Part shown: positions 1 to 64,000 of the stretch, piece after piece | Layout of the letters: the number at the start of each line of letters is the position of its first letter | How positions within the stretch are numbered: the stretch's first letter is position 1 | Sequence record: MN850576.1 | DNA: 64,000 bases | Strand: one strand, 5' to 3' | Source: Escherichia phage ime | The notes under the pieces: generated by a model | Seen by the model: only the letters and a program-made list of their open reading frames with translations | Told to the model about the DNA's origin: nothing | Databases searched by the model: none | Position numbers and translations under genes: made by a program

Positions 1-264
1 GCTAAATAGCTCCACCACCCCTCTTCAGATTGGTAGTCGAATCCCATACTCTCCAACCATGAAGCATATACGCCTGCACCCTCAAGCCAGTGAGTATTTT
101 CATCCAGAAACTTGTTAATAGACATGTGAGCTTCTAAGCATTTATCCAGCTCTTTTCCGTTAACCAGCCACGCACTGACCGTGGCGCATCCAAAGTCTAC
201 AGATTGAGTTGACAGGTTGTATTGGTCATAGTTCTCAGGTTTAACAATGATATCTTCTAATGTC
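1..264 (-). CDS. hypothetical protein, partial (3' end lies beyond window start)
   Basis: Minus-strand ATG at 262-264 with AAGGAG about 9 nt upstream; frame stays open to position 1. Absent from ORF track because it is truncated. Confidence 0.4.
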
Positions 265-283
265 ATTTTTCAGATCTCCTTAT

Positions 284-313
284 ACAAAAATGCCCCACCC
301 TTTCGGGCAGGGC
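284..313 (-). terminator. rho-independent terminator (minus strand)
   Basis: Minus-strand RNA GCCCUGCCC-GAAA-GGGUGGGGC (9-bp stem with two G.U pairs, GNRA loop) followed by UUUUU; lies just downstream of the SSB-like gene stop. Confidence 0.6.
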
Positions 314-328
314 TATGTTAACTAGATG

Positions 329-1555
329 TTAGAATGGGATGTCATCATCAAAGGCGTACTGTGCTGGATTCTGATCCATCGGGTCATCTTCCTCGTCATT
401 TACAGGAGGAGCGTCTACAGTATTTTGCTGTGAAGCAGCTTCCTGTTTGGCAGCTTGAGGTTCTTGATGGTCAGTGGACCCAGCACCGTTCTTGATCCAA
501 TCGTACAACGGCTCAGCCAGATTAGTCAAGACATCTTTTGCTTCTGCAGTAATTGCCGCTGCAAAATCATCAACTTTCGTTTTCTTGTCAATACGGCGAC
601 AAGCGTTCAACACCGCATTACCGACACTGGCACCTACTTCATCTTCAGTTCGGTTGGTGGCTTGAGCATACTCTTTCTTAAGCTCAATAGTGACTACGTG
701 CAGTGTTTTAGCCACACCTAGTGGGTCGTCTACCTTAAACCCGCGATCCAGGATGATTTGCAACGCATTGATGCTATGTCCCGTCTCCACACCAATAGGG
801 TCGTAAGAGGATTTACGCTTGCCACCAGAGCCTTGAGTGCCGTTCTCTGCCTTAGGTGGATAGGCTTTGAAACCACTGATAATGTTTCCGGTGTCTTTGT
901 CAACAATGGCTGCAACACGACCACCTACCACCAGGTCTTTAAGCTGCTCATCAGTAACAACCATGGCACCTTCGCCAATCTTGTGGTCATTAACAGTAAC
1001 CACGTTGCCAACAATCTGAGTCACATCGCCATAGATGCGTAAAACGTCCTGATTGGCATTCTGCTGAGGTTTCTGCTTCTGGCCTTGTGATTGTGCACCT
1101 TGTTGCTGTTTTTGCTGCTGAGTCGCTGCTGGAGCCTCTCCTGCACCCAGCTTGACCATCTTAGCCAGTGAGCCTTTGTAATAGGTCTTACCGTTATGCT
1201 CGTTTGCCTTCAAAGGGATATTTACGATCCATCCCGGCGTTACGGTTTCCCACTTGTCATCAATCTTAACAGAGACAGAGTCTTGATGACCAGGTTTAAG
1301 CAGCTTATCACCCATACTGATCCAAACTTCTTCACCACCTTGAAGCAGGTTATCAGAGGAATCCAGTTCAGAAATCAGTAAAGAGATGGTGTGGCTGGAT
1401 TCAATTTTCTTACCTTGCCACACAGTGGTTTTAATACCTGTTGTAGGATCAGCACCTTTGATAGGTTTGATGCTGACACGTTTAATCATGCCGTGAGCCA
1501 GTAAAACAGTTTCACGCGGATTCATCGGGTTAGCGAATTGTTGAATAACGCTCAT
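329..1555 (-). CDS. single-stranded DNA-binding protein-like, acidic C-terminal tail ending DDDIPF
   Basis: 408-aa ORF with Q/G-rich linker; the last residues ...AFDDDIPF match the C-terminal tip of bacterial SSB. Location in a replication module with primase-helicase and polymerase. Confidence 0.55.
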   Translation of the reverse strand: MSVIQQFANPMNPRETVLLAHGMIKRVSIKPIKGADPTTGIKTTVWQGKKIESSHTISLLISELDSSDNLLQGGEEVWISMGDKLLKPGHQDSVSVKIDDKWETVTPGWIVNIPLKANEHNGKTYYKGSLAKMVKLGAGEAPAATQQQKQQQGAQSQGQKQKPQQNANQDVLRIYGDVTQIVGNVVTVNDHKIGEGAMVVTDEQLKDLVVGGRVAAIVDKDTGNIISGFKAYPPKAENGTQGSGGKRKSSYDPIGVETGHSINALQIILDRGFKVDDPLGVAKTLHVVTIELKKEYAQATNRTEDEVGASVGNAVLNACRRIDKKTKVDDFAAAITAEAKDVLTNLAEPLYDWIKNGAGSTDHQEPQAAKQEAASQQNTVDAPPVNDEEDDPMDQNPAQYAFDDDIPF

Positions 1556-1920
1556 TATTTGTCTCCTTGTTCTTCGTTAGTGTTTGCCGTGTGTGCAAAC
1601 CCTGCTTGAATTAATTTGTCCTGAACTTGAGCCAACAGGCCCATTGCAAAACTTGTGGTCCCAGAGAGGGCCATCAACATATCTCGTTGTTGAGCTACCC
1701 AACCTAAGGCATAGTCCAAACGACGATATTTTTCTTCTTCACGCAGAGCCTGAAATAATTGTTCAGCCTCCGGTTGTTGTGTGAGCTCCTGAAGTCTTCC
1801 CATGAAAGAAGAAAGCACTAGCAAAAGAGACACTTGATCTTTACTTAACCCTAAGAAAAATTCTTGAGGTTGTTCTTGCTCGTTCATCGCAACCGACGCT
1901 TGATCGTTCATTTGTTCCAT
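1555..1920 (-). CDS. hypothetical protein
   Basis: 121-aa ORF, same strand as neighbours, stop overlaps downstream start. Confidence 0.5.
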   Translation of the reverse strand: MEQMNDQASVAMNEQEQPQEFFLGLSKDQVSLLLVLSSFMGRLQELTQQPEAEQLFQALREEEKYRRLDYALGWVAQQRDMLMALSGTTSFAMGLLAQVQDKLIQAGFAHTANTNEEQGDK

Positions 1921-2003
1921 TATGGAATCTCCGATTTTATTTGAACAACATAGAAGGAGACACTATTTTAGCATCCCCTTCTGTAAATTACAATAGATAT
2001 TTG

Positions 2004-2249
2004 TTAGCCAATCACTTCAAAAGTTCCCCAATTCCCGTCCAGCAGGCAGGTGATCGGATCCCCATCGTCGTCAAAGATTTCAAAGTTTTCAGCATCCAGG
2101 ATGTGGCCCTCGAACACAATACTTTCGTCGCCACCACCAGAAATAACAGCGTATTCCTTACCTTGAGTCAAGTTTTGACACCCTTTGCCACCAAAACCTA
2201 CTTCAACACAACGTACTTTCTGTCCTGCGCGAGCAACTACTCCAGTCAT
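2004..2249 (-). CDS. hypothetical protein
   Basis: 81-aa ORF in co-directional early gene string. Confidence 0.4.
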   Translation of the reverse strand: MTGVVARAGQKVRCVEVGFGGKGCQNLTQGKEYAVISGGGDESIVFEGHILDAENFEIFDDDGDPITCLLDGNWGTFEVIG

Positions 2250-2266
2250 CTTAAGGTCTCCTGATA

Positions 2267-2587
2267 TTAATCGTCAAGTTCAAAATAGATTTTAACAGCT
2301 TCATCAAAGATTGGAATCCCGATGTTGTTGATAAGCTGCCAAACTACCATATCTTTACCTGGGTCTGGGAGAATGTCAACCTTTCTCCATGCGCTGTATA
2401 TCCAGTTCGGACCACCTTCTGCACTAACTGGCAGATTTTCACCAGCCTCCTGCAGATACTTATACAGCAAAAGATATTCTGGATACTCTAGAACACTGTC
2501 CTCTGTAGTATATAGCAGTTCACGGTATACTTTTAAGAACCCTGCGGGGGTGATGTTTTCAGTCTTCATTTGCTGCTTCTCCTGCAT
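2267..2587 (-). CDS. hypothetical protein
   Basis: 106-aa ORF, tightly packed with flanking minus-strand genes. Confidence 0.5.
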   Translation of the reverse strand: MQEKQQMKTENITPAGFLKVYRELLYTTEDSVLEYPEYLLLYKYLQEAGENLPVSAEGGPNWIYSAWRKVDILPDPGKDMVVWQLINNIGIPIFDEAVKIYFELDD

Positions 2588-2948
2588 TCATCAGATCTGC
2601 CATAGCGTCACCCACGAAGAGAACAACCACATCGTTGATCGCGTCAGCATCATCTTTGTTGACGTTGCTGAATTTAGGACACACAGCAATGATCATATAG
2701 ACACCGTTACCAACCTGGACTGTCCGTGTGGTGCACATCATGGCGGTATTTGTGCCTTCTTTGAAGGCGAAGCCTTGAAGACGCTCCTCTAAAGTGTTAC
2801 CGGTAGATTTCAGAAGCGCCAGCTCGTCCAAGGCATAGATGATATCTCCGGAAGTTAGTGTTGCCTTGCCATCAGACACCATAATCACTCCATCAGCACC
2901 GTCAAGCTTAGAGGCTTCAAAGATATCAATATCCCAAATATTTTTCAT
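2559..2948 (-). CDS. hypothetical protein
   Basis: 129-aa ORF; start overlaps stop of upstream gene. Confidence 0.5.
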   Translation of the reverse strand: MKNIWDIDIFEASKLDGADGVIMVSDGKATLTSGDIIYALDELALLKSTGNTLEERLQGFAFKEGTNTAMMCTTRTVQVGNGVYMIIAVCPKFSNVNKDDADAINDVVVLFVGDAMADLMNAGEAANED

Positions 2949-3280
2949 TACGCTTCCTCGTCGTCTAAGTAATCATCAAGAGAGGTGAAGATTTCACCGA
3001 AGTATTCTAAGATTTCTAGCTCACGTGTGGTGCAGCAAACATAATCGCCTTGGTCGTCCTTAATAGTGGCCTCTTTACCCAGAACATGCACTTCAAATTC
3101 ATCGTTCAGCAGGACGGCCCCTGTGTAAACTTTGTCAGCTGTGCAGTCCCGAAAAGCAGAGTCCTTTTCCAGATAGTCTGGCTTAACCTTGGCTTTAATT
3201 CGTTGATATTGTTTGGTCATTGCTGTGGTCCCCTTTCGTTTTGATAGGGCCATTATATTAGGCCCTATCACTGTTGTCAA
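2948..3280 (-). CDS. hypothetical protein (paralog of 3284..3538)
   Basis: 110-aa ORF; shares motif RAF[KR]DCT...Y...KDD[QE]GD.V.CT with adjacent ORF. Confidence 0.5.
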   Translation of the reverse strand: MTTVIGPNIMALSKRKGTTAMTKQYQRIKAKVKPDYLEKDSAFRDCTADKVYTGAVLLNDEFEVHVLGKEATIKDDQGDYVCCTTRELEILEYFGEIFTSLDDYLDDEEA

Positions 3281-3283
3281 GTA

Positions 3284-3538
3284 TTAATGTTCAGGTTTTA
3301 CAAAAACTACTTCATTAACAGTGCACCAGACAGAGTCTCCTTCGTCATCTTTAAAGGTAAGGCACTGTGCTGAGTTTTCCAGCTCATCAATCTCTTCTTG
3401 TGATAAAGGGGCCCCTTCTTCCAGAAGGGCTTTTACCAGAGGGTTCTCACAAAACTCTGCTTCATAAATTGCACCGACTGTGCAATCTTTAAAAGCTCGG
3501 TCATTTGCAACGCATTCTGGCTTCAAAGTAATTTTCAT
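3284..3538 (-). CDS. hypothetical protein (paralog of 2948..3280)
   Basis: 84-aa ORF; shares the same motif as its neighbour. Confidence 0.5.
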   Translation of the reverse strand: MKITLKPECVANDRAFKDCTVGAIYEAEFCENPLVKALLEEGAPLSQEEIDELENSAQCLTFKDDEGDSVWCTVNEVVFVKPEH

Positions 3539-3614
3539 CTTGGCAGTCTCCTTAGTTATTTAAAAATCAACGCTCTGTTTGTGTGAAGCATCTTATATCT
3601 AATCTTACTTCTTG

Positions 3615-4013
3615 TCAATGGCTATTTTCAATCATCCACACAGGGTCGAGGTAAATTTGTTGACGTCTTGCCCAATGACAAACTTCATTGTACATCTGAA
3701 TCTCTTTGTCTGTCAATTCACGAATAGGCTCATCTATACCCTCATTTTTGTGGTAATCCCATTCTGCGTCTATCTCCCACAGCCATGACTTGTTGTCACC
3801 ACGCTTACGCACACAGAAGTCACCAGGGCGGCCTGCCAATGCATTTAAGAACTCGTTCTCCGCTCGCTCCTGGAGAATACTAAGGAGCAAAACGTTGGAA
3901 CATGACCGTAAAATATGCTTCAGCTCGCAGTCATCGATCTCAACTTCGATACGTTGTTTGACTGTGTGAGTACCTTTTACTAACATTCTACCTCCTCTAT
4001 ACAAACTCTGCAA
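3615..4013 (-). CDS. hypothetical protein
   Basis: 132-aa ORF in early gene string. Confidence 0.5.
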   Translation of the reverse strand: MQSLYRGGRMLVKGTHTVKQRIEVEIDDCELKHILRSCSNVLLLSILQERAENEFLNALAGRPGDFCVRKRGDNKSWLWEIDAEWDYHKNEGIDEPIRELTDKEIQMYNEVCHWARRQQIYLDPVWMIENSH

Positions 4014-4191
4014 GGGTTGTGTCGCTCATTGCACTGTGATAAATAGAATACCCTAACCCGTTAGAGTGCAAAAACCATGGCGTGCCGAAATTATCTTTCA
4101 CGTAGACATCGCCGTTGCTTGTAAATGGCCAATATTCTTCACCAAGGGTGAAATACCTACTCATACCCTCAGCCAGATACTTTACTTTCAT
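3997..4191 (-). CDS. hypothetical protein
   Basis: 64-aa ORF, overlapping stop/start with neighbours. Confidence 0.4.
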   Translation of the reverse strand: MKVKYLAEGMSRYFTLGEEYWPFTSNGDVYVKDNFGTPWFLHSNGLGYSIYHSAMSDTTLAEFV

Positions 4192-4415
4192 AGGTCCTCT
4201 TCAACAGCTACAAACTTGGCAAGCAGGGTGGTTCCGTAGATATGATACTCACCGTTTGCCAGATGGGAGATAAACCAGGCAACCCCTTCCTCGTCTTTAA
4301 TCATTTTATTTGCACGAGCTTTATCGTAATAAACCTCGTAGGTCTTTCCTTCTTTAAAGAATGACAGGTCTGTCATCTTTTCTTCTACAAAGGTAGCTTT
4401 AACCAAAGTCGTCAT
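4188..4415 (-). CDS. hypothetical protein
   Basis: 75-aa ORF, ATGA-type overlap with neighbours. Confidence 0.45.
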   Translation of the reverse strand: MTTLVKATFVEEKMTDLSFFKEGKTYEVYYDKARANKMIKDEEGVAWFISHLANGEYHIYGTTLLAKFVAVEEDL

Positions 4416-4786
4416 TGATCAGTCTCCTTCTTGTTAAGTCTGAATACTGCAATAATAGCATTCCCAAGGTGCAGTGTCAAATCATTTCCAAGATACCACA
4501 GCATCCCACGGTCATCTTTAATGAAAGGGTAACAATCTGGTGCCTTCCAGACATTGTACACTTTGCCAACCTGAAAGAAATCAGGCCCTGTCGGGATTTT
4601 GGTGCCAGGCCACACTTGAGATACCTGAACACACTCCACCTGCATAATAACAGGAATAGTCATGGATGTAAATGTTTTTGTTGGTTCTACTACCATAAAA
4701 GTCTCCTCTTTGCTCAACAACACTTCCATGTGTTGATAGTTTACATTAGTGACAATCACCCCAATTACGACCACACAAGTATTCAC
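4412..4786 (-). CDS. hypothetical protein
   Basis: 124-aa ORF; first 13 codons overlap polymerase exon 2, so the true start may be the internal Met (MEVLL..., about 4729). Confidence 0.45.
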   Translation of the reverse strand: MNTCVVVIGVIVTNVNYQHMEVLLSKEETFMVVEPTKTFTSMTIPVIMQVECVQVSQVWPGTKIPTGPDFFQVGKVYNVWKAPDCYPFIKDDRGMLWYLGNDLTLHLGNAIIAVFRLNKKETDQ

Positions 4787-5099
4787 CTGTGATCTGGAAC
4801 GGGACTCCCATCATTTTAGAAGCTTGCCAGAAGCAATGCACCACCATTTCACCCACAGGGCTCCAGATAAGTTCAAGCTTTCCGTCATCGTTCAGGATAG
4901 GATCGTACACCGTGTTTCCGTCTCTGTCAACCACTTCGTTTCCGTTTTCATCCTTGCGTGCCTTTTTGTACTTATGACCGTCAAACACATGAAGTTTGGC
5001 CTCCTGCTCTGCCTTAAATGCTTCCAATTCTTCAATTGTGTCGAAGGTGTACACAGTCTTATACTTAGGCGTGTCAGGGACCTGAAGTTGGTACTCATC
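4746..5099 (-). CDS. DNA polymerase family A, C-terminal segment (putative exon 2)
   Basis: Frame is open from an upstream TAG and begins DEYQLQV...; ends ...GRNWGDCH, resembling family A polymerase C-termini as recalled. No ATG or RBS of its own; the ORF track starts it at TTG 5102. Confidence 0.65.
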   Translation of the reverse strand, partial: DEYQLQVPDTPKYKTVYTFDTIEELEAFKAEQEAKLHVFDGHKYKKARKDENGNEVVDRDGNTVYDPILNDDGKLELIWSPVGEMVVHCFWQASKMMGVPFQITGEYLCGRNWGDCH

Positions 5100-5941
5100 C
5101 AATAGTTCAGGTAGGTCGTTAAGCTACCCCGCACCATTACGTGCACAGCCATACGGTTTCCTGTATGGATCGGACTATCTCACTACCTTGTTACCAAGGC
5201 ACCTCTCATTTCGACCGCACTTGCTGGCCTACTCTACTCGCTTCTTCACACCAAACTATGTTGGAGCTATGCTTTCGATAGTCTCTGAACGTTACTACCA
5301 GGTGTAGTTTTTAGAGATATGTTTCCACTGTCTTCTTTGCTTTATGGCTCTGACCGTCTCATAAGGATACCCAAGATCCCTAATCTCACATTGTCGTAGA
5401 CCACTCTGCAACAGTTCACAAATCTCCATTACCTCATCCTCGGTCAGCACAGCGTTGGCATTATACTCACCGACTGGCCTTACTCTGAGCTCATTATCGT
5501 AGGCGTGTTTGATATTTTCACCGGGGGTAGTCCATTCCAGGTTCCAGTATGCATTGTTGTACTTATTTCCATCCTTATGGTTCACCCATGTGAGCTTTTC
5601 AGGATCAGGGTTCGGTACAAAGCATTCAGCAACCAAGTGGTGGACACCTTTTGTGCACTGCCTTCCATCGATGAGCATGGTTACGCAAAGGTAACCTCTA
5701 CCATTATCAAAACAAAACATTGTTGTATGATCACGTTTCGATAAAGGTATTGTTCCATCATCAAACACGATATACCCGTGATAATCAGCTGATCTAGCCA
5801 TTTTAACTACACCCCTTTAGTCTTCGCTGCGGATTAGCATATTGAGTTTTTACCATGTTTAGGTGTAAAAGTCAACTTAGCCTTCCCGTCAATTAAAGAG
5901 GTTTTCGACGTGCATCACTGCACGAAGCCACAATGTTATTT
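5100..5941 (-). mobile_element. putative group I intron carrying an HNH homing endonuclease ORF, inserted in the DNA polymerase gene
   Basis: Interrupts the polymerase after the His codon of motif C; exon 1 ends in U, element ends in G; possible P1 pairing of exon CCAU with GUGG 11-14 nt into the element; about 335 nt of non-coding sequence flank a 507-nt HNH ORF. Confidence 0.55.
5295..5801 (-). CDS. HNH homing endonuclease (I-HmuI-like, HNH_3 type with C-terminal helix-turn-helix)
   Basis: 168 aa; motif ...WVNHKDGNKYNNAYWNLEWTTPGEN... is typical of HNH_3 endonucleases; C-terminal ...LTEDEVMEICELL...WKHI resembles their DNA-binding tail; own RBS upstream. Confidence 0.8.
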   Translation of the reverse strand: MARSADYHGYIVFDDGTIPLSKRDHTTMFCFDNGRGYLCVTMLIDGRQCTKGVHHLVAECFVPNPDPEKLTWVNHKDGNKYNNAYWNLEWTTPGENIKHAYDNELRVRPVGEYNANAVLTEDEVMEICELLQSGLRQCEIRDLGYPYETVRAIKQRRQWKHISKNYTW

Positions 5942-8365
5942 ATGGTAATAAATAATACGACGAACACCTTCATCGTACCACCCACGCTTCACCATTTGGT
6001 GGTGCATGAGTATCCCAACTAAGTCACACAACGATGCACCACCATTTTGTTGGTATGCATTAAGTAAAGAGTGTTTAGATCGGGTCCAGATAGCATGACC
6101 ATCAAAAGAGTAGATAAACTTCTTACCCGTTGCTTCCCAGAATTTCTCCAGATCCTCTTTACGCCCTTTAAGACCAGGGTTGGCATCCCAAAGCGCATCG
6201 ATTACCCTTTGCCCCAACTCTGGGGAGATATCCAGCATGTCTGCAACTTTATCTTTTTGTGCCCCATACATAACCCCGTACGTGATAGGTTTACCGTCGT
6301 TACGAGACACCTCTCTACCTGCTACTTTCGTATATGCCTCAGCATTGTTTTGGTGGGCATCCCCGTTACTTACAACATCGTAATACAGGCCGTTGTCGAA
6401 CTCAAAGGCACCCCAAGCCCCGATAAGCTGCTCTAAGTTGGACCCGTCAATACCGATCTCAAAGTATCCTGGAGGAACACCCCACAGACTGCGCATCTCT
6501 TTACCCATAACCACTTTAGGAGATGGTTTAGGCATGTTTGCACAAATACTGTGTTTCTGTCGGGAAGTGTTTGTTAATCCAGAGCTTTTAGCAGGAAGCT
6601 TATGGTCAATCTTCAAACGTGGGTGATTAAGAAGACCAGTATCAACCTTATCCTCCTTGATTGGATCAAGGACCGATCTGCGGTTTCGCAATGATAACCA
6701 CAAGACGATATCTTTAGCCATCTCTCCGTTCAATTTTTCAAGATTCGGACATAGGTGTCCAAACGTATCTTTCAGTTGCGGAGAAGTAATAAGTGCCCTG
6801 GCTTTTCTGCGTATTTTCCCGAACACTTCCTTTTTAATCCTTTCGGAGTTAGGAAAGCTTCGGAACTTGTGCACTGTTGTCTGAAACTTAGCATCAGTTT
6901 TGTTCCAGAAGTTGATAATTAGGTCACAATACTCTGACTCTAAAAGCTCGTCCATGTATGCATATACTCGTGCATCAACATCTGCATCAGGTAGAGCTTT
7001 CTTCTTGCTGTCCTTAGTTACATCCTTAGTTCTCCACATTGTCGGAAGCCAACCAGCACTGATCAGGTATCGCTTAATGTCGTCCTGGTTGCTGATTTTC
7101 ATAGGTATCTTGCAGTCAGGCATTCGCTTCTGCTGCAGATCACTTATTGCCTGATCCATCAGCTCTTTAGGTAAAGGTTGTGGTGTGGAGGTGCCCTTAA
7201 TATAACCTCTCAAGAAATCAGCCATCTTGTCGGGGTCTTTGCAGCCCATCTCTTCGCACCATTTTATCCCCATCTTGCTGACATCTCCTGTGGAGGTAAA
7301 TGCTCGCTTAGGCGGGGCTTTGAATTCTAAAGCGCTCATGTCTACAGGATAGCCAAGCTTATCTTTTAACCATTTCCAACCATTATTGGAGATTGTCCCA
7401 TCTTGGTTAAACGGCTTTTCAGGGAACTTGGGCCGCTGAGACATTGACAACTCTTTTAAAGGAAGTTGAGGTTCAACACGATCAGCGATCTCTTTCATCC
7501 ACGCATCGCAACGGTCACGTAAAGCAATAGCTCCATCTATGTCGAAGTATACACCCTGACGGGCCTGCAGCTCCATCAGGAAGTGCTGCAGCATGCCTCG
7601 ACGTAATGCGTTCTTCCAGGTGATCTTCTTGAACCCTTTCGGCTTCTCTTTGGCTGGATCGTACATAAAGTTCTGCATGTCAGATTTGCCGTAGAATACA
7701 CCTTTTGATTCCGCTACCAGCTCTTTCCAGAGCAGCTCCTGGATGATAACGTCCTCGAATACACGATCCACATACTTCCACAACGGAAGATCGCGCCAGT
7801 CATCAATTTGAACTTTCTGGTTACCAAGGGCGTAGCCCCATGCCATAAGGCCGTGAGGACCAACAGGCTGCATTTTCTTAGTAACCGGGTTGAATACAGA
7901 GTCCGGACAACCTTTTGGTAAAGGGCGATCAGGCCACAAGATTCTGCTCATCGCCAACGTATCAAACAGGTTAACCTGGTGGTCGTTGATAGTCCCCATG
8001 CATTTAGGATCACGGAACATATCAAAATGAATACCGGATAATCTTTCCATCAGCATAAAGTCATAACTGTAGCAGTTATGGCAGTTCAAAGCTGTTGGTG
8101 ACCAGTCGGAATTGCCTGTAAGCCAACCTTCCAACTCCGAAAAATCTGCTATGCGAACTTCAAAATCTTTATGAAGAGTTTTCTTTGCCAGAATAAAGTT
8201 CTTAGCCTTCTCTATATCCTCTTCGGAGTAGTGTGTGCGGTCATTTAGAGGAAGGAACAGCATAAAACGGTTCTTATTCAGCTCTTTAAACAGGCCGCAG
8301 TGATAATAAAGATCTGGATCTTCCAGCAAACCGGATGACTCAAAGTCGAACGACCACATGCTCAT
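5942..8365 (-). CDS. DNA polymerase family A with 3'-5' exonuclease domain (putative exon 1; ORF track extends to 5936)
   Basis: N-terminal FDFESSGL matches the Exo I motif; GIDGSNLE...FDNG...NGDAH and K...YGVMYGA align with polymerase motifs A and B as I recall them from T7 gp5; ORF stops two codons after the motif C His. Confidence 0.8.
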
Positions 8366-8423
8366 ATACAGTTCTCCTTAAAGGGGAGGCGGTTGTACTA
8401 CCCCTCCCACTCTTTGTTAAACA

Positions 8424-10502
8424 TTAAAAAGGTGTTTCATCATCCTCAAAACCAGGGACCGGATCAGAGGATGGATCATCGTATTGGAGGTCTTCCTGCG
8501 TGTCAATAGGCTTGACAGTGGGTGTTACAACCTTATCAGCCACAACCTTGCCCATAGGTGTTTCTACAACTGCATGCTCCTGATCCTCAAACATAGCCTG
8601 AGGTCTCCAAACAACCTCCCCACCTTCTCCGTCTGTAAACATCTGCATTTCTTTGTCCCAGTACCAATTACTGGCATCATGGAACTTACCTGTATGCGGA
8701 TCCATAACTAAAGTGTCAGCAATACCTAAAGTTTTTGCTGGACGGTTTTTAAGACCTACCAGACGGACACGTCCACGAGAACGATCCACCATTTCTTCGG
8801 CCTCGACACCTATGACTACCCAACTCAACTGTTCAAGCCCAGCCGATCCTCGCAAATTCTCTTTTCGCACAGGATACCAGAAAGGTAATGGGTTACCATC
8901 CTTGTCCTTAGGGGGCACAATCTCTGTACGTTTGAGGTGAGCGATCACCAAGATAAACACGTTAAACTGCTTACAAAACGCAGCCAGTTGGGTCATAGCC
9001 ATGTCCAGTTCTTTTCGCTCATCCTTAACATTAAGCCCTGAAATTACCATGGACAGGTGATCCAGCACAATATAACGACAATGGTACAGGCAAACCATTT
9101 GCTTAAGCTTGGTAATCAACTCGTCCACTGGAATAGACCCGAAATGTTTGAACACTTTGATTTTTCCAGCTTTTGCCCATGATTGGTGAATCTCTGCGTG
9201 TTCTTGATCAGTTAAAAACTGGCTAGGATCTTCAACAAACTCTTTAACATCAAACCCTAACTGGTTTGCATACAAGGAGTTAATTGCTTCCTCTGGGTCC
9301 TCCTCAAGATGGATCATACATAGACGATCATCCTCTTCATAGTCATCAGCCTTCGGGCATGTTGGGTCCATTAGGTATCTTGCAATACAATGTTCCAGTT
9401 TTTTAGCTACGGTTGTTTTACCGCCACCTGATGGGCCTGTAAGCATTACAAGTGTCCCCTTGTGCAAGCCTTTTAACATTTTTTGCAGTTTTGGGAACTC
9501 TGCACTGATATCTACCCCGTTGGAAGTCTTTTTCCGCAAAGACTCGATAGAGAAGTCTTCTAAGTCCGACACAGCATCAGGCACGTATTTAACAGGATGC
9601 CGGAACATGTTGACAATATCTTCCAGCTTTTTAGCCTTCAGCATGTCACGGATATCTTTTACCCCGTCAGGGTCATTTACTTCACCAGGGTATTCTACGT
9701 GGTAAACGTTATCAGCCATCAAAAATGCTGCGATATTGTGCGTGGCCTCAACACCTTTAATGACGTGTTTTTGCTTCTCTACCTCGTTGGCTGCATCGTT
9801 ATCCATTGCCAGCACAACTGTTCCATAGCTACGGATAAACTTCTCATTGTTTGCAAAAGTATCTACTGCGTTTGCACATCCACAGTTAATTCCAACAAAA
9901 GGTAGGCAGGGTTTTCCTGCCAGATCACCACCGTTGATAACTGCATCGATCCCGTCCTGGACCTCTTTAGCCCACTGTTTCACCTTTGCCGGGGCTTTAG
10001 CATTGGTGAGAATCCCTTTTACTTGTATCTGATATGCAGCCTGCCATGCTGCAATAACATCGCCTTCCCCCTCACAAACGTTAATCTGCTTACGGTTGTT
10101 AGAAGATGCACACAGCTTTTGCCCAAACATTTGGGAGTTAGCCTTTACGATCCCAACCGTCGTAAAGTGCCCACGTTGCTCTTTGGGGATCGTCCAGTCA
10201 CGCTTTTTGAAACCGGACAGATTCCCGTAGCGGTCGTAATATGGGAAATATGTTGCAGTAACTGTCACACCGTCTTCTTGGGACAATGCTGATCGCACAC
10301 CAAAATATTGTGCAGCCATCAGACCGATATTTTGTTGTGGGACAGGGACAATTTTAGTATTTTCTAAAACAGTCTCTACAGTTTCAACTTCTTTTTCATC
10401 ACGATAGTCTCGTTTCACACTTCCCCCACTTTTATACTTAGTTGCTTTCGGGTTTGGCTCACCGAAACGGTTGTATGCAGATGCCATAAATTTACTTCCC
10501 AT
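8424..10502 (-). CDS. DNA primase-helicase (T7 gp4-like; TOPRIM primase plus DnaB-type helicase)
   Basis: 692 aa; TOPRIM motifs VCEGEGD and AMDNDAAN; Walker A GPSGGGKTT; acidic C-terminal tail ending ...EDDETPF. Confidence 0.8.
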   Translation of the reverse strand: MGSKFMASAYNRFGEPNPKATKYKSGGSVKRDYRDEKEVETVETVLENTKIVPVPQQNIGLMAAQYFGVRSALSQEDGVTVTATYFPYYDRYGNLSGFKKRDWTIPKEQRGHFTTVGIVKANSQMFGQKLCASSNNRKQINVCEGEGDVIAAWQAAYQIQVKGILTNAKAPAKVKQWAKEVQDGIDAVINGGDLAGKPCLPFVGINCGCANAVDTFANNEKFIRSYGTVVLAMDNDAANEVEKQKHVIKGVEATHNIAAFLMADNVYHVEYPGEVNDPDGVKDIRDMLKAKKLEDIVNMFRHPVKYVPDAVSDLEDFSIESLRKKTSNGVDISAEFPKLQKMLKGLHKGTLVMLTGPSGGGKTTVAKKLEHCIARYLMDPTCPKADDYEEDDRLCMIHLEEDPEEAINSLYANQLGFDVKEFVEDPSQFLTDQEHAEIHQSWAKAGKIKVFKHFGSIPVDELITKLKQMVCLYHCRYIVLDHLSMVISGLNVKDERKELDMAMTQLAAFCKQFNVFILVIAHLKRTEIVPPKDKDGNPLPFWYPVRKENLRGSAGLEQLSWVVIGVEAEEMVDRSRGRVRLVGLKNRPAKTLGIADTLVMDPHTGKFHDASNWYWDKEMQMFTDGEGGEVVWRPQAMFEDQEHAVVETPMGKVVADKVVTPTVKPIDTQEDLQYDDPSSDPVPGFEDDETPF

Positions 10503-11256
10503 TAATTCTGCTCCTTACTACAGGCTCGTTTGCTAAGAATACGGCTTTTGCCCAGCCACGTGGTGTGAGGCTTCGGATCATCTTCGTTCTTGCACTCTTC
10601 CCACCCAGCTTGGCGTGTTGCATGGAATACCCGCTAACCGCGTCAACTATTTGCGGGACAGGTTTTGTGGCCGGGATTATAAATCCATTACCTATCCAGC
10701 CGCAAGTTATTTTTGGATAGGCATCACGTGGAGCTATAAATTCAGGAAACCAGGGGTTTACATCATCCTCCGGTAAATACCCGCCATAGTCAGAAGGATG
10801 AAAACGGTAATCAGGTTTGCGCCACAGTGTGGACATAACACCAACAGGATTCTCTACATGCCACGGGCAATCGTAAATCTCTCCCAGCTCTTCCGCAACC
10901 CGAGCATCCTTTACAGCATTAATTTGGATCAAAGGATCCTTAGCCAGCTTTTTCTTAAAATGTGCAGCACCTGATACCGCTAAATGCGTGCACGGAGGAA
11001 ATGCAAGAATAAAGTCTGGAGCTGGATACATGCAAAAAGTTTCCTGAGGGAACCATGGGTCAATCCAATAATCCACATAGTGAATGTTAGGATGATCGGT
11101 TATCACCTCTGCATAACTGCCGTGGTCAGCACCTTCTGCATTAAAGCACAGGCACAGGTACCCAGCTTTTGCCCAGTCAATAACTGCACCACCAGACCCG
11201 TCAAATAGACTCCACACAACACCTTTGTGGTAGTGTTCTTTGTAGATGAATTTCAA
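10492..11256 (-). CDS. putative DNA (cytosine-5)-methyltransferase (short form)
   Basis: Motifs in canonical order: LFDGSGG (motif I), PPC...SGA (motif IV PC), HVENPVG (motif VI ENV). Start moved to TTG 11256, which has AGGAGA 7 nt upstream; the GTG at 11286 used by the ORF track lies inside the terminator hairpin. Confidence 0.55.
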   Translation of the reverse strand: MKFIYKEHYHKGVVWSLFDGSGGAVIDWAKAGYLCLCFNAEGADHGSYAEVITDHPNIHYVDYWIDPWFPQETFCMYPAPDFILAFPPCTHLAVSGAAHFKKKLAKDPLIQINAVKDARVAEELGEIYDCPWHVENPVGVMSTLWRKPDYRFHPSDYGGYLPEDDVNPWFPEFIAPRDAYPKITCGWIGNGFIIPATKPVPQIVDAVSGYSMQHAKLGGKSARTKMIRSLTPRGWAKAVFLANEPVVRSRINGK

Positions 11257-11274
11257 TTTGCTGTCTCCTAATGC

Positions 11275-11301
11275 AAAAAGCCCCACCCTTTCGGGCAGGG
11301 C
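11275..11301 (-). terminator. rho-independent terminator (minus strand)
   Basis: Same hairpin as at 292-313 (GCCCUGCCC-GAAA-GGGUGGGGC) followed by UUUUU on the minus strand; lies downstream of gene 11308..11790. Confidence 0.6.
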
Positions 11302-11307
11302 CTAGTG

Positions 11308-11790
11308 TTAAACCCGGATACCTATTGTATACTCGGTGGATACCAATGTCAAATCTAAATTTAAAATTTCTTGCATCTCATAATATGCGTCCAGGGTTAG
11401 ATACATTTCCCCATCCTTTTCTACATACTTGTCCAAGTGCTTGAGGCATTTCGGATAACTATCAAGTGCAGCTTTCAGGCACTCAAACTCTGTGCTGTTG
11501 ATGAATCCTTCCATCTTGGCTACCCGTTCTGGGGTAATGATAGCACTGTAGTGAGATTTAGCTTCCTGAATGCAATGGGTCCAAGCATCAACCTTCTCTT
11601 CGAAAAGTCCAAAGAACTTCTTTTTGGTGAGCTTCAGATTCTTTAAGTGCTTAAGCACTCGGTTGCCGATTACAGCCACATCACGAAACTTAAGGATCAC
11701 CTTGTCGATATCCTCGCGGCCTATTTTCACAAAGCAGGCTTCGCACATTTCAGGGGCTGCGTAACCTACTTTCCACATAAAATCTGACAT
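11308..11790 (-). CDS. hypothetical protein with N-terminal Cys motif (WKVGYAAPEMCEAC)
   Basis: 160-aa ORF; N-terminal motif is shared with ORF 30344..30544. Confidence 0.5.
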   Translation of the reverse strand: MSDFMWKVGYAAPEMCEACFVKIGREDIDKVILKFRDVAVIGNRVLKHLKNLKLTKKKFFGLFEEKVDAWTHCIQEAKSHYSAIITPERVAKMEGFINSTEFECLKAALDSYPKCLKHLDKYVEKDGEMYLTLDAYYEMQEILNLDLTLVSTEYTIGIRV

Positions 11791-11802
11791 ACCGCCTTCT
11801 CC

Positions 11803-12198
11803 TTATTCCTTAAAAGCTATGATATCATAGGAACTTGCAGATGATTCTGGTGAAGAATGACTCCAGTCCAGGTCATCAGAATAGTCAGCGTACTGTGCAC
11901 CACTACGTAGTTTATATTTTACCCACTTACCTGGTGCAGGGTTTTCACCACCTTCCCATACTTCCCAGCCTTCTGGCAGGCCGTCCTGGGGATAGTCATC
12001 CACCTCACTAATAATCTTAGGGTTTGGCACCAAGATCCCTGCAGGCTCTTCCTTCCGGATAAGTGTCCACACAACGTAGGTGTCTGAGCAGGCGCATGAT
12101 AGCAAAGTATATCCACTATTCAGAACTTCTGCAAGCTCTTTTTCAGCATCTTCCAATTTGGTTAAGTGGTATTGGATAATCTTCACACCTGTAATCAT
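11803..12198 (-). CDS. hypothetical protein
   Basis: 131-aa ORF. Confidence 0.5.
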   Translation of the reverse strand: MITGVKIIQYHLTKLEDAEKELAEVLNSGYTLLSCACSDTYVVWTLIRKEEPAGILVPNPKIISEVDDYPQDGLPEGWEVWEGGENPAPGKWVKYKLRSGAQYADYSDDLDWSHSSPESSASSYDIIAFKE

Positions 12199-12503
12199 CA
12201 GAAACCTCCCACTTCTTCAGCAAATGCAGCTGCTGTCGTCGCTGCATCCAGATAGGACTCTAGTTCACGGGCTGCACGTTTGTAAATTGAGTGGCGCATA
12301 TCGTTTGGCAGTTGGTGGAAGTCCACCTCTTCACCGTTGTGGTAAACATGCACATCGGTGATTTGTCTAAATCCGTAACAGTCAACATCAGAATCCCGGC
12401 ACTCCGGATCTGGCAACTGAACAACTGCCTGAGCTTCCACAGTAAACATATCGTCAAGTTCGAAATCGATTTCAAAAGTGTATGGTTTATAACGTTTCAT
12501 CAT
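12198..12503 (-). CDS. hypothetical protein
   Basis: 101-aa ORF, acidic. Confidence 0.5.
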   Translation of the reverse strand: MMKRYKPYTFEIDFELDDMFTVEAQAVVQLPDPECRDSDVDCYGFRQITDVHVYHNGEEVDFHQLPNDMRHSIYKRAARELESYLDAATTAAAFAEEVGGF

Positions 12504-12516
12504 TTGATTGTACTCT

Positions 12517-13842
12517 TTATTGATCAGAATTATCTTTCGTAATTAAGGTCTGGGTAAGTTTGTAATAGCGGAAGCCACCGCCACCTTGCCAGCTTGCAGA
12601 CTTAGAAATACCACCTTGATCTTCACCATCAATCACTTTTTGCAAGCGAGGGATAATATGGGTATGACAATGATCACCCAGTTCGATCAAGATCCAACGT
12701 CTTTTCATCTTGTGGGCTACAGCAGCAGTAGTTCCCGAACCGCCGAATGAATCCAATACCAAATCACCTTCTCGCGTACACATTTCGAGAATCCGCTTCA
12801 AAAGCGCTTCTGGTTTTTTTCCATTTTTGAAACTAACGCCGCCTTCATTTGCTATTCCATTCCAACTAATGTCTGTCCAAACATCAGTTATTAGTTCCGC
12901 AGGTTGCATCTCACCGTCAATTTCCAAAAGCCTGTTGGAGTAAAAGACCATTTGCCTACCATTTGCGATATAAAATCCTTCAACATCCTCATTCGGATGT
13001 GCATAAACCTTATCCCTATCTTTCTTTGACTTCTCGATAGTTTCTTTTCTCTTTATTTTAGCGCCACCACCAATTGCAACAGATTGAAATACACGTTCTG
13101 CATTATCAATTGCGAATTGTGCTAATTCATCATCGAATGTGTCAGGCAGTTTTTTCTTAGCTTCTTTTGCATCTTTATAGCCATTGGCCTTTGCAAACGC
13201 ATCGGCAATACCGCACCACGTCCAATTTTTATAATGGTCATCCGGGTTTAATAGGTATTTGTTATATCCTGTATCATACCCTTTAGGTATATAGATTTTG
13301 TTAAGCGGTTTCTGGGTGCGATCTTTTGCATATACAAGCAAAAAGTTTGCTGTGGAGAAAACTGTGGCTCCTGTTGCCTTAAATCCCGAAGGGGAATTTG
13401 TGGTCATCGATATGGTATTTAACTGATTTGCACGACCAAAAATCTCGTCCATCAAAACTTTTAAATACGCCATTTCGCAATCATCTAAGTGAACGAATAT
13501 TACCCCATCATCACTTAGAAGATTACGAATTATTTCTAACCTATCCCTCATTAAGCCCAGCCAAATGGAATGCTCAAGGCTATCATCGTAGTGCTCAAAA
13601 GCCCTTCCAGTATTGAATGGTGGGTCTATGTAAACACATTTCACTTTGCCTGCATACTCTTGCTCTAGCGCCTTCAATGCTAATAAGTTATCTCCAAAAA
13701 TCAGTTTATTATCAAAAATATCGTTTTCGGTCACTTTCTGGCTGTGGTAAGACTTGCTAGAATCTTCTAACAAAATGTGCGGCTCTAACTTTTTGCGCTC
13801 GTTTTTACCTATCCAGGTTAGTTCTAATTTGGTTTTACTCAT
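12517..13842 (-). CDS. DNA methyltransferase (N6-adenine or N4-cytosine, beta class)
   Basis: 441 aa; catalytic motif IDPPFNTG (DPPF/Y) followed later by AdoMet motif DSFGGSGTT, the order typical of beta-class amino-methyltransferases. Confidence 0.8.
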   Translation of the reverse strand: MSKTKLELTWIGKNERKKLEPHILLEDSSKSYHSQKVTENDIFDNKLIFGDNLLALKALEQEYAGKVKCVYIDPPFNTGRAFEHYDDSLEHSIWLGLMRDRLEIIRNLLSDDGVIFVHLDDCEMAYLKVLMDEIFGRANQLNTISMTTNSPSGFKATGATVFSTANFLLVYAKDRTQKPLNKIYIPKGYDTGYNKYLLNPDDHYKNWTWCGIADAFAKANGYKDAKEAKKKLPDTFDDELAQFAIDNAERVFQSVAIGGGAKIKRKETIEKSKKDRDKVYAHPNEDVEGFYIANGRQMVFYSNRLLEIDGEMQPAELITDVWTDISWNGIANEGGVSFKNGKKPEALLKRILEMCTREGDLVLDSFGGSGTTAAVAHKMKRRWILIELGDHCHTHIIPRLQKVIDGEDQGGISKSASWQGGGGFRYYKLTQTLITKDNSDQ

Positions 13843-13903
13843 CGTTTGGTGCTCTCCTTAGTTTTTGTGGGGAGGAGTGCCTCCCCTTTATACTCACATC
13901 TTA

Positions 13904-14245
13904 CTACTCAAGGTCTTCAGAGTCAAGCTCAAAAAGAATCAAACTGTGCATACCTGCAGAGAGATTAACACACCCTGCAACAATAAGGGTTTGATAGTAA
14001 GGTTCAGCACCCTCAATGTCTTCGTTAAAATCCACAACAAGGTAGTCACCTTTGTTAAAGGTGTATTTGTCCGATGTAAACGCAAAACCTGCCCAGTCCC
14101 CTACTGCAGGATCTTTATCAGTCACCTTTGTTAGCAGTAGATCTTTTTCACGAGATCTTTTAGTAAAATCGTGAATCACAACATCCTTCTCTTCAGGAGT
14201 CGGATTGCCACACACGTAGTTAACGATATTTCTCCACAAACTCAT
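13904..14245 (-). CDS. hypothetical protein
   Basis: 113-aa ORF; stop overlaps helicase gene start region. Confidence 0.5.
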   Translation of the reverse strand: MSLWRNIVNYVCGNPTPEEKDVVIHDFTKRSREKDLLLTKVTDKDPAVGDWAGFAFTSDKYTFNKGDYLVVDFNEDIEGAEPYYQTLIVAGCVNLSAGMHSLILFELDSEDLE

Positions 14246-15612
14246 ACGTCCCCCTCTTCTGCTCTGGTTTCAAAATCTTTCCTGACAATTTTGTCTAAGT
14301 CAGGGAATGTTGTATTGTAAAACTCTACTACTCGCGGGTCAACAATAATGTCAACTTCTCTTAGGGGACGCAACAAGTTTATTCCTTGTATTGTCTTAAC
14401 TCTACTCAAAGCGACATACGTCATCCCAGGAGAGAAAGCTCCGTTCTTTCCAAGGTCTAGGTTGTAACAATCTAGCGTAAGTCCTTGACTTTTATGAGAT
14501 GTTACGGCGTACCCAGATTTCAGAGGAAGTTGCTTGTATGACCCAATCACTACCCTCTCTATAAACTTCTCCATCTTCCTTTCTGCAATGTTGTATCTCT
14601 GAGAGGGCTTATACTCGTTATTCTCCCACAACCTCTGCTCTATGTCAACCTGTGTTCCATCTTCAAGCTCTACCACCACCGCCTTGTTCTTAAATTTAAC
14701 AATTGTGGCACGTGTTCCGTTAACATAATAAGGTACTTTGTGCGTCGGGTCAACATCGTTGGCGGTTATCATAACTTTCATGCCAATTTTCAACTTCATC
14801 TCCTGCTCAACTGGCAGGGTGGAGGGAAACTTACCCTTCATTTCACCAGTGTATACCTTCTCTGGGGCGTTGATGGCATCATAGAACCTTCTGTTTACTT
14901 CCTCTGCTTGTTTGTTGGTGGCGCAAATTGTGAGAGCATCTGTTGGTACACCACCTTTGTAACAGCGAGCATTAAGTTCTGCTACAACCTCTTTTATGCG
15001 ACGACCCTCACGAACACAGTTGAGCATTGTGGCAAATCGAATAGACTCCTGTCGGAACTGATCTATTAGGGCTATGTTGTGGAGGTCAAGCTCTTTCCAA
15101 GATTCGGTGTAGCAACACAGGTCCGTATGGTAGAAGTTGAAGTAGGCTTCCTTCTCCATAGAAGAGACAACAGGAGGTGCCTGGTAAAAATCGCCAAACA
15201 ATATGACCTGTATGCCTCCGAAAGGTTTGTCATTTTTTCGAAGGAAGCGGAGTTTCCTATCCATCTCTATAAACTTATCAGCACGGATCATAGAGATTTC
15301 ATCGATAATTAGGATGGTAAATGCCTTGCTTTTCAAAGGCTTTGCTGTTTTTGCCCTTATTGCGGTCCAGTCCGACTCCATGCTCACACCTGCTGCAAGA
15401 TCGAATGTTCGGTGTGCTGTTGCTCCATTAACGTTTAAAGCGGCTACCCCTGTCGGGGCAACCGTTATGCAAGAGTCTCCATACATTGACTGGATCATGT
15501 TGATGAGATACGTCTTCCCACAACCTGCAGGTCCTGAAACGAAGACATTCTCACCACTCATGATTGCAATGAGGGCAGCATCTGTGCCTACGTCATACTG
15601 CCCTTTTTCCAT
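14242..15612 (-). CDS. SF1B DNA helicase (Dda/RecD/Pif1-like)
   Basis: 456 aa; Walker A GPAGCGKTY, Walker B IIDEISM, GDFYQ motif, and C-terminal TSHKSQG characteristic of Dda/RecD-type helicases. Confidence 0.8.
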   Translation of the reverse strand: MEKGQYDVGTDAALIAIMSGENVFVSGPAGCGKTYLINMIQSMYGDSCITVAPTGVAALNVNGATAHRTFDLAAGVSMESDWTAIRAKTAKPLKSKAFTILIIDEISMIRADKFIEMDRKLRFLRKNDKPFGGIQVILFGDFYQAPPVVSSMEKEAYFNFYHTDLCCYTESWKELDLHNIALIDQFRQESIRFATMLNCVREGRRIKEVVAELNARCYKGGVPTDALTICATNKQAEEVNRRFYDAINAPEKVYTGEMKGKFPSTLPVEQEMKLKIGMKVMITANDVDPTHKVPYYVNGTRATIVKFKNKAVVVELEDGTQVDIEQRLWENNEYKPSQRYNIAERKMEKFIERVVIGSYKQLPLKSGYAVTSHKSQGLTLDCYNLDLGKNGAFSPGMTYVALSRVKTIQGINLLRPLREVDIIVDPRVVEFYNTTFPDLDKIVRKDFETRAEEGDV

Positions 15613-16817
15613 TACGCCTCCTCGTAGATAATGTCGATGATGTTACCATCACGGTCAACTACGTATTCAATCGGATCGCCATCTTTGCGTGATTCCGGTG
15701 CTGCTACGATTTCGTAGCGGCATGCACGGCACTTAGCACTGTTGTGTTGGTATGGCACACTAACCACATCCGCAGGGTCAACCATAACCATCATTATAGT
15801 GCCATAGCCCGCTGCATACTCTTTGCTGGCGCAGTGCAGGCCATAAGAACACGCAGCTTCCGGATCATCTTCTACAAAGTTACGAGGCATGGACACAAAA
15901 GCACCCTGGTATTGTGGAACTTTACCGCTGTGCCAATCCACCCACCTGCTCCCGTTAAACTGAACCCCCTTATAGCAAATGATTCGACCATCTTCTGCAA
16001 CCTGGATGTCATTAGCCTGCATGAAATCGTAGAGCATGTTCACAGATTTTGCAGACGGGTTGCGTAGCAGACGGACAAGGAATTTAACATATCGGTCGTC
16101 CAGTGTTCCATCTACATAATCTTCCTCAATTTTCTTTGCAATGGTGGATCGCATCTCTACACCGTAGTAGTAGAGCTTACCATCTTTCATGATCAGGTTG
16201 TCTGCAAGTGTGGTGAACTCATTCTTGCGTTCCAGCCAGACAAGGATTTCACCAATTGCCTCATCATATTCCTGAACAGAAATATGGTCGAAGACTTTCT
16301 GGTAAACTTCCTCACTTTCGCTGCGGCGAATTTCAAAAATGCCTTCGTTGCAGGTGATCTGGAGGAGTTCCCCGCAAATAACTACCAAAGGCTCGATGCT
16401 TCGAGACTGTTGCTGAGACACACTGCTCACCACTTCCAGCACCGGATCTTTGACTTCTACTAAAGGTTCTTCTGACTTGATTGCTACCCCAGTGACCCCC
16501 GCACCGTGAACAACACACAGTGGGTATACCACGCCCCAACGTTTAACGGAACCTTCACCTGAATCTAAGATCATGGCGTACTTACCGTTGTCTTCCAGTC
16601 CGTAGCGGAATAAACGGGCCTCTTCGCGGGTTTCAAAATCCTCACGGGTATAGCAGACACTGTCTCGGTCAGGATCAAACAGCTCTGGGGCACCTACTGC
16701 CAGTGTCCATGTTGTAGTACCTTTCTCAATAGCACATGTGAAACCCTTCTTCTCAAGTTCTGCACGGCGGTCGCGTGCTTCTTTACGAGTTTTGAAATGT
16801 TCGTAGATGAAAATCAT
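15612..16817 (-). CDS. hypothetical protein with N-terminal tandem ~40-aa repeats
   Basis: 401 aa; two repeats F[KE]TR[KE]EAR..R..LE..G at the N-terminus; Cys/His-containing C-terminal region with no family recognised; translationally coupled between the GHKL ATPase and helicase genes. Confidence 0.5.
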   Translation of the reverse strand: MIFIYEHFKTRKEARDRRAELEKKGFTCAIEKGTTTWTLAVGAPELFDPDRDSVCYTREDFETREEARLFRYGLEDNGKYAMILDSGEGSVKRWGVVYPLCVVHGAGVTGVAIKSEEPLVEVKDPVLEVVSSVSQQQSRSIEPLVVICGELLQITCNEGIFEIRRSESEEVYQKVFDHISVQEYDEAIGEILVWLERKNEFTTLADNLIMKDGKLYYYGVEMRSTIAKKIEEDYVDGTLDDRYVKFLVRLLRNPSAKSVNMLYDFMQANDIQVAEDGRIICYKGVQFNGSRWVDWHSGKVPQYQGAFVSMPRNFVEDDPEAACSYGLHCASKEYAAGYGTIMMVMVDPADVVSVPYQHNSAKCRACRYEIVAAPESRKDGDPIEYVVDRDGNIIDIIYEEA

Positions 16818-16827
16818 AGCTGTCTCC

Positions 16828-18810
16828 TTATTTGGTGTTATTCTTTGCGTCGATCAGTTCACGGTATTCAATCATAGCAGGAGTGTCCCAATATTTCAAG
16901 CCCACATGCTTCAAAAGTGGATATTTCTTTTCCAATCTTGCAATATAGGCCTTCCCGCACTTGACTCGGTTGGCGATTAAGATTTTGGCACGATGATTTA
17001 GCTCACTGTGCTTCCACGCGGTGTTACCTTCCCACTTGTGGAAATGTGGCCGATAATTTCCAAAATCTTGCATGGGGATAATTTTCCCTAATTGTCTATA
17101 CAGGCTGTCATATGAAGTTTCATTTGCTGCGCGAGTCAGTAAGAATTTCCAGGCGTCCTCTTTCAACAAATGTTCCACATTTTTCTCTGTAACATACTGG
17201 CAATCAGGATCAGTCCAAAGCAGACGAGATTCTGATACCAGGTACAGATCTTCCCCTTCAGGAATCTGGAGTGCCGCACGCACACGGTCATAATTTTGCT
17301 GGTAGATGTTACTTAGCTGTCCCAGCCAACAACTTCCACGTTGGATATCACCCTCATAAGGAATGCAGTGCTTAATCTTCTTGAACTCTGCCTTAGTAAT
17401 ACGTTCACGACGGAAGTAACCATCCTTCTCAAGCTTTTTAACCCAATAACCTGGCTCGTAATGAGTTTTTGTTTCACCTTTCTTCGCAGGTCGGCGAGGG
17501 AGCTCTGATAACAATTTGACAGTATCTGCAAAGAACGGATGGTGTGCCGCCTCTTTAAACTCTTTCACCAGATCCGTGTTCCGGCAATAGAAAACGTTGC
17601 GTCCGGTGATTTCGCTTAAGTAGTTACACTTATTTCGGTTATATTTACCATCTCCGTCGTTAAATACAAGGTATACACCTCGTAAGAACTCCGACTTTCC
17701 GTAACGAGCATAGCCTATGCGGTCTTTATTTAAGCCGCCAGCGAAAATTTCACAATCGCCTAAGTCGCCAAGCCCTGTTTCTTCCCAACGGTTCCACATA
17801 AAGTTTTTGCCGAAGATGTGTCCGAACACTCCACTATTCTTCATCATTTCACGTGCTTCTGCGGAGGTTTTTGCCGTCTCCAGTTCTGCAATAACTTCTG
17901 CCCCGCGAAGACGTATACCTTCTTTGACAAAGGCCTCCAGGCGATCCTGGAATCCACCGTCGTCATGGCCCTCTATGGTCCATTCACGCCCAGGGTTAAT
18001 ATTGCAATCCCCAATAGGAATTTCCACGCAGATTGCAGGGTAATCGGTCAATGTCTCCAGGAACTTGGAGCGGTAAGGTTGGTGACCCATCACAACACGG
18101 CTCTCATCAGAACTGGTATAACCTTTCAGGATGGTCATTTTCCAGCCATCCTTCTCGTAATGATACTGTGCCTCAACCTTGTCACCTTCTAACATCTTAC
18201 TGGTCATAGGATCGGTGACGATGAACGGAAACTTCGCATAGCGTAAGCACGATGCAATAGCAGTGCGATATTTCAGGACATGCTCTTTCTTAACATGGAA
18301 CTGAACTTTTACCCCGTTGTGCTCTTCAGTCTTCCGCTCACGGATCTTGGTAACGTTTGGGATACCCTGATCCAAGAACAATAGATATGTGCTTTCAACA
18401 CCATTGTGCACACTGATAACATCGAAAGTGTCCACCATACTGAACGGAGCCTTTGAACCAACACCTTTATTACCTACCAGAGCGTTGCTGTTGCGCTTGG
18501 TTGACTCCCCGAGATTCATGAAAGTGTTGCGGACCATCTCTTCTGACATGCCCAATCCAACGTCCTGCACAAAGAAGTATGGTTCAAGGTCTGTAGGAGA
18601 GTGAATGATGATCGGTACATCACCCCGTCCAGACTCAACATGGGAGTCCACAGCATTGAAGATTGGTTCACGGCAGCTTGCCAGCACCTTATCTTCGTAA
18701 ATCCCTTTAATGATTAGCCCAAAAGTCTCTTTGTTCAGAGAAATTGAGCCCCTGGTGACCTCCATATTTCCGGTCAGCACTGCTTTAGTTTCATTACTGT
18801 TTACAATCAT
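16828..18810 (-). CDS. GHKL-superfamily ATPase (Hsp90/MORC-like Bergerat fold) with large uncharacterised C-terminal region
   Basis: 660 aa; N-box EPIFNAVDS, G1 box VQDVGLGM, NLGESTK and G2 VGNKGVGSK in GHKL order; about 480 aa downstream with no recognisable motif. Confidence 0.6.
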   Translation of the reverse strand: MIVNSNETKAVLTGNMEVTRGSISLNKETFGLIIKGIYEDKVLASCREPIFNAVDSHVESGRGDVPIIIHSPTDLEPYFFVQDVGLGMSEEMVRNTFMNLGESTKRNSNALVGNKGVGSKAPFSMVDTFDVISVHNGVESTYLLFLDQGIPNVTKIRERKTEEHNGVKVQFHVKKEHVLKYRTAIASCLRYAKFPFIVTDPMTSKMLEGDKVEAQYHYEKDGWKMTILKGYTSSDESRVVMGHQPYRSKFLETLTDYPAICVEIPIGDCNINPGREWTIEGHDDGGFQDRLEAFVKEGIRLRGAEVIAELETAKTSAEAREMMKNSGVFGHIFGKNFMWNRWEETGLGDLGDCEIFAGGLNKDRIGYARYGKSEFLRGVYLVFNDGDGKYNRNKCNYLSEITGRNVFYCRNTDLVKEFKEAAHHPFFADTVKLLSELPRRPAKKGETKTHYEPGYWVKKLEKDGYFRRERITKAEFKKIKHCIPYEGDIQRGSCWLGQLSNIYQQNYDRVRAALQIPEGEDLYLVSESRLLWTDPDCQYVTEKNVEHLLKEDAWKFLLTRAANETSYDSLYRQLGKIIPMQDFGNYRPHFHKWEGNTAWKHSELNHRAKILIANRVKCGKAYIARLEKKYPLLKHVGLKYWDTPAMIEYRELIDAKNNTK

Positions 18811-19307
18811 TTATTGCGCTCCTTGTAGTAGATATGGCTCCCGAATTGAGCTGTCCTCTGCATCTTTTTTGCCCATTTCGGTCGTACTTTGGTTGTATGG
18901 TAGTGTGTTGCTCCACCTGTTATGTCCATAGCCATGTATGCAACATGGTTGTTATTATAGACCTTTAGAAGCATCTTTGCAAGACTTTTAGCGTGATCCC
19001 ATGAATCTTTTTCTGTCACCTTAAAAGTTTTGCCGTGGTTTGTCCACGAAAACTGGTTAGGTTGGTAGACAATCTTTCTTATAGTGTCTGGGTATTTAGG
19101 GTGGGATTTCCTGTTTAGTGTGGCAAACCCAGATGCCAGCATACCCATCGTGCCATCTCCTCTAGCTTCCCTGTAGATATTGCATGCCAGAATGTTTTCC
19201 TTAGTATCTGATGGCTTGCAAGTATGATATACTTTTTGTTTTTGTGCTGCAACAACAGGCAGCGATAAAAGTGCGCTCAAAATAATAGCAAAGATCTTAA
19301 TTTTCAC
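18807..19307 (-). CDS. secreted cell-wall hydrolase, SleB family (candidate endolysin)
   Basis: 166 aa; N-terminal signal peptide MKIKIFAIILSALLSLPVVAA; motifs NIYREARGDG ... TLNR ... QF typical of SleB-type hydrolases. Confidence 0.65.
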   Translation of the reverse strand: MKIKIFAIILSALLSLPVVAAQKQKVYHTCKPSDTKENILACNIYREARGDGTMGMLASGFATLNRKSHPKYPDTIRKIVYQPNQFSWTNHGKTFKVTEKDSWDHAKSLAKMLLKVYNNNHVAYMAMDITGGATHYHTTKVRPKWAKKMQRTAQFGSHIYYKERNK

Positions 19308-19317
19308 AATGACTCCA

Positions 19318-19343
19318 AATAGAAAATCCCCGCCGAAGCGGGG
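19318..19343 (-). terminator. rho-independent terminator (minus strand)
   Basis: Minus-strand hairpin CCCCGC-UUCG-GCGGGG followed by AUUUUCU; between gene 19357..19785 and the SleB-like gene. Confidence 0.55.
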
Positions 19344-19356
19344 GAGGTCTTAGAAA

Positions 19357-19785
19357 TTAATCGTAGTGTGCCAAAATCTCTCCATCGTTGCAAGTTCCCT
19401 CTACAAAGTTATGAAGATTCATGCACTCATCTTGATAGAAGAATTTACCGCTTTTCAGCCGTAGGCCAAACAACTCCGCATCTCCACGATGGCAAGCCTC
19501 TACAAGTTCATAGATTTCATACGGCAACTCTCCGTCGTCATGGAAGAATCCAGCCTTATCGTTGACATAAATGAAGAAATAATCACTGCTATCGCAAGCG
19601 TCCAATATTTTAAACCAGACTTCATCTACATCTTTTTCTCGGATATCGATCACGCAAGTGGAGCTGCATTCGTACTCCTTCTCCGGCTCCTCGGTCAATA
19701 CCACCAGGTAGTTTCCCCGCTTACCTACTTTAGCCATACAACCCCCCTTAAGCTTTAGCCAAAATGGCGCTAAACTCTTCACCAA
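19357..19785 (-). CDS. hypothetical protein
   Basis: 142-aa ORF. Confidence 0.5.
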   Translation of the reverse strand: MVKSLAPFWLKLKGGCMAKVGKRGNYLVVLTEEPEKEYECSSTCVIDIREKDVDEVWFKILDACDSSDYFFIYVNDKAGFFHDDGELPYEIYELVEACHRGDAELFGLRLKSGKFFYQDECMNLHNFVEGTCNDGEILAHYD

Positions 19786-20932
19786 ACTCTTTTACAATCT
19801 TCATCAGGTTTGGGTATGCTTTGATCAGCTGAGCAACAATCTTGTCACGCCCTTTACCGATAAGCAAGGCATTTCCTAAGGCATTAGGTTTCATCATCGC
19901 CATAAAGACTGAGAATACAAAATCTCGGTTCTCGTCCTTGAAGTTTTCCCAAAGGAAATCGAGGAAGTTTGCCACGCAGCTGACAAGATCTTCGTCTGAG
20001 ATACTTGCATTTTCCATCATATTGCGAATAGCGATACAACCTTCAGATCCAAGAATCCACAAAATGTCTGGCTGCTTAGGACCTACGTATTCTTTGCAGC
20101 CACCTGCCATAATCCGACCGATTTCCGGTAAATTACGTTTCTTGGTGTGGTAAGTCCAGATCTCTACCGCTGCAGTGTGACCAATAGCACCTTGTAGAAG
20201 AACACGGGCCATAGCGTCAGAAATAATACCGCTGTCAAAATCGTGCAAGATGTCAGATGCAGCAACCCAAGATCGTGGTGTGGCAAAAGATGGACAATTA
20301 ATCTCAGCCATAGCCTCATAATTATCAATAGCTGATGGAACTCTTTTCAGATACCCAATTACAGAGGAGTGAACCCCGTTGAGGAATGCGTAGTCCTCAA
20401 TAAACACCTCTGCATTGCTTGTAACCTCTACAATGATAAAACGGTTAGCCAGAGGGGCTTCGAGCGCCGAAAGAACCGCACCATCTGTAGAACGGTTACC
20501 CGCAGCCACAAAAACAGAACCCTTAGGGAATGCATAGGTGCCGCACTTGTGGTCAAGCATAATTTGCATTGCAACCTTTTGCAGGTAGTTATCTGCATGA
20601 GTGAGCTCATCCAGAAAGATAATTCCGCTCCAGTCAGGATCCGCAGGCCAAAATTCTGGAATTGCAAACACTGTACGTGTAGTTCCATCCGCTTCTACAG
20701 GGATAGGTAGCCCAGATAAGTCGGCAGGATCTTTATCTGACAGTCGCACGTCAACAAGGTTGTCATCTCGCTCACCGAACATATTATCAGCGATCTGCTT
20801 CATCACCTGGCTTTTACCCACACCCATTGGTCCCAAAATTAGGACAGATCGGCTATGACGTTGGGCAAACTGAATAATAGCTGGCAACTCACGGACAGTG
20901 ATTTGACCACTTTCGAATACGTTTCTTGACAT
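19748..20932 (-). CDS. AAA+ ATPase (MoxR/AAA_5-like)
   Basis: 394 aa; Walker A GPMGVGKSQ, Walker B IIFLDELTHA, sensor-like AAGNRS. Confidence 0.7.
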   Translation of the reverse strand: MSRNVFESGQITVRELPAIIQFAQRHSRSVLILGPMGVGKSQVMKQIADNMFGERDDNLVDVRLSDKDPADLSGLPIPVEADGTTRTVFAIPEFWPADPDWSGIIFLDELTHADNYLQKVAMQIMLDHKCGTYAFPKGSVFVAAGNRSTDGAVLSALEAPLANRFIIVEVTSNAEVFIEDYAFLNGVHSSVIGYLKRVPSAIDNYEAMAEINCPSFATPRSWVAASDILHDFDSGIISDAMARVLLQGAIGHTAAVEIWTYHTKKRNLPEIGRIMAGGCKEYVGPKQPDILWILGSEGCIAIRNMMENASISDEDLVSCVANFLDFLWENFKDENRDFVFSVFMAMMKPNALGNALLIGKGRDKIVAQLIKAYPNLMKIVKEFGEEFSAILAKA

Positions 20933-21201
20933 TAGTAAAAGTCCTCTACTTGTGTGTAAGTGTTTTCAAAGTTTTCCAAAACAGATATCACATCGAATCT
21001 GTCAATATCATACGTGACTCTCCAGTTGTACGCAACCCTTTCTGCTGTTGCCTCTTCTGGCGCTAGTCGTCTGCTGGCATAAAAGAGTGTTGGAGTACAC
21101 TTTCTTGCTTGCCCTCTAACTTTCCCATAATAATATCTGTGAATATCTTTGTCAAAATTTAACTCTTTTTCTGCACGAAGTTCATATTGCTGGTATAACA
21201 T
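20932..21201 (-). CDS. hypothetical protein
   Basis: 89-aa ORF. Confidence 0.45.
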   Translation of the reverse strand: MLYQQYELRAEKELNFDKDIHRYYYGKVRGQARKCTPTLFYASRRLAPEEATAERVAYNWRVTYDIDRFDVISVLENFENTYTQVEDFY

Positions 21202-21245
21202 CTCTACTACTCCTTAAGCAGCATCCTTGCCGCCATTCCTGCCCA

Positions 21246-21626
21246 CTAAAATGCAGTCCGAATCCAGACAAGGTTCTTATCTGCCCAATCATAGAGGCAA
21301 GTCATTGCACTATTGAATTGCTCACACGGAGGATAATCTTCTTCCATCTGGCGCATAGCAGAGCCTTGTGGGTAAAGCTCCCGTGCTGCAAACCACGCGT
21401 CGTAGTCATCAACGGTGTCGAAGTAGTATACAACATCCTCTAACTCAGGATCGAACTTTGAACTATCAGGATCCAGTTGTTCAGGGAACTTGGAGCGTAA
21501 CTTGCCAGCCACAATACTTGCCAACTCGCTAACATGCTTATTGTCCCACTCCACTAGCTTCCCGTCTTCAGTGATGCGTCCTAACCACTGATCATGAAGG
21601 TCAACTGTTGTCTTCCACTGAGCCAT
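21246..21626 (-). CDS. hypothetical protein
   Basis: 126-aa ORF. Confidence 0.5.
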   Translation of the reverse strand: MAQWKTTVDLHDQWLGRITEDGKLVEWDNKHVSELASIVAGKLRSKFPEQLDPDSSKFDPELEDVVYYFDTVDDYDAWFAARELYPQGSAMRQMEEDYPPCEQFNSAMTCLYDWADKNLVWIRTAF

Positions 21627-21628
21627 TA

Positions 21629-21889
21629 TCAGTCCACCTCTTCTTCTCGTTGTAGTTCAAGATACCCGTAGGTCTGGACATCTTGAAGGGTGTGGAACTC
21701 CCCCCCCTCTGCCGCTAAGGCACGAACAACTTGGCACAAAACCTTATGAGGAACTTCATCCAAACCTAGATTCAGTGCAGGAAACACCTTATCTAAGTCA
21801 ACAAAATAAACGAACTGTAGCTCACCAGCTTCAAAAGGTGTATCTTCAATAAACATCTTCTCGGCATTAGTCAAGATCTGCACTTTCAT
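21629..21889 (-). CDS. hypothetical protein
   Basis: 86-aa ORF. Confidence 0.45.
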   Translation of the reverse strand: MKVQILTNAEKMFIEDTPFEAGELQFVYFVDLDKVFPALNLGLDEVPHKVLCQVVRALAAEGGEFHTLQDVQTYGYLELQREEEVD

Positions 21890-22245
21890 TATTCTACCTC
21901 CTCTTCTTTTTCTTCGGCATTAGTTTCATGGCTACCCCACTCGGGAGTTTCCACCTCGATAGTAAACTCACGCACTACACGGTAATTGCCCATGAAGCGC
22001 TCTACTTCGTCAAGGCTTATGGAGAGGCCATTGGCAACCAGGTCTGCAGCACCCTCTTCTACCAGGTAGTCCAGATTGGCTTCCAGAGCCTCAGGTTCAA
22101 ACCCTGTCAATGCAATCAGATAACCTTCCCCTTCATCAGGGAGGACAATACAGCCCAATTGATTTTCTTTAAAAAGGCAGTGACCATCATTATTGATTGG
22201 GTGTTCATTGCAGTAAATAGCTGCACGATAAGTAACTTTAGACAT
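21889..22245 (-). CDS. hypothetical protein (N-terminus MSKVTYRA shared with internal segment of 23510..24553)
   Basis: ATG at 22245 has AAGGAG 9 nt upstream; the ORF track instead starts at TTG 22266. Start region lies in a 29-bp inverted repeat. Confidence 0.5.
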   Translation of the reverse strand: MSKVTYRAAIYCNEHPINNDGHCLFKENQLGCIVLPDEGEGYLIALTGFEPEALEANLDYLVEEGAADLVANGLSISLDEVERFMGNYRVVREFTIEVETPEWGSHETNAEEKEEEVE

Positions 22246-22250
22246 CGGTA
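22222..22250. repeat. 29-bp perfect inverted repeat copy A (partner at 24084..24112)
   Basis: Sequence tgcacgataagtaactttagacatcggta is the exact reverse complement of 24084-24112. Confidence 0.85.
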
Positions 22251-22258
22251 AGGTCTCC

Positions 22259-22537
22259 TTAGGCAATTGTCGTTTTACATTCTTGAAATTTTAACACAAG
22301 ACGGTGATTGTGTCTAGTGTCTAAAAAGATTTTTTCAACCATCAGGCACACGGTATAACCGTCAATCTTGTTGACAACAAAATCTCCAGGATGAGGGAGG
22401 ATGTCTCCCGGATTGGGGAAACATAGTCCACTCAGAAAGGCATCGTCAGTGGTGGACTTAATAGATTTCCACACACTGTCTGCCTGAACATGTTCACCGA
22501 CGTAATATACATTACCACATGCCTTCATCATAGTCAA
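22259..22537 (-). CDS. hypothetical protein
   Basis: 92-aa ORF. Confidence 0.45.
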   Translation of the reverse strand: MTMMKACGNVYYVGEHVQADSVWKSIKSTTDDAFLSGLCFPNPGDILPHPGDFVVNKIDGYTVCLMVEKIFLDTRHNHRLVLKFQECKTTIA

Positions 22538-23433
22538 ACCCTCGCATAAATTAAACTTGTATCAGTATACTTCTTTAATGGGTAAATATCCTGTCCATAG
22601 ATGCAATCATTAAACACCTCATCTACCCAAAGGCTACACTTATATCCCATCATTTCTAAAACACCCATCTCTTCTTCGGTAAACTTATCACCGCTCTTGC
22701 AAGATGTCAATACCTCATTCTGAACTCTTGCTACCTCGAAGCGGTTATTGGCAATATCGCTATTGGCGATCAAATACTCACCTAGAGGGTGTGCGGCATT
22801 AAAGATGCACAGTGGACGGCTGACGTAATAGTCTCCAGGTGTATAAAAATTGTTGAGGTCTTTCACTAGAACATTCTTATCAGTCACTTCATTTATAACA
22901 TCATGCATATCGCACATCTTTATATGTTTGAGGATTCCATCCCCCATCACAAAATAAAAACTTGCTGAGACACTTTCGGCATAGATCTTACTAGATCCGT
23001 TGTAGTTGTATTTTACTCGGATGCTAACGGGGGTTTTTCCTGTCGCGTTAGCCATCATCCAAAGAAATGGCAGCTCATACTTCTCCTCTGAGGAAACAAA
23101 AGGTGAGGTAGCCAGAGATCGAAAACCTCCAGAGAAGTTGAAAGTTACAGAACCGCTCCGGCGGTATGATACCGCGTATTCTACTTTTATATCGACATAC
23201 CCATTGGAATAGGTGTGTCCTTCATTATCTAAATATGTCCACTTATCAGACCCAGATACCAATCTACGCTCAATAACCTTCATCACTATAGGAATTAATG
23301 GGTTGGTACAAACCGCTTTTGAAGTAGCTTTATCATCTAAAGCCTCGTAAATTGCAGAAAGGATGTCCCCAGCTGAAAGATTGGTTGTTATGTCCTGTTT
23401 CCACCGCGTACTAAAACTGTTAAGATTTGCCAT
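22534..23433 (-). CDS. hypothetical protein (first gene of leftward operon)
   Basis: 299-aa ORF; AGGAG RBS upstream of ATG 23433; sits downstream of the leftward sigma70-like promoter. Confidence 0.55.
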   Translation of the reverse strand: MANLNSFSTRWKQDITTNLSAGDILSAIYEALDDKATSKAVCTNPLIPIVMKVIERRLVSGSDKWTYLDNEGHTYSNGYVDIKVEYAVSYRRSGSVTFNFSGGFRSLATSPFVSSEEKYELPFLWMMANATGKTPVSIRVKYNYNGSSKIYAESVSASFYFVMGDGILKHIKMCDMHDVINEVTDKNVLVKDLNNFYTPGDYYVSRPLCIFNAAHPLGEYLIANSDIANNRFEVARVQNEVLTSCKSGDKFTEEEMGVLEMMGYKCSLWVDEVFNDCIYGQDIYPLKKYTDTSLIYARV

Positions 23434-23473
23434 AAGTAAGTGCTCCTATGTTAGTTTTCTTTCGAATGGGTGC

Positions 23474-23502
23474 ACTATATTGTGGAGTTAGAGTAAAGTC
23501 AA
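23474..23502 (-). promoter_or_regulatory. sigma70-like promoter, leftward (-35 TTGACT, 17-nt spacer, -10 TATAGT)
   Basis: On the minus strand: TTGACT-N17-TATAGT, about 40 nt upstream of the gene start at 23433. Confidence 0.55.
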
Positions 23503-23509
23503 CACGTTT

Positions 23510-24553
23510 TTGATGTTGACATCTGTTGAGACAATTGATACGATTTCTTCACTTACAGAGCACGAGAGACGACTCATGAATCTTGAAAAATATTATACAC
23601 CAGAAGAGTTAGAGCGCTTGCTCAAAAAATATAGACGCAAACAGAATAACGCACGGAAACGAGATATAGAGTTCGACCTGTCATGGGAAGAATACCTCCT
23701 ATTTGGTAAAAAACTTTTAGGAGATGGAGTATGCGACTATACCCTTATACCTTTTGACATGCACACAGATGAAAACGGGCTGGGGAATCCTTTCTACCCA
23801 TCTCTGGAGCGGATAGATGATGAAGGTCCTTATGCGGTTGATAACTGTTGTGTGGTGGGATTGAGATGCAACTCTCTAAAGGACTGTCTGGTAGATAAAA
23901 AGACTGCAGTCTTGATTAAAGACGAAACTGATCGAAAAATTGTCCAGCAGATGATGCTCCACCTGAGCGAAGAGCGTATGGAGAAATTGAAAGGTGATTA
24001 TACTTTTGAAGATTTCATCTTGCAATATGGAACGGAAGAGGATAAACTAGCACTCTTTGACGAAGAAGAGGAGGAAGATATGCTACCGATGTCTAAAGTT
24101 ACTTATCGTGCACCCAAGAAGCACATTTCCGACATTGTAAACGAGCCTATCACAGAAGAGATTGAAGAAATGACGCAACAGGTGCATGAAGAGGAAAAAG
24201 AGACTCAGGAGGTCGAAGAGGAGCTTACAGAAGAGGTTCCTGCACTACCTGATGATGTTGAGATTGCCAAAGCTTACACTTTCTATTGTCAAACGTTCTA
24301 CGATGTAGGTATGAAAGTTGATCTGTCGTTCAGCCAATTTAAGAGTTCGTATATTCGCAAATGCTGTGCTTTAACTGGTGAACGTCTTGGAGCTGGACTT
24401 AAACCCCTGTTGGTGACCGACTGGAATAAAGGTTTCACTAAAGGAAACTTTATGGTAGTATCTCCAATTATGGAGAAAGCTATGACAGATCTTATGAAGA
24501 CCACCCGCATGACAATGACCGAGTTGGCAGGTATTTTCAAACACGTTAAATAA
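23510..24553 (+). CDS. hypothetical protein with two degenerate HNH (His-Me finger)-like domains
   Basis: 347-aa ORF; two halves share the pattern [FV]DLS...C..TG...[RW]...G[YF]...N..VV...K; the catalytic His appears replaced in both. Start may be ATG 23576 if the promoter at 23516-23544 is used. Confidence 0.5.
   Translation: MMLTSVETIDTISSLTEHERRLMNLEKYYTPEELERLLKKYRRKQNNARKRDIEFDLSWEEYLLFGKKLLGDGVCDYTLIPFDMHTDENGLGNPFYPSLERIDDEGPYAVDNCCVVGLRCNSLKDCLVDKKTAVLIKDETDRKIVQQMMLHLSEERMEKLKGDYTFEDFILQYGTEEDKLALFDEEEEEDMLPMSKVTYRAPKKHISDIVNEPITEEIEEMTQQVHEEEKETQEVEEELTEEVPALPDDVEIAKAYTFYCQTFYDVGMKVDLSFSQFKSSYIRKCCALTGERLGAGLKPLLVTDWNKGFTKGNFMVVSPIMEKAMTDLMKTTRMTMTELAGIFKHVK
23516..23544 (+). promoter_or_regulatory. 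sigma70-like promoter, rightward (-35 TTGACA, 17-nt spacer, -10 TACGAT)
   Basis: TTGACA at 23516-23521, 17-nt spacer, TACGAT at 23539-23544; divergent from the leftward promoter. Confidence 0.5.
24084..24112. repeat. 29-bp perfect inverted repeat copy B (partner at 22222..22250)
   Basis: taccgatgtctaaagttacttatcgtgca; encodes LPMSKVTYRA in the interdomain linker of ORF 23510..24553 and follows a GAGGAGGA and ATG. Confidence 0.85.
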
Positions 24554-24565
24554 TGACAGGGGCCA

Positions 24566-26047
24566 ATGGCCCCTTCTGGAGTTTTAATGGATAGTAGAAG
24601 TTCAGAAATCATTGCCTCGCAGAAAGATGATGCCCTGAGAATGTTGCAGGCTGCACGTATGTATCTCCTTGAAAAGCTGCCGTTTTATGGCACACTACTG
24701 TCAGGGTTGCAGTTCGTAGAAAACCACACATGGTGCTCCACCATGGCAACCGACCATAAACGCATCTATTACAGTCCTGAGTTCATTATGGGATTGGCTG
24801 ATGAACGCAAGGCTATTCTTAAGGCTTCTCTAACTGACGAGCAGTTTGAGATGGCTGAAGTTTTCTATTCCCCAAAATCTGTGAAAGAGGTGGCCTTCCT
24901 TCTGTCACATGAGGTGGGGCATATTATCTGTGATCACCTAGTCCGTGGTAAAAGCTTTGAGCCGGAACTGTTCAATATTGCTTGTGATCACGTTATCAAC
25001 ACAGGCCTTGTGGTTGACTTTAGCAAACCTCCTTGTGTTTTCTTCCCGAAGGGGAAAAGCACTACGTTCATGAAAGGTAAGCCTTTTGGCTTCTTAGCCA
25101 GCTGCTACTGCGACATGAAGTTTCATGGATGGATTGCTGAGAACGTTTATGCAGTTCTTGATAAGCAAAGAGATCAGAATAACGGTAAAAGTAAGAACGG
25201 TAAAGGTGAGAACTCTCAAAGTGATAAGCGACAAACCGATGATCACATGAGTGGGAACGGTGGCACCAGTGATAATCTTGGAAAGGCTATGAGGTATGAT
25301 CAGCCACAACCTGTAATCAGCCAATCTGATAAAGATCAGGCCATGCAGGACTCTGGTGATATGCTGGAGGCAGCAATGCAAGCGTCCGGAGGCCGTTGCC
25401 CTGAGGCGGTGCGTGAGTTTGTCAAGAACAGAGGTAAGCCTGTAATCAACTATATAGACATCATTAAGCAACGTATGTTGTCTAAAAGAAAGGCCGAACT
25501 GACCTACAGAAAACCTGGTCGCCGATCTGGGTCTTTGACCAGCACAATGCGAAAAGTTGGGGCTATAAACAAGAACCAGCACGTTATTGTTCCTGGTCGT
25601 AATCCGGAAAACACTATAGATATTGTGGTGGCTTTAGACGTTTCTGGCTCGATCTCTCAAAGAACTTTAAAGAAAATGTTCAATGAAATCACCGGATTGT
25701 GCAATCTGTATAAAGAGTTTAAGGTTACAATGTTCTGTTGGTCAACTGAGGTTGGAGAGGTTAAAGTATACACTCGCGGCAACATAGACGAGATGGTCAA
25801 CTATGAGGTCCACTCAACATGGGGCACAACAGCTGCTTGCGTGTTCGAGTATCTGGATGCCAACATACCTAATGCAAAAGATGTCATCGTCCTGACCGAC
25901 CTATACTTTGAGCATAACTTTGAACAAAAGGTTGTTGACAACAAGTGGAAAAAGTACGATACTCTATGGGTCCTCACTGAGGGGTATAATAAAAATTATA
26001 TCCCGAGCTTTGGGAAAACTGTGGAATTAATCGAGTACGCTAAGTAA
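24566..26047 (+). CDS. putative metallopeptidase plus VWA domain protein
   Basis: 493 aa; HExxH motif (LSHEVGHIICDH) in the N-terminal half; MIDAS-like VVALDVSGSIS in the C-terminal half. Alternative start ATG 24587 has a GGAG RBS. Confidence 0.65.
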   Translation: MAPSGVLMDSRSSEIIASQKDDALRMLQAARMYLLEKLPFYGTLLSGLQFVENHTWCSTMATDHKRIYYSPEFIMGLADERKAILKASLTDEQFEMAEVFYSPKSVKEVAFLLSHEVGHIICDHLVRGKSFEPELFNIACDHVINTGLVVDFSKPPCVFFPKGKSTTFMKGKPFGFLASCYCDMKFHGWIAENVYAVLDKQRDQNNGKSKNGKGENSQSDKRQTDDHMSGNGGTSDNLGKAMRYDQPQPVISQSDKDQAMQDSGDMLEAAMQASGGRCPEAVREFVKNRGKPVINYIDIIKQRMLSKRKAELTYRKPGRRSGSLTSTMRKVGAINKNQHVIVPGRNPENTIDIVVALDVSGSISQRTLKKMFNEITGLCNLYKEFKVTMFCWSTEVGEVKVYTRGNIDEMVNYEVHSTWGTTAACVFEYLDANIPNAKDVIVLTDLYFEHNFEQKVVDNKWKKYDTLWVLTEGYNKNYIPSFGKTVELIEYAK

Positions 26048-26062
26048 GAGAGGAGGTTATTT

Positions 26063-26326
26063 ATGGCAACAGAGTTAAAATTTGCATCAAACCGTAAAAC
26101 TAAGAAGTATCTGTCCTCAGTAGCTCCAGGCACTGTGGTGATGTTTGTTGATGAACTTGGGGATGTGAATACAGCACTTGTTGTAAAATCACATCCTGCA
26201 AACATATATGTTGGGGTATTTGACCTGTTCAGAAAGGTGTTTGTAGAACTGCCTCACAGTTTGGTTGTTACAGAAATGGATGCCTGCATAGAAATTCTTG
26301 GCGAAGTTATGGTGGAGGAACAATAA
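26063..26326 (+). CDS. small paralog family protein, copy 1
   Basis: 87 aa; GGAGG RBS; shares the core pattern (GTVV / CG.VV, conserved Val/Asp positions) with the next three ORFs. Confidence 0.55.
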   Translation: MATELKFASNRKTKKYLSSVAPGTVVMFVDELGDVNTALVVKSHPANIYVGVFDLFRKVFVELPHSLVVTEMDACIEILGEVMVEEQ

Positions 26327-26589
26327 TGGCTACCAGCATTGTATTCAATTCTAAGGTGAAGAACAAAAAGCGTGCAGACAGTTTTCCGTGTGGGACCGTG
26401 GTAAGTTGCGACGGAGACGGCATTCAAAACATAGTTATGATTGTCAAAACAGGAGAACATTGTGTGTGGGGGTTCGATTTAGAAAATAATGAGTTGTACG
26501 ATCTGCCGCCAAACATGAAAGTTACAGAGCTTGACACCAAAATTACCATCCTTGGAGAGACAAGCTATTCAAAAGAAGGAGGAGAATAA
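26326..26589 (+). CDS. small paralog family protein, copy 2
   Basis: 87 aa, exactly 264 nt; start overlaps previous stop (ATAATGG). Confidence 0.55.
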   Translation: MATSIVFNSKVKNKKRADSFPCGTVVSCDGDGIQNIVMIVKTGEHCVWGFDLENNELYDLPPNMKVTELDTKITILGETSYSKEGGE

Positions 26590-26852
26590 TGACCACAAAA
26601 ATCACTATCGCAGAACCGAAAGCTAACACTCAGCCTATCGAAAAGTTTAAGTGCGGTGAGGTGGTAACATTCACACCAGATAATGAAGATGCTAAGATTT
26701 TCGCAATGGTCACAGCTGAGTGGATGTGTGACAACACCACACAGGTTCTGCGTTTTGACACCTATCTTACCGATGAAATCAGGAACGACAAGATTGTGAC
26801 TGGTGTGGATACTGAGATTGTTTTCTACAAGAGCTTTTTAGAGGGTTTCTGA
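26589..26852 (+). CDS. small paralog family protein, copy 3
   Basis: 87 aa, exactly 264 nt; start overlaps previous stop. Confidence 0.55.
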   Translation: MTTKITIAEPKANTQPIEKFKCGEVVTFTPDNEDAKIFAMVTAEWMCDNTTQVLRFDTYLTDEIRNDKIVTGVDTEIVFYKSFLEGF

Positions 26853-26853
26853 T

Positions 26854-27087
26854 ATGGCAAAAATTAGAAAATTATCTAGCAATCAGGTTGTGAAAGACTT
26901 CGAATCTGGAGAGATTCTTTATGTTCGTGATGCAGATGACGAAGGTGAAGATCTCGTTATGTTGGTGGGGCACGCTGAGGACGGATGCATCCAAGCTGTT
27001 TTTCTTGAAACAGCTATGGTGCACTGGATAGAGCTGGACCTGAAAGCACGAAAACCTAAAGCAGAAATCCTGATTTACGAAGATTAA
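26854..27087 (+). CDS. small paralog family protein, copy 4 (more diverged)
   Basis: 77 aa; same size class and acidic character, immediately downstream of copy 3. Confidence 0.5.
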   Translation: MAKIRKLSSNQVVKDFESGEILYVRDADDEGEDLVMLVGHAEDGCIQAVFLETAMVHWIELDLKARKPKAEILIYED

Positions 27088-27103
27088 CAAAAAGGAGATA
27101 GCC

Positions 27104-27553
27104 GTGTTGAGCAAACGTGAATGCGACAGCATTAGCCTGAATTCTTATAAGAAACAATGGTTTGGGGTGGAAGTTTGCCGACTGCGGCTAGGCTCCTACC
27201 TGAACTTCGTTTATTATGAGAGTGACAGTCGTATCGTTTCTTATGAAGTGTTCTACACTAAGAACACATTCGAACTGCGCCGTAAAGTAGATGGCGGGAG
27301 AACTACCACCCAGAATAATTGGGAAACTATTCTGCCTCCAGATGTTATAGGAAGTCCCCTGAATGTATCTGAAGATGAAAATCTTATGGTTCATGCTATG
27401 ATGGGACTTGACAGCTTAGAGCTGGCAATCTATGATATGTCCATCGAAGCAGTTAAGCTGGACTACATCGAAAACACTTTAGAGGAAGGTATCAAGAAGT
27501 TTCTCAGTGAGAAATTAAAAGACCACTTTCATAAGGAGCTATATCTGTTATGA
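27104..27553 (+). CDS. hypothetical protein
   Basis: 149-aa ORF; GTG start with AAAGGAGA 7 nt upstream. Confidence 0.55.
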   Translation: MLSKRECDSISLNSYKKQWFGVEVCRLRLGSYLNFVYYESDSRIVSYEVFYTKNTFELRRKVDGGRTTTQNNWETILPPDVIGSPLNVSEDENLMVHAMMGLDSLELAIYDMSIEAVKLDYIENTLEEGIKKFLSEKLKDHFHKELYLL

Positions 27554-27795
27554 AGACCCGTAAAGAACGTAACAAAATTTTACCTGGAGCTCTCGAACAC
27601 CTGATGAAGTGCAGATCTATTTGGCACTCTGCCAAGGAAGGGCAGAAGGTGGTTGTGGTTAGTGACAATACCAACCCGTTTGGAGATTATACCACCATGA
27701 TGGCTCCATATGTCCGTGATGGCGTTGTAGAAGTGGTCCCTTACAACGGTTTGCATGAACGGCACTTTGAAAGCACTTTGCTAGTGGAGCTATAG
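27550..27795 (+). CDS. hypothetical protein
   Basis: 81-aa ORF; start overlaps upstream stop. Confidence 0.5.
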   Translation: MKTRKERNKILPGALEHLMKCRSIWHSAKEGQKVVVVSDNTNPFGDYTTMMAPYVRDGVVEVVPYNGLHERHFESTLLVEL

Positions 27796-27797
27796 TC

Positions 27798-28364
27798 ATG
27801 GCGGTCAATGTGGCTTACAACACAGGAAAGCTTGACAGAGACATTGGGTGTCTTGTCCTTTCAGATACAGAAGAGTATTGGGGTTATGGGTTGCTGTCAG
27901 ACCCACACCCGAGCAACCTTGTATCAACAGTGCTATACCGCTACGACCCTGTGCCAACGGTACACGACAGAGACATTCACGACCTTCGGATCAAGTGTCT
28001 GGAAGATCTGCTGAACAATGGTTGCAACGATCTGCGGGTAGCCAAGGAGAAGCTTACAAACATTCACAAAGAGGAAGTGATGAGTACCCTCAGTAAAAGA
28101 TCAGTGCACAAAAAGATGATGCTGAACTTTGCAATGGGTATCTACATGGATGGGTATAAGGGAGGGGATCCGATCCTCAAGCTTCGCTGCCCGACACTGT
28201 GGGAAAGAGTGGTTGACAGTAAGGACGGTACTGCCCTGCTCGAACTCCACACTGCAGGTTGGATTTGGCGGTATGTAGACGGATACCCTCTGTGGGCATG
28301 TGGACCTGGGGAATTTGTTGACAGACCTAGCGCGGTGGTGGACTTACTATTGCAGTTTGAATAA
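27798..28364 (+). CDS. hypothetical protein
   Basis: 188-aa ORF. Confidence 0.5.
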   Translation: MAVNVAYNTGKLDRDIGCLVLSDTEEYWGYGLLSDPHPSNLVSTVLYRYDPVPTVHDRDIHDLRIKCLEDLLNNGCNDLRVAKEKLTNIHKEEVMSTLSKRSVHKKMMLNFAMGIYMDGYKGGDPILKLRCPTLWERVVDSKDGTALLELHTAGWIWRYVDGYPLWACGPGEFVDRPSAVVDLLLQFE

Positions 28365-28421
28365 AAAGGTGAGTTATAAGGTATTCATACACCTACCAAC
28401 AATACAACAGGAGAGACTAAG

Positions 28422-28697
28422 ATGACGAAAGAAGAGGCCGACGTATTAGATTTTGCACTAGAGGCTACGCAGGAGGCTTTGGTGTTAGCTTGGAAAATGA
28501 ACCAGCGTGCTGCAGAATGCAACCGCCGCATCAATGAGATCTTGGGCATGTCTATGTATGATTTCACCATGCATGCCGGAGAGATTCCTGAATTAACTGC
28601 CGAGATGAATGATCTTGACGATAAAATTAATATCATTCTGAAGACAGCAGAAACAACTCACCAAACCGCCCGTAAATTTATCAACGAGAAGGTGTGA
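28422..28697 (+). CDS. hypothetical protein
   Basis: 91-aa ORF; AGGAGAG RBS region upstream. Confidence 0.5.
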   Translation: MTKEEADVLDFALEATQEALVLAWKMNQRAAECNRRINEILGMSMYDFTMHAGEIPELTAEMNDLDDKINIILKTAETTHQTARKFINEKV

Positions 28698-29164
28698 ATA
28701 TGGACTACAGCTACTGCGGGGAAGAAGTCCCTTTTAATTACAGCAATCTTACCACGAGCAATCCATATGAGACTCGCCACGGCACGCACATCATTGCCAT
28801 CGACTTTGATGGAACGTTTAATGCGAGCCCTTTCATCTTCTCCAGCCTGATCAGGGATCTGAAGAAGGAGGGGTGGACAGTCTACCTTGTGACTTTCCGA
28901 TTCATTACTCAAGACAATGTAGACATTGAGTATTGGCGCAAGGAGCTCGATGTTGGTGTGTTCTACACAGGTGGTGTTCAGAAGGCAGCCTACCTGGCGC
29001 AGTTTGATATCTACCCAGATATCTGGATTGATGATTCTCCGGCATGTATTCCGGCTAAGAATCAGTTAGAGTTTGCAATGAAGGAGATTGAGTATAAGTC
29101 TGAGGCTAAGCGGAACGGATGGCCCTTTATTATTGAAGATTACCCAGATCCTGAACCGGAGTAA
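28694..29164 (+). CDS. HAD-superfamily hydrolase-like (possible nucleotidase/phosphatase)
   Basis: 156 aa; HAD motif I HIIAIDFDGTF (DxDGT) and a C-terminal IWIDDSP acidic motif. Confidence 0.5.
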   Translation: MNMDYSYCGEEVPFNYSNLTTSNPYETRHGTHIIAIDFDGTFNASPFIFSSLIRDLKKEGWTVYLVTFRFITQDNVDIEYWRKELDVGVFYTGGVQKAAYLAQFDIYPDIWIDDSPACIPAKNQLEFAMKEIEYKSEAKRNGWPFIIEDYPDPEPE

Positions 29165-29169
29165 GAGCC

Positions 29170-29340
29170 ATGAGGCGAAGATATCATTACCTGATGTGGA
29201 AGTTATATCAAAATGCTGCCAAAGCCTATCATATCATGTTTGGCAATGACGATCACTACATCATGTTACATCTCACCGCTATTGAGCATCACAATGAGTG
29301 GATTCATGCAATCGTGGCAGGTGATAAAGACTTTAAGTAA
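29170..29340 (+). CDS. hypothetical small protein (56 aa)
   Basis: ATG at 29170 with GGAG upstream; His-rich; below the ORF-track size cut-off. Confidence 0.3.
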   Translation: MRRRYHYLMWKLYQNAAKAYHIMFGNDDHYIMLHLTAIEHHNEWIHAIVAGDKDFK

Positions 29341-29390
29341 AGTATACCTCAAAAACGTATAGTGCGGCTTTCTAGACGGAGACTGATTAA

Positions 29391-29771
29391 ATGTGCAAGT
29401 GTAAATCCTATAATTGGAAAGTGAAAGGTGCCAAGCATCCAAATGTTATCGTTGATGTGCCTAAAAATCTTCGTGACGGCAAAAAACGTGTGTGCCTTGA
29501 TAAGTGTATGGCTAAGCCTATCATGAGTTTGTGGGCAGCAGGTTTGAAAACGCTAAACTGCTGCTGTGGTCATAACAAAGATATTCCAAGCATCATTATC
29601 CCAGAAGATGCAGATCCTAAAGCTTATGCCAAAATACTGACCCGCTATCCCAGCACCTTCCTGATCGGAAAATGGTGTCACGATGAACTCCAATGGTGGA
29701 TAGCCTATGGTAGTATAGGCACTACTTTTGGCTTCCCAGCTTTGTCAGAGCGCTATGTCAAAGTGCCATAA
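29391..29771 (+). CDS. hypothetical Cys-rich protein (possible zinc-binding)
   Basis: 126 aa; MCKCKSY...CLDKC...NCCCGH cysteine clusters. Confidence 0.5.
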   Translation: MCKCKSYNWKVKGAKHPNVIVDVPKNLRDGKKRVCLDKCMAKPIMSLWAAGLKTLNCCCGHNKDIPSIIIPEDADPKAYAKILTRYPSTFLIGKWCHDELQWWIAYGSIGTTFGFPALSERYVKVP

Positions 29772-29875
29772 TAGAATTTAAGGCCTCAAACGAGGCCTGT
29801 GCCTTCATAAATTTCTCCACCCTGTGCGATTGCCTTCCTGAATAAAATACCCTCTCAGATCTCTTAAAATTAAGC

Positions 29876-29904
29876 TTGACACCACCACCAGATCTATATA
29901 TAAT
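29876..29904 (+). promoter_or_regulatory. consensus sigma70 promoter (TTGACA, 17-nt spacer, TATAAT)
   Basis: TTGACA at 29876-29881, exactly 17 nt, TATAAT at 29899-29904; GAGGAG RBS at 29921-29926 and ATG at 29933. Confidence 0.7.
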
Positions 29905-29932
29905 TCTCACCAACCAAACAGAGGAGATCGTC

Positions 29933-30340
29933 ATGGATAATCTTGCAGATGTAAATGTCGAAATTGTTAAACTAAAGTTCTTGGGCTTTCGAGACCCTTA
30001 TTCTTTAACAGCCATACTAATGGATACTCACTTCACACCAGGTAAAGAGTACACTGCCTTCCGTTATATTTGCGGAGATCACGAATCAGCTTACAGTGTG
30101 AATACAAACCTCGGCGAGGGATATTTCATCAGAGATATCACAGATCACTTGTGGGGTATGTGGGAGTTGGTGGAGGAAGAGAATAAATCCCTTCCTAAAG
30201 AGATTTGGGTGCACACCTTCCACACAGGTAAGTTTGGAGGTACGGAACATAAGTCTATCCACTATGATGAAGAAAGTGCCATCAAACAACAAGCTGTGCT
30301 TGGTGGATCTATAGAAAAATTTGTTAAATGCGAGGACTGA
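29933..30340 (+). CDS. hypothetical protein
   Basis: 136 aa from ATG 29933 with GAGGAG 6 nt upstream; the ORF-track start (TTG 29876) coincides with the promoter -35 box. Confidence 0.55.
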   Translation: MDNLADVNVEIVKLKFLGFRDPYSLTAILMDTHFTPGKEYTAFRYICGDHESAYSVNTNLGEGYFIRDITDHLWGMWELVEEENKSLPKEIWVHTFHTGKFGGTEHKSIHYDEESAIKQQAVLGGSIEKFVKCED

Positions 30341-30343
30341 GAA

Positions 30344-30544
30344 ATGGCTGATTTTTGTAAAGATTGCTCTGAAGAGTTGTTTGGCTTTGACTGCAAAGAT
30401 TTGGAAGGTCTGATCACTGAGGATCAGTGGAAGGAAGGCTATGCAGCACCTGTTATTTGTGAAGGTTGTGGCTATACCTATGTTGACCATAAAGGTAAGC
30501 GCGTCAAGCCGTCTGAAGATGGGGCATGTTGGGAGTATTACTAA
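30344..30544 (+). CDS. hypothetical small Cys-motif protein
   Basis: 66 aa; CKDC...WKEGYAAPVICEGCGY, shares motif with ORF 11308..11790. Confidence 0.45.
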   Translation: MADFCKDCSEELFGFDCKDLEGLITEDQWKEGYAAPVICEGCGYTYVDHKGKRVKPSEDGACWEYY

Positions 30545-30554
30545 CTATAAAAAG

Positions 30555-30583
30555 AAAGGGGCCGTTTGGCCCCTTTTTATTTA
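30555..30583. terminator. bidirectional rho-independent terminator at convergent junction
   Basis: Perfect hairpin AAAGGGGCC-GUUU-GGCCCCUUU flanked by T-runs on both strands; lies between the end of the plus cassette (30544) and the end of the minus late module (30592). Confidence 0.7.
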
Positions 30584-30591
30584 CCACCTTG

Positions 30592-33030
30592 TTAACGAGA
30601 AAAGGTTGCGTAGGCTTCTAGACGATACTGCTGGTCACCAGGGAACATAACACCTATAGAGGCTGTCCCTAGAATCCTGCCTTCCTTTCCAGACTCCATT
30701 CTGAACCCTACCCATCCTGAACTCCTTGCAGCCTCGATGTTGTCGCTATACCCGAAAGTGGCAAGATCGTCAACACCAGCCCCAAACAGCAACTGAAGCT
30801 GACTTCTCGGAAGCCCTATAATTTCAGGAATATACGCACCAAAGTACACCATCTGCCCTACCTTAGGACCGCTGCCGTACTCCATCGGTTTGCTTGTAGA
30901 GAAAGTCTTCATACCAGAAGTACCTGCCGGATTAGGGTATGCCCCGTTTGTTGCTGTACCTATCCACATTCTCCACTGTGGTGCCATCTGTTTGACAGTA
31001 AAAGATGTTGAAGACGTTTTGCGCCCTGCATCATCTGTAACTACAAACTTTATGGTGACATTCCCAGTAGCTTTAAATGTTACCAGTCCTGTGGTGGCAT
31101 CCACTGTTGCAATGTTGGTATTACTACTTTCCCAAGTCTTTCTAATCCCGGATACGTTGGAAGGGGTAATAGAAGGTTCCTGCATCTGCAGTTTACCACC
31201 CACAATCCCTATGCCGTTGCCCGGATTATACAGCACACCAACCTCGTCTATAATGTTCCCTGCTTTGAGACTATACTTCCTTGAGAAGTTGTAGGTTCCG
31301 TTATAAGTGTGTGTCCCTGAGAAGGTGACATCTGCCTTCCCGTAAGAGATGCAAACCAAAGCATACTTCCTGTCAGGCAACGTTTCTCCAGTCTCTGGGT
31401 GAGTTTTACCTACCTGGAACACACTCGGGTCAGTAGAGTCGTGACTATCACTAACGGAGCTTGGACCGCCCATCAACTGTGACAAACAATTCCTTACCCA
31501 TGTCCAGTTATTATCGCTGGAGAAGTCCACAGTCAAATCAAACACAACCCACTCATTTGGCTTCCACACAGGTGTTGTAATGGACTTGCCTACACCACCT
31601 CCTTGGAGTGTTGCCGACTGTTCGGTGATCAGGGCCGTATAGGCCAGAGTTCCTAAACTCAGAGTCTGGCTTGCTGTCCTCACTACCTTAGAATCAGCAT
31701 CTGTGAAGTTGTTGATGATTTGGAATGTGCCATAAGTGTTTTTACAGGTAATTCTGGCGTTCAGCGTGTCAATCTTCCTCACATCTGCCATAGCAGTGTT
31801 AGACACAGAGAAGTCAGAAGCTTTAGCTGAGTTTGCCGCAACAGCAGGATCAACGTTAAGAGTTGCGTTGAACTGACAGGCAGGGGTAACCAGCAGCTTG
31901 TTATCACCTATTTGCTTCCATGAAATACTTTGGACAGGTAGATTCCATTTAATACCTGAGAAAACTTTAGCAACCCTTGGCCCCAAAGCTCCAGTCCTGT
32001 TGTCTTTACAGCACATAGACATGGTGATCGTTGACGGAGTTGCCTGACCAAATAATTGCTGTGCTTTTGCAGAGGACATAGTGTAGAAATTGTCCTTAAC
32101 AAACTCATCAGCAGCTAAAGATCCATCAGCTCTCCACCACTGAACCTGGTACCCTGTTTTGTCCCAACCACCGACCTGCTTCAAGTCCTCCCAGGAGATT
32201 TCTAGATCCCCAGTGGTAGGGTTGATTGCAGCAGTTCCCGGTGTTCCGGGTGACCACAATGGAATATCGAACCACGCTGGTTTAACCGACTGCACTGCGC
32301 TGGGACCTATTGCGGCAGCAAGTTGCTGGCCCATCAATACGCGAGCATCTTTCACCAGACCCCACTCGATCATAGACCCAGAGTAACCTTCTTTCTTGTA
32401 GGCTGAGGATCCGTTCAAATGGATGAGTCGGCTTGTGCCAAAGTTATGTGCTCCACCACCGTTGTCGTCTGCAAAATTGGTTATGATTCTATCCCTGATA
32501 TTTTTCCATGCCCTGCCCCCAATCTCATAGTCATGGTCATAACATCTTTGCAGTGTTGTCCAGCAAATGATCGCCATCCTTCTACCATCGCTGAATCCAA
32601 AGGCCTGATCGTTAAGCTCTCTCCACAAGTAGCAGTTAGTGGTCCACATGGCCCTATGAATGTTAAACCAGTTTATAGATTTGGCTGAGTTGTCCCACTG
32701 AGTCCCAGGTAATTCAGGCCATACTGCATTAACCAGCATGTCTTCTGTTCCTGCATCAACCAAGAACCCTCTTACCTTCTTACCCATGCCTACCCTATCT
32801 TTTGCAATCCAGCTGCCAAACAATCTCAGTTTTGGACCGTAGACAACATCTTCCGGATGCTCAAAAGAAACATATTTTAGGTATATTGTAGGGTCACCAT
32901 AGGTGCCATCACAAACAGCTTTGTGCATGTTCTCGCCAAGGTCTAGACGAAGTCCTGTTACAACTTTAGACGTGTCGGTGAATTTGTCTGTTAAATCAAA
33001 CTCATACCACCACCAACCTGCACCCAACAA
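30592..33030 (-). CDS. putative tail fibre / receptor-binding protein with Big_2 (bacterial Ig-like) domain
   Basis: Large beta-rich ORF; segment NIATVDATTGLVTFKATGNVTIKFVVTDDAG fits a Big_2 fold. The ORF-track start (33150) overlaps the upstream gene by 91 nt; TTG at 33030 or ATG at 32931 are more plausible starts. Confidence 0.5.
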   Translation of the reverse strand: MLGAGWWWYEFDLTDKFTDTSKVVTGLRLDLGENMHKAVCDGTYGDPTIYLKYVSFEHPEDVVYGPKLRLFGSWIAKDRVGMGKKVRGFLVDAGTEDMLVNAVWPELPGTQWDNSAKSINWFNIHRAMWTTNCYLWRELNDQAFGFSDGRRMAIICWTTLQRCYDHDYEIGGRAWKNIRDRIITNFADDNGGGAHNFGTSRLIHLNGSSAYKKEGYSGSMIEWGLVKDARVLMGQQLAAAIGPSAVQSVKPAWFDIPLWSPGTPGTAAINPTTGDLEISWEDLKQVGGWDKTGYQVQWWRADGSLAADEFVKDNFYTMSSAKAQQLFGQATPSTITMSMCCKDNRTGALGPRVAKVFSGIKWNLPVQSISWKQIGDNKLLVTPACQFNATLNVDPAVAANSAKASDFSVSNTAMADVRKIDTLNARITCKNTYGTFQIINNFTDADSKVVRTASQTLSLGTLAYTALITEQSATLQGGGVGKSITTPVWKPNEWVVFDLTVDFSSDNNWTWVRNCLSQLMGGPSSVSDSHDSTDPSVFQVGKTHPETGETLPDRKYALVCISYGKADVTFSGTHTYNGTYNFSRKYSLKAGNIIDEVGVLYNPGNGIGIVGGKLQMQEPSITPSNVSGIRKTWESSNTNIATVDATTGLVTFKATGNVTIKFVVTDDAGRKTSSTSFTVKQMAPQWRMWIGTATNGAYPNPAGTSGMKTFSTSKPMEYGSGPKVGQMVYFGAYIPEIIGLPRSQLQLLFGAGVDDLATFGYSDNIEAARSSGWVGFRMESGKEGRILGTASIGVMFPGDQQYRLEAYATFSR

Positions 33031-33058
33031 TACTTTCTTACAACGCTGTGCGTCTGTA

Positions 33059-36000
33059 TCAGATATTCTCTTCCCCTGCAAAAGGTGAGTCAGCAAACTG
33101 ATAGTGCAGAGCGATCTCAAAAGGATGTGTGGATGTCCCGTTTTCTGCAAGAACTTGTTTACCTATCAGGTCGCACTTAATGATCATCACAACACGTTTG
33201 TATCCGTTTGTTACCGGAATTTGCATGGACATGGATGTCCCATCCATGTTTGATCTCAGTGCAGTCATGATGATATAAGGGTCAACTGCATTGCCCAAAG
33301 TCTCAGGACCGGGGATTATCTTATACTTCTTGACCTGCCCCATGATGTAGTCACTTGCGTAAGTTGCCTCATTCAAGCAAGATCCCCCACCAGGTAACTC
33401 ACCAGGTCCCCAGAAAAATGCGCCGTAACAGTTGTAGAACCACTTGTTAGGATCGTATTTATTCTTGAAGGTCTGAACCTCGTTGGCCTGTTTTGTCAAG
33501 AAAACCTGCGTGTCTGTGAAGATTGCAGGGTTTACTCTCGCCTGTCTTGGAGGGTAACCTGTAGTTTGGTTAAACCACAAATTACAAGAGTAATCCCTCA
33601 TATAGTCATAATCAGAGTATTTGTTTACATCTTCGTTCCAACACATGTTTAGGTTGGTACCGCCCATGCATACAATATATTCTGCGACATACTTATCACT
33701 TCTGGTAGGAATACCTATGAACCATCTGTTAACAGGCTCATCCCAAGCTGTGCGCTCATCTTTAACGCAGATAGCAATCCAGTCATGTGTTCCTGTTTTC
33801 TTGCACACATCTCGCTTCATGCCATAGTAGAACTCTTTAGTATTCGGCTCAGGTGCATTTATCAGGTAACTCCATGCCTGATTTGCATAAGTTCCATTGG
33901 TGCGTGGATCATGATCAAAGGCATACATGATGATCCTTTCCCCACCAAGATGTTCGCCAAGAGTAACTTTGACATTCACATCGCCGTAACCATTGCGAAC
34001 AACATCCATATTATCAATAGAGATACCTCTGGGCGTGTAGGCAATTTTCAGCGAGTTATCTTCACTAGTGCCGCCAAGTGTAATCCCTATGTTGTTTGTT
34101 GTCCCGTCGACATATCTTACTGTAGCTTCCCAGCGTATTCCGAAATATCCTGCATCATGGCTGACAATTTTCAGTGTACGAGCTCCCGGGTGAGGTTTTC
34201 CAGGATCAGGCCAAGGGTCTGGGTGTTCGTGAACAGTCAACGACGTTCCGTTCTGCTCATTAACCTGCAACATTTTACCACCCTTGCCATTAGGATTGAA
34301 CTCCCACAAGGCTTGTGTTTTCACAATATTGTCATACGTGGCGCGTCTTTGATCGTAGATCTCTTGGGTCACATCATAAGTGACTGATCCAGCATCCATT
34401 CTGTGGAGTCTGACCATATACGATGTATCCCCTTCTACTGCAGGTTGGGTCCCATTCAGCCCAAAGTATACAGTATCGTTAACATGGAACTGCTTGTTTC
34501 TACCAACGGTATGCCACTTGCCGTTGGACGGATACGCAGGAACTATGGTGTTCCAGTTCAAAGTCCTTGTCGTGTGAGTTCTGCCTGTGCCATGCTTGTC
34601 ATGATAGGTTATTTTTACAGAGTACAGGCCACGTCTGTTAACATTTCTGTTATACTGGGTAACAACAACTTCGTTGGCCCCGCCGTGGTTCCAGTTGGTG
34701 GAGAATTGGTAATTTGCATCTGTAACAACCGTACCTGCAGCATTCACCAGTTCAATCTTGTCAATGATGAACGTAGCTCCCTCTGGCTGAGGCTTCAATT
34801 TCATCTTGACCGTGTCACCAATGTAGATATTGCTAACACTACTAACACCATTAACGTCGAAAATATCATCAACGCCCCAACTGTCTACTGGGACATTTTT
34901 ATACCAATTCTCAGGAACCTCTGTGAACCCCTGACTATTAAGTCTGCCGCCAAACAGGTTATTAGAGCCTGCAAAACTTCCCCTTGGGATGCCTGACCAC
35001 CAAAGTTTGCCATTAACAACAGTAAAGGTCCCTAAGAAACCTTCTCTGTGGATACCCTGGAAATAAACACTTTCTGTCCAGCTTACTGGCATCCGTTGCT
35101 CGACGTATTTAGCCGTAGCCAGAGCCTGATAGTGAATAAAATTAGCCCTAGGACTGTTGTTTGCAGATTGTGCACCAATATCATTGCACAGATTGCGAGA
35201 GAAGCCACGATACTGTTTGGTGCCATTATTGAAGAAAATGCCACTTGTGCCGTATCCACGAGCCATTATCACCTCATGGGTGTAGGTGATATTTAAGGAA
35301 CGCCATGTGTCATCTCCCCAGACGTCTTGCCCGTAGAATACGTTAACAAGCTGTTGGTCATCAGGTTTGTGCATCCTTTCTGTGGCTATAATTGCACCAT
35401 TAGGTCCACACATGAACCCTTTCCATGTCTCGCCCACCGGGATGCCTTTAAACTGGTCAAGAGTCACATGCTCGGCTGGATAAACTAGTGTGTTTTTGCT
35501 GTTATTTCTTAAGAAATCGTAACCTGCAATCCAGAATCCGTTAGGACCACCAAAAATAACCGAGTTGTCATGCACCTCGCAGTTGATGCTTGGGTTTTTC
35601 CAAGGGCCTGTTTCAGGATTTTCCGATGTCTCGCCGATCTTTACGGGAGTTGCATGCTGATTTTTATCTACATGCAAAGATCCGTAGGTGTTGTTACCAG
35701 ACCCATACAGGTTCAGTATGCCAGTGCCTTCTGCCTCTGCAATAACCCAGACAGTGTTGTTAATACCACCCATCACCTCAACAAGGCGTTCTGGGTGGGT
35801 GTCAAGGTGCAATCCTTTAACAATCTGCTCTGGGAGTGGTGTCCACTCGTTTACGCAAACATCATTACCGCCTGCCGCAGTGGATCCGATAAGACCTGCA
35901 GTGCAGCCGATGTAGAAAAACTGGTTATCAAAAGTCCGGATCACAAACGCGCGGTCTGCTCTCCACACATGATCAACATTCCAGGCTGTTTCGCTCGGAT

Positions 36001-36226
36001 AGTTTATAGGGCTACGATCCCCAGTGCGGCACTCTCCGAACTTGTTATAGCCAGTAATATTAAGCTGACCATCATCAAAAAGTATAGCTAAGCTATTTAC
36101 ATAGGATACTGTGTTGCTTGTACCATCACTGTTGTCTATTGGGTATGACAGAACAGCAAGTTCCTTAATTCCACCCCTCTTATCGAGGAAATGACGACCA
36201 AGTTTTAGCAAAGGGATTGGAAGCAT
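33059..36226 (-). CDS. putative tail fibre / host-recognition protein (1055 aa)
   Basis: Very large G/N/T/W-rich ORF in the fibre cluster; no enzymatic motif recognised. Confidence 0.5.
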   Translation of the reverse strand: MLPIPLLKLGRHFLDKRGGIKELAVLSYPIDNSDGTSNTVSYVNSLAILFDDGQLNITGYNKFGECRTGDRSPINYPSETAWNVDHVWRADRAFVIRTFDNQFFYIGCTAGLIGSTAAGGNDVCVNEWTPLPEQIVKGLHLDTHPERLVEVMGGINNTVWVIAEAEGTGILNLYGSGNNTYGSLHVDKNQHATPVKIGETSENPETGPWKNPSINCEVHDNSVIFGGPNGFWIAGYDFLRNNSKNTLVYPAEHVTLDQFKGIPVGETWKGFMCGPNGAIIATERMHKPDDQQLVNVFYGQDVWGDDTWRSLNITYTHEVIMARGYGTSGIFFNNGTKQYRGFSRNLCNDIGAQSANNSPRANFIHYQALATAKYVEQRMPVSWTESVYFQGIHREGFLGTFTVVNGKLWWSGIPRGSFAGSNNLFGGRLNSQGFTEVPENWYKNVPVDSWGVDDIFDVNGVSSVSNIYIGDTVKMKLKPQPEGATFIIDKIELVNAAGTVVTDANYQFSTNWNHGGANEVVVTQYNRNVNRRGLYSVKITYHDKHGTGRTHTTRTLNWNTIVPAYPSNGKWHTVGRNKQFHVNDTVYFGLNGTQPAVEGDTSYMVRLHRMDAGSVTYDVTQEIYDQRRATYDNIVKTQALWEFNPNGKGGKMLQVNEQNGTSLTVHEHPDPWPDPGKPHPGARTLKIVSHDAGYFGIRWEATVRYVDGTTNNIGITLGGTSEDNSLKIAYTPRGISIDNMDVVRNGYGDVNVKVTLGEHLGGERIIMYAFDHDPRTNGTYANQAWSYLINAPEPNTKEFYYGMKRDVCKKTGTHDWIAICVKDERTAWDEPVNRWFIGIPTRSDKYVAEYIVCMGGTNLNMCWNEDVNKYSDYDYMRDYSCNLWFNQTTGYPPRQARVNPAIFTDTQVFLTKQANEVQTFKNKYDPNKWFYNCYGAFFWGPGELPGGGSCLNEATYASDYIMGQVKKYKIIPGPETLGNAVDPYIIMTALRSNMDGTSMSMQIPVTNGYKRVVMIIKCDLIGKQVLAENGTSTHPFEIALHYQFADSPFAGEENI

Positions 36227-36240
36227 TGTGTTCTCCAGAT

Positions 36241-36267
36241 AAGAAAACCGCCCCGTCAGGAGCGGTT
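36241..36267 (-). terminator. putative rho-independent terminator (minus strand)
   Basis: Hairpin AACCGC...GCGGUU followed by UUUUCUU on the minus strand, between the 581-aa and 1055-aa genes. Confidence 0.4.
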
Positions 36268-36274
36268 AGATATA

Positions 36275-38020
36275 TTAACGTTGTGCAATTACTACGTCTA
36301 CGATATCACCAACACCACAATACGTTAATTGCAGCAAGGTAACACTGTTAGCCTTGTTGTTAATAACAGGTGTTGCCGACAGGATAGCATACTTATCGTG
36401 CAAAGTCACGTTGTGACCTACAGCATCCTGAATTACATAGATAACCGCAGTGAATGGATAAGGTTTATCTTCCGCTGATGTCCCAGGCCACTGTCCTATT
36501 GTAAAATCCCCTTTCGCGTGAACAACATACATACTGGCCTGCCCGTTAGGTGTCCATGTCCCACTGGACGCGTCAACCTCCTCTAAATCAAAATCTACCT
36601 TTCCTGCGTGGAAAGTAGGGGCAGTAATGGTTTTACCCGCCTCAATTTCTTGAGAGGTGGTTATCTTGCCACTGGAGTTAATGCCATTACAGACAAAGTT
36701 GACATTAGAGAAGTCAGGCAACCACCCAGTCACCGTGCCGGATATTTCAAGGTTGTGAACAGAGGTGGTGCCAGTCCCTGCTGCGTTTAAACTGACATCT
36801 CCATTTACCTGCAAGTTGCGGGTAACGTTGCAGTTTTCAGAGTTTGCAGTTGTTGCAGTTAAAGTGGTTGTTGTCAGCTCGGTAATTACACCTTTGTTGG
36901 CTGTAAGCCCTTCTCCTTCAAAAGTTGCACGCTCATTGACTCTTAAGGTATTCAGAGCTATGTTTTGGATAGAGGCCGTACCTCGAATAACTACAGACCC
37001 GCCAACCTCCAAATCGCCATTTATCAATGCATCACCAGTGCTTTCAATATAGCTAGGGTAGATCATGGTGCCATCGACAGAGTATGTTATCCCTGTAACG
37101 GTACCTGTCACCTCAAGGTTCTTAACCCTGGTGGTCCCATCTACCTGCAATGTCGGTTCGGTTGCTGCCTTCATGGCATTACCACGAATGTACACGTAGT
37201 CAAAAAAGTTATTACCCAGACCATCAAAATGCACATCGTTATTATTAGCCACTGGTTTCCCAGAAGTTATAGTGTCAGCTATAACCCTGTGGGTGGACAC
37301 TTCATGAGGTTGCAGCTCTGTACTTCTCCAGTCTGCATGCTTAGGATCGCTCCACGCAAAAGTAAGTGTAGAAGTATTTGCCGTGAGGATTAGATTCCTA
37401 AAGCGTGCAGTAGAATCTGCCCCATTAACAGGTCCATGTAAGGTAAGGGTGCCACCAACTATAGTGTTAGCGAGTTCTGTAAGACCTTTTACCACCAAAG
37501 ACCCTACAGTAACTTTCATCCCCTCCATGGCTTTAAATATGCTATCAACATAGTCAACAACAAACTCTGTGTTTGCTATGGACTCTGACTTATCGTCCAT
37601 TGGAGGTGTAGGTACTCGTGGGTCACCTTCGAACCTCGGGCTGTTAAGTTTTGCGTAGTATTTTGCCATTACTGCAGAGTCGGTATATAATCTCCAGTTT
37701 GGAGATTGTGAAGGATCTGCTGGCATTCTAACCGGGTTAGATTTTGATGCTGCGGGAGCGTACCACCACTGAGGGCCTGTGTCCCCTTTAAACTCGTACA
37801 GCTGGTTAAAAACTGTTGTGGATGCACCATACGCCCAAGGGATCGGTGGCGTTTTAAAATAAAGGGTGTCAAGCATGGCTTTTCGTACCGTAGGGATGGT
37901 GGTCCCATCCTCTACGACAACTTCATCCACAGCGTTACCGTTGACAACCAAGTGCAAACGTTCAGAATCAACAATTACTTGATCTACCGCCTGCTCAAAG
38001 CTTGTCATGTCTTGCGCCAT
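36275..38020 (-). CDS. tail fibre protein (581 aa)
   Basis: Beta-rich repetitive sequence (GxxTGT-type repeats, LTATTANSENCNVT); lies in the tail-fibre cluster. Confidence 0.55.
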   Translation of the reverse strand: MAQDMTSFEQAVDQVIVDSERLHLVVNGNAVDEVVVEDGTTIPTVRKAMLDTLYFKTPPIPWAYGASTTVFNQLYEFKGDTGPQWWYAPAASKSNPVRMPADPSQSPNWRLYTDSAVMAKYYAKLNSPRFEGDPRVPTPPMDDKSESIANTEFVVDYVDSIFKAMEGMKVTVGSLVVKGLTELANTIVGGTLTLHGPVNGADSTARFRNLILTANTSTLTFAWSDPKHADWRSTELQPHEVSTHRVIADTITSGKPVANNNDVHFDGLGNNFFDYVYIRGNAMKAATEPTLQVDGTTRVKNLEVTGTVTGITYSVDGTMIYPSYIESTGDALINGDLEVGGSVVIRGTASIQNIALNTLRVNERATFEGEGLTANKGVITELTTTTLTATTANSENCNVTRNLQVNGDVSLNAAGTGTTSVHNLEISGTVTGWLPDFSNVNFVCNGINSSGKITTSQEIEAGKTITAPTFHAGKVDFDLEEVDASSGTWTPNGQASMYVVHAKGDFTIGQWPGTSAEDKPYPFTAVIYVIQDAVGHNVTLHDKYAILSATPVINNKANSVTLLQLTYCGVGDIVDVVIAQR

Positions 38021-38029
38021 GATTTCTCC

Positions 38030-38296
38030 TTAAGCTTTTTGCTCTTCGTTTTTAACGTGGTCAGGGTGCTGGCAACCCCACCGGAGCGAGATGAATTTGC
38101 TAATAAGCTGGGGGCAAGCTACTGAAGGCGCGTATATCCACGCATACCATTCAGGAAGCGTATCATTATACCCCATATGAATAAACACCCCAGTCATCAC
38201 CGCCATGCCTATGTTCGACCATAGCTTAGATTGGGATACTTTCGTAGGGTCATCAGATGCCGCAACCAGTCCCCATAAAAACTGAGTTAGTTTCAT
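38030..38296 (-). CDS. small membrane protein (holin-like candidate)
   Basis: 88 aa; two or three hydrophobic segments and a charged C-terminus (KNEEQKA). Confidence 0.35.
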   Translation of the reverse strand: MKLTQFLWGLVAASDDPTKVSQSKLWSNIGMAVMTGVFIHMGYNDTLPEWYAWIYAPSVACPQLISKFISLRWGCQHPDHVKNEEQKA

Positions 38297-38307
38297 TTAC
38301 CCTCTTT

Positions 38308-39354
38308 TTAAGCATAAGATATAGTGATCCATTGACCGTTTACAAGTTTTTGGATAGCACCTGTCCAGTAATCACCTTGATAAGGGTGTTTATAAGCGTA
38401 GTTACCAGAGCACATCACATGTCCAGGGTAGACTCTTGACTCTCTGTAGGTGGTTTTGAAACGGTTCGCTATCCTTACATCGTCAACCCCTCTACTGGGC
38501 ATAGGGACAGTAAGGTTACCACTACCGTCTGCGCTGTTACCGTTTACCCTGCGGACCACGTTTCTTCCACCAACGGTTGCATATTGGCCTCTAACGGTTT
38601 CATCGTTACAATCAACTCTTCCACCTATTTGAGCGCTTCCGCAGGATTGTTGTCCGTTAACAGTGGCTCTTGGTATCGTGACCGCATTGGCATTTGCAGA
38701 GGAACTTTTTGCATCGTTGCATTCAAGATTTCCTTGGATAGCCAGTCTTGCACGGTTGGCAGTTATAGCATTGAGCTTCATAGCCGAAAACACAGGCTGC
38801 CCACCAGAAGGTTGAAATCTCCAACGGAACCCGTCTATTTGGTGAGAAGGATCATCAAGGTCTGTGCCGTCAGCACCACCGATGTTGTCCATAATCCAGA
38901 AGTCCATCGTCGTCTTGTCTGGAGTTATGGTGGTATATATTGCCGCATTGTCTGTTGACGCAGATGCAAACTCGATTCTTTGAAGGCCTAAAGTTTGAGT
39001 CTGAGTCATTATGTCTCCAGACTTGTCAACATACAGATCGTCCATTTCTTCAGGCGAGTATACATTGAGAACTTGACGTGCAGCAGCTTTGTCTGGAACG
39101 TCTGCTAGATTATTAGTGACCCTTAAGAATCTATTATCCCATCCTGGGACAACATCTTCTGTTAAATGCTTTAACCACGCAGAAAGCATGTGAAGTTCAA
39201 AGTTAACAACTTCACATGCCACTCTTTGTGTCATATCCCAACCTTTCAATCTCTCTTCTTTTTTTGGTTGAGACTTATTCAACTCTCCCGTATTTTCAAG
39301 CACAACATCCTGATTGGCCCAAATATCAAGAGGGATAACTGGTTTAGTCATCAC
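38308..39354 (-). CDS. tail fibre protein, paralog B
   Basis: 348 aa; paralogous to 40366..41406, with identical C-terminal motif QKLVNGQWIT and shared PLDIWA / GDxMTG / LGLQRI motifs. Confidence 0.65.
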   Translation of the reverse strand: MMTKPVIPLDIWANQDVVLENTGELNKSQPKKEERLKGWDMTQRVACEVVNFELHMLSAWLKHLTEDVVPGWDNRFLRVTNNLADVPDKAAARQVLNVYSPEEMDDLYVDKSGDIMTQTQTLGLQRIEFASASTDNAAIYTTITPDKTTMDFWIMDNIGGADGTDLDDPSHQIDGFRWRFQPSGGQPVFSAMKLNAITANRARLAIQGNLECNDAKSSSANANAVTIPRATVNGQQSCGSAQIGGRVDCNDETVRGQYATVGGRNVVRRVNGNSADGSGNLTVPMPSRGVDDVRIANRFKTTYRESRVYPGHVMCSGNYAYKHPYQGDYWTGAIQKLVNGQWITISYA

Positions 39355-39400
39355 GTTCTCCTGAGAAAATTCCTTAGGACTATTTTAACACTTTAGGGAA

Positions 39401-39430
39401 CAAAATGCAAGAACGGAGTCCTTTCCGTTC
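39401..39430 (-). terminator. possible terminator (weak)
   Basis: Hairpin GAACGG...CCGUUC with an interrupted U-run on the minus strand, downstream of the 104-aa gene. Confidence 0.3.
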
Positions 39431-39440
39431 TGACCTTTGT

Positions 39441-39755
39441 TTACCTTTTACTATGCTCTACGAGCATGTGCAAAATCTTTTGTACATCGGCTCTGATGCC
39501 TGAGACATCTGTCCTGACATCCTGCTTAAGGTCGTTAATATCGGCCTCTAGCTTGCTTAACCGGGTCTCTATAACGGAATCAAGTTTATCTTTTGTAACC
39601 ATACTGTTTTTCACTAAGATGAGGTCTTTCTCCAGCTCATCCAACCTCTTGGAAATGCCTTTCCATTTGGTGTGCCACTGGTTGAAAGCCCATACACAGA
39701 TCGGGACAACGGTGCCCATGCAGATACCGTACAATGCCGCCAAATCCAACTCCAC
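39441..39755 (-). CDS. membrane-anchored coiled-coil protein (i-spanin-like or fibre-associated candidate)
   Basis: 104 aa; N-terminal transmembrane helix LAALYGICMGTVVPICVWAF followed by heptad-like coiled coil. Confidence 0.35.
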   Translation of the reverse strand: MELDLAALYGICMGTVVPICVWAFNQWHTKWKGISKRLDELEKDLILVKNSMVTKDKLDSVIETRLSKLEADINDLKQDVRTDVSGIRADVQKILHMLVEHSKR

Positions 39756-39766
39756 AACACCTCCTC

Positions 39767-40351
39767 TTAGAGGGTAGGTCGCTCCGGGAAGAAAATGTCA
39801 GGGGCTTTAGATGTATCTATTTCAAGAAGTTTTACCCTGTACATTTTCAAATCTCTGATGTTACGTTTCTGGTCATCAGTAAGATCATATTCAAGGTCAA
39901 TCATGTCTTGATAGGCACCAATTCTAGCAGTAGCCCAAGCAAGTTCTGTCTCTATGACACCCTCTGCCTGTTGAACAAAGAATTCATTGTCTGTGACAAA
40001 TTCATCACCAACTAAACGCAAAGCGTCGTGGTGAAGCATAATGTTTTCTGGTACCTCTTCTTTTTTGGCGATAACCACACGAAGACCTGGAGCAGGCCAT
40101 AAGGCATCAGGTTCTTCTGTAGATGTCTTAAGAATTCCCTTCTCGTCAACAAGTAGGAAGATACACCCTGGATTTTCTTGTCGTAATGTTCGTGACTGCA
40201 CATACCAATCACCATCATCATTACGTAAAAAATACCCAGTGTATGCGGTGTAATCCTCGACCTCTTGAGGGGTCAGCTCCTTGGTTTCCTTGTTGGAGTG
40301 GTATTCGCCAGATCCCGGTTGGTAAAGTTTAAACTCTTGAAGTATTTTCAT
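39767..40351 (-). CDS. tail fibre assembly chaperone (Tfa-like)
   Basis: 194 aa; C-terminal ...LKMYRVKLLEIDTSKAPDIFFPERP resembles the conserved Tfa C-terminus as I recall it; located between two fibre paralogs. Confidence 0.55.
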   Translation of the reverse strand: MKILQEFKLYQPGSGEYHSNKETKELTPQEVEDYTAYTGYFLRNDDGDWYVQSRTLRQENPGCIFLLVDEKGILKTSTEEPDALWPAPGLRVVIAKKEEVPENIMLHHDALRLVGDEFVTDNEFFVQQAEGVIETELAWATARIGAYQDMIDLEYDLTDDQKRNIRDLKMYRVKLLEIDTSKAPDIFFPERPTL

Positions 40352-40365
40352 GCTAGTCCTCCGAT

Positions 40366-41406
40366 CTATGCATAATTAACAGTGATCCATTGACCATTTA
40401 CAAGTTTTTGTAAAGGTCCTGCCCAGTAGGTTGAACCACGCATCTCTTTTTTGTCACCGAAATGCCAGCCTGTGACAACGTATCCGTTGCGGATTGGAGA
40501 TTCAGAAACGCCGTCCACAAGTCTTGCACCGATTCTGATGTCTTGCACACCTGTCTGCGGGATAGTGATCGTTACATCACCGTTACCGTTAGCCGTCACT
40601 CCATTCACGGAGCGCACCACATTTCTGTTACCGACAACACAGTGCTGGCTTCTTACAACCATACTGTCACAACTTGCACCACCATTGACATATACTGACC
40701 CAGCCGTCAACTGACTGGCCACATTACAGTTGGTGAATGTTGCTGTATTGCTGATAGTAAGGTTATTGCACCTCATGTTATCGACAACTTCAACATTGCC
40801 TACCACTTTCAACAGCGCACGATTAGCCGTGATCGCGTTAAGGTACATCAAAGTGAACTCTGGATTAATATCCGGCTGAGTTGGCTGGAATCTCCAACGA
40901 AACGCATCTACTGTAGATGTACCACCATCATCAAACGACCCGGTATTATCACTTAACCCAAAGTCGAGGGTTGTCTTATCTGGGCCAATAGTTGTCTCTA
41001 TCCAAGCCTTATCTGTCTCGGCAGCTTTAAAGTTGATACGTTGCAACCCCAAGGGGCCTGTCATTGTATCACCTGTAACTTTTACATACCTGGCGTCTGC
41101 CTCTTCCTTAGTGATAATCCCAAGGTTTCTACGGGCAACAGGAATGTTCAAAAGATCGCTCAAGTTATTATCACGTACCAGATAACGGCCTTCTTGAGCT
41201 GGGATCTGCTCGTCAGCAATGTATTTTGCCCAAGTCCCGAGCATATTGAAAATATAGTTAAGTTCTTCACATGAGGGCTTTTGACCAAGATCCCAACCTT
41301 TTCTCCACAAATCATCAATCGGGCGTAGCCTGTTCTGTCTGTGGGTGTTAGGCAGAACCTGATCCTCCTCTGCCCAAATCTCTAATGGAAAACTAGGTTT
41401 TGACAT
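40366..41406 (-). CDS. tail fibre protein, paralog A
   Basis: 346 aa; paralog of 38308..39354. Confidence 0.65.
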   Translation of the reverse strand: MSKPSFPLEIWAEEDQVLPNTHRQNRLRPIDDLWRKGWDLGQKPSCEELNYIFNMLGTWAKYIADEQIPAQEGRYLVRDNNLSDLLNIPVARRNLGIITKEEADARYVKVTGDTMTGPLGLQRINFKAAETDKAWIETTIGPDKTTLDFGLSDNTGSFDDGGTSTVDAFRWRFQPTQPDINPEFTLMYLNAITANRALLKVVGNVEVVDNMRCNNLTISNTATFTNCNVASQLTAGSVYVNGGASCDSMVVRSQHCVVGNRNVVRSVNGVTANGNGDVTITIPQTGVQDIRIGARLVDGVSESPIRNGYVVTGWHFGDKKEMRGSTYWAGPLQKLVNGQWITVNYA

Positions 41407-41418
41407 TTTATCTCCTGA

Positions 41419-43491
41419 TTATGAGAAGTCTGGCGGGACAACATCTTCTACATACCCTTTCAGAGCAACCTGCCCCATATGAAGCACGGTAGAATCTCTA
41501 GCGGTAACAGTGATGCTGTCAGACATTACTTGCGGGTATGCCCACACATACTGTTTTACCTCAGGATATCTATACTCTATAGTTGCCATGTTTCCGCAAA
41601 TACATCTCCATAAAAATTCTTGGTAATTCCTGGTTGGGTCGTAACCATATACCGGAGCAAGCTCTTTACTAGGAACGAACCCTGCAAGGTATTGTATTTC
41701 AGACGGTTGCCAACCTAACTTAACGATAGGTATGTTTACAGACTCTTTTGCCTTTTCAATACCTCCCTGCATCACCCAATCGTAGCACTCGGTGCAGAAG
41801 AAATCAAGAGCACCTGCTTCCTTTTTATATTGGTCAGCAAGGTTAAGCTTTTGCGTAAGCTCGGTTTCCATAATGGTTGGGAAAAACAGCAGAGCTGTCA
41901 TCTGAGCTGATGCAGCGTGTGCCTTTATTGCCTTTGAAATAGCCGCAATACGAGCGCCAAGCTTACCACGACAAAATGCTACATACTTATCGTAAACACC
42001 GCCAGTTTTAGGATCGTCAATAGTCCCAATATCTAATGCATACTCGCCTGTCTCATCATAAAACGCCTGTTTTGTAGGGTAATCATAAATACAAGGTCTA
42101 CGAGTATCGGTATTGTACCACCACCACGGTTCACCAACCTGCATAATCACTGGCAGGTTGTTTCTCATAGCGGCTGATGCAAAATTCTTAAATACTGCAG
42201 TAAGGAAATTCATACCCTCTTCAATGGTTGGAGACAGGAGGTAGCTACAAGGTGTATACCCTGTTTTAGCGTAGTTATCGTTCCAGTCTCTTTGGGTCCA
42301 TTCCAACGGGCAGGCATCGCTGAAAAGCTCAAAACTTACAGATTGCATAACGTCGAAGTTATGTCGTTTGGCATTGTACATAAAATCATCATGCCATTTA
42401 TAAGCTGCAGCGTTTAGCGCTCCTGTTCTGTTTATAGACCATTGGGTTCCTGACCATGTGTAGTCATAATAATGACTCATACCAACATAATGGTTTATGG
42501 TTCCGGTATAGCCCAGACGCTTGATATTGTTCAACACCCTTAAAGGAGACACGTTCCACATATCATCATATGCGGTGCAGATCCCAACATCGTGCTCTCT
42601 CACCTGGATATTGTTAAGTTGCATCATTTTCCAGCCTGTGTCTGGCTGAAGCAGATCTAGGCGCAACTCACACTCTACATTTTCCGTTCTCGGGTCTGTG
42701 CTATTACTTACCCAGTCTTTAGGCATAAGCGGTATTAAAATCCTTCTCACCTGCCGAGGATCAACACCCATCATGCTGTTGTTCTGGTCCATCCCGACGC
42801 AGTCCTCAAAATCAATATGAATTTCTGCAACATTCTTATCCTCTGAGATGCTGACAGCATATTGAGCTAAAGGAACATAGATGATTGTGCCATCAACAAG
42901 GTCTACAGTCATAATCATCTTTTCAGGAGTGGAGAAGTTGCTGGCGTTGGTTATTGACATTCTGAACCAGAGCTTGGTGTTTCTCATCTCATAATGATCA
43001 TCAAACCCAATGCCGAAATGGTCATACTTGTCAACTGTTTCCCAAATGCACCCAGCCATACCTCCATATGTTCTTGACACTAAACGGTTAATACAACAGT
43101 TGTTATCTGCAACAATACAGGTACTTTCAGTCTGCTGAGTAGTTGTAACCCAATATCTTGGGTGGAACATTCTCTCCTCAACAGTATCCCAAGATATCCT
43201 GTCGAGATTCTCATCTGAAACTATTGTACATTTCGCCCTTTGTGTTCCAATCATTACCCCTTGGGATTTTGATGAAAACTCCATAAAGAAGCTTCTTGGT
43301 AACCTGTTGGGTAATTTGTCAACAATTTCCACGGGGATCTCAACACTGGTTGCCCCAATTGGGATAGTTACATCGCCCTCAACATGATTATAATCTCTAC
43401 CAGGAACGGCAGTATCCTGAACTGTTCGGTAATGAAACTGTGCAGCCATTGTAGAGTAATCACGGTAAGGTTTAAAAACAGCTGTTGCCAT
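41419..43491 (-). CDS. structural protein with N-terminal Calx-beta-like domain
   Basis: 690 aa; DYNHVEGDVTIPIGATSVEIPVEIVD fits the Calx-beta signature. Confidence 0.45.
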   Translation of the reverse strand: MATAVFKPYRDYSTMAAQFHYRTVQDTAVPGRDYNHVEGDVTIPIGATSVEIPVEIVDKLPNRLPRSFFMEFSSKSQGVMIGTQRAKCTIVSDENLDRISWDTVEERMFHPRYWVTTTQQTESTCIVADNNCCINRLVSRTYGGMAGCIWETVDKYDHFGIGFDDHYEMRNTKLWFRMSITNASNFSTPEKMIMTVDLVDGTIIYVPLAQYAVSISEDKNVAEIHIDFEDCVGMDQNNSMMGVDPRQVRRILIPLMPKDWVSNSTDPRTENVECELRLDLLQPDTGWKMMQLNNIQVREHDVGICTAYDDMWNVSPLRVLNNIKRLGYTGTINHYVGMSHYYDYTWSGTQWSINRTGALNAAAYKWHDDFMYNAKRHNFDVMQSVSFELFSDACPLEWTQRDWNDNYAKTGYTPCSYLLSPTIEEGMNFLTAVFKNFASAAMRNNLPVIMQVGEPWWWYNTDTRRPCIYDYPTKQAFYDETGEYALDIGTIDDPKTGGVYDKYVAFCRGKLGARIAAISKAIKAHAASAQMTALLFFPTIMETELTQKLNLADQYKKEAGALDFFCTECYDWVMQGGIEKAKESVNIPIVKLGWQPSEIQYLAGFVPSKELAPVYGYDPTRNYQEFLWRCICGNMATIEYRYPEVKQYVWAYPQVMSDSITVTARDSTVLHMGQVALKGYVEDVVPPDFS

Positions 43492-44177
43492 TAACCCTCC
43501 TGTCTAGTTGCGTTTACTGTAATACTTTCACAATAAATGGTTGTGGTGTCCCAATCAGGTCTTACGTCAGGAACATATAGCAAAGTAGCCAGCCCACCAA
43601 CTCCGAATTGGTTTTCTTCCCATACTGATCCGAAGCCAAGAGCTGTAGAGTCCCCTTCAAAACCAAAAGCTTGCCCTTGCGATTCTGTAAGACGCAAATG
43701 ACAAGGCAATGGTAGCATATCTAAGATCTGATCGATAGACTGCAATATGTCAAAGCAAGTTTTTCTAATATTTATGTCAAACCTGAAGTTGTCTCCTTTC
43801 CACGTATCGAAATTGTCTCTTCCGAACAATTGTCGCAAGGTGGAGATGACATCTTCGCGAGTCCCGCCCCTTGATGCTGCGGCCTGCTGAATAATTAGTG
43901 TGGCACGAAAATCAGCATCTGAAAGTCCATTCCTAAGAATACCAAGTTGATTACCAACTTCGTCAAGGTATCTTCCGCTGGCATTGTTAAGCAATCTTCC
44001 TTCAGCCAAACCTACCAGCATCTTATCAACATCCTCCAACCTTTTAAGGTATACGGTTAAGAATGTGACTAAATTAACCTTCTCAGCCAGAAAATCTCCA
44101 GGCAGGTAGTCAAGACCTCCCTGAACAAAATCTGGCAGAGTGTGGATGTGGTTAACATCCGACTTAATCTCTGCCAT
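43491..44177 (-). CDS. putative baseplate protein (gpI-like)
   Basis: 228 aa; immediately downstream of the baseplate J-like gene with start/stop overlap; no diagnostic motif beyond position and size. Confidence 0.4.
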   Translation of the reverse strand: MAEIKSDVNHIHTLPDFVQGGLDYLPGDFLAEKVNLVTFLTVYLKRLEDVDKMLVGLAEGRLLNNASGRYLDEVGNQLGILRNGLSDADFRATLIIQQAAASRGGTREDVISTLRQLFGRDNFDTWKGDNFRFDINIRKTCFDILQSIDQILDMLPLPCHLRLTESQGQAFGFEGDSTALGFGSVWEENQFGVGGLATLLYVPDVRPDWDTTTIYCESITVNATRQEG

Positions 44178-44188
44178 ATCTCGCCGCC

Positions 44189-45679
44189 TTAAATAGTTTG
44201 TTGGAAAGTTATATTACTTTCGTCGAGGTCAAACACCTCAGTCATGTTCGCAACAATATCGTTTGTAGTGTAAGCTTCATCAGAAGCTCCTACGGATTTA
44301 ACTTGAATTACCAGTCTATTAAATCTGCCTATTGACACAGCAGCAGATGCAGCACCTACCAATTGGATATTATACAACGTATCTGCAACATCCAGTCCGT
44401 TAACAACCTGCAAAAGAGCCTCTATAATGGCATCTTTTTCGGTTGTGGAAAGCGCAGCACCGGAGTAGGTAATTCTCATATCCAGGCGGTAGGTATTTGC
44501 CTTGGAGTAATAAATTCTTTCAGTCTGACCGTCAGATGTAGTGACATCGTAGAAAATATTACCATAAGTCCTGTTCGTACAGGCTATAGTTTGGTAAAGT
44601 GCCTGGCAGATATCCTCTGTTGCACCACCAAACACCACCACTTGAAACTTATAAGGTGGTATACCTTTCGCATCCGTTTTATCGGTGTTGTTAGAGAACA
44701 CTCTTACTTTCTCAACACCTTTCACCTCGCTTACAGCGCTAAGGATTGCAGGACGGGTAGCCTTAGATGTTAACTGTTTTGTGCTGGAAGCTCTTAAGCG
44801 ATACTCTGAGTCTTTCTCAACATCCCTGCCCTCATTGAATCTTTCTCTGTTGGTAAGCTTGATAAATCCACTGGGAGTAGGTGACATTGTTGTCACGGTT
44901 TCTGCTTCTCTTGACAGCTCACCAGCCTCGTTAGCGATAACATCCAGTGTGATAGTTCTTTCCCCTACAATCGGGGATACTCTGAAATCTACCCTACTGT
45001 TAAGTCCAACTTGATCAAGATTCGAATTGTACCCTATCCACAACGTTCCTGTCAACATATCGATCTGAATCAAATCGTCGTTCAACAGGGTTGTATTATC
45101 GACAATGAATTGCTTAATCTCTCCGTAAAAGCTTGGCAAATCAGAAGAGTCCAGAGATTTATCTGTTAAAACCAGGCTTTTTGTTTTGATACTTCCATCT
45201 GTCTGGTTGGTAATTTGGAAGTTGTATTTCCCAATCCTTAGGTCTGGAGCATTTATTCTGTGAGCAATAAGATTCCCTGCTACTTGCACATCGTTGCTAA
45301 GAACAAAGTTGCCACTGTCCAGCGTATAAGTTTTGGAATCATAAATCATATTGTACGGCACAGTTGTGTTGATTGTCAACTGGCAGGTACCTGATGATTT
45401 AGAACGGCCTCTTCGGTAAATACCCTGTCTTCCAAGAAGCTCATCTAGGTAGATACCTTCTGCCCCATACAGCGTCTGTGATGCGTATACAGATGCTGCC
45501 ATAAGAATAAGTTGATACTCTCGCTCGTTGAAGATAGTGGTCAGCTTATCTGCAACGGAGTTACTCTGTACGTTGAAGTTTTCGCCAAAAGCACGGATCA
45601 GGCTTTGCTTAGTTTCAACGATTAGGTCATTTAGGGTTGGTATAACGAAACCAGCCTCTGTCAATCCATACTTAGCCAC
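44189..45679 (-). CDS. putative baseplate J-like wedge protein
   Basis: 496 aa; N-terminus MAKYGLTEAGFVIPTL and overall architecture resemble baseplate J-family proteins. Confidence 0.45.
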   Translation of the reverse strand: MAKYGLTEAGFVIPTLNDLIVETKQSLIRAFGENFNVQSNSVADKLTTIFNEREYQLILMAASVYASQTLYGAEGIYLDELLGRQGIYRRGRSKSSGTCQLTINTTVPYNMIYDSKTYTLDSGNFVLSNDVQVAGNLIAHRINAPDLRIGKYNFQITNQTDGSIKTKSLVLTDKSLDSSDLPSFYGEIKQFIVDNTTLLNDDLIQIDMLTGTLWIGYNSNLDQVGLNSRVDFRVSPIVGERTITLDVIANEAGELSREAETVTTMSPTPSGFIKLTNRERFNEGRDVEKDSEYRLRASSTKQLTSKATRPAILSAVSEVKGVEKVRVFSNNTDKTDAKGIPPYKFQVVVFGGATEDICQALYQTIACTNRTYGNIFYDVTTSDGQTERIYYSKANTYRLDMRITYSGAALSTTEKDAIIEALLQVVNGLDVADTLYNIQLVGAASAAVSIGRFNRLVIQVKSVGASDEAYTTNDIVANMTEVFDLDESNITFQQTI

Positions 45680-45750
45680 GTCACTCCTCCGGTATGAAAA
45701 TCTCTACAAGGTATTTTACCAAATTTTGTAACAATAGTCAATCTGAGCAT

Positions 45751-45775
45751 AAAAATAAACCCCGCCGAAGCGGGG
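45751..45775 (-). terminator. rho-independent terminator (minus strand)
   Basis: Minus-strand CCCCGC-UUCG-GCGGGG followed by UUUAUUUUU, just downstream of the J-like gene stop (45785). Confidence 0.55.
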
Positions 45776-45784
45776 CTTTAAAGG

Positions 45785-48700
45785 TTAGTCGTGAGACTCG
45801 TTCCAAGGTCCCTGGAAGCTTGAGTTAGAACGACTAACGATCACAGTGGGACAGGAGATTGTGACACCTGTCACGCTAGACGTTGACCACGGTGTGTAAA
45901 TCTCGACAATAATGTCTATAGTTTGTTCACCTAGACCAGTTATCCCTACCGCACACATGCCGTTGTTGTCGTTTCCGTACTTCTTACCTGCAAGGATTTG
46001 ATGTCCGGCTATCCAAACGTTAAGCTGGGAGCCAGACAATGTCCCGTTTAGTTTAAAGAAGAATGTTACGTTCTTACCTTGTCCTGAAACGTTGTCCACA
46101 TATCTCCACCTCCAACGGCAAACCCTCTGCTGCGAGTTGTATACTGGAGGACAGTCACCGTAGGTTCTGTGTGCAACTATTGCACCTTCGAACTGGTTAG
46201 CACGGATAACAGAAGCTTCTACACGCCCACGGAAGGTACCTCCAGTTGCATCTATGGTACCCCTAAAGTTACCATTATTGGCATAAACATCTCCACGGAA
46301 GGTACCACTGGTGGCGTTAACTGCCCCTGTGAAGTTACCAGAACTGGCGTTGATGTTGCCTTTCACCCACACATCCATAAATTGGGCGTGCCCGTTCTTG
46401 TTAATGTACCAACCGTATTTATGGTACCCGTTGCCATCGTAGTTGTTTGACGAAATTTCTTGTGCGATCTTGGCAGAGGAGATCGTGCCATTCTCTATAA
46501 AAGCGTCTTTCAAGAACGCTTGGTTGTTCTTGATTGCGAAAGCAAGGGTTGCTGTTCCATTTCCAGGGTTGTATACCGCAAAATTGTTTGCACTAACCAT
46601 GAAGTAGGATTGAACTTGTCCTCCAGACCCCTCCATGCCTAGCTGGATACCTGCAACATACTTATTCCCTGCAGAGTCTACCTGAATCTTAGCTCCCCAC
46701 TGAGCATTTATTTTACCCTCAAGTGTTGTTACAGCTTTAGAGGTATTAGATACTGTAGCCCTGAGCTCATCAATATTACCCATTTCGTCAACAATTTCTT
46801 GTTTTGCAGAGGTAAGTTCTTGACGGATCGCTGTGGCTGTATTATTAACAAGATCAACTGTTGTACTATTAGTTTCTTGAATAGATGCTTGCAGATTGGC
46901 AACCTCTTTCTGCACATCATCTTCCAGCTTGGTGATCTTCCCTGTAGCTGCCACCAGATCCTGCTTAATAGCTTCCGTTGTCTTATTTAGCAGATCTGTT
47001 GTTGCCTTGTTGGTTTCTTGAATAGAGGAGTTAAGTTTACTCTCAGTGTTCTTCAACTCTTCCCGCAGAGTACCTTGAGTTGCAGTTATTTGCTCACTCA
47101 ATGCTTGAGTTTTACGATTAACAAGATCAACGGTTGATCTATTTGTTGTCTCGATTAGTGACCCAAGCCTACCAGACTCTGCTGCAAGTTTATCGTCAAA
47201 TGATTGCTGAGCTGCTACCAGCTTACTGTTAAGGGCAGAAATTTCTCCATTAACCCCTGTAAATTTTTCTGTCGTCTCTCTGACAACACCCTCTATTGTA
47301 TCCCCAAGCTCTTCAAAAATGCTAGTAACACGGTCATTGACTGCACCAACATTTTTATCCATTTCCTTGACTGCATTATCAAGATTGGCGGTAAGCTCTT
47401 TATAAGTCTCTGTCTTTTTGAACTCAGCATCAATCTGTGGCATAAGATCTTCTATGGATGTGTAACAGTGGGCTGCACACTCCACAAAAGCAGATGAACC
47501 AAAAGCATTTGTTGTCCTGATATACCAGTAATAAATCTTATCGTTCTGCAGACCTTCAGATGTCCAAGTTGAACCAACACCCATACGAGTGGCTTTTGAA
47601 GTAACGGTTGCATCACTGGTATCTGGCAATCTTGTCATCCCAGATGTCCAAAAGTCGTACTGGGTGCTTACACTAGCCAAGTCTCTGCTGTGCGGGATCA
47701 GGGTAATAGCAAAGTATCCCTGTTTAACTTCTACAGAAACCGGAGCCTCAGGTGCCTGAATGTTAAACTCACAGTATGCTTCTGGAGATACACCACCTTT
47801 ATAAGATGTTGCAACAACAGTGGCTGTGTAGGAACCTTTAGTCAGACCTTCAACACGGACAAACTGCTCAACTGTCTGCGCTGTCCAGACAATCTCTCCG
47901 TTTTTCCTGACCTGCACAATGTTTTGAGCATAAGTCCCAACGTTGTCCCAAGCCAAAACACCGTGAGTTACTTCTCCAGCTTGGAGAACGGAATATCTGA
48001 AGTTTTGCGGTTGAGCTACACCAGATGGAGATATCGGAATATCTACATCGCCAGAATCCGGAAGTTGCCCTGTGGCATCATTCCACTCTTTAGCATCTTG
48101 ACGAAGTTTTACCTTGACACCCCCCTTTTTGGTAAACTCCCATTCAAGAACTCTCATTTCTTGGCCCACTATACCAATACTTGGGAGGTCCATTGTAACG
48201 TAACGACCAGGTTTAAATTTGAAACCTCGCATATTGCAGGTGACTTCAATAATCCTGCCAGCTCTGGCACGTCTTAGGAAGATTGCAGAAACACGCTGAG
48301 CTTGATAAGGACTGGTAACAAAGCGATAGTCTATATCGATTATCTTTCTTTCTCCATCCTTCTCTATCCACTCTGGGACAAACACTGATGGAAAATCTGT
48401 TTCAGAATACCCTTTGGTAGGACTGGTGAATCTGCCAGTTATTGTGTTGGATCTTTTGTCAAATGAGGCTTCCGGATAGATCTTGACCTCACCACAGACA
48501 CAATCCTCACTCAGTGTCATTGTTGCCGGGCCATAGTATGCACCAACCAGCAAACCATACTTACCAGCTACATAGCTGAGATCTGCACCACAAGCTTTCA
48601 GCATTTCTGCCATAATGCTTGCTGGGGCCTCATCCATGTCAAACTCACCGTTAATGGTGTAACGTCGCTCACTGGTTCCGTCAGCGTTTTTTACCGCCTC

Positions 48701-49384
48701 GTCGCATATGTTGGCAGCCTCCTTGAAGGACTCCCAGTTAATGGTTTCGTCAGGACATTTAAGGTACGTTCTTAAATAGTCTAGGATCACCAAGGCCGCG
48801 TTATTGGTATACACCTCTTTACTGATACGAGGATCATAGCATTTTTTACCAACCTTGACAAGTGTAACGTTTGGCAACCCAAAAGGAAACTTGTTAGGGT
48901 CAAACCTGAAGCTGGCACGTAGCCAACTGATCCCTCTACCTATCATGTCGGGTGACCATGATGGGCAGTGTGTACCCATGAAAGGATCAGATGTTTTTCT
49001 GTCGTTATGTAGCTCCCACGATACCAGATCTCCATACGAGGAAATAGGATTACCGTCGATAAGTATATCTTCTATACCTTCCAGAGGGTGATTGGCAAGA
49101 ACAATAGCACAATGGAGGGTTCTGTCGCTATCCTGCTCCAAAAACGCAAGCAATCCGGATGTGCGTGTCTTCCCATACACTACAGAGCAGGGTGCAGCAG
49201 AAGATCTGAGAAGCTTTTGTCTATCTTGCTGACTTCTGTAAGATTTGTTGCCCTCAAAAATCTTATCCAGAGTTCTGGTGGTAACAGTGTTCAGGCTGTC
49301 AGCCAGAGCTGCCTTGGATGCGTTCCAGTCATAACTTGAAGATCTTGCAGAAGCAACGATGTTATCAATCATTGCAATTGGCAT
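45785..49384 (-). CDS. central tail fibre / host specificity protein (lambda J-like)
   Basis: 1199 aa; segments ...APEAPVSVEVKQGYFAITLIPH...YDFW...YYWYIRTTNAFGSSAFVE... and ...KYVAGIQLGMEGSGG...YFMVSANNFAVYNPGNG... resemble the central and C-terminal regions of lambda J as I recall them; long coiled-coil segment. Confidence 0.65.
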   Translation of the reverse strand: MPIAMIDNIVASARSSSYDWNASKAALADSLNTVTTRTLDKIFEGNKSYRSQQDRQKLLRSSAAPCSVVYGKTRTSGLLAFLEQDSDRTLHCAIVLANHPLEGIEDILIDGNPISSYGDLVSWELHNDRKTSDPFMGTHCPSWSPDMIGRGISWLRASFRFDPNKFPFGLPNVTLVKVGKKCYDPRISKEVYTNNAALVILDYLRTYLKCPDETINWESFKEAANICDEAVKNADGTSERRYTINGEFDMDEAPASIMAEMLKACGADLSYVAGKYGLLVGAYYGPATMTLSEDCVCGEVKIYPEASFDKRSNTITGRFTSPTKGYSETDFPSVFVPEWIEKDGERKIIDIDYRFVTSPYQAQRVSAIFLRRARAGRIIEVTCNMRGFKFKPGRYVTMDLPSIGIVGQEMRVLEWEFTKKGGVKVKLRQDAKEWNDATGQLPDSGDVDIPISPSGVAQPQNFRYSVLQAGEVTHGVLAWDNVGTYAQNIVQVRKNGEIVWTAQTVEQFVRVEGLTKGSYTATVVATSYKGGVSPEAYCEFNIQAPEAPVSVEVKQGYFAITLIPHSRDLASVSTQYDFWTSGMTRLPDTSDATVTSKATRMGVGSTWTSEGLQNDKIYYWYIRTTNAFGSSAFVECAAHCYTSIEDLMPQIDAEFKKTETYKELTANLDNAVKEMDKNVGAVNDRVTSIFEELGDTIEGVVRETTEKFTGVNGEISALNSKLVAAQQSFDDKLAAESGRLGSLIETTNRSTVDLVNRKTQALSEQITATQGTLREELKNTESKLNSSIQETNKATTDLLNKTTEAIKQDLVAATGKITKLEDDVQKEVANLQASIQETNSTTVDLVNNTATAIRQELTSAKQEIVDEMGNIDELRATVSNTSKAVTTLEGKINAQWGAKIQVDSAGNKYVAGIQLGMEGSGGQVQSYFMVSANNFAVYNPGNGTATLAFAIKNNQAFLKDAFIENGTISSAKIAQEISSNNYDGNGYHKYGWYINKNGHAQFMDVWVKGNINASSGNFTGAVNATSGTFRGDVYANNGNFRGTIDATGGTFRGRVEASVIRANQFEGAIVAHRTYGDCPPVYNSQQRVCRWRWRYVDNVSGQGKNVTFFFKLNGTLSGSQLNVWIAGHQILAGKKYGNDNNGMCAVGITGLGEQTIDIIVEIYTPWSTSSVTGVTISCPTVIVSRSNSSFQGPWNESHD

Positions 49385-49821
49385 TAATACCTCCAGACAT
49401 CAACAACTATAGAATCTTTCATGTCGAACATAAAGACCCCTTTATCACCTTTCGCCCAAAGCTGGTTGTTCCAGAACACACCAGCGGTGAGCCCGTTCAG
49501 ACCTTCGAAGATAACAATATCGCCACGCTGAACCTGTTTAGGAGTATCTAGTCGAGTCATAAAGAGATCAAAAATAGTAGGCAGGTGTGTGGTTTTGAAA
49601 CGGAGCATGCACCATCTTTTGCTTTCCAACTCTGTTTTATACGTTCCTTCGAAGTTAGAAAGAAAATCTGTTCCGTATTGGGCATCAACACACTTAGCTG
49701 CAAAGGTGCAGCAATCGTGGAATCCCCATTCAAAAGGTATGGTGGCCTCTTCGTCAAACACTTTCCACAATCTTTCTTGCCAATCCACTAAACGAGGGTG
49801 TGTGCTCATTAAACCTCCCAA
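49384..49821 (-). CDS. putative tail assembly protein (Cys/His motif WGFHDCC; possible NlpC/P60-like)
   Basis: 145 aa immediately upstream of the J-like gene, in the position of lambda K. Confidence 0.4.
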   Translation of the reverse strand: MGGLMSTHPRLVDWQERLWKVFDEEATIPFEWGFHDCCTFAAKCVDAQYGTDFLSNFEGTYKTELESKRWCMLRFKTTHLPTIFDLFMTRLDTPKQVQRGDIVIFEGLNGLTAGVFWNNQLWAKGDKGVFMFDMKDSIVVDVWRY

Positions 49822-50375
49822 ATGATCGGGCGGCTCGCCACCTGATCCACATATTTAAAAAATCTGTCATTATCGTTTCTTGAGCTGTGGCTTTCCTCCG
49901 TGTACCGATAAGGAAAACCTCTTAACCAACTGTTGAAGATGGAAGAAATGGATATGGACAAAGCACTATTCTCACCCGTCTGAATAGCCATATCTGTTAT
50001 AAGGCCGTCAAACAAGCCATTGGTTGTAACAGGCAGACCATTCTCCATAGCGGTAATGTACAACGTGGCACGACACCCAGAATACTCCGTCTTCAGCAGA
50101 TCACCCACATACTTAGGATCAAACCCGTTCAATGTCGCTACCACAGATCCGAAGTTGGTGGCATCTTTCTCAGACACAGCAGTTAATGTTGCTGATCCAC
50201 CTATCCCTATAAAATGTTGCCCCTCAATTACTACAACACCAGTGCCTGAGCACACCCTGACAGTTCCTGTGGGTAGCTCCAGCTTTGCAGCAATTAAGAT
50301 CTCAACACCATCAAGCTCCAGCTTTTCAAGAAATAAATTATCTAACGGCGCTCTGATCATCTTAGAAATCCTCAA
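49809..50375 (-). CDS. putative minor tail protein
   Basis: 188 aa; overlapping start/stop within the tip-complex gene string. Confidence 0.4.
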   Translation of the reverse strand: MRISKMIRAPLDNLFLEKLELDGVEILIAAKLELPTGTVRVCSGTGVVVIEGQHFIGIGGSATLTAVSEKDATNFGSVVATLNGFDPKYVGDLLKTEYSGCRATLYITAMENGLPVTTNGLFDGLITDMAIQTGENSALSISISSIFNSWLRGFPYRYTEESHSSRNDNDRFFKYVDQVASRPIIWEV

Positions 50376-50952
50376 AGAAGTTGATAACTATATTATCACC
50401 TTTTTGCATAGCATCGACTTTTTGCTTAATTTTATAAATATCTCTGATATGAAACCTACCCTTCGGGGATTGAGTTATTATCTTCATAGTGTCCCCTGCG
50501 GCAATAGGTTTTCTAAGTCTTGGAGATATGCCTATAACAGCAGACCCAACACCATCGCTACGCACTGGAGCTGTTACCACTTTCAATTCATCATTGACAG
50601 ATATTTTATCCCCAGCTCTGGCTATGTCTCTGTTCGGCTCCCACCCAACCGTCTTCAAAAAATCGTCGTTACCAGTAGGCCCAAGGGCGATTGGCTCATT
50701 AGCTGTTACTGAGTGACCGTAAGTTTTAATGAGAAAGATGTTCCCATCTTTATACACCTGATCAACAAAGCTCTTAAGCTCTAGCAACTGTGACTCGCTG
50801 ATATTGGAAACCGTCAAAGTGCCTTTCCAGTTAGGTGTGGCATAGGTTACTTTTTGCGTTTTACCTGTAAACGGACTTTTAAACGTAACAATATCTGCCA
50901 GCAGCTCCAATCTAATATCTGGAAGGTATCTAGGCCTTTCCCATAAAAACAT
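50362..50952 (-). CDS. putative minor tail protein
   Basis: 196 aa; in the position analogous to lambda L/M. Confidence 0.4.
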   Translation of the reverse strand: MFLWERPRYLPDIRLELLADIVTFKSPFTGKTQKVTYATPNWKGTLTVSNISESQLLELKSFVDQVYKDGNIFLIKTYGHSVTANEPIALGPTGNDDFLKTVGWEPNRDIARAGDKISVNDELKVVTAPVRSDGVGSAVIGISPRLRKPIAAGDTMKIITQSPKGRFHIRDIYKIKQKVDAMQKGDNIVINFFEDF

Positions 50953-51016
50953 TGTGCCTCCAGGTTAAACAATCATGATAGTTATTTTACCAGATTTTGA
51001 GTTAATACGCAATACA

Positions 51017-51044
51017 AACAAAAAGCCCCCGCCGAAGCGAGGGC
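51017..51044 (-). terminator. rho-independent terminator (minus strand)
   Basis: Minus-strand GCCCUCGC-UUCG-GCGGGGGC followed by UUUUUGUUUG, downstream of the 110-aa gene. Confidence 0.5.
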
Positions 51045-51050
51045 AATACT

Positions 51051-51383
51051 TTAAAGTGCTTCCAAGGTGGATACTGATGGGTCGAACATGTTCAACCTTA
51101 TCGAATCTACAACTTTTCCGCTTTTAGAGATGATGTTTTCTGCATCCTCGTCCAGAGCCAGAACGTTAACATAAAACAATTCACTTTTCTCGCAAACTGG
51201 GTAGACAACCATGTTGCCAAATTCATCTTCGGCCTCATAAGTGTCTCCAGTCTCTGTGTAAATGAACCCGACAACCTCTACAAGAAGGGTGTTTTGCAAC
51301 ACCTCATTCTCGTAAAAGCCGATTTCGTCCATGAAACCGTTAAAATCCTCCCTGTCAGTAAATCCAAGGGTAAAAGTATTCAT
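51051..51383 (-). CDS. hypothetical tail-associated protein
   Basis: 110-aa acidic ORF. Confidence 0.45.
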   Translation of the reverse strand: MNTFTLGFTDREDFNGFMDEIGFYENEVLQNTLLVEVVGFIYTETGDTYEAEDEFGNMVVYPVCEKSELFYVNVLALDEDAENIISKSGKVVDSIRLNMFDPSVSTLEAL

Positions 51384-54300
51384 TATTCAACACTCTCCAT
51401 CATAAGCTGGGTGTCTGTCAGTGCAGAGTTCCAAACTCTTATGTCCTTAATATGACCAAATAAGTGTCTTTCACCTGTCGCCGTTTGACCACCAATGCGG
51501 ATGAAAGCACCTCCTGCCAGGAATTCCCAAGAAGACTGCGTTTCTGAGCTCACCAGTCCGTTAGCAAAAGAGCAGGTTTTACCGTCATCTTTTATCCTGA
51601 ACCCAACTTTCAATTTACGAACTTTAGCCATCTCGTAAACACGTCTGTTTGACCCTCCAATATCACAGTATGGATAACCATCATCCGCAATATTTGTTGC
51701 AGAGCCAAATCCCATGATAAATGCAGCACCGGATTGATGACCCTCTGTATCGATAACCCTAGGAGCTGCGTTAGGAGCTTTACCCCAACCTCTCCAGTTG
51801 GCATCCACCGTAGCAGCGATAGTGAATGGTCTAGGCGCTAAGTTATCCGTCATTGGGAATTTACAAAGATCTGCCGCCCTGGTTACAGGTGAAGATCCTG
51901 TAGGGATAAACGAGGACTCACAAGATCCTAACTCAAACTGAGGTATTGCAACGTCAACCCAATCCCCTACGGCATGTTGAGAACTCTCCGGCGGGGCAAT
52001 CTGAAACTGGCACCCGATCTTTCTGTCAGAGGCCACTGCCTCAAACGTAGCAACAACCCTTGTCCAAGCAGGTCCGGCTGTTTGCCATCTCTCAGCTTTT
52101 ACTTTAATTCTCCCCGCTGCACCCCCTGTTGTTTTCACTTCAAGTGTTGACAGGTTAACATAAGCATCACCTTGATATGTTGTGGTGGATCCGTCGTACA
52201 TGTCGAATCTTATACGCAGTCTCTGGTGAGCTTTACCGCCTCTTGCAATGATAGACCCAGTACAGAATTTCTCATCACCTGTTACATCGGCACCTCTGGT
52301 GGCTGGAACTACAGCCAAGTTTAACGCCGTTGTTTCTACACCGGACGTGGTGTTTACTGTAAATCTTGCACCTTTTGTGCCGTTGGTGTTTGTTACAGTG
52401 CTACCGACAGTAATCGCCTGCTGTGCACCCCATTTACTCGGGTCTTCACTGTTAAGCATTAGGTTTGTCCTTTGCCCTTCAATAAGCAGACCATCTCTTT
52501 CAAACCGAGGCTGATCGTTCTGAGCAGTAACCATCACACCGCGTTTAGAAAAGTATGTTGCTGTAGAAGGTCTGGAAAATACCATCTCTCCCTCACCAAG
52601 TGCAGGTTTTAAGTTGGAGGTCAAAGGTAACCAAAGATCAGGCATAACTGGGGCTGTTGTGCTTTCAGGGAAGCTTGTCCTCTTCCAAGGACTCCAAGCC
52701 ATTCCACTACCAGTGTTATTATAATACCTTTCCCATGTTCCACCAAGGTACATCTTATAGATCTGAATACAGCCCGTGCCTTCGTTAGCAGAGTTTCTAA
52801 GAACAATCAGCGTACCAGCCATCTGCTGTCCAGGCGGGTAATGTCTTTCAGCTGTAGCATTAGCATTCGCCTCTTGATGGTAGATACCTTCACGATCTGC
52901 TTTATAATCGTTAAGGTCGCTATTCCCCAGTCCTTGACCACGGTGCTGAATAACCTTGTTCCACGCTCTGTGATTTCCCTGCTCTATGGAACGAGTATAC
53001 AGCTGATCTAAGCGACCTGCTATCTGGAAAGCATAGTTCCCAGAGAATGCCACAGACAACCCGCCAACAACCATCGAACCTTCAGGTCCGTTGACGTTAC
53101 CAGCCATTATTTTAGAAGGGTTGTTATTCCCGAACTGGTTGTTCCAGTCTGCACCTGTGTGGCATACAAAACCACCAGGGGCTGAGAAAGTGCCATCTTT
53201 GTTGAAGTTGTAGAATCTGTGAGCAGAACCTACAACATCACGAACAATAACTTGACCAGCCTCTGGAGTAGATCTGAACTCTGCCTGGCCTTTGAGACCA
53301 GCACCATTACCGCATTTAGAGGTAAACGTACCGTTAGTCAGATCCTCTGTCCCATCTGATGCACACTGGAAGCCTGCATTAGAGAATAACGCCTTTCTAG
53401 GACTGCCGTAGCACAAATAGTCAAGACCGTCTGCCCATAACTCGACTTTTGGCATATTCATTTTGCTCATCACAGCATAGCGTTCAGCAGTACCTATATA
53501 GTGCCACTGTGTGCCGCCACCAGTGTAGAACCCTGAAGTCCCTTTGAAGTCAACAATAGGTCTGGTGTTGGTATTATTATCTCCAAGAACAGCAAGATTC
53601 AAATCTGCTGACTGGAGAGGTGCAACGAACTTAACACCGTCCTGATTGTCTGTTACAGAGCCAACCTGGTAATCTTGCTCCCTGGTAAACACCTCGACAA
53701 CATTTCTACTTGCGTATATGCTGACAGGGAAAGCACGCGCCTCCGCATAGAAAGCAACATATTCTTGTTTACCCCTTGTTGGAGCAACCATCCCAAGAAT
53801 TGCTTTTTCATTCTGGTAGAAATTTACTACCCCGTAGAAAGAGTCTCCTCTGTCTGTCCAACCACCAGTTCTATAGTGACACTGTAAGGTCGCACAGTTC
53901 ATAGGGTCACCGCCGGATGACGATCTGGTAACTATGGTAATATCAGTGCCAGTTGCTGGAGCATAGTACGGATCTGTTCTAACGATAATTGGGTAGTATT
54001 TCCCATCTTCCATCCCTGCGGTTCTTGGCAGTGTTAAGAAGTCTTTTACACCTGCTGCTATAGGAACTTTGAACAGATTCTGAGCATCTGCTAAAGTTGT
54101 AGCCCCAGTGCCACCTGCGGCTTGAGGTAGAGGTTCCCACTTGGCCTTCCGGTTGTTATAAACACCCCATTCCAGAGCGCCGTTACCGGATTCGTCCATC
54201 CCACCATCCCAGATAACCATCTTGGCGGCTTTCTTGGACCCCCAGAAGCCTCTTTCTGCTCCTGAACTACGAATCCATTCTCCAAGACCCCAGTTTGTCA

Positions 54301-55822
54301 GCTGACCAGTAAGATCCCCAACCTGCATATATTTAGGGCAGTCTAATACGCCGTCTTCGCGGAAACCTAAATATTTATGAGTTTCAGATCCTTTTGCACC
54401 TTTGTGCAGGTGGATTGTCAGCCAAGCCTTATTGTCGTTTCTTACCTCAGAGTAGATCCTATATCCATGCTCAAGAACACCATCGGTGTTATATTTATCT
54501 CCATGGAGAATACCTGAGGCCGATTTAACATCTCCAGAGTATTGAGCTAAGTAAAGGTGCCCGAAGGCTGGCGAGTTGTTTTTACCAAGGCCAATATGAG
54601 ATCTAAAGGTATCATCGTTACGAGGTCTGACCATCGGCTGCCATGCAGTCCACTGATTTGTGTTGGCCTGATAGGTTCTCAAATACCAAACATCTACGTT
54701 AGAGAATGGATAGTATTCCTGACGACAACCTGTACCTCCGTTAGCATTGTTCTGCCAAACAATCAAGTGACCAGCACCAGAACCTGCAGGGTAACCATTT
54801 GCCTCAGTTGCATAAGCAGTCATTGGCTGGTAGTATACACCATCCTGATTACCAGTCAAGTTATTGATATTGAAATTTGGCTCAAGGGCTGCACGTTGCT
54901 TATAGAAAGCACCGATATTGATACGGACTCCAGCGGCATCTCTAGCCCCTGTGCCGCCTTGCTCTATAGCAAGAGGTTGCCACGAAGCTGTTTGTTGGTT
55001 CCACATACCCCAACGGCCTGTTGCATCAAGCTGCAAGTACCCTGCCGTATTTAAATCATCTCCAGCACGGATAACTGTTCTTGTTGGGTTGTTTGCCTCT
55101 AGGCGTTTAAATTCATCACGAAGTGCTATTCTTTTCGTTGTTGCTACACCGTTGGTTACTGCAATGGTGTACATGGCTCCGGTGGTAGCGCCACGGAAAA
55201 TACCATCAACAGTTGTAGTATCACGACGAGACACCACACCGTTCAGAAATTTTTCACCAGCTGCTACAGAAGGGTAGTTGGTAGTTCTTCCCTCTTCAAT
55301 AACTGCAGGGCCAACAAAGTTATCAAGGTGAATAACATCGCCTACAGTGTGCACTGTACCAAAATCTACACGCTGTGCAAGTGCTTTGGCATCGTTAGCT
55401 GTCTGAACAGTAACATCCATTACATCCTGGACAGACTGCCCTTCGGCTGTCATGATCATAGATGCGCCAATGGTAGATTCCAGCTCCTCCCTTAAGGACG
55501 GGTCAGTATATACCATCCATGCAGCGTCAGTAATCCCACCATCGGAGTACGGTGAAGACAGTGCAGGAACAGTGTGTGGAAATTCGCCTTTCCAACGCAG
55601 GTAGAGGTCTTCCTCTTCGAAGTAGGCAAAATCCATTGGGCCGTTTAACTTACCACCTTCCTTAAAGGAGATTACATGAGAAACAGTCCCATCAACATGG
55701 ACAACATCGCCAATTTTTACACGACGGGTCAGGTCTGGTTGTTGAACAACCAGGTAATCATCCTCTGTCACTGAGGTAGTGGCAGGAAGAGATTCAATTC
55801 TGACAACTTTAATATCAGCCAT
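51383..55822 (-). CDS. giant tail fibre / tailspike-like protein with C-terminal ConA/LamG-like domain
   Basis: 1479 aa; N-terminal about 110 aa paralogous to ORF 58457..59125; internal repeats containing W.PL...GGTGA and GTGC.Q.Y; C-terminal ...GERHLFGHIKDIRVWNSALTDTQL resembles LamG-type lectin domains. Confidence 0.55.
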   Translation of the reverse strand: MADIKVVRIESLPATTSVTEDDYLVVQQPDLTRRVKIGDVVHVDGTVSHVISFKEGGKLNGPMDFAYFEEEDLYLRWKGEFPHTVPALSSPYSDGGITDAAWMVYTDPSLREELESTIGASMIMTAEGQSVQDVMDVTVQTANDAKALAQRVDFGTVHTVGDVIHLDNFVGPAVIEEGRTTNYPSVAAGEKFLNGVVSRRDTTTVDGIFRGATTGAMYTIAVTNGVATTKRIALRDEFKRLEANNPTRTVIRAGDDLNTAGYLQLDATGRWGMWNQQTASWQPLAIEQGGTGARDAAGVRINIGAFYKQRAALEPNFNINNLTGNQDGVYYQPMTAYATEANGYPAGSGAGHLIVWQNNANGGTGCRQEYYPFSNVDVWYLRTYQANTNQWTAWQPMVRPRNDDTFRSHIGLGKNNSPAFGHLYLAQYSGDVKSASGILHGDKYNTDGVLEHGYRIYSEVRNDNKAWLTIHLHKGAKGSETHKYLGFREDGVLDCPKYMQVGDLTGQLTNWGLGEWIRSSGAERGFWGSKKAAKMVIWDGGMDESGNGALEWGVYNNRKAKWEPLPQAAGGTGATTLADAQNLFKVPIAAGVKDFLTLPRTAGMEDGKYYPIIVRTDPYYAPATGTDITIVTRSSSGGDPMNCATLQCHYRTGGWTDRGDSFYGVVNFYQNEKAILGMVAPTRGKQEYVAFYAEARAFPVSIYASRNVVEVFTREQDYQVGSVTDNQDGVKFVAPLQSADLNLAVLGDNNTNTRPIVDFKGTSGFYTGGGTQWHYIGTAERYAVMSKMNMPKVELWADGLDYLCYGSPRKALFSNAGFQCASDGTEDLTNGTFTSKCGNGAGLKGQAEFRSTPEAGQVIVRDVVGSAHRFYNFNKDGTFSAPGGFVCHTGADWNNQFGNNNPSKIMAGNVNGPEGSMVVGGLSVAFSGNYAFQIAGRLDQLYTRSIEQGNHRAWNKVIQHRGQGLGNSDLNDYKADREGIYHQEANANATAERHYPPGQQMAGTLIVLRNSANEGTGCIQIYKMYLGGTWERYYNNTGSGMAWSPWKRTSFPESTTAPVMPDLWLPLTSNLKPALGEGEMVFSRPSTATYFSKRGVMVTAQNDQPRFERDGLLIEGQRTNLMLNSEDPSKWGAQQAITVGSTVTNTNGTKGARFTVNTTSGVETTALNLAVVPATRGADVTGDEKFCTGSIIARGGKAHQRLRIRFDMYDGSTTTYQGDAYVNLSTLEVKTTGGAAGRIKVKAERWQTAGPAWTRVVATFEAVASDRKIGCQFQIAPPESSQHAVGDWVDVAIPQFELGSCESSFIPTGSSPVTRAADLCKFPMTDNLAPRPFTIAATVDANWRGWGKAPNAAPRVIDTEGHQSGAAFIMGFGSATNIADDGYPYCDIGGSNRRVYEMAKVRKLKVGFRIKDDGKTCSFANGLVSSETQSSWEFLAGGAFIRIGGQTATGERHLFGHIKDIRVWNSALTDTQLMMESVE

Positions 55823-55857
55823 TCTTTCTCCTGAAAGGGGGCAAACAGCCCCCTATG

Positions 55858-58455
55858 TTAAAGGTACAATCCACGGTATTGAGCATAGAGGCCCAGACCG
55901 CGAAGGATTTCGCCAGAGTGATAGCCTACCGGATCAGAAACTGCCCAGCAGCCGTTTAAAACATTATCCCCATTAATGAAGTGGTGCTTTTGCAGTAGCT
56001 TCACACAGGCCTCTACAACAATATCTATTTGAGGTATTGTCTCTGAATACCCGCACAGACCTAGCCAGCAGCAACCTGCAAGCCATTCACCTACCACCCA
56101 CATCCTGTCCCCTCTGTCTTGATAAGAATATCCCCCAGAGGTGTTAAAGTCTGTAGGCAGATTTCCTGAATGAGATGACTGGAATCTGTTGAGGAACCAT
56201 GCCCATTTCTGGCAGAACAGGAACAGTCTTTCATCAACAGGTTCTTTATGTTTCTTGAGCTCATATATTGTGCGGCACGCAGCAACAAAAGATCTTGACT
56301 GGAGCTTAGAGTTATCTACCATCTCCCACCAACCAGTCAACCCTTCATTACCTCTCTGCCATACATAACGTGAGGCAACTGGACCCTCTGTCTTAAATGT
56401 ATTATTATACCAGACTTGAGCGTCATACAGAAAGCCTATTGTATTTGACAATCTATGGCGATCTATGTTTTCTGCACCCATGCAGTAGACTGCTGGGTAT
56501 TGCATGCCTGGGTAGGGCCAATTTGGCCTTTCCTCTAAGAGATAGTTTTCCTTATCTATCACCTTTCCGGCAGGGAACACACCTGGTGTGTGCCTGTATG
56601 CACCTTGCTTGTAGTTTCTAACATAGCAATCACCAACCTTAGCGGTTGATTCTGTCTTGCTTGCCATCCATACGCTAAACCAGATTAGATAAGCATCCCT
56701 ATCTGCAATATAGAATTGCGGCAGTGTGTTGACGCAATATAGATCAAACAAGCCATTACCTATCTGCCTGTCGCTTAGGGTGAAATCTACAGAGGTGAGT
56801 CCCTTAGGATTAGCAAAGAAAGGTTTAATCTCTTCTTCAGTGTGATGAGGTTGTGTCGGATCTAGTTTGAAATCTCCTAGAGTAAGAGTTTCTGTTATCC
56901 ATTGTCCATTAGTGGCATATAGATCAGCATACCATAACCACCTGTCTTTGTCAAGAAATTTGACCCTTACCATCTCATCATCTGATCGATAAGTTACTGA
57001 GTTTAAAGAAATCTCTCTTCCAAAATTGAAAGTTACTTTGCCTCTTGCTATATTACAACGGGTGAAGTTGTCAGAGTGGTTGTAAATGTCAGTAGCGTAC
57101 TGCATACTAACACTGGCACCACCGCTCACGGCAATATTTTCCTCTTTAGGTAAAAGGTACGGATTACCGTCTTTACCAACTACCTCTACGAAATCAGTAA
57201 CCTTGGCAACTATTTCTGTTACCTCTGCCCCTCCAAAAGGAACCCCTATCCTGTACTGTTTTTTGTTATTGTTGCCATCATTAAGGATGAAATGTGGCTG
57301 GAACAGAACCCCTTCTCCTCCGAAATTCATAACAATTTCAGCATCTCTGCCTATTTTGTATGTAGTCCCTTTTTGAATTATTTCGCAAGGCTGGCGTGCG
57401 TTCATTCTAAAGTTGATATACCCGTCACTGTCTCTGCTCATGACAGGAACTGTTCCTGCAACAAGACAAGTACCGTCTGTAAACGGTGCCTTAATCAACG
57501 TGGTCTTTCTAAACAGCTTGTCGTAGGCGTTTATATCACTGAAATTAAGCAACTTGTTGTAAGACTGTTTAAATGCGGTGTAATACTTTTCCTCACCTGT
57601 CAAGGTGTAGAGTTGATAACAAGCGTCACACCACATTTCTTCCCCGTCCAACTCTGGGGCCTGATTATCTGCAACCACGTTTATAGGATTTACAATTACA
57701 GGGGATCCAGCAGGTATCACCGATCCGCCCTGCTCTTGAGGTAATCTTACACAATAGGTCACCTTGTGGCTGCCTGTAACACCCTTATCTTGTAATTGGA
57801 TTGTGCCGAACTCTACAGACGTATGACCACTGTCGGCTATGCTACCGTTAGCCCAATAGCGGTTACCATCCCATGCTATGTACCACTCAACCCACCAACT
57901 TAATCCGGATGTTGTCCAATCTGGGTTAGCATCTGTGCCACCGTAAACATCAGAGTCTACAGTGTTTCTTCCTAACACACCGTTATACGCTTGGAATGCC
58001 TTGTCCAGGTATTCCCCCCATGTCGGAGATCCAGCTGGGATTTTTCCTCTACCGTTGGTAAAAGACACCACCACATCTTTAAACCCACCGTGTGATGGAA
58101 CCCCATCTGTGGATAGAGGGTAGTGGGACAATCTTTGCATTTTACTTTCTACGGCATATGCACCCAGAAGATGACTATTGTAAGCTTCCCAAGCATCTTT
58201 TGCCCTATCCAGATAGAAATCGCTTTTCGATGCCCTATATGCTTCAATGTATCCCAGAATCAACACAGCTTGGGACTCATGCATTGCCCAATCATTATTT
58301 ATCTTATTACCTGCCCACCCTGCAGCTATAAGACCATCAGGGTTTACTAGCTTATTTTGTGTAGGGGTGTTGGTAATACCTGTGTTGTTATCGAGGCACT
58401 TCCTGTGCCCCTCAATCATCTGAAATACGTTATCAATGTTGTGTTGAATACGCAT
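55858..58455 (-). CDS. putative polysaccharide-degrading tailspike (alpha/alpha-toroid glycoside hydrolase-like)
   Basis: 865 aa; aromatic-rich W/Y repeats at both ends suggest an (alpha/alpha)6-type hydrolase fold with a beta-rich insertion; AGGAG RBS inside the end of the upstream gene. Confidence 0.4.
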   Translation of the reverse strand: MRIQHNIDNVFQMIEGHRKCLDNNTGITNTPTQNKLVNPDGLIAAGWAGNKINNDWAMHESQAVLILGYIEAYRASKSDFYLDRAKDAWEAYNSHLLGAYAVESKMQRLSHYPLSTDGVPSHGGFKDVVVSFTNGRGKIPAGSPTWGEYLDKAFQAYNGVLGRNTVDSDVYGGTDANPDWTTSGLSWWVEWYIAWDGNRYWANGSIADSGHTSVEFGTIQLQDKGVTGSHKVTYCVRLPQEQGGSVIPAGSPVIVNPINVVADNQAPELDGEEMWCDACYQLYTLTGEEKYYTAFKQSYNKLLNFSDINAYDKLFRKTTLIKAPFTDGTCLVAGTVPVMSRDSDGYINFRMNARQPCEIIQKGTTYKIGRDAEIVMNFGGEGVLFQPHFILNDGNNNKKQYRIGVPFGGAEVTEIVAKVTDFVEVVGKDGNPYLLPKEENIAVSGGASVSMQYATDIYNHSDNFTRCNIARGKVTFNFGREISLNSVTYRSDDEMVRVKFLDKDRWLWYADLYATNGQWITETLTLGDFKLDPTQPHHTEEEIKPFFANPKGLTSVDFTLSDRQIGNGLFDLYCVNTLPQFYIADRDAYLIWFSVWMASKTESTAKVGDCYVRNYKQGAYRHTPGVFPAGKVIDKENYLLEERPNWPYPGMQYPAVYCMGAENIDRHRLSNTIGFLYDAQVWYNNTFKTEGPVASRYVWQRGNEGLTGWWEMVDNSKLQSRSFVAACRTIYELKKHKEPVDERLFLFCQKWAWFLNRFQSSHSGNLPTDFNTSGGYSYQDRGDRMWVVGEWLAGCCWLGLCGYSETIPQIDIVVEACVKLLQKHHFINGDNVLNGCWAVSDPVGYHSGEILRGLGLYAQYRGLYL

Positions 58456-58456
58456 C

Positions 58457-59125
58457 TTAGATAGCTCCTGCGATAATCAGTGCCCCGTACCAAGTTAACC
58501 CGTTGTCGTAGGTTTCCAACTTGAAAATGTCTGTTGCACCAGCTGTAAATGTTAGGATAGGATCTCTTCCGTAGGACCATTTAACATTACCAGGCCAATA
58601 GACTTTGTTGCCGCCAGAGGTCTGAGTAATGCATACGGTTATAGTTCTCGCCACCCCTTCAAGACCTTCTGTTTGATTTTCAAAAGAGATTGTGGTATTT
58701 GAAGTTAGTCGAACCTTAAAGGTATCCGCAACTTCAAGATCCATATCAAGCTGACCACCGATAGATCCGTAATCAACTATTCTGCCAGAAGAAGTTGCAG
58801 CAAGCTCACCAAAAACAGACCAGGCATTTGCAGACACACCCCCAGCACCCTCTACAGTGGAGTCTGGGAGGATTATTTTAGGATAATCCCCGTTCCACGT
58901 GTAGTAGCGCTTAGTTTCTGGATCATAAGCAAAGTCCTTCTTGCTCTTAAGATAACCACCCTCTGTGAAATAGACTATTTTAGTAATGCTGAGATCGTTG
59001 ACAACATCATCAATCTTAGCCTTTCTTGTCCCATCAGTCTGGTTGACAACCAAGAAGTCATCACTCAGGACTGTTTCTGCATCTTCAAGATCTGGAATTG
59101 GTATTGTAGGATAAGCTACAGCCAT
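58457..59125 (-). CDS. fibre/spike anchor-domain protein (N-terminal domain paralogous to 1479-aa fibre)
   Basis: 222 aa; shares LP...DD[FY]LVV.Q.D.TR..KI.DVV...FAY...Y.W.G[DE][YF]P with the N-terminus of the 1479-aa protein. Confidence 0.5.
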   Translation of the reverse strand: MAVAYPTIPIPDLEDAETVLSDDFLVVNQTDGTRKAKIDDVVNDLSITKIVYFTEGGYLKSKKDFAYDPETKRYYTWNGDYPKIILPDSTVEGAGGVSANAWSVFGELAATSSGRIVDYGSIGGQLDMDLEVADTFKVRLTSNTTISFENQTEGLEGVARTITVCITQTSGGNKVYWPGNVKWSYGRDPILTFTAGATDIFKLETYDNGLTWYGALIIAGAI

Positions 59126-59134
59126 GATTTCTCC

Positions 59135-59851
59135 TTAGTTAACATCGATAGCACGACCAGACTGGTTGGCAATAGCCTCATCATTGGAGGTAGCAATAAC
59201 ACCAGAGTATTCGCGCTCATCTGGAGCAAGCGTCCAGGTATTGCGGTTAATGGTTTGTTCTGCCTCAGTCATCAGCAGATCTTTATCCTGAGTCAACAGA
59301 GAGCCTACAGGGATCGGGTTTTCCATCTCAGGACCAGCATACTGGTTCCACCATGTGGCATCTCCGGTTCTAGGCAATCTGAAGTTGATCAGGTAGTACA
59401 GTTTATTAGCCCACTTAATCCAACCTTCATCATCACAGAGAGAGGTTGTCCCAGAATCAGGCTGTGGGTAGGTAAACTGATCAAGACCTACAAAAGCCAG
59501 CCTTACAATCTCGTTCTCTTTGGTAACAACCTCAAAGAACGCTTGGTATGTTCTCGATCTTCGATCCATGGTAGACTGGAAGTTTACGATGTTTAGCACA
59601 TCCGGCTCTTGTCTTGCCACTTCCATAATCTTGTTATCAAGAACAGTCTTCATGACCTTCTTACTGAGAAAGTCCATATAAGGGAAGCCAAACAACTCGT
59701 CAAAGTACCAGCTCCCCTTCCACGTATTAAACCTCATCCACAAGCGCTGGCGTAGACTTACCTGGTTTGAATCTATCAACTCAAGACCTTTGTCTATCGC
59801 CAAATCGCCTGTCTGTGGGTCCATCAATATATCACTATAAAGCGTAGCCAT
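59135..59851 (-). CDS. putative baseplate wedge protein (gp25/gpW-like)
   Basis: 238 aa; N-terminal ...DPQTGDLAIDKGLELIDSNQVSLRQRLWMRFNTWKGSWYFDELFGFPY resembles the gp25/gpW signature; C-terminal extension. Confidence 0.4.
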   Translation of the reverse strand: MATLYSDILMDPQTGDLAIDKGLELIDSNQVSLRQRLWMRFNTWKGSWYFDELFGFPYMDFLSKKVMKTVLDNKIMEVARQEPDVLNIVNFQSTMDRRSRTYQAFFEVVTKENEIVRLAFVGLDQFTYPQPDSGTTSLCDDEGWIKWANKLYYLINFRLPRTGDATWWNQYAGPEMENPIPVGSLLTQDKDLLMTEAEQTINRNTWTLAPDEREYSGVIATSNDEAIANQSGRAIDVN

Positions 59852-59863
59852 GAAAGCCCTCTA

Positions 59864-60541
59864 TTAGTGCGGTCCACTTGTCTCGCCATCAGGGCAAGAG
59901 TGGGTATGACCTTTATATTCTGCATAGAATGAATCCAAATCCACGCCAGCAGCAGTTATAATTCTACCAGATGGGTCTATTGTAGCACCATTCATTCTGA
60001 TATTCCCATCCACAGCAGCTCGCAAATTGGCAGCCCCGTTAGTGAAAGAAAACTCCCCGCTGCTGTCGCACCGTAATGTCCCACCAGGTGTTTGAAGCTC
60101 AAAATCGCCAGAAGGTGTCAGTTTAAAATAAACCCTATCATTCCATAACTCTACGTTATCAGGATCGATCTGTAAGGAGTTTGAGTCTGAATGAACAGAG
60201 GTGATTGCCCACCCTGGAAACAGGCCGTGAGTTTGTTGATCGTCGTTATTGTTTTCATTTCTCTCTGAAAACTGCAATCCTACAACATCTCCAGCCTTAA
60301 TAGGGAGTGTTAACCTTGCCTTTCCGCTGTTTGCAGACATCACCTGAATTGGAACGTCATAGATAAGAGGGTATCTCTCCACATCTCCGTCATCAAACGT
60401 AGTTTCAGCTATTGGCTGCACGGCTGCAGAAGGTATACTGTAGTCTACACTGACAACTCTGGCCCTGATACTGGTGTGGTAGTCCCTCATTATTTTTTCT
60501 ATAAAAGATCTTACAGCAGCATCTTTCCTATTTATTGCCAT
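59864..60541 (-). CDS. putative baseplate central spike (gpV-like)
   Basis: 225 aa; C-terminal ...YKGHTHSCPDGETSGPH resembles the H.H...G..T..P tip of P2 gpV-type spikes as I recall it. Confidence 0.5.
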   Translation of the reverse strand: MAINRKDAAVRSFIEKIMRDYHTSIRARVVSVDYSIPSAAVQPIAETTFDDGDVERYPLIYDVPIQVMSANSGKARLTLPIKAGDVVGLQFSERNENNNDDQQTHGLFPGWAITSVHSDSNSLQIDPDNVELWNDRVYFKLTPSGDFELQTPGGTLRCDSSGEFSFTNGAANLRAAVDGNIRMNGATIDPSGRIITAAGVDLDSFYAEYKGHTHSCPDGETSGPH

Positions 60542-61545
60542 TATACCTCCTCAGTTTTGTCAACAACTCCACCCACTGTTTCCCCAAGGCCAAGCTCTGT
60601 AGTGTAATCACCACCTTCTATGGTGCCCTTATGATGCACCGTGATCACCTTATAGAAGCCTGTATATTGCTTGCTTTTAAGATAAATAGTGGACTCTGGG
60701 AGGATAGCTCCGTTAAGGCATGTGGTTACAGTAAGGCCAACATCCTCTCTCGGGTTTTTCTTTTTCTTTTTAGATGTCGAACCACCTTTGGCAGCAGCTT
60801 TAGCTTTTCGTTTTTTAGCAGGTTCTGGGTTTTTAGGGGTAGGAGATCCGTGCATCCCAGACTCTGCACTTATTTCAAACACAGAGTCTTTGAACCTTTT
60901 TCCAACCTTGGTCCAATACAAAGCCCCATCCTGAACGCTAAATGTTGAGTTGGTCAGCCTTGCAAACCTGCGGAGGTTCTCTGCAGTGTTTCCAGAGAAA
61001 GCCATAGAGTATTGCAAAGTCTGGTTTCCAAAACCAACAACCCTACCTTTTGGCAAGTTCATATCCTTCAGTAGGTCATTAAGCACAGAGTTCAGAGGTG
61101 TGCCTTTCTGATAAGATCTTGTGCTTTGGCACTTAATGATGTTCTCAGTGCCATCCCCAAAGATGAACTTAGTTTTTCTGGTAGGACCTTCCCATCTGTC
61201 TTCAACAAACTCCACAGTTCCGGAGAATATCAACTGGTTCTCATTATCATAGCCAGCTTCAAACATAACTGCAAGGGCATCAGCCTGATGCATATCCAAG
61301 TAGTTAACTGTATCGTCAGACAGGTTGTAAACTGTCACATAACCTTTGTTTGGCTCTTTGGTATTGTCCTTTTGTATGTCAAACTCTATATTGGCGGCAC
61401 CAGTGTCCGAGCTAACTTCATAAACTCCGGAATCACTCTCCCCTTTCTTTTCAACAGATTTTGGGATATTGGTTTTTGATTTGCCGCCATGTTCTACAGG
61501 ACGACCAAACAATAATCGCCATGTTCTACGTCTGTACTCTGCCAT
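60541..61545 (-). CDS. putative baseplate hub protein (gpD-like)
   Basis: 334 aa; position upstream of the gpV-like gene and size fit a gpD/Mu gp44-type hub; contains a K-rich stretch. Confidence 0.35.
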   Translation of the reverse strand: MAEYRRRTWRLLFGRPVEHGGKSKTNIPKSVEKKGESDSGVYEVSSDTGAANIEFDIQKDNTKEPNKGYVTVYNLSDDTVNYLDMHQADALAVMFEAGYDNENQLIFSGTVEFVEDRWEGPTRKTKFIFGDGTENIIKCQSTRSYQKGTPLNSVLNDLLKDMNLPKGRVVGFGNQTLQYSMAFSGNTAENLRRFARLTNSTFSVQDGALYWTKVGKRFKDSVFEISAESGMHGSPTPKNPEPAKKRKAKAAAKGGSTSKKKKKNPREDVGLTVTTCLNGAILPESTIYLKSKQYTGFYKVITVHHKGTIEGGDYTTELGLGETVGGVVDKTEEV

Positions 61546-61925
61546 TATTCTAACCCTTGCTGTTCCTTGTAAAGATCAACCGGGGTGCCGTATACAAGTT
61601 GTAGCTCAGATCTCGCCCCAAGGTTATATCTTCCAACCCTGCCCCAATATTGATCGTCTTTAAACGACAGCGCCATCAGTCTACCTTTCGGTAAATCATC
61701 TCTGTAATGCAGTCCGTCTAAAATATCTTGACAAGCTGTTACTTTTCTGGTTACTAAAGGGCTGTCACCTACTGGACCAAGAGATAACCACCAGGACTCA
61801 TCCCTCTCATTCCATTGCATACGCATTTCATACGTTTCATTGTCTAAAACAACACGCATGGTTTGGTCAGGAAAGCCGTCAATGTCCCACACAAAGGTGA
61901 TTATGCACCAATCTTTAAGCTCCAT
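61545..61925 (-). CDS. hypothetical tail protein
   Basis: 126-aa ORF with start/stop overlap to neighbours. Confidence 0.45.
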   Translation of the reverse strand: MELKDWCIITFVWDIDGFPDQTMRVVLDNETYEMRMQWNERDESWWLSLGPVGDSPLVTRKVTACQDILDGLHYRDDLPKGRLMALSFKDDQYWGRVGRYNLGARSELQLVYGTPVDLYKEQQGLE

Positions 61926-61937
61926 TATACGCTCCCC

Positions 61938-62822
61938 TTATTTCCCGTTAACTTTGTTGTAGTTTCCCTGCTCAGATGGGACTATGGTAGAAGGTCTTCC
62001 ATATTCCTGATAATACCAATCCGCAGCCGATTGGGTAACACCGTTTTCATCTGTCCACATCATAGATTTGTATGGCTGCCACTCCTCTGCAGCGTTTGTG
62101 GATGCAGTGTCTGCGAATGCTCCTGTGTCCCTCTTGTTACCTACGTTACTACCATTCTTACAGTCGTTGACAGCACCTTTTTGTTGGGTCTTGCCTACTT
62201 TCTTAGGATTGCTGTATACAGTTGCATTAACAACCTTGTTCAAGTAGAATGTGCGGAACTCTGTAAGTTCTACATCAAAAACCATTGCAGCACCTTCACC
62301 AACAGACTTGTTGGCAGAAAGACTGGTTATGATGTAGTTCTCAAGAAGTCTCTCCTCGGTAACCAAAGAAACCAACTGTCGCTTATTGATAATCTCAGTC
62401 AAAGCCTCCAATGCAGCGCCTGGTCGCATAGATGCTGCAGGGTTTTTAGAGTCAGTATTCCTATCAATGTAGTTTTGCTCATAAATTATATGTGGGGATG
62501 TATTTACCCTACCAGTAAAAGAAAATACACCATCTTTAATTACAGCGTGGTCTGACATGGTAGATTTATCTTCCACTGCAAAACCAGTTTTATCAACAGA
62601 ATGTTTGAAAGAATAGTTCTCAACCTGGTCGAAGATAATGGCAAGATCGTTAGTAAAGTTTTTACCCTTCATCTCCGTATTGCGACCACCATAGTTAAGA
62701 CCGCTGACAAACATAGTATACTTTACATCGCTTTCAGTTTGCTGCTCTGCCTTTTCAGCCTTTGGAGATTTAACCTCTTGAGGCTTGTACAGGTCTTTTT
62801 CATCAACTATATTGCTTGGCAT
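61938..62822 (-). CDS. hypothetical tail protein (first gene after tape-measure-like gene)
   Basis: 294-aa ORF. Confidence 0.45.
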   Translation of the reverse strand: MPSNIVDEKDLYKPQEVKSPKAEKAEQQTESDVKYTMFVSGLNYGGRNTEMKGKNFTNDLAIIFDQVENYSFKHSVDKTGFAVEDKSTMSDHAVIKDGVFSFTGRVNTSPHIIYEQNYIDRNTDSKNPAASMRPGAALEALTEIINKRQLVSLVTEERLLENYIITSLSANKSVGEGAAMVFDVELTEFRTFYLNKVVNATVYSNPKKVGKTQQKGAVNDCKNGSNVGNKRDTGAFADTASTNAAEEWQPYKSMMWTDENGVTQSAADWYYQEYGRPSTIVPSEQGNYNKVNGK

Positions 62823-62888
62823 AACCTCTCCAGGACACTCCTATACCATCTAGATATTGTATCATAAAATAGCTGTTTTTACAACACC

Positions 62889-62916
62889 GATAAAATAAAG
62901 GGGGCCGGAGCCCCCT
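62889..62916 (-). terminator. rho-independent terminator or attenuator (minus strand)
   Basis: Hairpin AGGGGGC-UCCG-GCCCCCU followed by UUUAUUUUAU on the minus strand, downstream of the tape-measure-like gene. Confidence 0.5.
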
Positions 62917-62926
62917 TCACAGTTTA

Positions 62927-64000
62927 TTACCAAAGGTCGGTAGACATGAAGTTGATATCTTTATTGTTCTCCCACTCAAGTTTTGCATCAAATATTTTGT
63001 TAAACTCACCCTCATCTATTGAAATCGTGATTTTCCCATCACTGATCTCTAAAGGTAGCATTTCCATAGTTCTTAATTGAGAAGCAAAACCAGGGCCACC
63101 CGGCAACGGAAGAGTCCCGCCAGGTAAGGTGTCCAAAGGATTAACAAACCCGTTACCTCCCGATATGATATCTTTGCGAATCATATCGCTGATAGTATCC
63201 AGCTGCTGATTTCTTTCACTTAGTGGGTTGTAACGGTCATTAAATAATTCCCCGGCGCTTAGTATTGTACCGATAATGCCCAGCTTACCGAGCAGACCAA
63301 CTTTGCCACCAGGTGTCTTGAGGCCACCCCCACCTTTTCCTGCCGGAGCTCCACCACCAGATCCTTCTGTAGTAGCGGCACCCGCTGCTCCAGCTGCACC
63401 CCTTAGAGAGTTAAGGAATTTAAAGGTTTTTACAAGCATGGATGCCATGACAAAACCTTTTGTTAGGGCGTTGACTACCAGCATGATGGCAGCAGCAAAC
63501 CCTGCCCATTTAGCATAGCTAAAGGTGTCATGAAGCTCTTCAGAATATTCCTTCGTCTTAGCTGTTATGAATCCCCATTTAATCCCCCATTCAAGGAAAA
63601 ACATGCGGATCTTGACTATAGTGTTGTTTAGTTCACCAACTGCCCAGTTAAGGCCTCTCACAAACCCGCTAACAAAATCACCAGAGGCATCCCACACAAA
63701 TTGCAGAGTCTCACCAGTGCGGATTAGTGTATAATAGAACTCTGTTAGTTCGTCAGACCAACGGGTGAACAGTTTCTGACGAGTCAGTTCGATGAAGGTT
63801 TTCAGTCTGTTTTCTGCCAGCACGTTAGACTTCTGCATTCTTTCATAACCAGCTGCAGATGCCTCGTTCATGTACTTAGCCACATACTTCATGATCTTGG
63901 CTGTTTTAACCTCACCTTTCTTCATCATGTCCATGAACTGATCCATGGAGAGTTCAGAAAGACCAAAAGCCTCTTTGGTGGCCTTGATAAAAGGTTCGTA
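62927..64000 (-). CDS. putative tape measure protein, C-terminal part (5' end beyond window)
   Basis: Frame stays open through the window edge, so the ORF-track start at 63946 is an internal Met; hydrophobic segment followed by a Gly-rich region is typical of tape-measure C-termini. Confidence 0.45.
   Translation of the reverse strand, partial: YEPFIKATKEAFGLSELSMDQFMDMMKKGEVKTAKIMKYVAKYMNEASAAGYERMQKSNVLAENRLKTFIELTRQKLFTRWSDELTEFYYTLIRTGETLQFVWDASGDFVSGFVRGLNWAVGELNNTIVKIRMFFLEWGIKWGFITAKTKEYSEELHDTFSYAKWAGFAAAIMLVVNALTKGFVMASMLVKTFKFLNSLRGAAGAAGAATTEGSGGGAPAGKGGGGLKTPGGKVGLLGKLGIIGTILSAGELFNDRYNPLSERNQQLDTISDMIRKDIISGGNGFVNPLDTLPGGTLPLPGGPGFASQLRTMEMLPLEISDGKITISIDEGEFNKIFDAKLEWENNKDINFMSTDLW

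What the first reader, a model, noticed from the sequence alone, without database searches (positions are those of the whole stretch)
329..10502. T7-style replisome signature: SSB-like and primase-helicase proteins both end in acidic tails with a terminal Phe, and the SSB tail copies the bacterial SSB tip
The SSB-like protein ends ...AFDDDIPF and the primase-helicase ends ...EDDETPF. In T7, the acidic C-terminal Phe tails of gp2.5 and gp4 dock onto the polymerase. An exact DDDIPF tip additionally predicts binding to host SSB-interacting proteins, which could recruit or sequester host repair factors.
Basis: partly seen in the sequence, partly recalled or inferred. Interest (0 to 1): 0.45.

Follow-up and report, generated by a model that had tools for sequence, protein, structure and literature searches.

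The report
Phage SSB and helicase docking tails
An rV5-type coliphage's own single-strand-DNA-binding protein and its replicative helicase both end in the short acidic tip, finishing in Pro-Phe, that bacterial SSB uses to recruit partner enzymes; the pattern is real and conserved, but the SSB half was already described in a 2026 preprint and the T7-like docking idea still needs binding tests.

Summary
The window is a Vequintavirus; the gene is 100% identical to that of phage rV5_ev146. ORF 329-1555(-) ends AFDDDIPF and the gp4-like helicase 8424-10502(-) ends FEDDETPF. These are the only two of 81 ORFs that end in PF.

- **Conservation:** 138 of 150 cluster representatives of the 408-aa family end in an acidic run plus an aromatic residue (31 are exactly DDDIPF). 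The other 12 are mostly truncated fragments. 112 of 120 helicase homologues end in acidic-PF.
- **T7 resemblance:** helicase and polymerase hit only T7 gp4 and gp5 among solved structures, and no other SSB is annotated in the genome.
- **Prior work:** the SSB half is not new. Bas52_0087 (99% identical) was described in a 2026 preprint as an SSB-like trigger of the DRT10 defence, with an E. coli-like C-tip and a genetic link to exonuclease I.
- **Untested:** the SSB-tip-like helicase tail and T7-style docking on the polymerase are new but inferred.
- **Caveat:** in 32 of 116 relatives, including rV5 itself, a conserved 15-residue cap (APxGLQYG...) follows the Phe. It often comes with a homing endonuclease gene, and it also occurs on unrelated SSBs.

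The parts
329..1555 (-). Gene for the 408-aa SSB-like protein (phrog_4477; orthologue of Bas52_0087 and rV5 gp209)
1136..1555 (-). N-terminal OB-fold domain (aa 1-140), present in all family members
1052..1135 (-). Gln-rich disordered linker (aa 141-168; 12 Gln). Its length varies among close relatives
848..1051 (-). Second, small OB-like domain (aa 169-236; b1-b2-b3-short helix-b4-b5). Absent from the ~270-300-aa family members
   Evidence: 35 of 119 members have it
488..808 (-). Four-helix domain (aa 250-356), the most conserved part of the family. Contains D252 and Y351, the DRT10 escape positions in Bas52_0087
332..487 (-). Disordered acidic tail (aa 357-408; 13 D/E and 1 K/R in aa 356-408)
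332..355 (-). Tip AFDDDIPF, the E. coli SSB C-terminal tip motif
286..313 (-). Terminator-like hairpin plus T run directly after the stop codon. No cap and no endonuclease gene in this phage
   Evidence: read from the sequence; compare
1555..1920 (-). 121-aa ORF (phrog_7310, function unknown). Its stop overlaps the start of the SSB-like gene. It sits immediately upstream in every related Vequintavirinae locus examined
8424..10502 (-). Gene for the 692-aa gp4-like helicase, annotated primase-helicase
8736..9512 (-). DnaB/gp4-type helicase domain (aa 331-589)
   Evidence: Pfam AAA_25 and DnaB_C; T7 gp4 E 1.6e-16
10014..10088 (-). Weak TOPRIM-like motif (aa 139-163, ...CEGEGDVIAAW...). No CxxC zinc motif precedes it
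   Evidence: E 0.018, below cut-off; sequence
8427..8669 (-). C-terminal acidic region of the helicase (aa 612-692; 15 D/E in the last 60) ending in the tip GFEDDETPF (8427-8453)
5936..8365 (-). Family-A DNA polymerase, first exon ORF. T7 gp5 is the only match among solved structures
5150..5951 (-). Group I intron-like sequence that interrupts the polymerase gene and holds the HNH endonuclease ORF 5295-5801
   Evidence: RF00028, 31.9 bits, E 5e-06, below gathering score; joined CDS in the BASEL record
4746..5102 (-). Polymerase C-terminal exon ORF (118 aa)

Best explanation
The 408-aa gene most likely encodes the phage's own single-stranded-DNA-binding protein. It belongs to a large family without a Pfam model. 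The predicted layout is two OB folds, a four-helix domain (probably for self-association) and a disordered acidic tail of about 50 residues that ends in the bacterial SSB tip, FDDDIPF. The gp4-like helicase of the same replication module ends in a look-alike tip, FEDDETPF.

Most likely both tips are docking peptides. An acidic run plus a C-terminal Pro-Phe would insert into a basic and hydrophobic pocket on a partner protein. One partner, by analogy with T7, would be the phage's gp5-like polymerase; in T7 the tails of gp4 and gp2.5 compete for basic patches on gp5. For the SSB tip, host enzymes that read the SSB tip, such as exonuclease I, are further likely partners.

Shown here: the sequences, their conservation, the predicted folds, the similarity of helicase and polymerase to T7 gp4 and gp5, the conserved gene order, and the lack of another annotated SSB. 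Shown by others: the 99%-identical Bas52_0087 is needed to trigger the DRT10 defence, and exonuclease I dosage modulates that defence. Inferred: ssDNA binding, and every statement about what the tips bind.
For: - **Tails present and conserved:**
- **Disorder and acidity of the tail:**
- **OB folds:**
- **Replication-module context:** the order helicase, then PolA, then the SSB-like gene 2-4 kb downstream, is kept even in relatives of about 30% identity.
- **No other SSB** is annotated in the whole RefSeq genome NC_041869.
- **T7 likeness:** among solved structures the helicase matches T7 gp4 far above any other entry (only a weak Twinkle hit besides), and the polymerase matches only T7 gp5.
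- **T7 mechanism in the literature:** PMC12339929 and bioRxiv 10.64898/2026.05.20.726333.
- **A phage SSB tip needed for a phage partner:** HK620 SSB and Sak4, PMC5928155.
- **Bas52_0087:** SSB-like architecture, FDDDIPF tip, escape mutants D252V and Y351C, SbcB link, bioRxiv 10.64898/2026.04.29.721553. It is 405/408 identical to the window protein, which has D252 and Y351.
- **Other sources that call it an SSB:** one GenBank record and one UniRef entry.
Against: - No sequence or profile similarity to PF00436, TIGR00621 or DUF2815 outside the tail.
- The T7 front basic patch (K587, K589, R590, R591) aligns to only 'KK' in this polymerase.
- More distant phages keep the DDDIPF tip on the SSB-like protein while their helicases end in GSY, GAY or SNY, so the two tails are not strictly coupled.
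- 32 of 116 Vequintavirus records, including the viable type phage rV5 (gp209, 423 aa), carry 15 extra residues after the Phe. A free terminal Phe on this protein is therefore not indispensable, unless the cap is removed after translation.
- The primase half of the 692-aa protein is only weakly supported.
- There are no binding data for any of this.
Confidence: 0.6

Rival explanations
1. The tips mainly target the host rather than the phage polymerase. The SSB-like protein, and possibly the helicase, would mimic the E. coli SSB tip to recruit or titrate host SSB-binding enzymes such as exonuclease I, RecQ, PriA, chi and RecO. This would protect or process phage ssDNA. Contacts with the phage polymerase would be made elsewhere. 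This reading overlaps with the best explanation and is not exclusive of it.
For: - 31 of 150 family representatives end in exactly DDDIPF. Nine match E. coli SSB over MDFDDDIPF and five over PPMDFDDDIPF. That is more identity than an electrostatic polymerase contact would need.
- The preprint finds that SbcB dosage modulates DRT10 restriction of Bas52, and it proposes competition with SbcB.
- The SSB-Ct hexapeptide is a known hub for host proteins (abstracts of PMC5872125 and PMC3632105).
Against: - Expression of Bas52_0087 alone has no effect on host viability.
- The helicase tip (xTPF, xSPF, xEPF) departs from the host consensus, yet it is just as conserved.
- Capped variants are common.
- No binding has been shown.
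Confidence: 0.3
2. The 408-aa protein is not the replicative SSB. It would be another OB-fold accessory factor, for example a recombination mediator or annealing protein, a helicase loader, or a polymerase processivity partner, that merely carries an SSB-type tip. The phage would then rely on host SSB to coat ssDNA.
For: - The most conserved part is the four-helix domain, not the OB folds.
- The DRT10 escape mutations map to that domain.
- There is no sequence homology to any SSB.
Against: - The layout of OB fold, low-complexity linker and acidic tip is the SSB layout.
- No other SSB candidate is annotated in a 135-kb lytic phage that encodes its own helicase, polymerase and ligase.
- Phold and AF2 gave the same call in the preprint.
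Confidence: 0.1
3. The likeness of the two tails, and their identity to the host tip, reflects gene-end shuffling rather than selection for a shared docking site. Recombination or homing-endonuclease co-conversion at the conserved tip-coding DNA would move 3' ends between SSB genes and helicase genes.
For: - The same 15-residue cap follows the PF tip in the SSB-like protein, in primase-helicases, in canonical PF00436 SSBs and in two other proteins.
- Endonuclease genes lie directly downstream in many cases.
Against: - Tips are conserved across whole families at the protein level with divergent DNA.
- The helicase and SSB tips differ consistently at the position before the terminal Pro-Phe (I, V or L against T, S, E or C). 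That argues against recent exchange between the two genes and for selection on each.
Confidence: 0.07

Closest known systems
Bas52_0087 of Escherichia phage RudolfGeigy (QXV84166.1), the SSB-like trigger of the DRT10 (UG17) reverse-transcriptase defence (bioRxiv 10.64898/2026.04.29.721553)
   Same: It is the same protein: 405/408 identical, same length, same gene neighbourhood, with D252 and Y351 present. The preprint reports the same predicted architecture, two OB folds plus a disordered C-terminus with FDDDIPF.
   Different: The preprint covers one protein and its role in defence triggering. It does not address the helicase tail, the T7-type replisome context, the distribution of the tip across the family, or the capped variants.
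Bacteriophage T7 replisome: gp2.5 SSB, gp4 primase-helicase, gp5 polymerase
   Same: - A gp4-like hexameric-type helicase and a gp5-like family-A polymerase are the only or best sequence matches among solved structures.
- Both the SSB and the helicase carry acidic C-terminal tails that end in Phe.
- In T7 these tails bind the basic patches of gp5 and compete with each other.
   Different: - The SSB here is not a gp2.5 homologue. It has two OB folds plus a helical domain and is 408 aa, against a single OB fold in T7.
- The tips end in xPF and copy the bacterial SSB tip.
- No zinc-binding domain is visible in the helicase protein, and the TOPRIM signal is weak.
- The front basic patch is only partly conserved.
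- A thioredoxin-binding domain was not examined.
E. coli SSB and its C-terminal tip (SSB-Ct, DDDIPF) as an interaction hub
   Same: The last 7 of 8 residues are identical. The layout of OB fold, low-complexity linker and acidic tip is the same.
   Different: There is no detectable sequence homology in the DNA-binding part. The protein has an additional OB fold and a four-helix domain. Its oligomeric state is unknown.
SSB of phage HK620 and its partner Sak4 (PMC5928155)
   Same: A distant phage SSB whose last six residues (NDYPPF) are required for action with a phage-encoded partner. This is a precedent for a tip that serves phage proteins.
   Different: It is a different SSB family with a different partner, and its tip is not identical to the host tip.
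Free-standing homing endonucleases next to phage SSB genes (T4 segG beside gene 32; recalled from memory, not checked here)
   Same: An endonuclease gene sits directly downstream of an SSB gene, which suggests homing into the SSB gene end. This applies to the cap noticed in passing.
   Different: Here the insertion point is exactly after the Phe codon of the tip and adds a conserved 15-residue peptide. It occurs on several unrelated protein families.

Membership tests
Bacterial-type SSB (Pfam PF00436 / TIGR00621) | DNA-binding domain matches the SSB sequence models | tested here: not met
   No Pfam hit for the window protein or for any of 119 family members. NCBIfam ssb models match at E 0.38 over the tail region only. 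hhalign of each domain against a small SSB alignment gives probability 0.2-0.3%.
Bacterial-type SSB (Pfam PF00436 / TIGR00621) | OB fold | tested here: met
Bacterial-type SSB (Pfam PF00436 / TIGR00621) | Disordered linker followed by an acidic tip ending in ...DDDIPF | tested here: met
Bacterial-type SSB (Pfam PF00436 / TIGR00621) | Cooperative, sequence-independent ssDNA binding as an oligomer | not testable with these tools
   Needs purified protein.
T7 gp2.5-like SSB (DUF2815 type) | Sequence or specific structural similarity to gp2.5 or DUF2815 | tested here: inconclusive
T7 gp2.5-like SSB (DUF2815 type) | Acidic C-terminal tail with a terminal Phe | tested here: met
T7-type replisome | gp4-like ring helicase domain | tested here: met
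   Pfam DnaB_C and AAA_25. T7 gp4 E 1.6e-16 is the top PDB match.
T7-type replisome | Primase (zinc-binding domain plus TOPRIM) fused to the helicase | tested here: inconclusive
   phrog_239 'DNA primase/helicase' covers aa 18-677. Pfam Toprim reaches only E 0.018, below cut-off. No CxxC motif occurs in the first 130 residues (sequence).
T7-type replisome | Family-A polymerase closest to T7 gp5 | tested here: met
   The only PDB sequence matches are T7 gp5 entries, E 7.7e-15.
T7-type replisome | Helicase ends in an acidic tail with a C-terminal aromatic residue | tested here: met
   More distant relatives end in a non-acidic ...GSY or ...GAY.
T7-type replisome | Basic patch on the polymerase that receives the tails | tested here: inconclusive
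   T7 KWKRR (587-591) aligns to a gap plus 'KK'. No structural model of the polymerase was made.
T7-type replisome | Tails of SSB and helicase bind the polymerase and compete | not testable with these tools
   Needs binding assays or complex prediction.
phrog_4477 / Bas52_0087 family | Full-length match and orthology | tested here: met
   phrog_4477 E 4.5e-173 over aa 1-408. 99% identity to Bas52_0087. 253 cluster representatives at E <= 1e-3.

The most novel reading that the evidence does not exclude
The conserved 15-residue peptide that follows the terminal Phe in many relatives (AP[IVM]GLQ[YH]G....) may be the leading edge of a homing-endonuclease cassette. This cassette would home specifically into the DNA that encodes SSB-type C-terminal tips, in unrelated SSB families and in the helicase.

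By making the Phe internal, the cap would create natural 'tip-masked' alleles. Such alleles could change which host and phage partners are bound, and whether SSB-sensing defences such as DRT10 are triggered.

The window phage would then be the uncapped, target-site allele.
Probability: 0.3. Interest if true: 0.6.

Novelty: new member of a known kind. Interest (0 to 1): 0.38.

Why it matters
- **Annotation:** it gives a function to a widespread 'hypothetical' phage protein family. There are 253 clusters at 50% identity, with no Pfam model and a PHROG of unknown function. rV5-like phages are commonly used as therapy and biocontrol phages.
- **Replisome wiring:** the two-tail wiring known from T7 may extend to large myoviruses that have a non-homologous SSB.
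- **Defence link:** the protein is already implicated as the trigger of a reverse-transcriptase defence. Knowing that its tip is universal in the family, that the helicase carries a look-alike, and that natural capped alleles exist gives direct handles for testing how such defences sense phage replication.

Tried and rejected
- **Sequence homology to known SSBs:** Pfam on the window protein and on 119 members, NCBIfam, a PDB profile search and local hhalign found only the tail.
- **Cap as a translated group I intron:** rejected. Capped genes without an endonuclease have only about 48 nt before a stop codon and a terminator.
- **Cap strictly linked to an endonuclease gene:** rejected. L014, L016 and L020 have the cap without an endonuclease, and L006, L012 and L017 have the endonuclease without the cap.
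- **Common origin of the endonucleases behind the capped SSB-like gene and the capped helicase:** no similarity in BLASTP, E 1.0.
- **Aligning the helicase tail to the T7 gp4 tail through the PDB:** nothing found.
- **The search for related loci with the 119-sequence alignment:** failed because no stretch was conserved enough. The 22-sequence alignment was used instead.
- **Rfam at gathering threshold over the whole window:** no hits.
- **Literature:** searches for rV5 or Vequintavirus plus SSB gave nothing specific until the DRT10 preprint turned up.
Full report
**What the window is.** Bases 329-10502 are 98.4% identical to Escherichia phage rV5_ev146, and more than 100 Vequintavirus genomes match at 90-99%. 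The 408-aa gene itself is 100% identical to that of rV5_ev146. All genes in the first 22 kb lie on the minus strand.

**The observation.** ORF 329..1555(-) encodes 408 residues ending AFDDDIPF. A TAA stop and a terminator-like hairpin follow. ORF 8424..10502(-) encodes 692 residues ending FEDDETPF. Among 81 crude ORFs of the window, these are the only two that end in Pro-Phe. E. coli SSB ends ...NEPPMDFDDDIPF (PDB 1eqq), so the phage tip matches it in 7 of the last 8 residues.

**Conservation of the SSB-like tail.**
- A word-indexed search found 56 relatives of the 408-aa protein, none with a Pfam domain or an informative name. In an alignment of 22 of them, P407 and F408 are invariant.
- An exhaustive profile search found 253 cluster representatives at E <= 1e-3. 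Of the 150 examined, 114 end in PF, 7 in PF plus 1-2 residues, 4 in PF plus a 15-residue extension, and 13 in another acidic-aromatic end.
- The remaining 12 are mostly fragments that stop inside the protein.
- 31 end in exactly DDDIPF, and several copy E. coli SSB as far as PPMDFDDDIPF.

**Conservation of the helicase tail.** 112 of 120 homologues end in an acidic run followed by x-P-F, where x is mostly T, S, E or C. Within each lineage the two tips resemble each other: an aromatic residue, then three or four acidic residues, then x-P-F. Examples are FDDDIPF with FEDDETPF, and WDFEDVPF with FPEDEDCPF.

**What the 408-aa protein is.**
- Sequence methods give nothing: no Pfam hit, PHROG 4477 'unknown function', and 'hypothetical protein' in nearly all GenBank records.
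- AlphaFold2 on the family alignment gives four parts. These are a beta-barrel (aa 1-140), a disordered Gln-rich linker, a small five-stranded domain with OB topology (aa 171-232), and a four-helix domain (aa 253-355). A disordered tail from aa 359 completes the model.
- Most family members are about 270-300 aa and lack the middle domain.
- Profile comparisons with canonical SSBs are negative. The resemblance is therefore one of fold and layout, not detectable homology.

**Context.**
- The helicase matches T7 gp4 (E 1.6e-16) and the polymerase matches T7 gp5 (E 7.7e-15). T7 gp5 is the only polymerase match among solved structures; the helicase has one further weak match, to Twinkle (E 8e-05).
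- The order helicase, polymerase, then the SSB-like gene 2-4 kb downstream is kept even in relatives of about 30% identity from IMG/VR.
- The full RefSeq annotation of a sister phage (NC_041869) lists a helicase, polymerase, ligase, exonucleases and nucleotide-metabolism genes, but no SSB.
- This makes the 408-aa protein the only SSB candidate.

**Prior knowledge.** A bioRxiv preprint of April 2026 (10.64898/2026.04.29.721553) isolated mutants of phage Bas52 that escape the DRT10 reverse-transcriptase defence.
- Both mutants map to Bas52_0087, with substitutions D252V and Y351C.
- The authors describe the protein as SSB-like, with two OB folds and a disordered C-terminus. Its FDDDIPF motif resembles the E. 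coli SSB C-tip.
- They link the system to host exonuclease I, SbcB.
- Bas52_0087 is 405/408 identical to the window protein, which has D252 and Y351.
- One GenBank record (JLBYU08) and one UniRef entry already call the protein an SSB.

The first half of the finding, including the idea that the tip engages host SSB partners, has therefore already been stated. It has genetic but no biochemical support.

**The T7 analogy.** In T7, the 17-residue acidic tail of gp4 binds the front basic patch and the thioredoxin-binding-domain patch of gp5. The acidic tail of gp2.5 competes for gp5, and its terminal Phe is essential.

Arguments for the analogy here:
- The helicase and polymerase are homologous to the T7 proteins.
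- Both tails are conserved.

Arguments for caution:
- The SSB is not a gp2.5 relative.
- The T7 front patch KWKRR aligns to only 'KK'.
- The primase half of the 692-aa protein is weak. TOPRIM reaches E 0.018 and no zinc motif is present.
- Helicases of more distant relatives end in ...GSY...GAY or ...SNY, while the SSB-like protein keeps DDDIPF.

I rate an SSB with a functional docking tip as likely. T7-style sharing of a polymerase site is plausible but unproven.

**An unexpected complication: the cap.** In 32 of 116 Vequintavirus records the SSB-like ORF does not stop after the Phe. It continues with 15 residues, APVGLQYGKSRIHAL. The type phage rV5 is one of them: its gp209 is 423 aa and is followed by the overlapping 'endonuclease' gp208. 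The break in similarity lies exactly after the Phe codon.

The same cap occurs elsewhere:
- after the PF tip of some primase-helicases (P0217, P0221);
- on canonical PF00436 SSBs of lambdoid-size phages and on two other Pfam-less proteins.

An HNH-type endonuclease gene with a zinc-finger-like CxxC motif often starts within the last codons of the cap. Some capped genes, however, are followed only by a terminator. Differences between cap copies fall mostly on third codon positions, so the peptide itself appears to be selected.

The most economical reading is a free-standing homing-endonuclease cassette that lands at the DNA encoding SSB-type tips. Whatever its origin, viable phages exist in which the Phe is internal. 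That weakens any claim that a free terminal Phe on this protein is indispensable.

**Verdict.** The SSB identity is well supported by predicted structure and context, and it has already been published as a preprint. The look-alike helicase tail, the family-wide survey and the cap are new but incremental. They fall within known principles: T7 tails, the SSB-Ct hub, and homing endonucleases beside SSB genes.

Noticed in passing
Relatives: L003 4225-4272; L041 (rV5 NC_011041) 372-1643; L004 5017-5064; L030 (mEp013) 2112-2576; L031-L040. Absent from the window; the site would be at window 329-334.: A conserved 15-residue cap, AP[IVM]GLQ[YH]G....[YH]x[LIF], follows the terminal Phe of SSB-type tips. 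It is present in 28% of Vequintavirus SSB-like genes, in some primase-helicases, in canonical PF00436 SSBs and in two other proteins. An HNH-type endonuclease gene with a CxxC motif often starts inside the cap. Variation at third codon positions suggests the peptide is under selection.
   Followed up: partly
window 5150-5951 (-), with ORF 5295-5801: The family-A polymerase gene is split by a group I intron-like sequence (RF00028, 31.9 bits, E 5e-06, below the gathering score) that carries an HNH endonuclease ORF. The 118-aa C-terminal exon ORF lies at 4746-5102. BASEL records annotate a joined CDS.
   Followed up: partly
window 8424-10502 (-), aa 1-330: The protein annotated as 'primase-helicase' has no CxxC zinc-binding motif and only a sub-threshold TOPRIM match (E 0.018). 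Whether it primes is open.
   Followed up: partly
Homologues P0209-P0211 and P0250-P0298: Many helicase homologues are about 300 aa longer (975-1025 aa against about 670-690), and the query covers them only in part. This suggests an insertion such as an intein or a fused endonuclease.
   Followed up: no
window 1555-1920 (-): A 121-aa ORF (phrog_7310, unknown function) has its stop overlapping the start codon of the SSB-like gene. It sits immediately upstream in every Vequintavirinae relative examined, so it is a possible partner protein.
   Followed up: partly
window 1052-1135 (-), aa 141-168: The Gln-rich linker of the SSB-like protein varies in length among relatives more than 95% identical, with 4- and 13-residue deletions in P0002 and P0005.
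   Followed up: no
window 26063-26852 (+): Three consecutive ORFs of exactly 87 aa each (264 nt) lie head to tail and look like a tandem triplication.
   Followed up: no
GenBank MG0656xx records: Sixteen records labelled 'Campylobacter phage', with host Campylobacter jejuni, are 95-98% identical to E. coli Vequintaviruses over this region. The host label looks doubtful.
   Followed up: no

Follow-up and report, generated by a model that had tools for sequence, protein, structure and literature searches.

A putative self-splicing group I intron carrying an HNH endonuclease gene in catalytic motif C of a coliphage family A DNA polymerase gene

The DNA polymerase gene of Escherichia phage ime, an rV5-like coliphage (Vequintavirus), is interrupted inside the codons of its catalytic motif C. 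Our analysis of a 64,000-nt stretch of its DNA (sequence record MN850576.1; the whole stretch is referred to below as the window) indicates, with a probability that we put at about 0.93, that the interruption is a group I intron, self-splicing and mobile, at the point where the His codon of motif C is followed by the Asp codon in a family A polymerase gene. The insert has the fold of a group I intron of IA2-like architecture, its ends are defined by alleles that lack it, and it carries an ORF for a putative I-HmuI-like HNH homing endonuclease.

Results

The features described here all lie on the minus strand (Table 1). An 809-aa ORF (8365..5936) specifies the 3'-5' exonuclease domain together with motifs A and B of the polymerase, and terminates ...RRIIYYHK followed by a stop codon. 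The last codon of exon 1 is that of the motif C His (CAU, 5944..5942), with U5942 as the final exon nucleotide, and exon 2 opens with the Asp and Glu codons of the same motif (GAU GAG; GAT at 5099..5097), reading DEYQLQV...NWGDCH before its stop. Joining the exons restores motif C (YYH/DEYQ), the predicted peptide across the junction being ...IIYYHDEYQLQVPDTPK, and an uninterrupted homologue shows 100% identity over 173 aa spanning the junction. The joined protein aligned with residues 469-658 of T7 DNA polymerase (E 1.6e-13) across motifs A, B and C (GIDxSxLE, RxxxKxxxYGxxYG and HDE), with both the catalytic Asp and Glu present; IYYHDEYQL of the joined protein lies opposite AWVHDEIQV of T7, whose H653-D654-E655 correspond to the motif that had been proposed to be split and restored. 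The Pfam profile DNA_pol_A matched the exon 1 product with 27.9 bits (E 1.5e-6) and the joined protein with 31.8 bits, scores just under the curated cut-off of 34.3 bits, and the match grew from residues 620-742 to 620-822 on joining the exons. These alignments place the polymerase in family A, and its correct product would be a single enzyme of 925 aa.

The boundaries of the insert can be read from alleles without it. In phage JohannBauhin the gene runs TATTACCAT/GATGAGTACC, the precise sequence expected when exon 1 is fused to exon 2, and in closely related insert-free phages the junction ...TATTACCAT/GATGAGTAC... matches the predicted one exactly. The splice sites are thus fixed independently, and the exon and intron coordinates of the original prediction, with the junction at 5942/5099, were exact to the base. 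The intron starts with AAAUAA, the second codon of which is a stop in the polymerase frame; its last base is omega-G5100, the terminal G that had been noted earlier. An intein or a frameshift was considered and ruled out, as there are stops in the polymerase frame (among them this UAA) and 842 nt is not a multiple of three.

The assignment of the insert to the group I introns was borne out by the Rfam covariance model RF00028, which matched the intron region with 31.9 bits (E 6.7e-6) and gave this as its sole match in the whole 64-kb window (E 2.7e-4), where neither further intron copies nor other Rfam families were found. The score is below the curated gathering threshold of 50 bits owing to the 168-aa HNH gene in the P6 loop, a P6 insertion of 527 nt. 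ORF-free alleles score above it (JEP1 73.7, JLBYU08 72.5, 18-1-2 91.2, K412 77.3 and EPFV3 64.7 bits), and the JEP1 intron is 97.8% identical to that of the window over the shared core. Chance likeness to a group I intron is ruled out by these alleles together with the covarying fold.

When the P1-P9.2 fold was applied to 13 related introns, 96.9% of cells were paired, as against 34-42% with the partners slid, and compensatory changes on both sides were seen in 27 of the 59 pairs, a number matched by none of 500 shuffles. Covariation backs 11 helices. P1, which pairs exon CCAU with GUGG as originally envisaged, is invariant in the 13 alleles and has a U5942.G5931 wobble at the 5' splice site. 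P4 changes from CGG/CCG to CUGG/CAG in other lineages; MAFFT shifts P4 by one column in the CUGG-type alleles, and the four 'unpaired' P4 cells that result are alignment artefacts. The register of P6-P6b is identical in seven alleles by duplex prediction, and the 3' strands of P6, P6a and P6b take in the final HNH codons together with the stop. The P3/P7 pseudoknot is present, P7 being 100% paired in the 13 alleles with U-A replaced by C-G in three of them, and covariation is found in three of four pairs of P7.2 and five of six pairs of P8. The window copy has one A.C mismatch in P9 that its relatives lack. The hallmark of subgroup IA2 is the presence of P7.1 and P7.2 between P7 and P3', linked by G-U-A (PMC3428280); the corresponding sequence here is ...GCGA-GUA-GAGUA-GGCC...GGUC, with a covarying P7.2. 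The intron is accordingly classed, from its sequence and predicted fold, as a group I intron with IA2-like architecture.

Table 1. Coordinates of the interrupted polymerase gene, its intron and the predicted intron elements in the window
Feature	Position	Strand	Description or basis
DNA polymerase exon 1	5942..8365	-	ORF list; T7 DNA polymerase motif A/B alignment; Pfam DNA_pol_A
Group I intron, IA2-like	5100..5941	-	842 nt; Rfam RF00028; ends set by intron-less allele
P1	5928..5945	-	exon CCAU + intron AA (5945..5940) with guide UUGUGG (5933..5928)
P10 intron strand CAUU	5932..5935	-	predicted to pair with exon-2 GAUG (5099..5096), 4 bp; sequence inspection
P2 hairpin CGUGCA / UGCACG	5909..5924	-	compensatory changes in 5/6 pairs
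P3 5' strand ACCUCUU	5896..5902	-	pairs with 5207..5201 (GAGAGGU); 3 compensatory pairs
P4 + extended P5	5828..5891	-	P4 = 5891..5885 with 5833..5828; P5 hairpin 5884..5834 enclosed
Sigma-70-like promoter element in P5 extension	5847..5875	-	TTGACT (5875..5870), 17-nt spacer, TAAAAA (5852..5847)
P6, P6a, P6b 5' strands GCG, ACUA, GGGUGUAGUU	5805..5827	-	fold of ORF-trimmed construct
HNH homing endonuclease ORF (putative)	5295..5801	-	168 aa; looped out of P6 stem
P6b, P6a, P6 3' strands AACUACACCU, UAGU, CGU	5289..5309	-	fold + duplex prediction
P7 5' strand GACUA	5279..5283	-	pairs with 5177..5173 (UAGUC); guanosine-binding helix
P7.1 + P7.2 insertion, GUA linker	5213..5278	-	P7.2 stem 5229..5226 with 5216..5213
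P3 3' strand GAGAGGU	5201..5207	-	partner of 5896..5902
P8 hairpin, J8/7, P7 3' strand	5173..5200	-	P8 5200..5195 with 5190..5185; P7 3' 5177..5173
P9, P9.1, P9.2, 3' tail	5100..5167	-	P9 5167..5150; P9.1 5145..5130; P9.2 5128..5110; tail after P9.2 = UGAACUAUUG, ending omega-G5100
DNA polymerase exon 2	4746..5099	-	117 aa + stop codon; uninterrupted homologue

The HNH ORF matched PHROG 59 (E 7.5e-39) and aligned with I-HmuI (PDB 1U3E; E 6.1e-5) across the HNH motif (HKDGNK..NN..NLEW); the Pfam profile HNH_3 gave 22.7 bits (E 7.9e-5; curated cut-off 24.8), and an NCBIfam profile search of the protein gave no match. A GGGGUG Shine-Dalgarno sequence lies upstream of the ORF, inside P6b, so that an I-HmuI-like ORF with its own ribosome-binding site, as first described, is indeed present. 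Its product would be an I-HmuI-like homing endonuclease, the activity and specificity of which we infer from these matches; activity is not guaranteed, because the position of the I-HmuI metal ligand Asp74 is occupied by Asn (VNHKDG vs VDHKDG). The start codon of the HNH ORF follows the promoter-like element of the P5 extension at a distance of 46 nt. A comparative pattern search found TTGAnn-17-TAnnnn in all 13 long-P5 alleles and not in the two shortest ORF-free alleles, and the record of phage PVP-SE1 has a promoter annotated at the same P5 location. A promoter scan of the window did not report the element, as its -10 hexamer, TAAAAA, is without the final T. The HNH gene is probably transcribed from a promoter of its own within the P5 extension.

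The intron with the HNH gene was found in 32 of the 113 records that cover this region of the polymerase gene, the census by allele type giving bounds; the remaining records have ORF-free introns of 276 or 328 nt or no intron, and an uninterrupted junction is seen in at least 34. The ORF-free alleles keep an insert of 276-329 nt at the identical site. Close relatives therefore differ in whether the intron is present at this one precise site, and the patchy occurrence of the intron among genomes more than 95% identical fits ongoing gain and loss. The same site (YH/DE) is occupied in Avunavirus, Seunavirus and Certrevirus and in phages of Aeromonas, Pseudomonas and Vibrio; across the Vequintavirinae and in these other phages the same intron recurs, sometimes with another endonuclease gene and sometimes with none. 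Phage rV5 itself has the 276-nt form; the rV5 genome paper gives a polymerase of 775 aa and names the terminase gene alone as containing introns.

Discussion

We propose that the whole polymerase gene would be transcribed into a single pre-mRNA, in which the guide sequence CAUUGUGG would pair with CCAU at the end of exon 1 and with GAUG at the start of exon 2. An external guanosine would attack after U5942 and the freed exon would then attack after G5100, giving a ligated mRNA with the junction ...UAUUACCAU/GAUGAGUAC... and, from it, one 925-aa polymerase with an intact ...YYHDEYQ.... On unspliced RNA, ribosomes would stop at the UAA two codons into the intron, and the product would consequently be without the catalytic Asp and Glu. 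In mixed infections the HNH enzyme would nick or cut intron-less polymerase alleles, and repair would copy the intron into them (homing). The ribosome-binding site of the HNH gene is predicted to pair with the end of its own ORF, closing P6, which probably limits translation on the folded RNA.

That the intron splices in this phage is our inference from its conserved sequence and structure, and it has to be weighed against the view that the insert is a dead relic, with chains of 809 aa and about 118 aa assembling after translation. Such two-polypeptide enzymes have a precedent in the NrdA of Aeromonas phage Aeh1, which is split by mobE. Consistent with this view, GenBank records of near-identical genomes annotate two 'DNA polymerase' CDSs (or exon 2 as a 'hypothetical protein'), and in phage CB7 one insertion associated with an HNH gene, in the gene for nicotinamide phosphoribosyl transferase, was reported not to splice (PMC7344957). 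The downstream fragment had originally been said to have neither an ATG nor a ribosome-binding site. It does contain an in-frame TTG (5102..5100) immediately 5' of the exon 2 GAT; the shorter chain could start from this TTG, which is replaced by ATG in some alleles (FFH2 and JLBYU08). However, this TTG is not preceded by a Shine-Dalgarno sequence and falls just 3' of the P9.2 stem, and a break here would part the His from the Asp-Glu within a catalytic motif. In relatives without the intron the enzyme is one chain. Compensatory changes preserve the ribozyme core across six or more phage lineages, as they would not do in a relic, and the homologous polymerase introns of CB7 do splice, as determined by RT-PCR and Sanger sequencing (PMC7344957). 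Separate chains are thus very unlikely, and splicing, favoured over two polypeptides from the outset, is strengthened as the preferred reading.

It is less credible still that the polymerase gene has acquired a free-standing HNH gene, the ribozyme being absent and the likeness to group I introns a matter of chance. These genomes commonly have free-standing HNH genes, FFH2 having one upstream of its polymerase gene, and the Rfam score of the window is under threshold, but the ORF is only 507 nt of the 842-nt insert, and the HNH-less alleles hold their inserts at the same site with scores of 64.7-91.2 bits; these scores and the covariation in 11 helices refute the idea. A spliced intron whose HNH gene is a decaying passenger without homing, so that the intron persists by vertical descent only, would account for the Asn aligned with the I-HmuI metal-ligand Asp and for the several ORF-free derivatives, as expected late in the life cycle of a homing endonuclease. 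We regard this as unlikely, if clearly less so than the other two alternatives, as the HNH ORF is intact, its protein is 93-100% identical in about 30 records, its Shine-Dalgarno sequence and promoter-like element are retained, and the patchy distribution of the intron among very similar genomes suits continuing gain and loss.

The spliced, mobile intron that we favour has close counterparts. Some are in the Pectobacterium phages CB7 and phiTE (Certrevirus), which belong to the same subfamily, Vequintavirinae, and share with the window the insertion site, guide sequence and 3' domain of the intron. CB7 carries the phiTE-type intron at YYH/DEYQ, and the phiTE and window introns are 73.8% identical over the last 141 nt. 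Their HNH gene, however, is different and shorter (127 aa), extending from the P5 loop through P4' and P6, and their polymerase gene has another intron, upstream of this one, that is absent from the window. Salmonella phage PVP-SE1 has a homologous intron scaffold at the identical site, with a LAGLIDADG gene after P7, in the P7.1/P7.2 region, in place of an HNH gene in P6. The T7-like phages PhiI and W31 have a polymerase intron at the position of E. coli Pol I residue 881, the motif C His (PMC3428280). They resemble our phage in having a family A polymerase, an intron at the H/D site and subgroup IA2, with their HNH ORF in P6a; this comparison is one of site and description rather than sequence, and the hosts of the introns are T7-like podoviruses as opposed to a large rV5-like myovirus. 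T7-like phages were absent among the matches listed in a blastn search with the intron. Phages SPO1, SP82 and Bastille likewise have group I introns in family A polymerase genes, encoding I-HmuI, I-HmuII and I-BasI, HNH nicking endonucleases of the I-HmuI type, which the window ORF resembles, but their introns are inserted at position 674 in the fingers domain rather than at 881 in motif C (PMC3428280), and their hosts are Gram-positive, unlike that of the window phage. The novelty of the element was overrated in the original prediction: both the type of element and the place of its insertion were already known, and the current understanding of group I introns is unchanged.

A promoter-like element in P5 combined with a ribosome-binding site in P6b is a layout shared by six or more phage lineages whose endonuclease genes differ. 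We tentatively raise the possibility that the intron is more than a passive parasite, namely a self-contained module for endonuclease expression in which a sigma-70-type promoter in P5 is combined with a ribosome-binding site locked in P6b. If the module reading is true, endonuclease output would be independent of transcription of the polymerase gene and would follow how the ribozyme is folded, and the enzyme could favour intron-bearing phages over intron-less Vequintaviruses in mixed infections, in the way that I-HmuI and I-HmuII act through marker exclusion between SPO1 and SP82. The natural alleles, which comprise genes with no intron, ORF-free introns of three sizes, and one scaffold with HNH or LAGLIDADG genes at different positions, are a ready series for studies of how homing endonuclease genes are gained and lost, and the H/D site of motif C emerges as a repeated intron target in unrelated groups of phages.

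Results

The polymerase gene had been predicted to be interrupted by an intron, with U5942 of the first exon joined to G5099 of the second, and each coordinate of that prediction was correct when the sequence was re-checked. The join gives a 925-aa protein reading ...IIYYH/DEYQLQV... (the slash marks the junction). The intron-less allele of phage JohannBauhin matches it: the DNA reads AAGGTGTCCGTCGTATTATTTATTACCAT followed directly by GATGAGTACCAACTTCAGGTCCCT, the two exons meeting at the very bases predicted, and shifting the boundary by one base in either direction fails to reproduce this sequence. When 173 residues across the predicted exon 1/exon 2 junction were used as a tblastn query, the junction stretch was uninterrupted at 97–100 % identity in many Vequintavirus genomes. 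The downstream fragment had been said to have neither ATG nor ribosome-binding site; it indeed lacks a Shine-Dalgarno sequence, and the statement on the start calls for a small amendment, as an in-frame TTG immediately precedes GAT, with ATG in its place in some alleles.

Features of the polymerase locus in the window
Feature	Coordinates	Strand	Remarks
Polymerase ORF, 809 aa	8365..5936	-	ends ...RRIIYYHK-stop
Downstream frame (L)DEYQLQV...NWGDCH-stop	open from 5102, down to 4746	-	from the ORF list
ORF between polymerase pieces (HNH ORF), 168 aa	5801..5295	-	from the ORF list
Predicted excised segment, 842 nt	5941..5100	-	5' end AAAUAA, 3' end UAUUG
Rfam RF00028 match	5951..5150	-	end to end
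Sigma-70-like element TTGACT-17 nt-TAAAAA	5875..5847	-	P5 extension, upstream of HNH ORF
GGGUGUAGUU	5814..5805	-	just 5' of AUG, with Shine-Dalgarno
AACUACACCU	5309..5300	-	last sense codons of HNH ORF

The 3.9-kb region around the polymerase is 96–98 % identical to that of many Vequintavirus (rV5-like myovirus) Escherichia phages, and the intron has the same sequence as its counterpart in phage isim (100 % identity). About 16 'Campylobacter phage' records (MG0656xx; listed host C. jejuni) are 87–97 % identical to E. coli Vequintaviruses over this region; such similarity is odd for phages from so distant a host and suggests mislabelling or contamination. In the ORF list the polymerase gene is preceded by a gene for a T7 gp4-like primase/helicase, with a gap of only 58 nt (8366–8423) in the window; in phage FFH2 an extra free-standing HNH endonuclease gene (636–1370) lies between the two, overlapping the polymerase start.

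The element had been called group I-like, a claim upheld by the ORF-less alleles (64.7–91.2 bits) and by covariation of the fold. A covariance-model search of the region matched RF00028 with 31.9 bits (E 6.7e-6), and this model gave the sole Rfam match in the whole 64-kb window (E 2.7e-4). The score falls below the curated threshold of 50 bits because the P6 loop holds the HNH ORF as an insertion of 527 nt, and ORF-less alleles at the same site score well over it (JLBYU08, intron of 329 nt, 72.5 bits; JEP1, 328 nt, 73.7 bits; EPFV3, 276 nt, 64.7 bits; 18-1-2, 317 nt, 91.2 bits; Vibrio phage K412, 254 nt, 77.3 bits). JEP1 and the window are 97.8 % identical across the shared intron core, short segments of which are also similar to the T4 nrdB, Twort and LUZ24 introns.

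A fold drawn up on the sequence of the window was tested on an alignment of 13 alleles, ORF insertions cut out, from Vequintavirus, Avunavirus, Seunavirus, an unclassified Vequintavirinae phage, and Aeromonas, Pseudomonas and Vibrio phages; the helices covered were P1, P2, P3, P4, P6, P7, P7.2, P8, P9, P9.1 and P9.2, P3 and P7 forming a pseudoknot. Standard pairs occupied 96.9 % of 752 cells and 27 of the 59 pairs changed on both sides; none of 500 shuffles reached the observed values, and sliding the 3' partners by 1–3 columns left pairing at only 34–42 %. Compensatory changes were especially abundant in P2, P8, P9 and P9.2, and in P7 a U-A pair became C-G in three alleles. Four unpaired P4 cells stem from a one-column MAFFT misalignment of CUGG/CAG-type alleles, which pair perfectly by eye. 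The anticipated P1 of exon CCAU with GUGG is present in the form of exon CCAU plus intron AA paired with UUGUGG, with a U.G wobble at the splice site; it is invariant among the 13 alleles, as expected because the introns share one target. CAUU, the four bases just 5' of the guide, pairs with GAUG, the first four bases of exon 2, as P10, so that the guide CAUUGUGG, which also forms P1, extends across the ligated junction CCAU/GAUG. P7.1 and P7.2 are joined by GUA, which assigns the intron to subgroup IA2 on the criterion quoted in PMC3428280.

Alignment of the joined protein with a family A polymerase bore out the original prediction: its C-terminal region aligned with T7 DNA polymerase residues 469–658 (E 1.6e-13) across motifs A (GIDGSNLE; T7 GIDASGLE), B (RNDGKPITYGVMYGA; T7 RDNAKTFIYGFLYGA) and C (IYYHDEYQL; T7 AWVHDEIQV). 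The intron therefore parts the His from the catalytic Asp-Glu, and the exon 1 product by itself would lack the motif C carboxylates. Joining the exons lengthened the Pfam DNA_pol_A match from residues 620–742 (exon 1 alone) to 620–822; this match is slightly below the Pfam cut-off, and the enzyme is therefore a divergent family A member. The polymerases of JEP1 and EPFV3-03/2025 reach 1132 aa because motifs A and B are separated by an in-frame insert of 324 aa (2647–3618 in JEP1), which begins with Cys, ends ...GN before a Cys and has LAGLIDADG-like motifs and a weak Hint_2 match (E 1e-4). This insert of some Vequintaviruses is probably an intein and is absent from the window polymerase.

The description of the 168-aa ORF as an I-HmuI-like HNH endonuclease with its own ribosome-binding site also stood. 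It matched PHROG 59 'HNH endonuclease' (E 7.5e-39), the I-HmuI structure 1U3E across the catalytic motif ...HHLVAECF...VNHKDGNKYNNAYWNLEWTTPGENIKH (E 6.1e-5) and, just under the cut-off of 24.8 bits, Pfam HNH_3 (22.7 bits, E 7.9e-5). The residue aligned to I-HmuI Asp74 is Asn, and endonuclease activity is therefore not to be assumed. Phages very commonly carry homologues (1,740 records matched). The ORF forms a loop on P6, and in the predicted fold the Shine-Dalgarno strand pairs with the last sense codons, ACUA pairs with UAGU including the stop codon, and GCG with CGU forms P6. A 3-bp P6, a small internal loop and a long stem linking the start region to the ORF end were found in 7 of 7 P6-ORF alleles examined, from five phage groups, the stem sequences of A5-4, GEC_vB_MG, phiA019 and SPA01 being entirely different. 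From this model we infer that the stem would join the P6 halves across about 500 nt and hide the ribosome-binding site in the folded RNA.

The form TTGAnn-17-TAnnnn (16 nt in phiTE) of the P5 element occurs in 13 of 13 long-P5 alleles, at the same position in L001–L003 and L006–L014 of the sequences compared, and was not found in the two shortest ORF-less alleles. A promoter is annotated at this spot in the GenBank record of PVP-SE1; a general promoter scan of the window did not report the element, because its -10 hexamer lacks the final T. We hypothesize that it may act as a promoter.

Among 113 phage records covering this part of the polymerase gene, 32 had the 842-nt HNH-bearing intron, at least 26 a short ORF-less intron and at least 34 no intron. 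Two sequence types of P2 and 3' tail, GUGCA...CUAUUG and AUAGA...CAGAUG, were both seen in introns with the ORF and in introns lacking it, a sign that the endonuclease gene was repeatedly gained or lost or that the intron recombined internally. On the same scaffold, at the same YH/DE site, the cargo varies: phiTE and Aeromonas phage 4L372D have a different, short HNH gene with its start codon in the P5 loop and its frame running through the P4 and P6 strands; PVP-SE1 has a LAGLIDADG gene after P7; Seunavirus GEC_vB_MG, A5-4, Aeromonas phiA019 and Pseudomonas SPA01 have an ORF in the P6 loop, with HNH endonuclease or hypothetical protein as its annotation; and Vibrio K412 and Avunavirus 18-1-2 have an intron without any gene. 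In some Vequintavirus genomes parts of the core match a second place, which may belong to a related intron of a different gene, for instance one like the rV5 terminase introns; no second copy was found in the window. In Pseudoalteromonas phage PH357, 82 nt (1201–1282) that follow a hypothetical protein gene and precede a gene for endonuclease VII resemble the 3' end of the intron, namely P9.1/P9.2 and the tail, with no recognisable polymerase motif C context.

Discussion

By the sequence comparisons the element is a mobile group I intron of typical make, IA2-like and with a predicted HNH homing endonuclease; its patchy presence and varied cargo are the hallmark of homing. The ORF-less alleles refute the reading as a free-standing endonuclease gene with no ribozyme. 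The polymerase might instead be made as two polypeptides without splicing, but several findings make this unlikely: covariation shows that the ribozyme is conserved, exon 2 lacks a ribosome-binding site, the break falls within a catalytic motif, the polymerase of intron-less relatives is a single chain, and splicing has been demonstrated by experiment in a sister genus, namely for the homologous HNH-containing polymerase introns of Certrevirus CB7, by RT-PCR and Sanger sequencing (PMC7344957). The CB7 intron is of phiTE type (94.4 % identical to phiTE) and lies at exactly this YYH/DEYQ site.

The insertion site has already been reported for introns of phage family A polymerases. According to PMC3428280, the T7-like phages PhiI and W31 have group I introns with an HNH gene in P6a, inserted at the motif C His (position 881 in E. 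coli Pol I), and on that description both site and layout are those of the window intron. The SPO1, SP82 and Bastille polymerase introns also encode I-HmuI-type enzymes, but at another site, position 674. The rV5 genome paper gives the polymerase a length of 775 aa and mentions no introns outside the terminase gene; rV5 itself (DQ832317/NC_011041) carries a 276-nt ORF-less form of the polymerase intron, which seems to have been overlooked. Our literature search found no published description of a Vequintavirus polymerase intron, which is new or at least unpublished. In GenBank records the ORF already bears the label homing endonuclease, and the polymerase is entered as two CDSs. The main value of the finding is a correction of annotation, together with a natural series of alleles.

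Follow-up and report, generated by a model that had tools for sequence, protein, structure and literature searches.

Orphan DNA methyltransferases of phages, such as the Dam enzymes of T4, T1 and P1 or prophage enzymes of the M.EcoGII type, have no partner nuclease, and a review presents them as thought to pre-empt host restriction (review, Murphy et al., 2013). In the Type III system EcoP15I, Mod dimerises via its N-terminal (NTD) and methyltransferase (MTase) domains and methylates alone, without Res, which is docked by the C-terminal domain (CTD, residues 539–644) of ModA. A very different type of enzyme, the Dcm-like C5-cytosine methyltransferase of phage K42/KarlJaspers (Bas06), makes 5mC in vivo, where LC-MS has found 5mC and not 5cxmC, and triggers retron Ec86; its inactive form is the quadruple mutant C82A/E128A/K175A/K176A (bioRxiv 10.1101/2023.08.16.553469). 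The CCWGG specificity of K42 Dcm has been assumed, not measured. CmoX of Synechococcus phage S-B43 (PDB 8YF3) has been described as a DNA cytosine C5-carboxymethyltransferase, for which an SPPC motif, an Arg at the M.HhaI N304 position and a nearby gene for CmoA (Cx-SAM synthase) serve as criteria.

Layout of the locus

The window, i.e., the whole stretch of 64,000 nucleotides that was analysed, derives from an rV5-like Vequintavirus with rV5_ev146 as closest relative (99.5%). We consider it likely, for the explanation as a whole and including the roles proposed below for both enzymes, that the region encodes two independent stand-alone (orphan) DNA methyltransferases of different origins. Both genes sit within the replication module and, as stated in the first-pass annotation, no nuclease gene adjoins either of them in the window. 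Both have been annotated before and both enzymes are of known kinds; what is new is the recognition of the large gene as a host-derived cassette whose donor system can be named. The features of the locus are as follows.

8424–10502: primase/helicase gene, its start overlapped by the last 11 nt of the small gene
10492–11256, minus strand: gene for the predicted minimal Dcm-like C5-cytosine DNA methyltransferase (254 aa, TTG start)
11303–11278, minus strand: predicted terminator-like hairpin, 3' of the promoter-like site
11352–11324, minus strand: predicted promoter-like site, TTGACA-17-TACAAT (consensus scan and sequence)
12198–12503, minus strand: 101-aa ORF (phrog_4240, label: unknown function)
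12506–13855, no strand assigned: host-derived cassette (blastn against the E. coli island L089; empty site in Bas59)
12517–13842, minus strand: gene for the predicted solo Type III Mod-like N6-adenine DNA methyltransferase (441 aa)

The promoter-like site and the hairpin (11278–11352, minus strand) lie directly upstream of the ribosome-binding site of the small gene, and the large gene is surrounded by small ORFs and a Pif1/Dda-like SF1 helicase gene.

The large enzyme and its donor island

The 441-aa protein matches PF01555 (8.5e-43) and PADLOC MTase_III (PDLC03636, E=3.5e-202, profile positions 2–443 of 575), and phmmer against the PDB has retrieved H. pylori Mod (6k0w, 3e-29) and EcoP15I Mod (4zcf, 1.2e-23). 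Two motifs define its core.

13615–13626, minus strand: motif IV DPPF (catalytic), residues 73–76, kept in the E. coli Mod as well as in 4/4 phage copies
12727–12747, minus strand: motif I FGGSGTT (AdoMet-binding), residues 366–372

The order is DPPF, then the TRD, then FGGSGTT, and since motif I comes downstream of motif IV, the enzyme belongs to the beta class. The earlier call of a beta-class amino-methyltransferase has thereby been upheld and made more precise, as the profile matches identify the protein by sequence as a beta-class Type III Mod-like N6-adenine methyltransferase. Like the Type III Mods EcoP15I Mod and H. pylori ModH5, it shows the same motif order, N-terminal region, catalytic core and TRD, so that NTD, complete MTase core and TRD are present, whereas the last ~129 residues are missing and the chain ends where the C-terminal domain begins. 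The profile match correspondingly stops at 443/575, and the end falls near EcoP15I residue 516 by alignment offset; the Res-docking role of the missing region is carried over from EcoP15I by position, not by detected similarity. Unlike in Type III systems, neither res (helicase-nuclease) nor SNF2 or other island genes stand beside the phage mod, which is therefore taken as an orphan derived from the Type III family and not as part of a system.

The origin of the gene can be followed to a bacterial chromosome. Positions 12508–13855 share 93.7% nucleotide identity with the 5'-terminal 1.35 kb of a mod gene from the E. coli chromosome, the homology beginning 13 nt before the ATG and continuing through the phage stop codon. 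Over the first 439 codons of the 568-aa E. coli Mod (WP_024226319), which is longer than the phage copy by 129 residues, the protein identity amounts to 96% (419/438 identical, residues 2–439), with only 3 substitutions in the TRD. A chromosomal copy at 94.7% nucleotide identity has been found in 24 of 5,426 complete E. coli genomes (0.4%), and the islands of strains 2014C-3011 and 90-1 carry the same Mod and Res proteins. The island is arranged in the order MAD1-like HTH, SNF2/DrmD-like helicase, Abi/AIPR cargo, Mod and Res, and 78 bacterial homologues of 540–620 aa share a conserved gene order, SNF2–(cargo)–Mod–Res. A ResIII match has been obtained in Pfam for the Res-like protein of the E. 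coli island, in which no Pfam nuclease domain was found, and such a domain is matched in its Pseudomonas homologue. The MAD1-like HTH scores 81.3 bits against a cut-off of 80 bits and the DrmD-like SNF2 protein 697 against a cut-off of 950, i.e., below it, the rest of the island consisting of Mod and a ResIII helicase with the Abi/AIPR cargo. A full DISARM or MADS system was rejected, as the gene sets (DrmA/DrmB/DrmD/DrmMI or mad1-8) are incomplete, and judged from its genes the island is best described as a putative Type III-like RM system with an SNF2 accessory helicase. The large gene is best read as a cassette captured from an E. coli-type defence island by a Vequintavirus ancestor. It resembles phage orphan methyltransferases in general in lacking a partner nuclease and differs from them in that the donor can be named and the captured gene has been trimmed of the predicted nuclease-docking domain; compared with the host mod, it resides in a lytic phage and is preceded by a ribosome-binding site belonging to the phage.

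The corresponding empty site has been found in Vequintavirus Bas59, in which ~12506–13838 is missing. The junction alignments contain the microhomology AAA[CT]GATGA, and the cassette has been inserted at the ribosome-binding site and start codon of the 101-aa ORF. This ORF does not represent a leftover of the Mod C-terminal domain. Bas59 and about 30 other records lack the large gene, which is therefore dispensable. Its stop codon arose via a frameshift and all phage copies end at the same point, and similar bacterial versions of ~440 aa are decayed or split genes. The dN/dS values of 0.06–0.13, phage-phage pairs included, with dS up to 0.37 between phage copies, indicate purifying selection on the coding sequence, TRD included.

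A 97% identical orthologue is found in the relative Bas51, for whose virion DNA published counts of a nanopore run with 6mA calls only are available. GTAC has been reported as fully m6A-methylated, independent of the phage's GATC methylase; GATC, modified by that separate enzyme, is also fully m6A, and 349 further sites have been called. A fourth enzyme, bas51_0200 (272 aa, NPPF), is an equally plausible source of the GTAC methylation, and a 4-bp palindrome would be an atypical site for a Type III Mod.

The small C5-cytosine methyltransferase

The first-pass annotation had recognised C5 motifs I, IV and VI in the ORF 10492–11256 and all three are indeed present, with PPC and ENP invariant. The motifs of the 254-aa protein, including two whose equivalence is less obvious, are located as follows.

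11188–11205, minus strand: motif I FDGSGG (AdoMet-binding loop), residues 18–23, in register with DNMT3B, M.HaeIII, M.HhaI and CmoX
10990–10998, minus strand: motif IV PPC (FPPC), with Cys89 as predicted catalytic nucleophile; P, P and C invariant in a 37-sequence alignment
10840–10854, minus strand: motif VI ENPVG, with Glu135 as equivalent of the ENV glutamate; E, N and P invariant (37 sequences)
10711–10731, minus strand: PRDAYPK at the place of motif VIII (QxRxR); R, D, Y and K invariant (37 sequences)
10555–10578, minus strand: IRSLTPRG, tentative equivalent of motif X, suggested by a weak hhalign match to CmoX

Compared with canonical C5-cytosine methyltransferases (M.HhaI, M.HaeIII, E. 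coli Dcm and the DNMT3A/B catalytic domain), the protein is ~70–220 residues shorter, and the TRD and motif IX are replaced by only ~35 residues, which connect the motif VIII-like strand to the C-terminal helices, in line with the earlier expectation of a minimal TRD. Neither QxRxR nor GN(A/S)V is recognisable in the sequence. The place of the former is occupied by PRDAYPK(K)T, whose Lys residues may substitute for it, with PRDAYPK located just before the beta strand at residues 184–189 of the AF2 model. For the latter, hhalign has aligned ...KMIRSLTPRGWAKAV... to CmoX motif X (residues 333–364) weakly (E=0.35), 'RS' replacing the GN of M.HhaI or the GR of CmoX and being followed by the C-terminal helix; the helix-turn-long-helix pattern at the C-terminus of the model agrees with this placing. 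A profile confirmation of the C5 assignment has succeeded in part: three homologues pass PF00145 (24.7–28.5 bits against a cut-off of 22 bits, profile positions 4–94 only), whereas the rV5 protein stays below that threshold and has no match of its own in Pfam or NCBIfam. The fold check, by which a non-methyltransferase Rossmann enzyme had been considered, has returned the C5-cytosine methyltransferase fold, as predicted by an AF2 model (pLDDT 85.6) that superposes best on DNMT3 and second best on CmoX (PDB 8YF3).

Shortness is a property of the whole family (phrog_757): clustering at 50% identity gives 2,056 clusters, almost all with lengths of 205–260 aa, and 1,503 phage records contain such a protein of ~230 aa in which the TRD is nearly missing. 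The gene is scattered over unrelated phage families at differing genome positions, and no nuclease gene is found near it in rV5, KarlJaspers or a lambdoid phage. One member, K42 Dcm, has a published activity; the rV5 protein is 54% identical to it (E=2e-86), with Cys89, Glu135 and Lys182 corresponding to C82, E128 and K175 and Ile183 replacing K176. The two proteins are of similar size (236 aa in K42, 254 aa here), share the PPC, ENP and PK(K) residues, superpose in both models best on DNMT3, and are both stand-alone among early or replication genes. They differ in phage family, Drexlerviridae for K42 and Vequintavirinae for rV5, and the rV5 protein is extended by 10 residues at the N-terminus, its loop between residues 197 and 212 being longer as well. 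From motifs, model and homology to K42 Dcm, the 254-aa protein is predicted to be a minimal Dcm-like C5-cytosine methyltransferase.

Proposed roles and competing explanations

On the best reading of its sequence, the large enzyme would act as a solo Mod, methylating phage DNA in advance as protection from the donor Type III-like system. It would be made early, along with the replication genes, and its dimer would place m6A at the sites methylated by the host system, with the consequence that virion and replicating DNA could be read as 'self' by island-carrying hosts, whatever the previous host. The phage Mod is not expected to arm host Res, because its C-terminal domain is missing. Protection from host restriction had been suggested at the outset for both genes; for the large gene only, the origin from a host Mod-Res island strongly backs this idea. 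Weighing against the explanation are the predicted status of the donor island as a phage-restricting system, its rarity (0.4% of complete E. coli genomes) and the existence of Vequintaviruses without the gene. The small enzyme would methylate phage (and host) DNA at a short motif, probably to the benefit of evading 5mC-sensitive restriction and at the known cost that such enzymes trigger retron Ec86. As published work describes Vequintavirinae as 'exceptionally susceptible' to the RM systems examined to date, any protection by a methylase would be narrow and not general.

The architecture of the large protein also suggests that the truncated Mod might act mainly as a decoy, forming heterodimers with host Mod that are unable to dock Res and thereby poisoning the restriction complex by subunit substitution. 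In the NTD and MTase regions, through which dimers form, the phage protein and host Mod are 96% identical, and the cut falls at the MTase/CTD boundary at the same point in all phage copies, i.e., between the parts that in EcoP15I serve dimerisation and Res docking. However, that CTD-Res contact has been established for EcoP15I only and is carried over here by position, and all copies retain DPPF and FGGSGTT unaltered with the whole gene, including the TRD, under purifying selection, which fits selection for catalysis and site recognition. We regard a mainly decoy function as unlikely, and such an action could also work alongside methylation. The truncation by a frameshift-derived stop codon, the decayed or split state of similar ~440-aa bacterial versions and the missing Pfam match of the small protein might even point to one or both genes being decaying remnants without function. 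This is hardly credible given the dN/dS of 0.06–0.13 over dS up to 0.37 with all motifs intact in the large gene and, for the small family, catalytic residues that are invariant across more than 2,000 clusters with one active member; the selection analysis comes close to refuting it.

Functions in the phage's own biology, such as timing replication or packaging, discriminating strands, regulating gene expression or interfering with host processes, would agree with the position of both genes within the replication module, with the sensitivity that these phages retain towards many RM systems, and with the toxicity that expression of a phage methylase can have for cells, as seen for the GATC enzyme. 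Such a replacement for defence evasion appears quite unlikely, as the dispensable large gene derives from the Mod of a restriction system with its TRD preserved, and a housekeeping role is hard to square with an accessory gene that copies the specificity of a defence system; the small gene, too, is scattered among unrelated phage families at differing genome positions. It is very unlikely that the small protein does something other than plain SAM-dependent 5mC methylation of DNA, be it by transferring another group, like CmoX with carboxymethyl from Cx-SAM, or by acting on ssDNA, RNA or tRNA instead of duplex DNA, like DNMT2. Both CmoX and the rV5 protein are phage enzymes of the C5-methyltransferase fold with a PPC motif, but CmoX, of 372 aa, has a full TRD and Arg350 in motif X and lies beside CmoA and CmoY, none of which applies to the rV5 protein, and its relatives are of ~370 aa with a full PF00145 match. 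The rV5 motif reads FPPC instead of SPPC, a Ser is found at the CmoX R350 position with an Arg one residue earlier (in a weak alignment), and neither the window nor the Bas51 genome contains a CmoA homologue. The product of the 54%-identical K42 Dcm by LC-MS, 5mC and not 5cxmC, argues likewise for plain methylation.

Methylase genes in the replication module

The 3.5-kb methylase region is 99.5% identical to that of Escherichia phage rV5_ev146 and 98.8% identical to that of phage V5/rV5, and the 117 phage records that match it are nearly all Vequintavirus. Its two methylase genes are both encoded on the minus strand, with DNA polymerase, primase/helicase, a Pif1/Dda-like helicase and rIIB as neighbours:

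10492-11256, minus strand: small enzyme, C5-cytosine methyltransferase-fold protein of 254 aa (FDGSGG, PPC and ENPVG as motifs I, IV and VI)
12517-13842, minus strand: large enzyme, Mod-like protein of 441 aa (DPPF as motif IV, FGGSGTT as motif I)

Both ORFs and all five motifs have been found at the positions assigned to them in the first-pass annotation. The short length that it gave for the small protein is correct as well (254-255 aa), since the TTG start at 11256 lies behind an AGGAG ribosome-binding site and the upstream GTG at 11286 falls inside a terminator-like hairpin. The earlier claim that no restriction nuclease adjoins the genes agrees with the gene content nearby, where neither the helicase nor the ORFs of 160, 131, 101 and 113 aa match any nuclease family. 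Both methylases are of known kinds, have been present in public rV5-type genomes since 2006 and are already annotated, in the curated BASEL genomes as "putative N6 adenine methyltransferase" (large) and "Dcm-like C5 cytosine methyltransferase" (small); the original rV5 genome paper does not mention them. What is new is the identification of the donor system of the large gene, the precise loss of what by position is the Res-docking region, and a presence/absence polymorphism of the host-derived mod segment, termed cassette below.

Some features of the surroundings may be recorded here. Next to the methylase genes, the 131-aa ORF (11803-12198) and the 113-aa ORF (13904-14245) weakly match "DNA ligase" families of PHROG (E = 6e-7 and 1.5e-4, respectively) with no Pfam support. 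The polymerase ORF (5936-8365) encodes 809 aa compared to 925 aa in the CarlMeissner annotation, which may reflect a different start or an intron/intein arrangement. Furthermore, dozens of records that bear the name "Campylobacter phage" and give C. jejuni as host (MG0656xx) share 97% identity with E. coli rV5-like phages over the region and contain T1-like sequences too, a set that looks like mislabelling or contamination.

The large enzyme and its E. coli donor island

The large enzyme matches PF01555 (E = 8.5e-43) and belongs to the beta class, because DPPF precedes FGGSGTT. Its nearest solved relatives are the Type III Mod subunits of H. pylori (3e-29) and EcoP15I (1.2e-23), and the PADLOC "Type III methyltransferase" model PDLC03636 is matched with E = 3.5e-202, covering only profile positions 2-443 of 575. 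In 78 usable loci obtained by scanning bacterial species, each represented by one genome, the homologues are 540-620 aa long and lie in a conserved array of an SNF2 helicase (∼960 aa), variable cargo, Mod and a protein of 890-950 aa. According to Pfam and PADLOC, the proteins flanking Mod are a DrmD-like SNF2 helicase and a Type III Res, the latter a ResIII helicase with an endonuclease domain recognised in one case. Homologues of ∼440 aa have been considered as separate phage captures of other Mod alleles, and those examined proved to be decayed or split genes in bacterial islands. Two contigs from assemblies of unrelated bacteria, L009 (Catenovulum agarivorans DS-2 contig31) and L010 (a Gammaproteobacteria MAG), carry a 441-aa protein of the phage type with 92-94% identity and are probably rV5-like phage DNA. 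In the SNF2-Mod-Res islands (loci L011-L088, L089, L093 and L096), the slot that separates the SNF2 helicase gene from mod varies and holds other defence genes, e.g., Abi_2 and AIPR in E. coli, an OLD-like AAA_15 ATPase in Nitrincola and Kiwa KwaA/KwaB on a metagenomic contig, and one island is flanked by GmrSD and a DUF3584 protein; the slot looks like a hotspot for defence cargo within a Type III-like operon.

A chromosomal copy of the large gene is found in 24 of 5,426 complete E. coli genomes, with 94.7% nucleotide identity over 99% of the gene. We have inspected the island in two strains, 2014C-3011 (human) and 90-1 (chicken). In both, the homologue is a methylase of 568 aa and the island is bounded by integrase remnants; in 2014C-3011, it adjoins tRNA-Sec. 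The island encodes a MAD1-like HTH protein, an SNF2 helicase, Abi_2, AIPR (truncated in one of the two strains), Mod and a 912-aa ResIII helicase. Phage and E. coli Mod are identical at 419 of 438 residues, and only three of the differences fall into the target recognition domain (TRD), so that the two enzymes are expected from their sequences to share a recognition sequence.

The DNA homology between phage and E. coli begins 13 nt before the start codon and ends with the phage stop (12508-13855), which was created, compared with the E. coli gene, by an 11-nt deletion that shifts the frame at codon ∼441. The Vequintavirus Bas59 (EduardKellenberger) lacks 12506-13838 but is otherwise collinear with the window, which is consistent with the phage records at ≥90% identity, where the small gene is found in 116 and the large gene in only 86. 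The sequence AAA[CT]GATGA is found where E. coli mod and the phage 101-aa ORF start, and again at each cassette end, a pattern that points to microhomology-mediated insertion or excision. For this 101-aa ORF, located 3′ of the large gene, weak "methyltransferase" PHROG matches had suggested an origin as the left-over C-terminal domain of Mod; this reading has been ruled out, as the ORF resembles neither the E. coli Mod nor its island and is unchanged in the cassette-less Bas59. Pairwise dN/dS of the large gene is 0.06-0.13 both among phages and between phage and host, dS reaches 0.37 between phage copies, and the truncation point is identical in all phage copies compared. Therefore, the truncated gene has long been maintained by selection. 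The dS between rV5 and FV3 (0.37) is higher than that of either phage copy versus the E. coli gene (0.21), which would fit either repeated exchange or descent from an E. coli-like ancestor with a faster evolution in the phages.

The position of the truncation can be read against the EcoP15I structure, in which Mod consists of an N-terminal domain (NTD, residues 14-60), a methyltransferase core (62-262 and 390-516), the TRD (263-384) and a C-terminal domain (CTD, 539-644). The EcoP15I Mod dimer is formed by contacts of the NTD and the methyltransferase domain, the methylase is active on its own, and Res is docked by the CTD of one Mod protomer. Following the alignment offset, the phage Mod ends at about EcoP15I residue 516, and the absent part would thus equal the Res-docking CTD, an assignment by position and not by detected similarity. 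The most economical mechanism is that the captured Mod would give the phage DNA the modification that the host system itself makes. A more elaborate reading assigns the truncated Mod a two-in-one anti-restriction role, in which it would methylate phage DNA at the sites of the host system and would also disarm that system, so that the loss of the CTD would be adaptive and not an accident of capture. Pairing with the 96%-identical host Mod would be kept and the Res-docking domain lost, giving heterodimers unable to hold Res; we consider this combined role improbable. Turning to the target, BASEL phenotyping has described Vequintavirinae as "exceptionally susceptible" to the tested RM systems, and protection by either methylase must therefore be specific; the donor island is the likely target of the large enzyme.

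The generic "orphan methylase" thereby acquires a named target, as the phage gene is a shortened and nearly identical version of the methylase gene in one E. coli SNF2-Mod-Res island, and becomes a testable counter-defence. It is predicted that rV5-type phages without the large gene are restricted on the ∼0.4% of E. coli strains carrying the island, which include cattle and human isolates, and that naturally cassette-less Vequintaviruses such as Bas59 are already restricted on these strains. The finding is relevant where the host range of rV5-like phages has to be predicted for O157 biocontrol and for therapy.

Adenine methylation in the relative Bas51

The nearest methylation evidence comes from published nanopore data on the Vequintavirus Bas51 (WalterGehring; PMC12548924), of which the orthologue is 97% identical to the large enzyme. 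This study has described a GATC methylase as the trigger of retrons Asa1/Squ1 (PMC12548924). Equating the published "N6 adenine methyltransferase" with the large gene would be wrong, as its residues D69/D79/T83 sit in bas51_0176, a gene outside the window. Two further N6-adenine methylases of Bas51 have been located:

L100:42092-42625, bas51_0176: 177 aa, NPPY; GATC methylation, trigger of retrons Asa1/Squ1
L101:9069-9887, bas51_0200: 272 aa, NPPF in a gamma-like motif order; no Pfam hit

Together with the large and small genes, such phages therefore have four methylases and not two. Bas51 also carries homing-endonuclease genes within or beside its DNA polymerase, terminase and anaerobic NTP reductase genes (loci L100 and L099).

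Wild-type Bas51 shows 1,405 m6A positions in GATC, 509 in GTAC and 576 elsewhere, and the GATC-methylase mutant T83P shows 35, 511 and 349, respectively (PMC12548924). As the genome contains 703 GATC (1,406 adenines) and 258 GTAC sites (516 adenines), both motifs are essentially fully methylated, and the unchanged GTAC counts in T83P indicate that GTAC is methylated by another phage enzyme. Candidates remain the Mod-like large enzyme and bas51_0200; in our judgement, a 4-bp palindrome suits the small gamma-type bas51_0200 better, and the sites of the Mod-like enzyme may be among the 349 other positions. Site avoidance has been considered as a clue to specificity and discarded. GTAC has an observed/expected ratio of 0.56-0.59 in the whole window and in the Bas51 genome, a depletion equal to that of CTAG, which points to neither gene in particular, and the ratio of 0.71 for CCWGG is uninformative. 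In Bas51, GTAC avoidance coexists with masking, all 258 sites being m6A on both strands by the published counts (PMC12548924).

The small C5-type enzyme

Motifs I, IV and VI of the small enzyme are canonical, PRDAYPK(K) stands in the place of QxRxR, and only ∼35 residues separate it from the C-terminal helices. In profile comparisons with M.HhaI and the CmoX profile, only motifs I-IV are significant and motifs VIII-X are not placed. A weak profile alignment (E = 0.35) and a helix-turn-helix pattern suggest motif X in IRSLTPRG and the last helix, where "RS" would stand for "GN", and with this assignment the small domain (TRD and motif IX) would be essentially absent. A split C5 methylase of the M.AquI alpha/beta type has been ruled out, as the neighbours differ in every phage examined and the "Dcm" of phage K42 (KarlJaspers type, Drexlerviridae) gives 5mC alone.

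This K42 protein (236 aa) and the rV5 protein share 54% identity (E = 2e-86). Phage mutants that escape retron Ec86 carry their changes in the K42 gene, expression of this gene increases 5mC on the retron msDNA as determined by LC-MS, and the C82A/E128A/K175A/K176A mutant has shown no such rise (bioRxiv 10.1101/2023.08.16.553469). The rV5 counterparts of C82, E128, K175 and K176 are Cys89, Glu135, Lys182 and Ile183, respectively; the CCWGG specificity of K42 Dcm has been assumed by analogy and not measured. Retron activation is the sole documented consequence in a relative of the small enzyme, and as a family member triggers Ec86, rV5-type phages may by analogy be sensed by this retron.

With 1,503 of 50,697 phage records (3%), the family is among the commonest methylase families of enterobacterial phages, occurring among others in Drexlerviridae, Dhillonvirus, Krischvirus RB49, phiKO2, Klebsiella T1-like and rV5-like phages. 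No partner nuclease has been found in the three contexts examined, and a DNA-level search of E. coli genomes with the small gene gave no match.

The small gene overlaps the start codon of the primase/helicase gene by 11 nt (10492-10502), an arrangement that suggests translational coupling to the replication genes. Upstream on the minus strand (11278-11352), a promoter-like site close to the consensus (TTGACA-17-TACAAT, 11/12 matches) lies within the end of the preceding ORF; the strong terminator-like hairpin comes directly after it, ahead of the ribosome-binding site and TTG, an odd order of promoter, terminator and gene that might limit expression of the small methylase.
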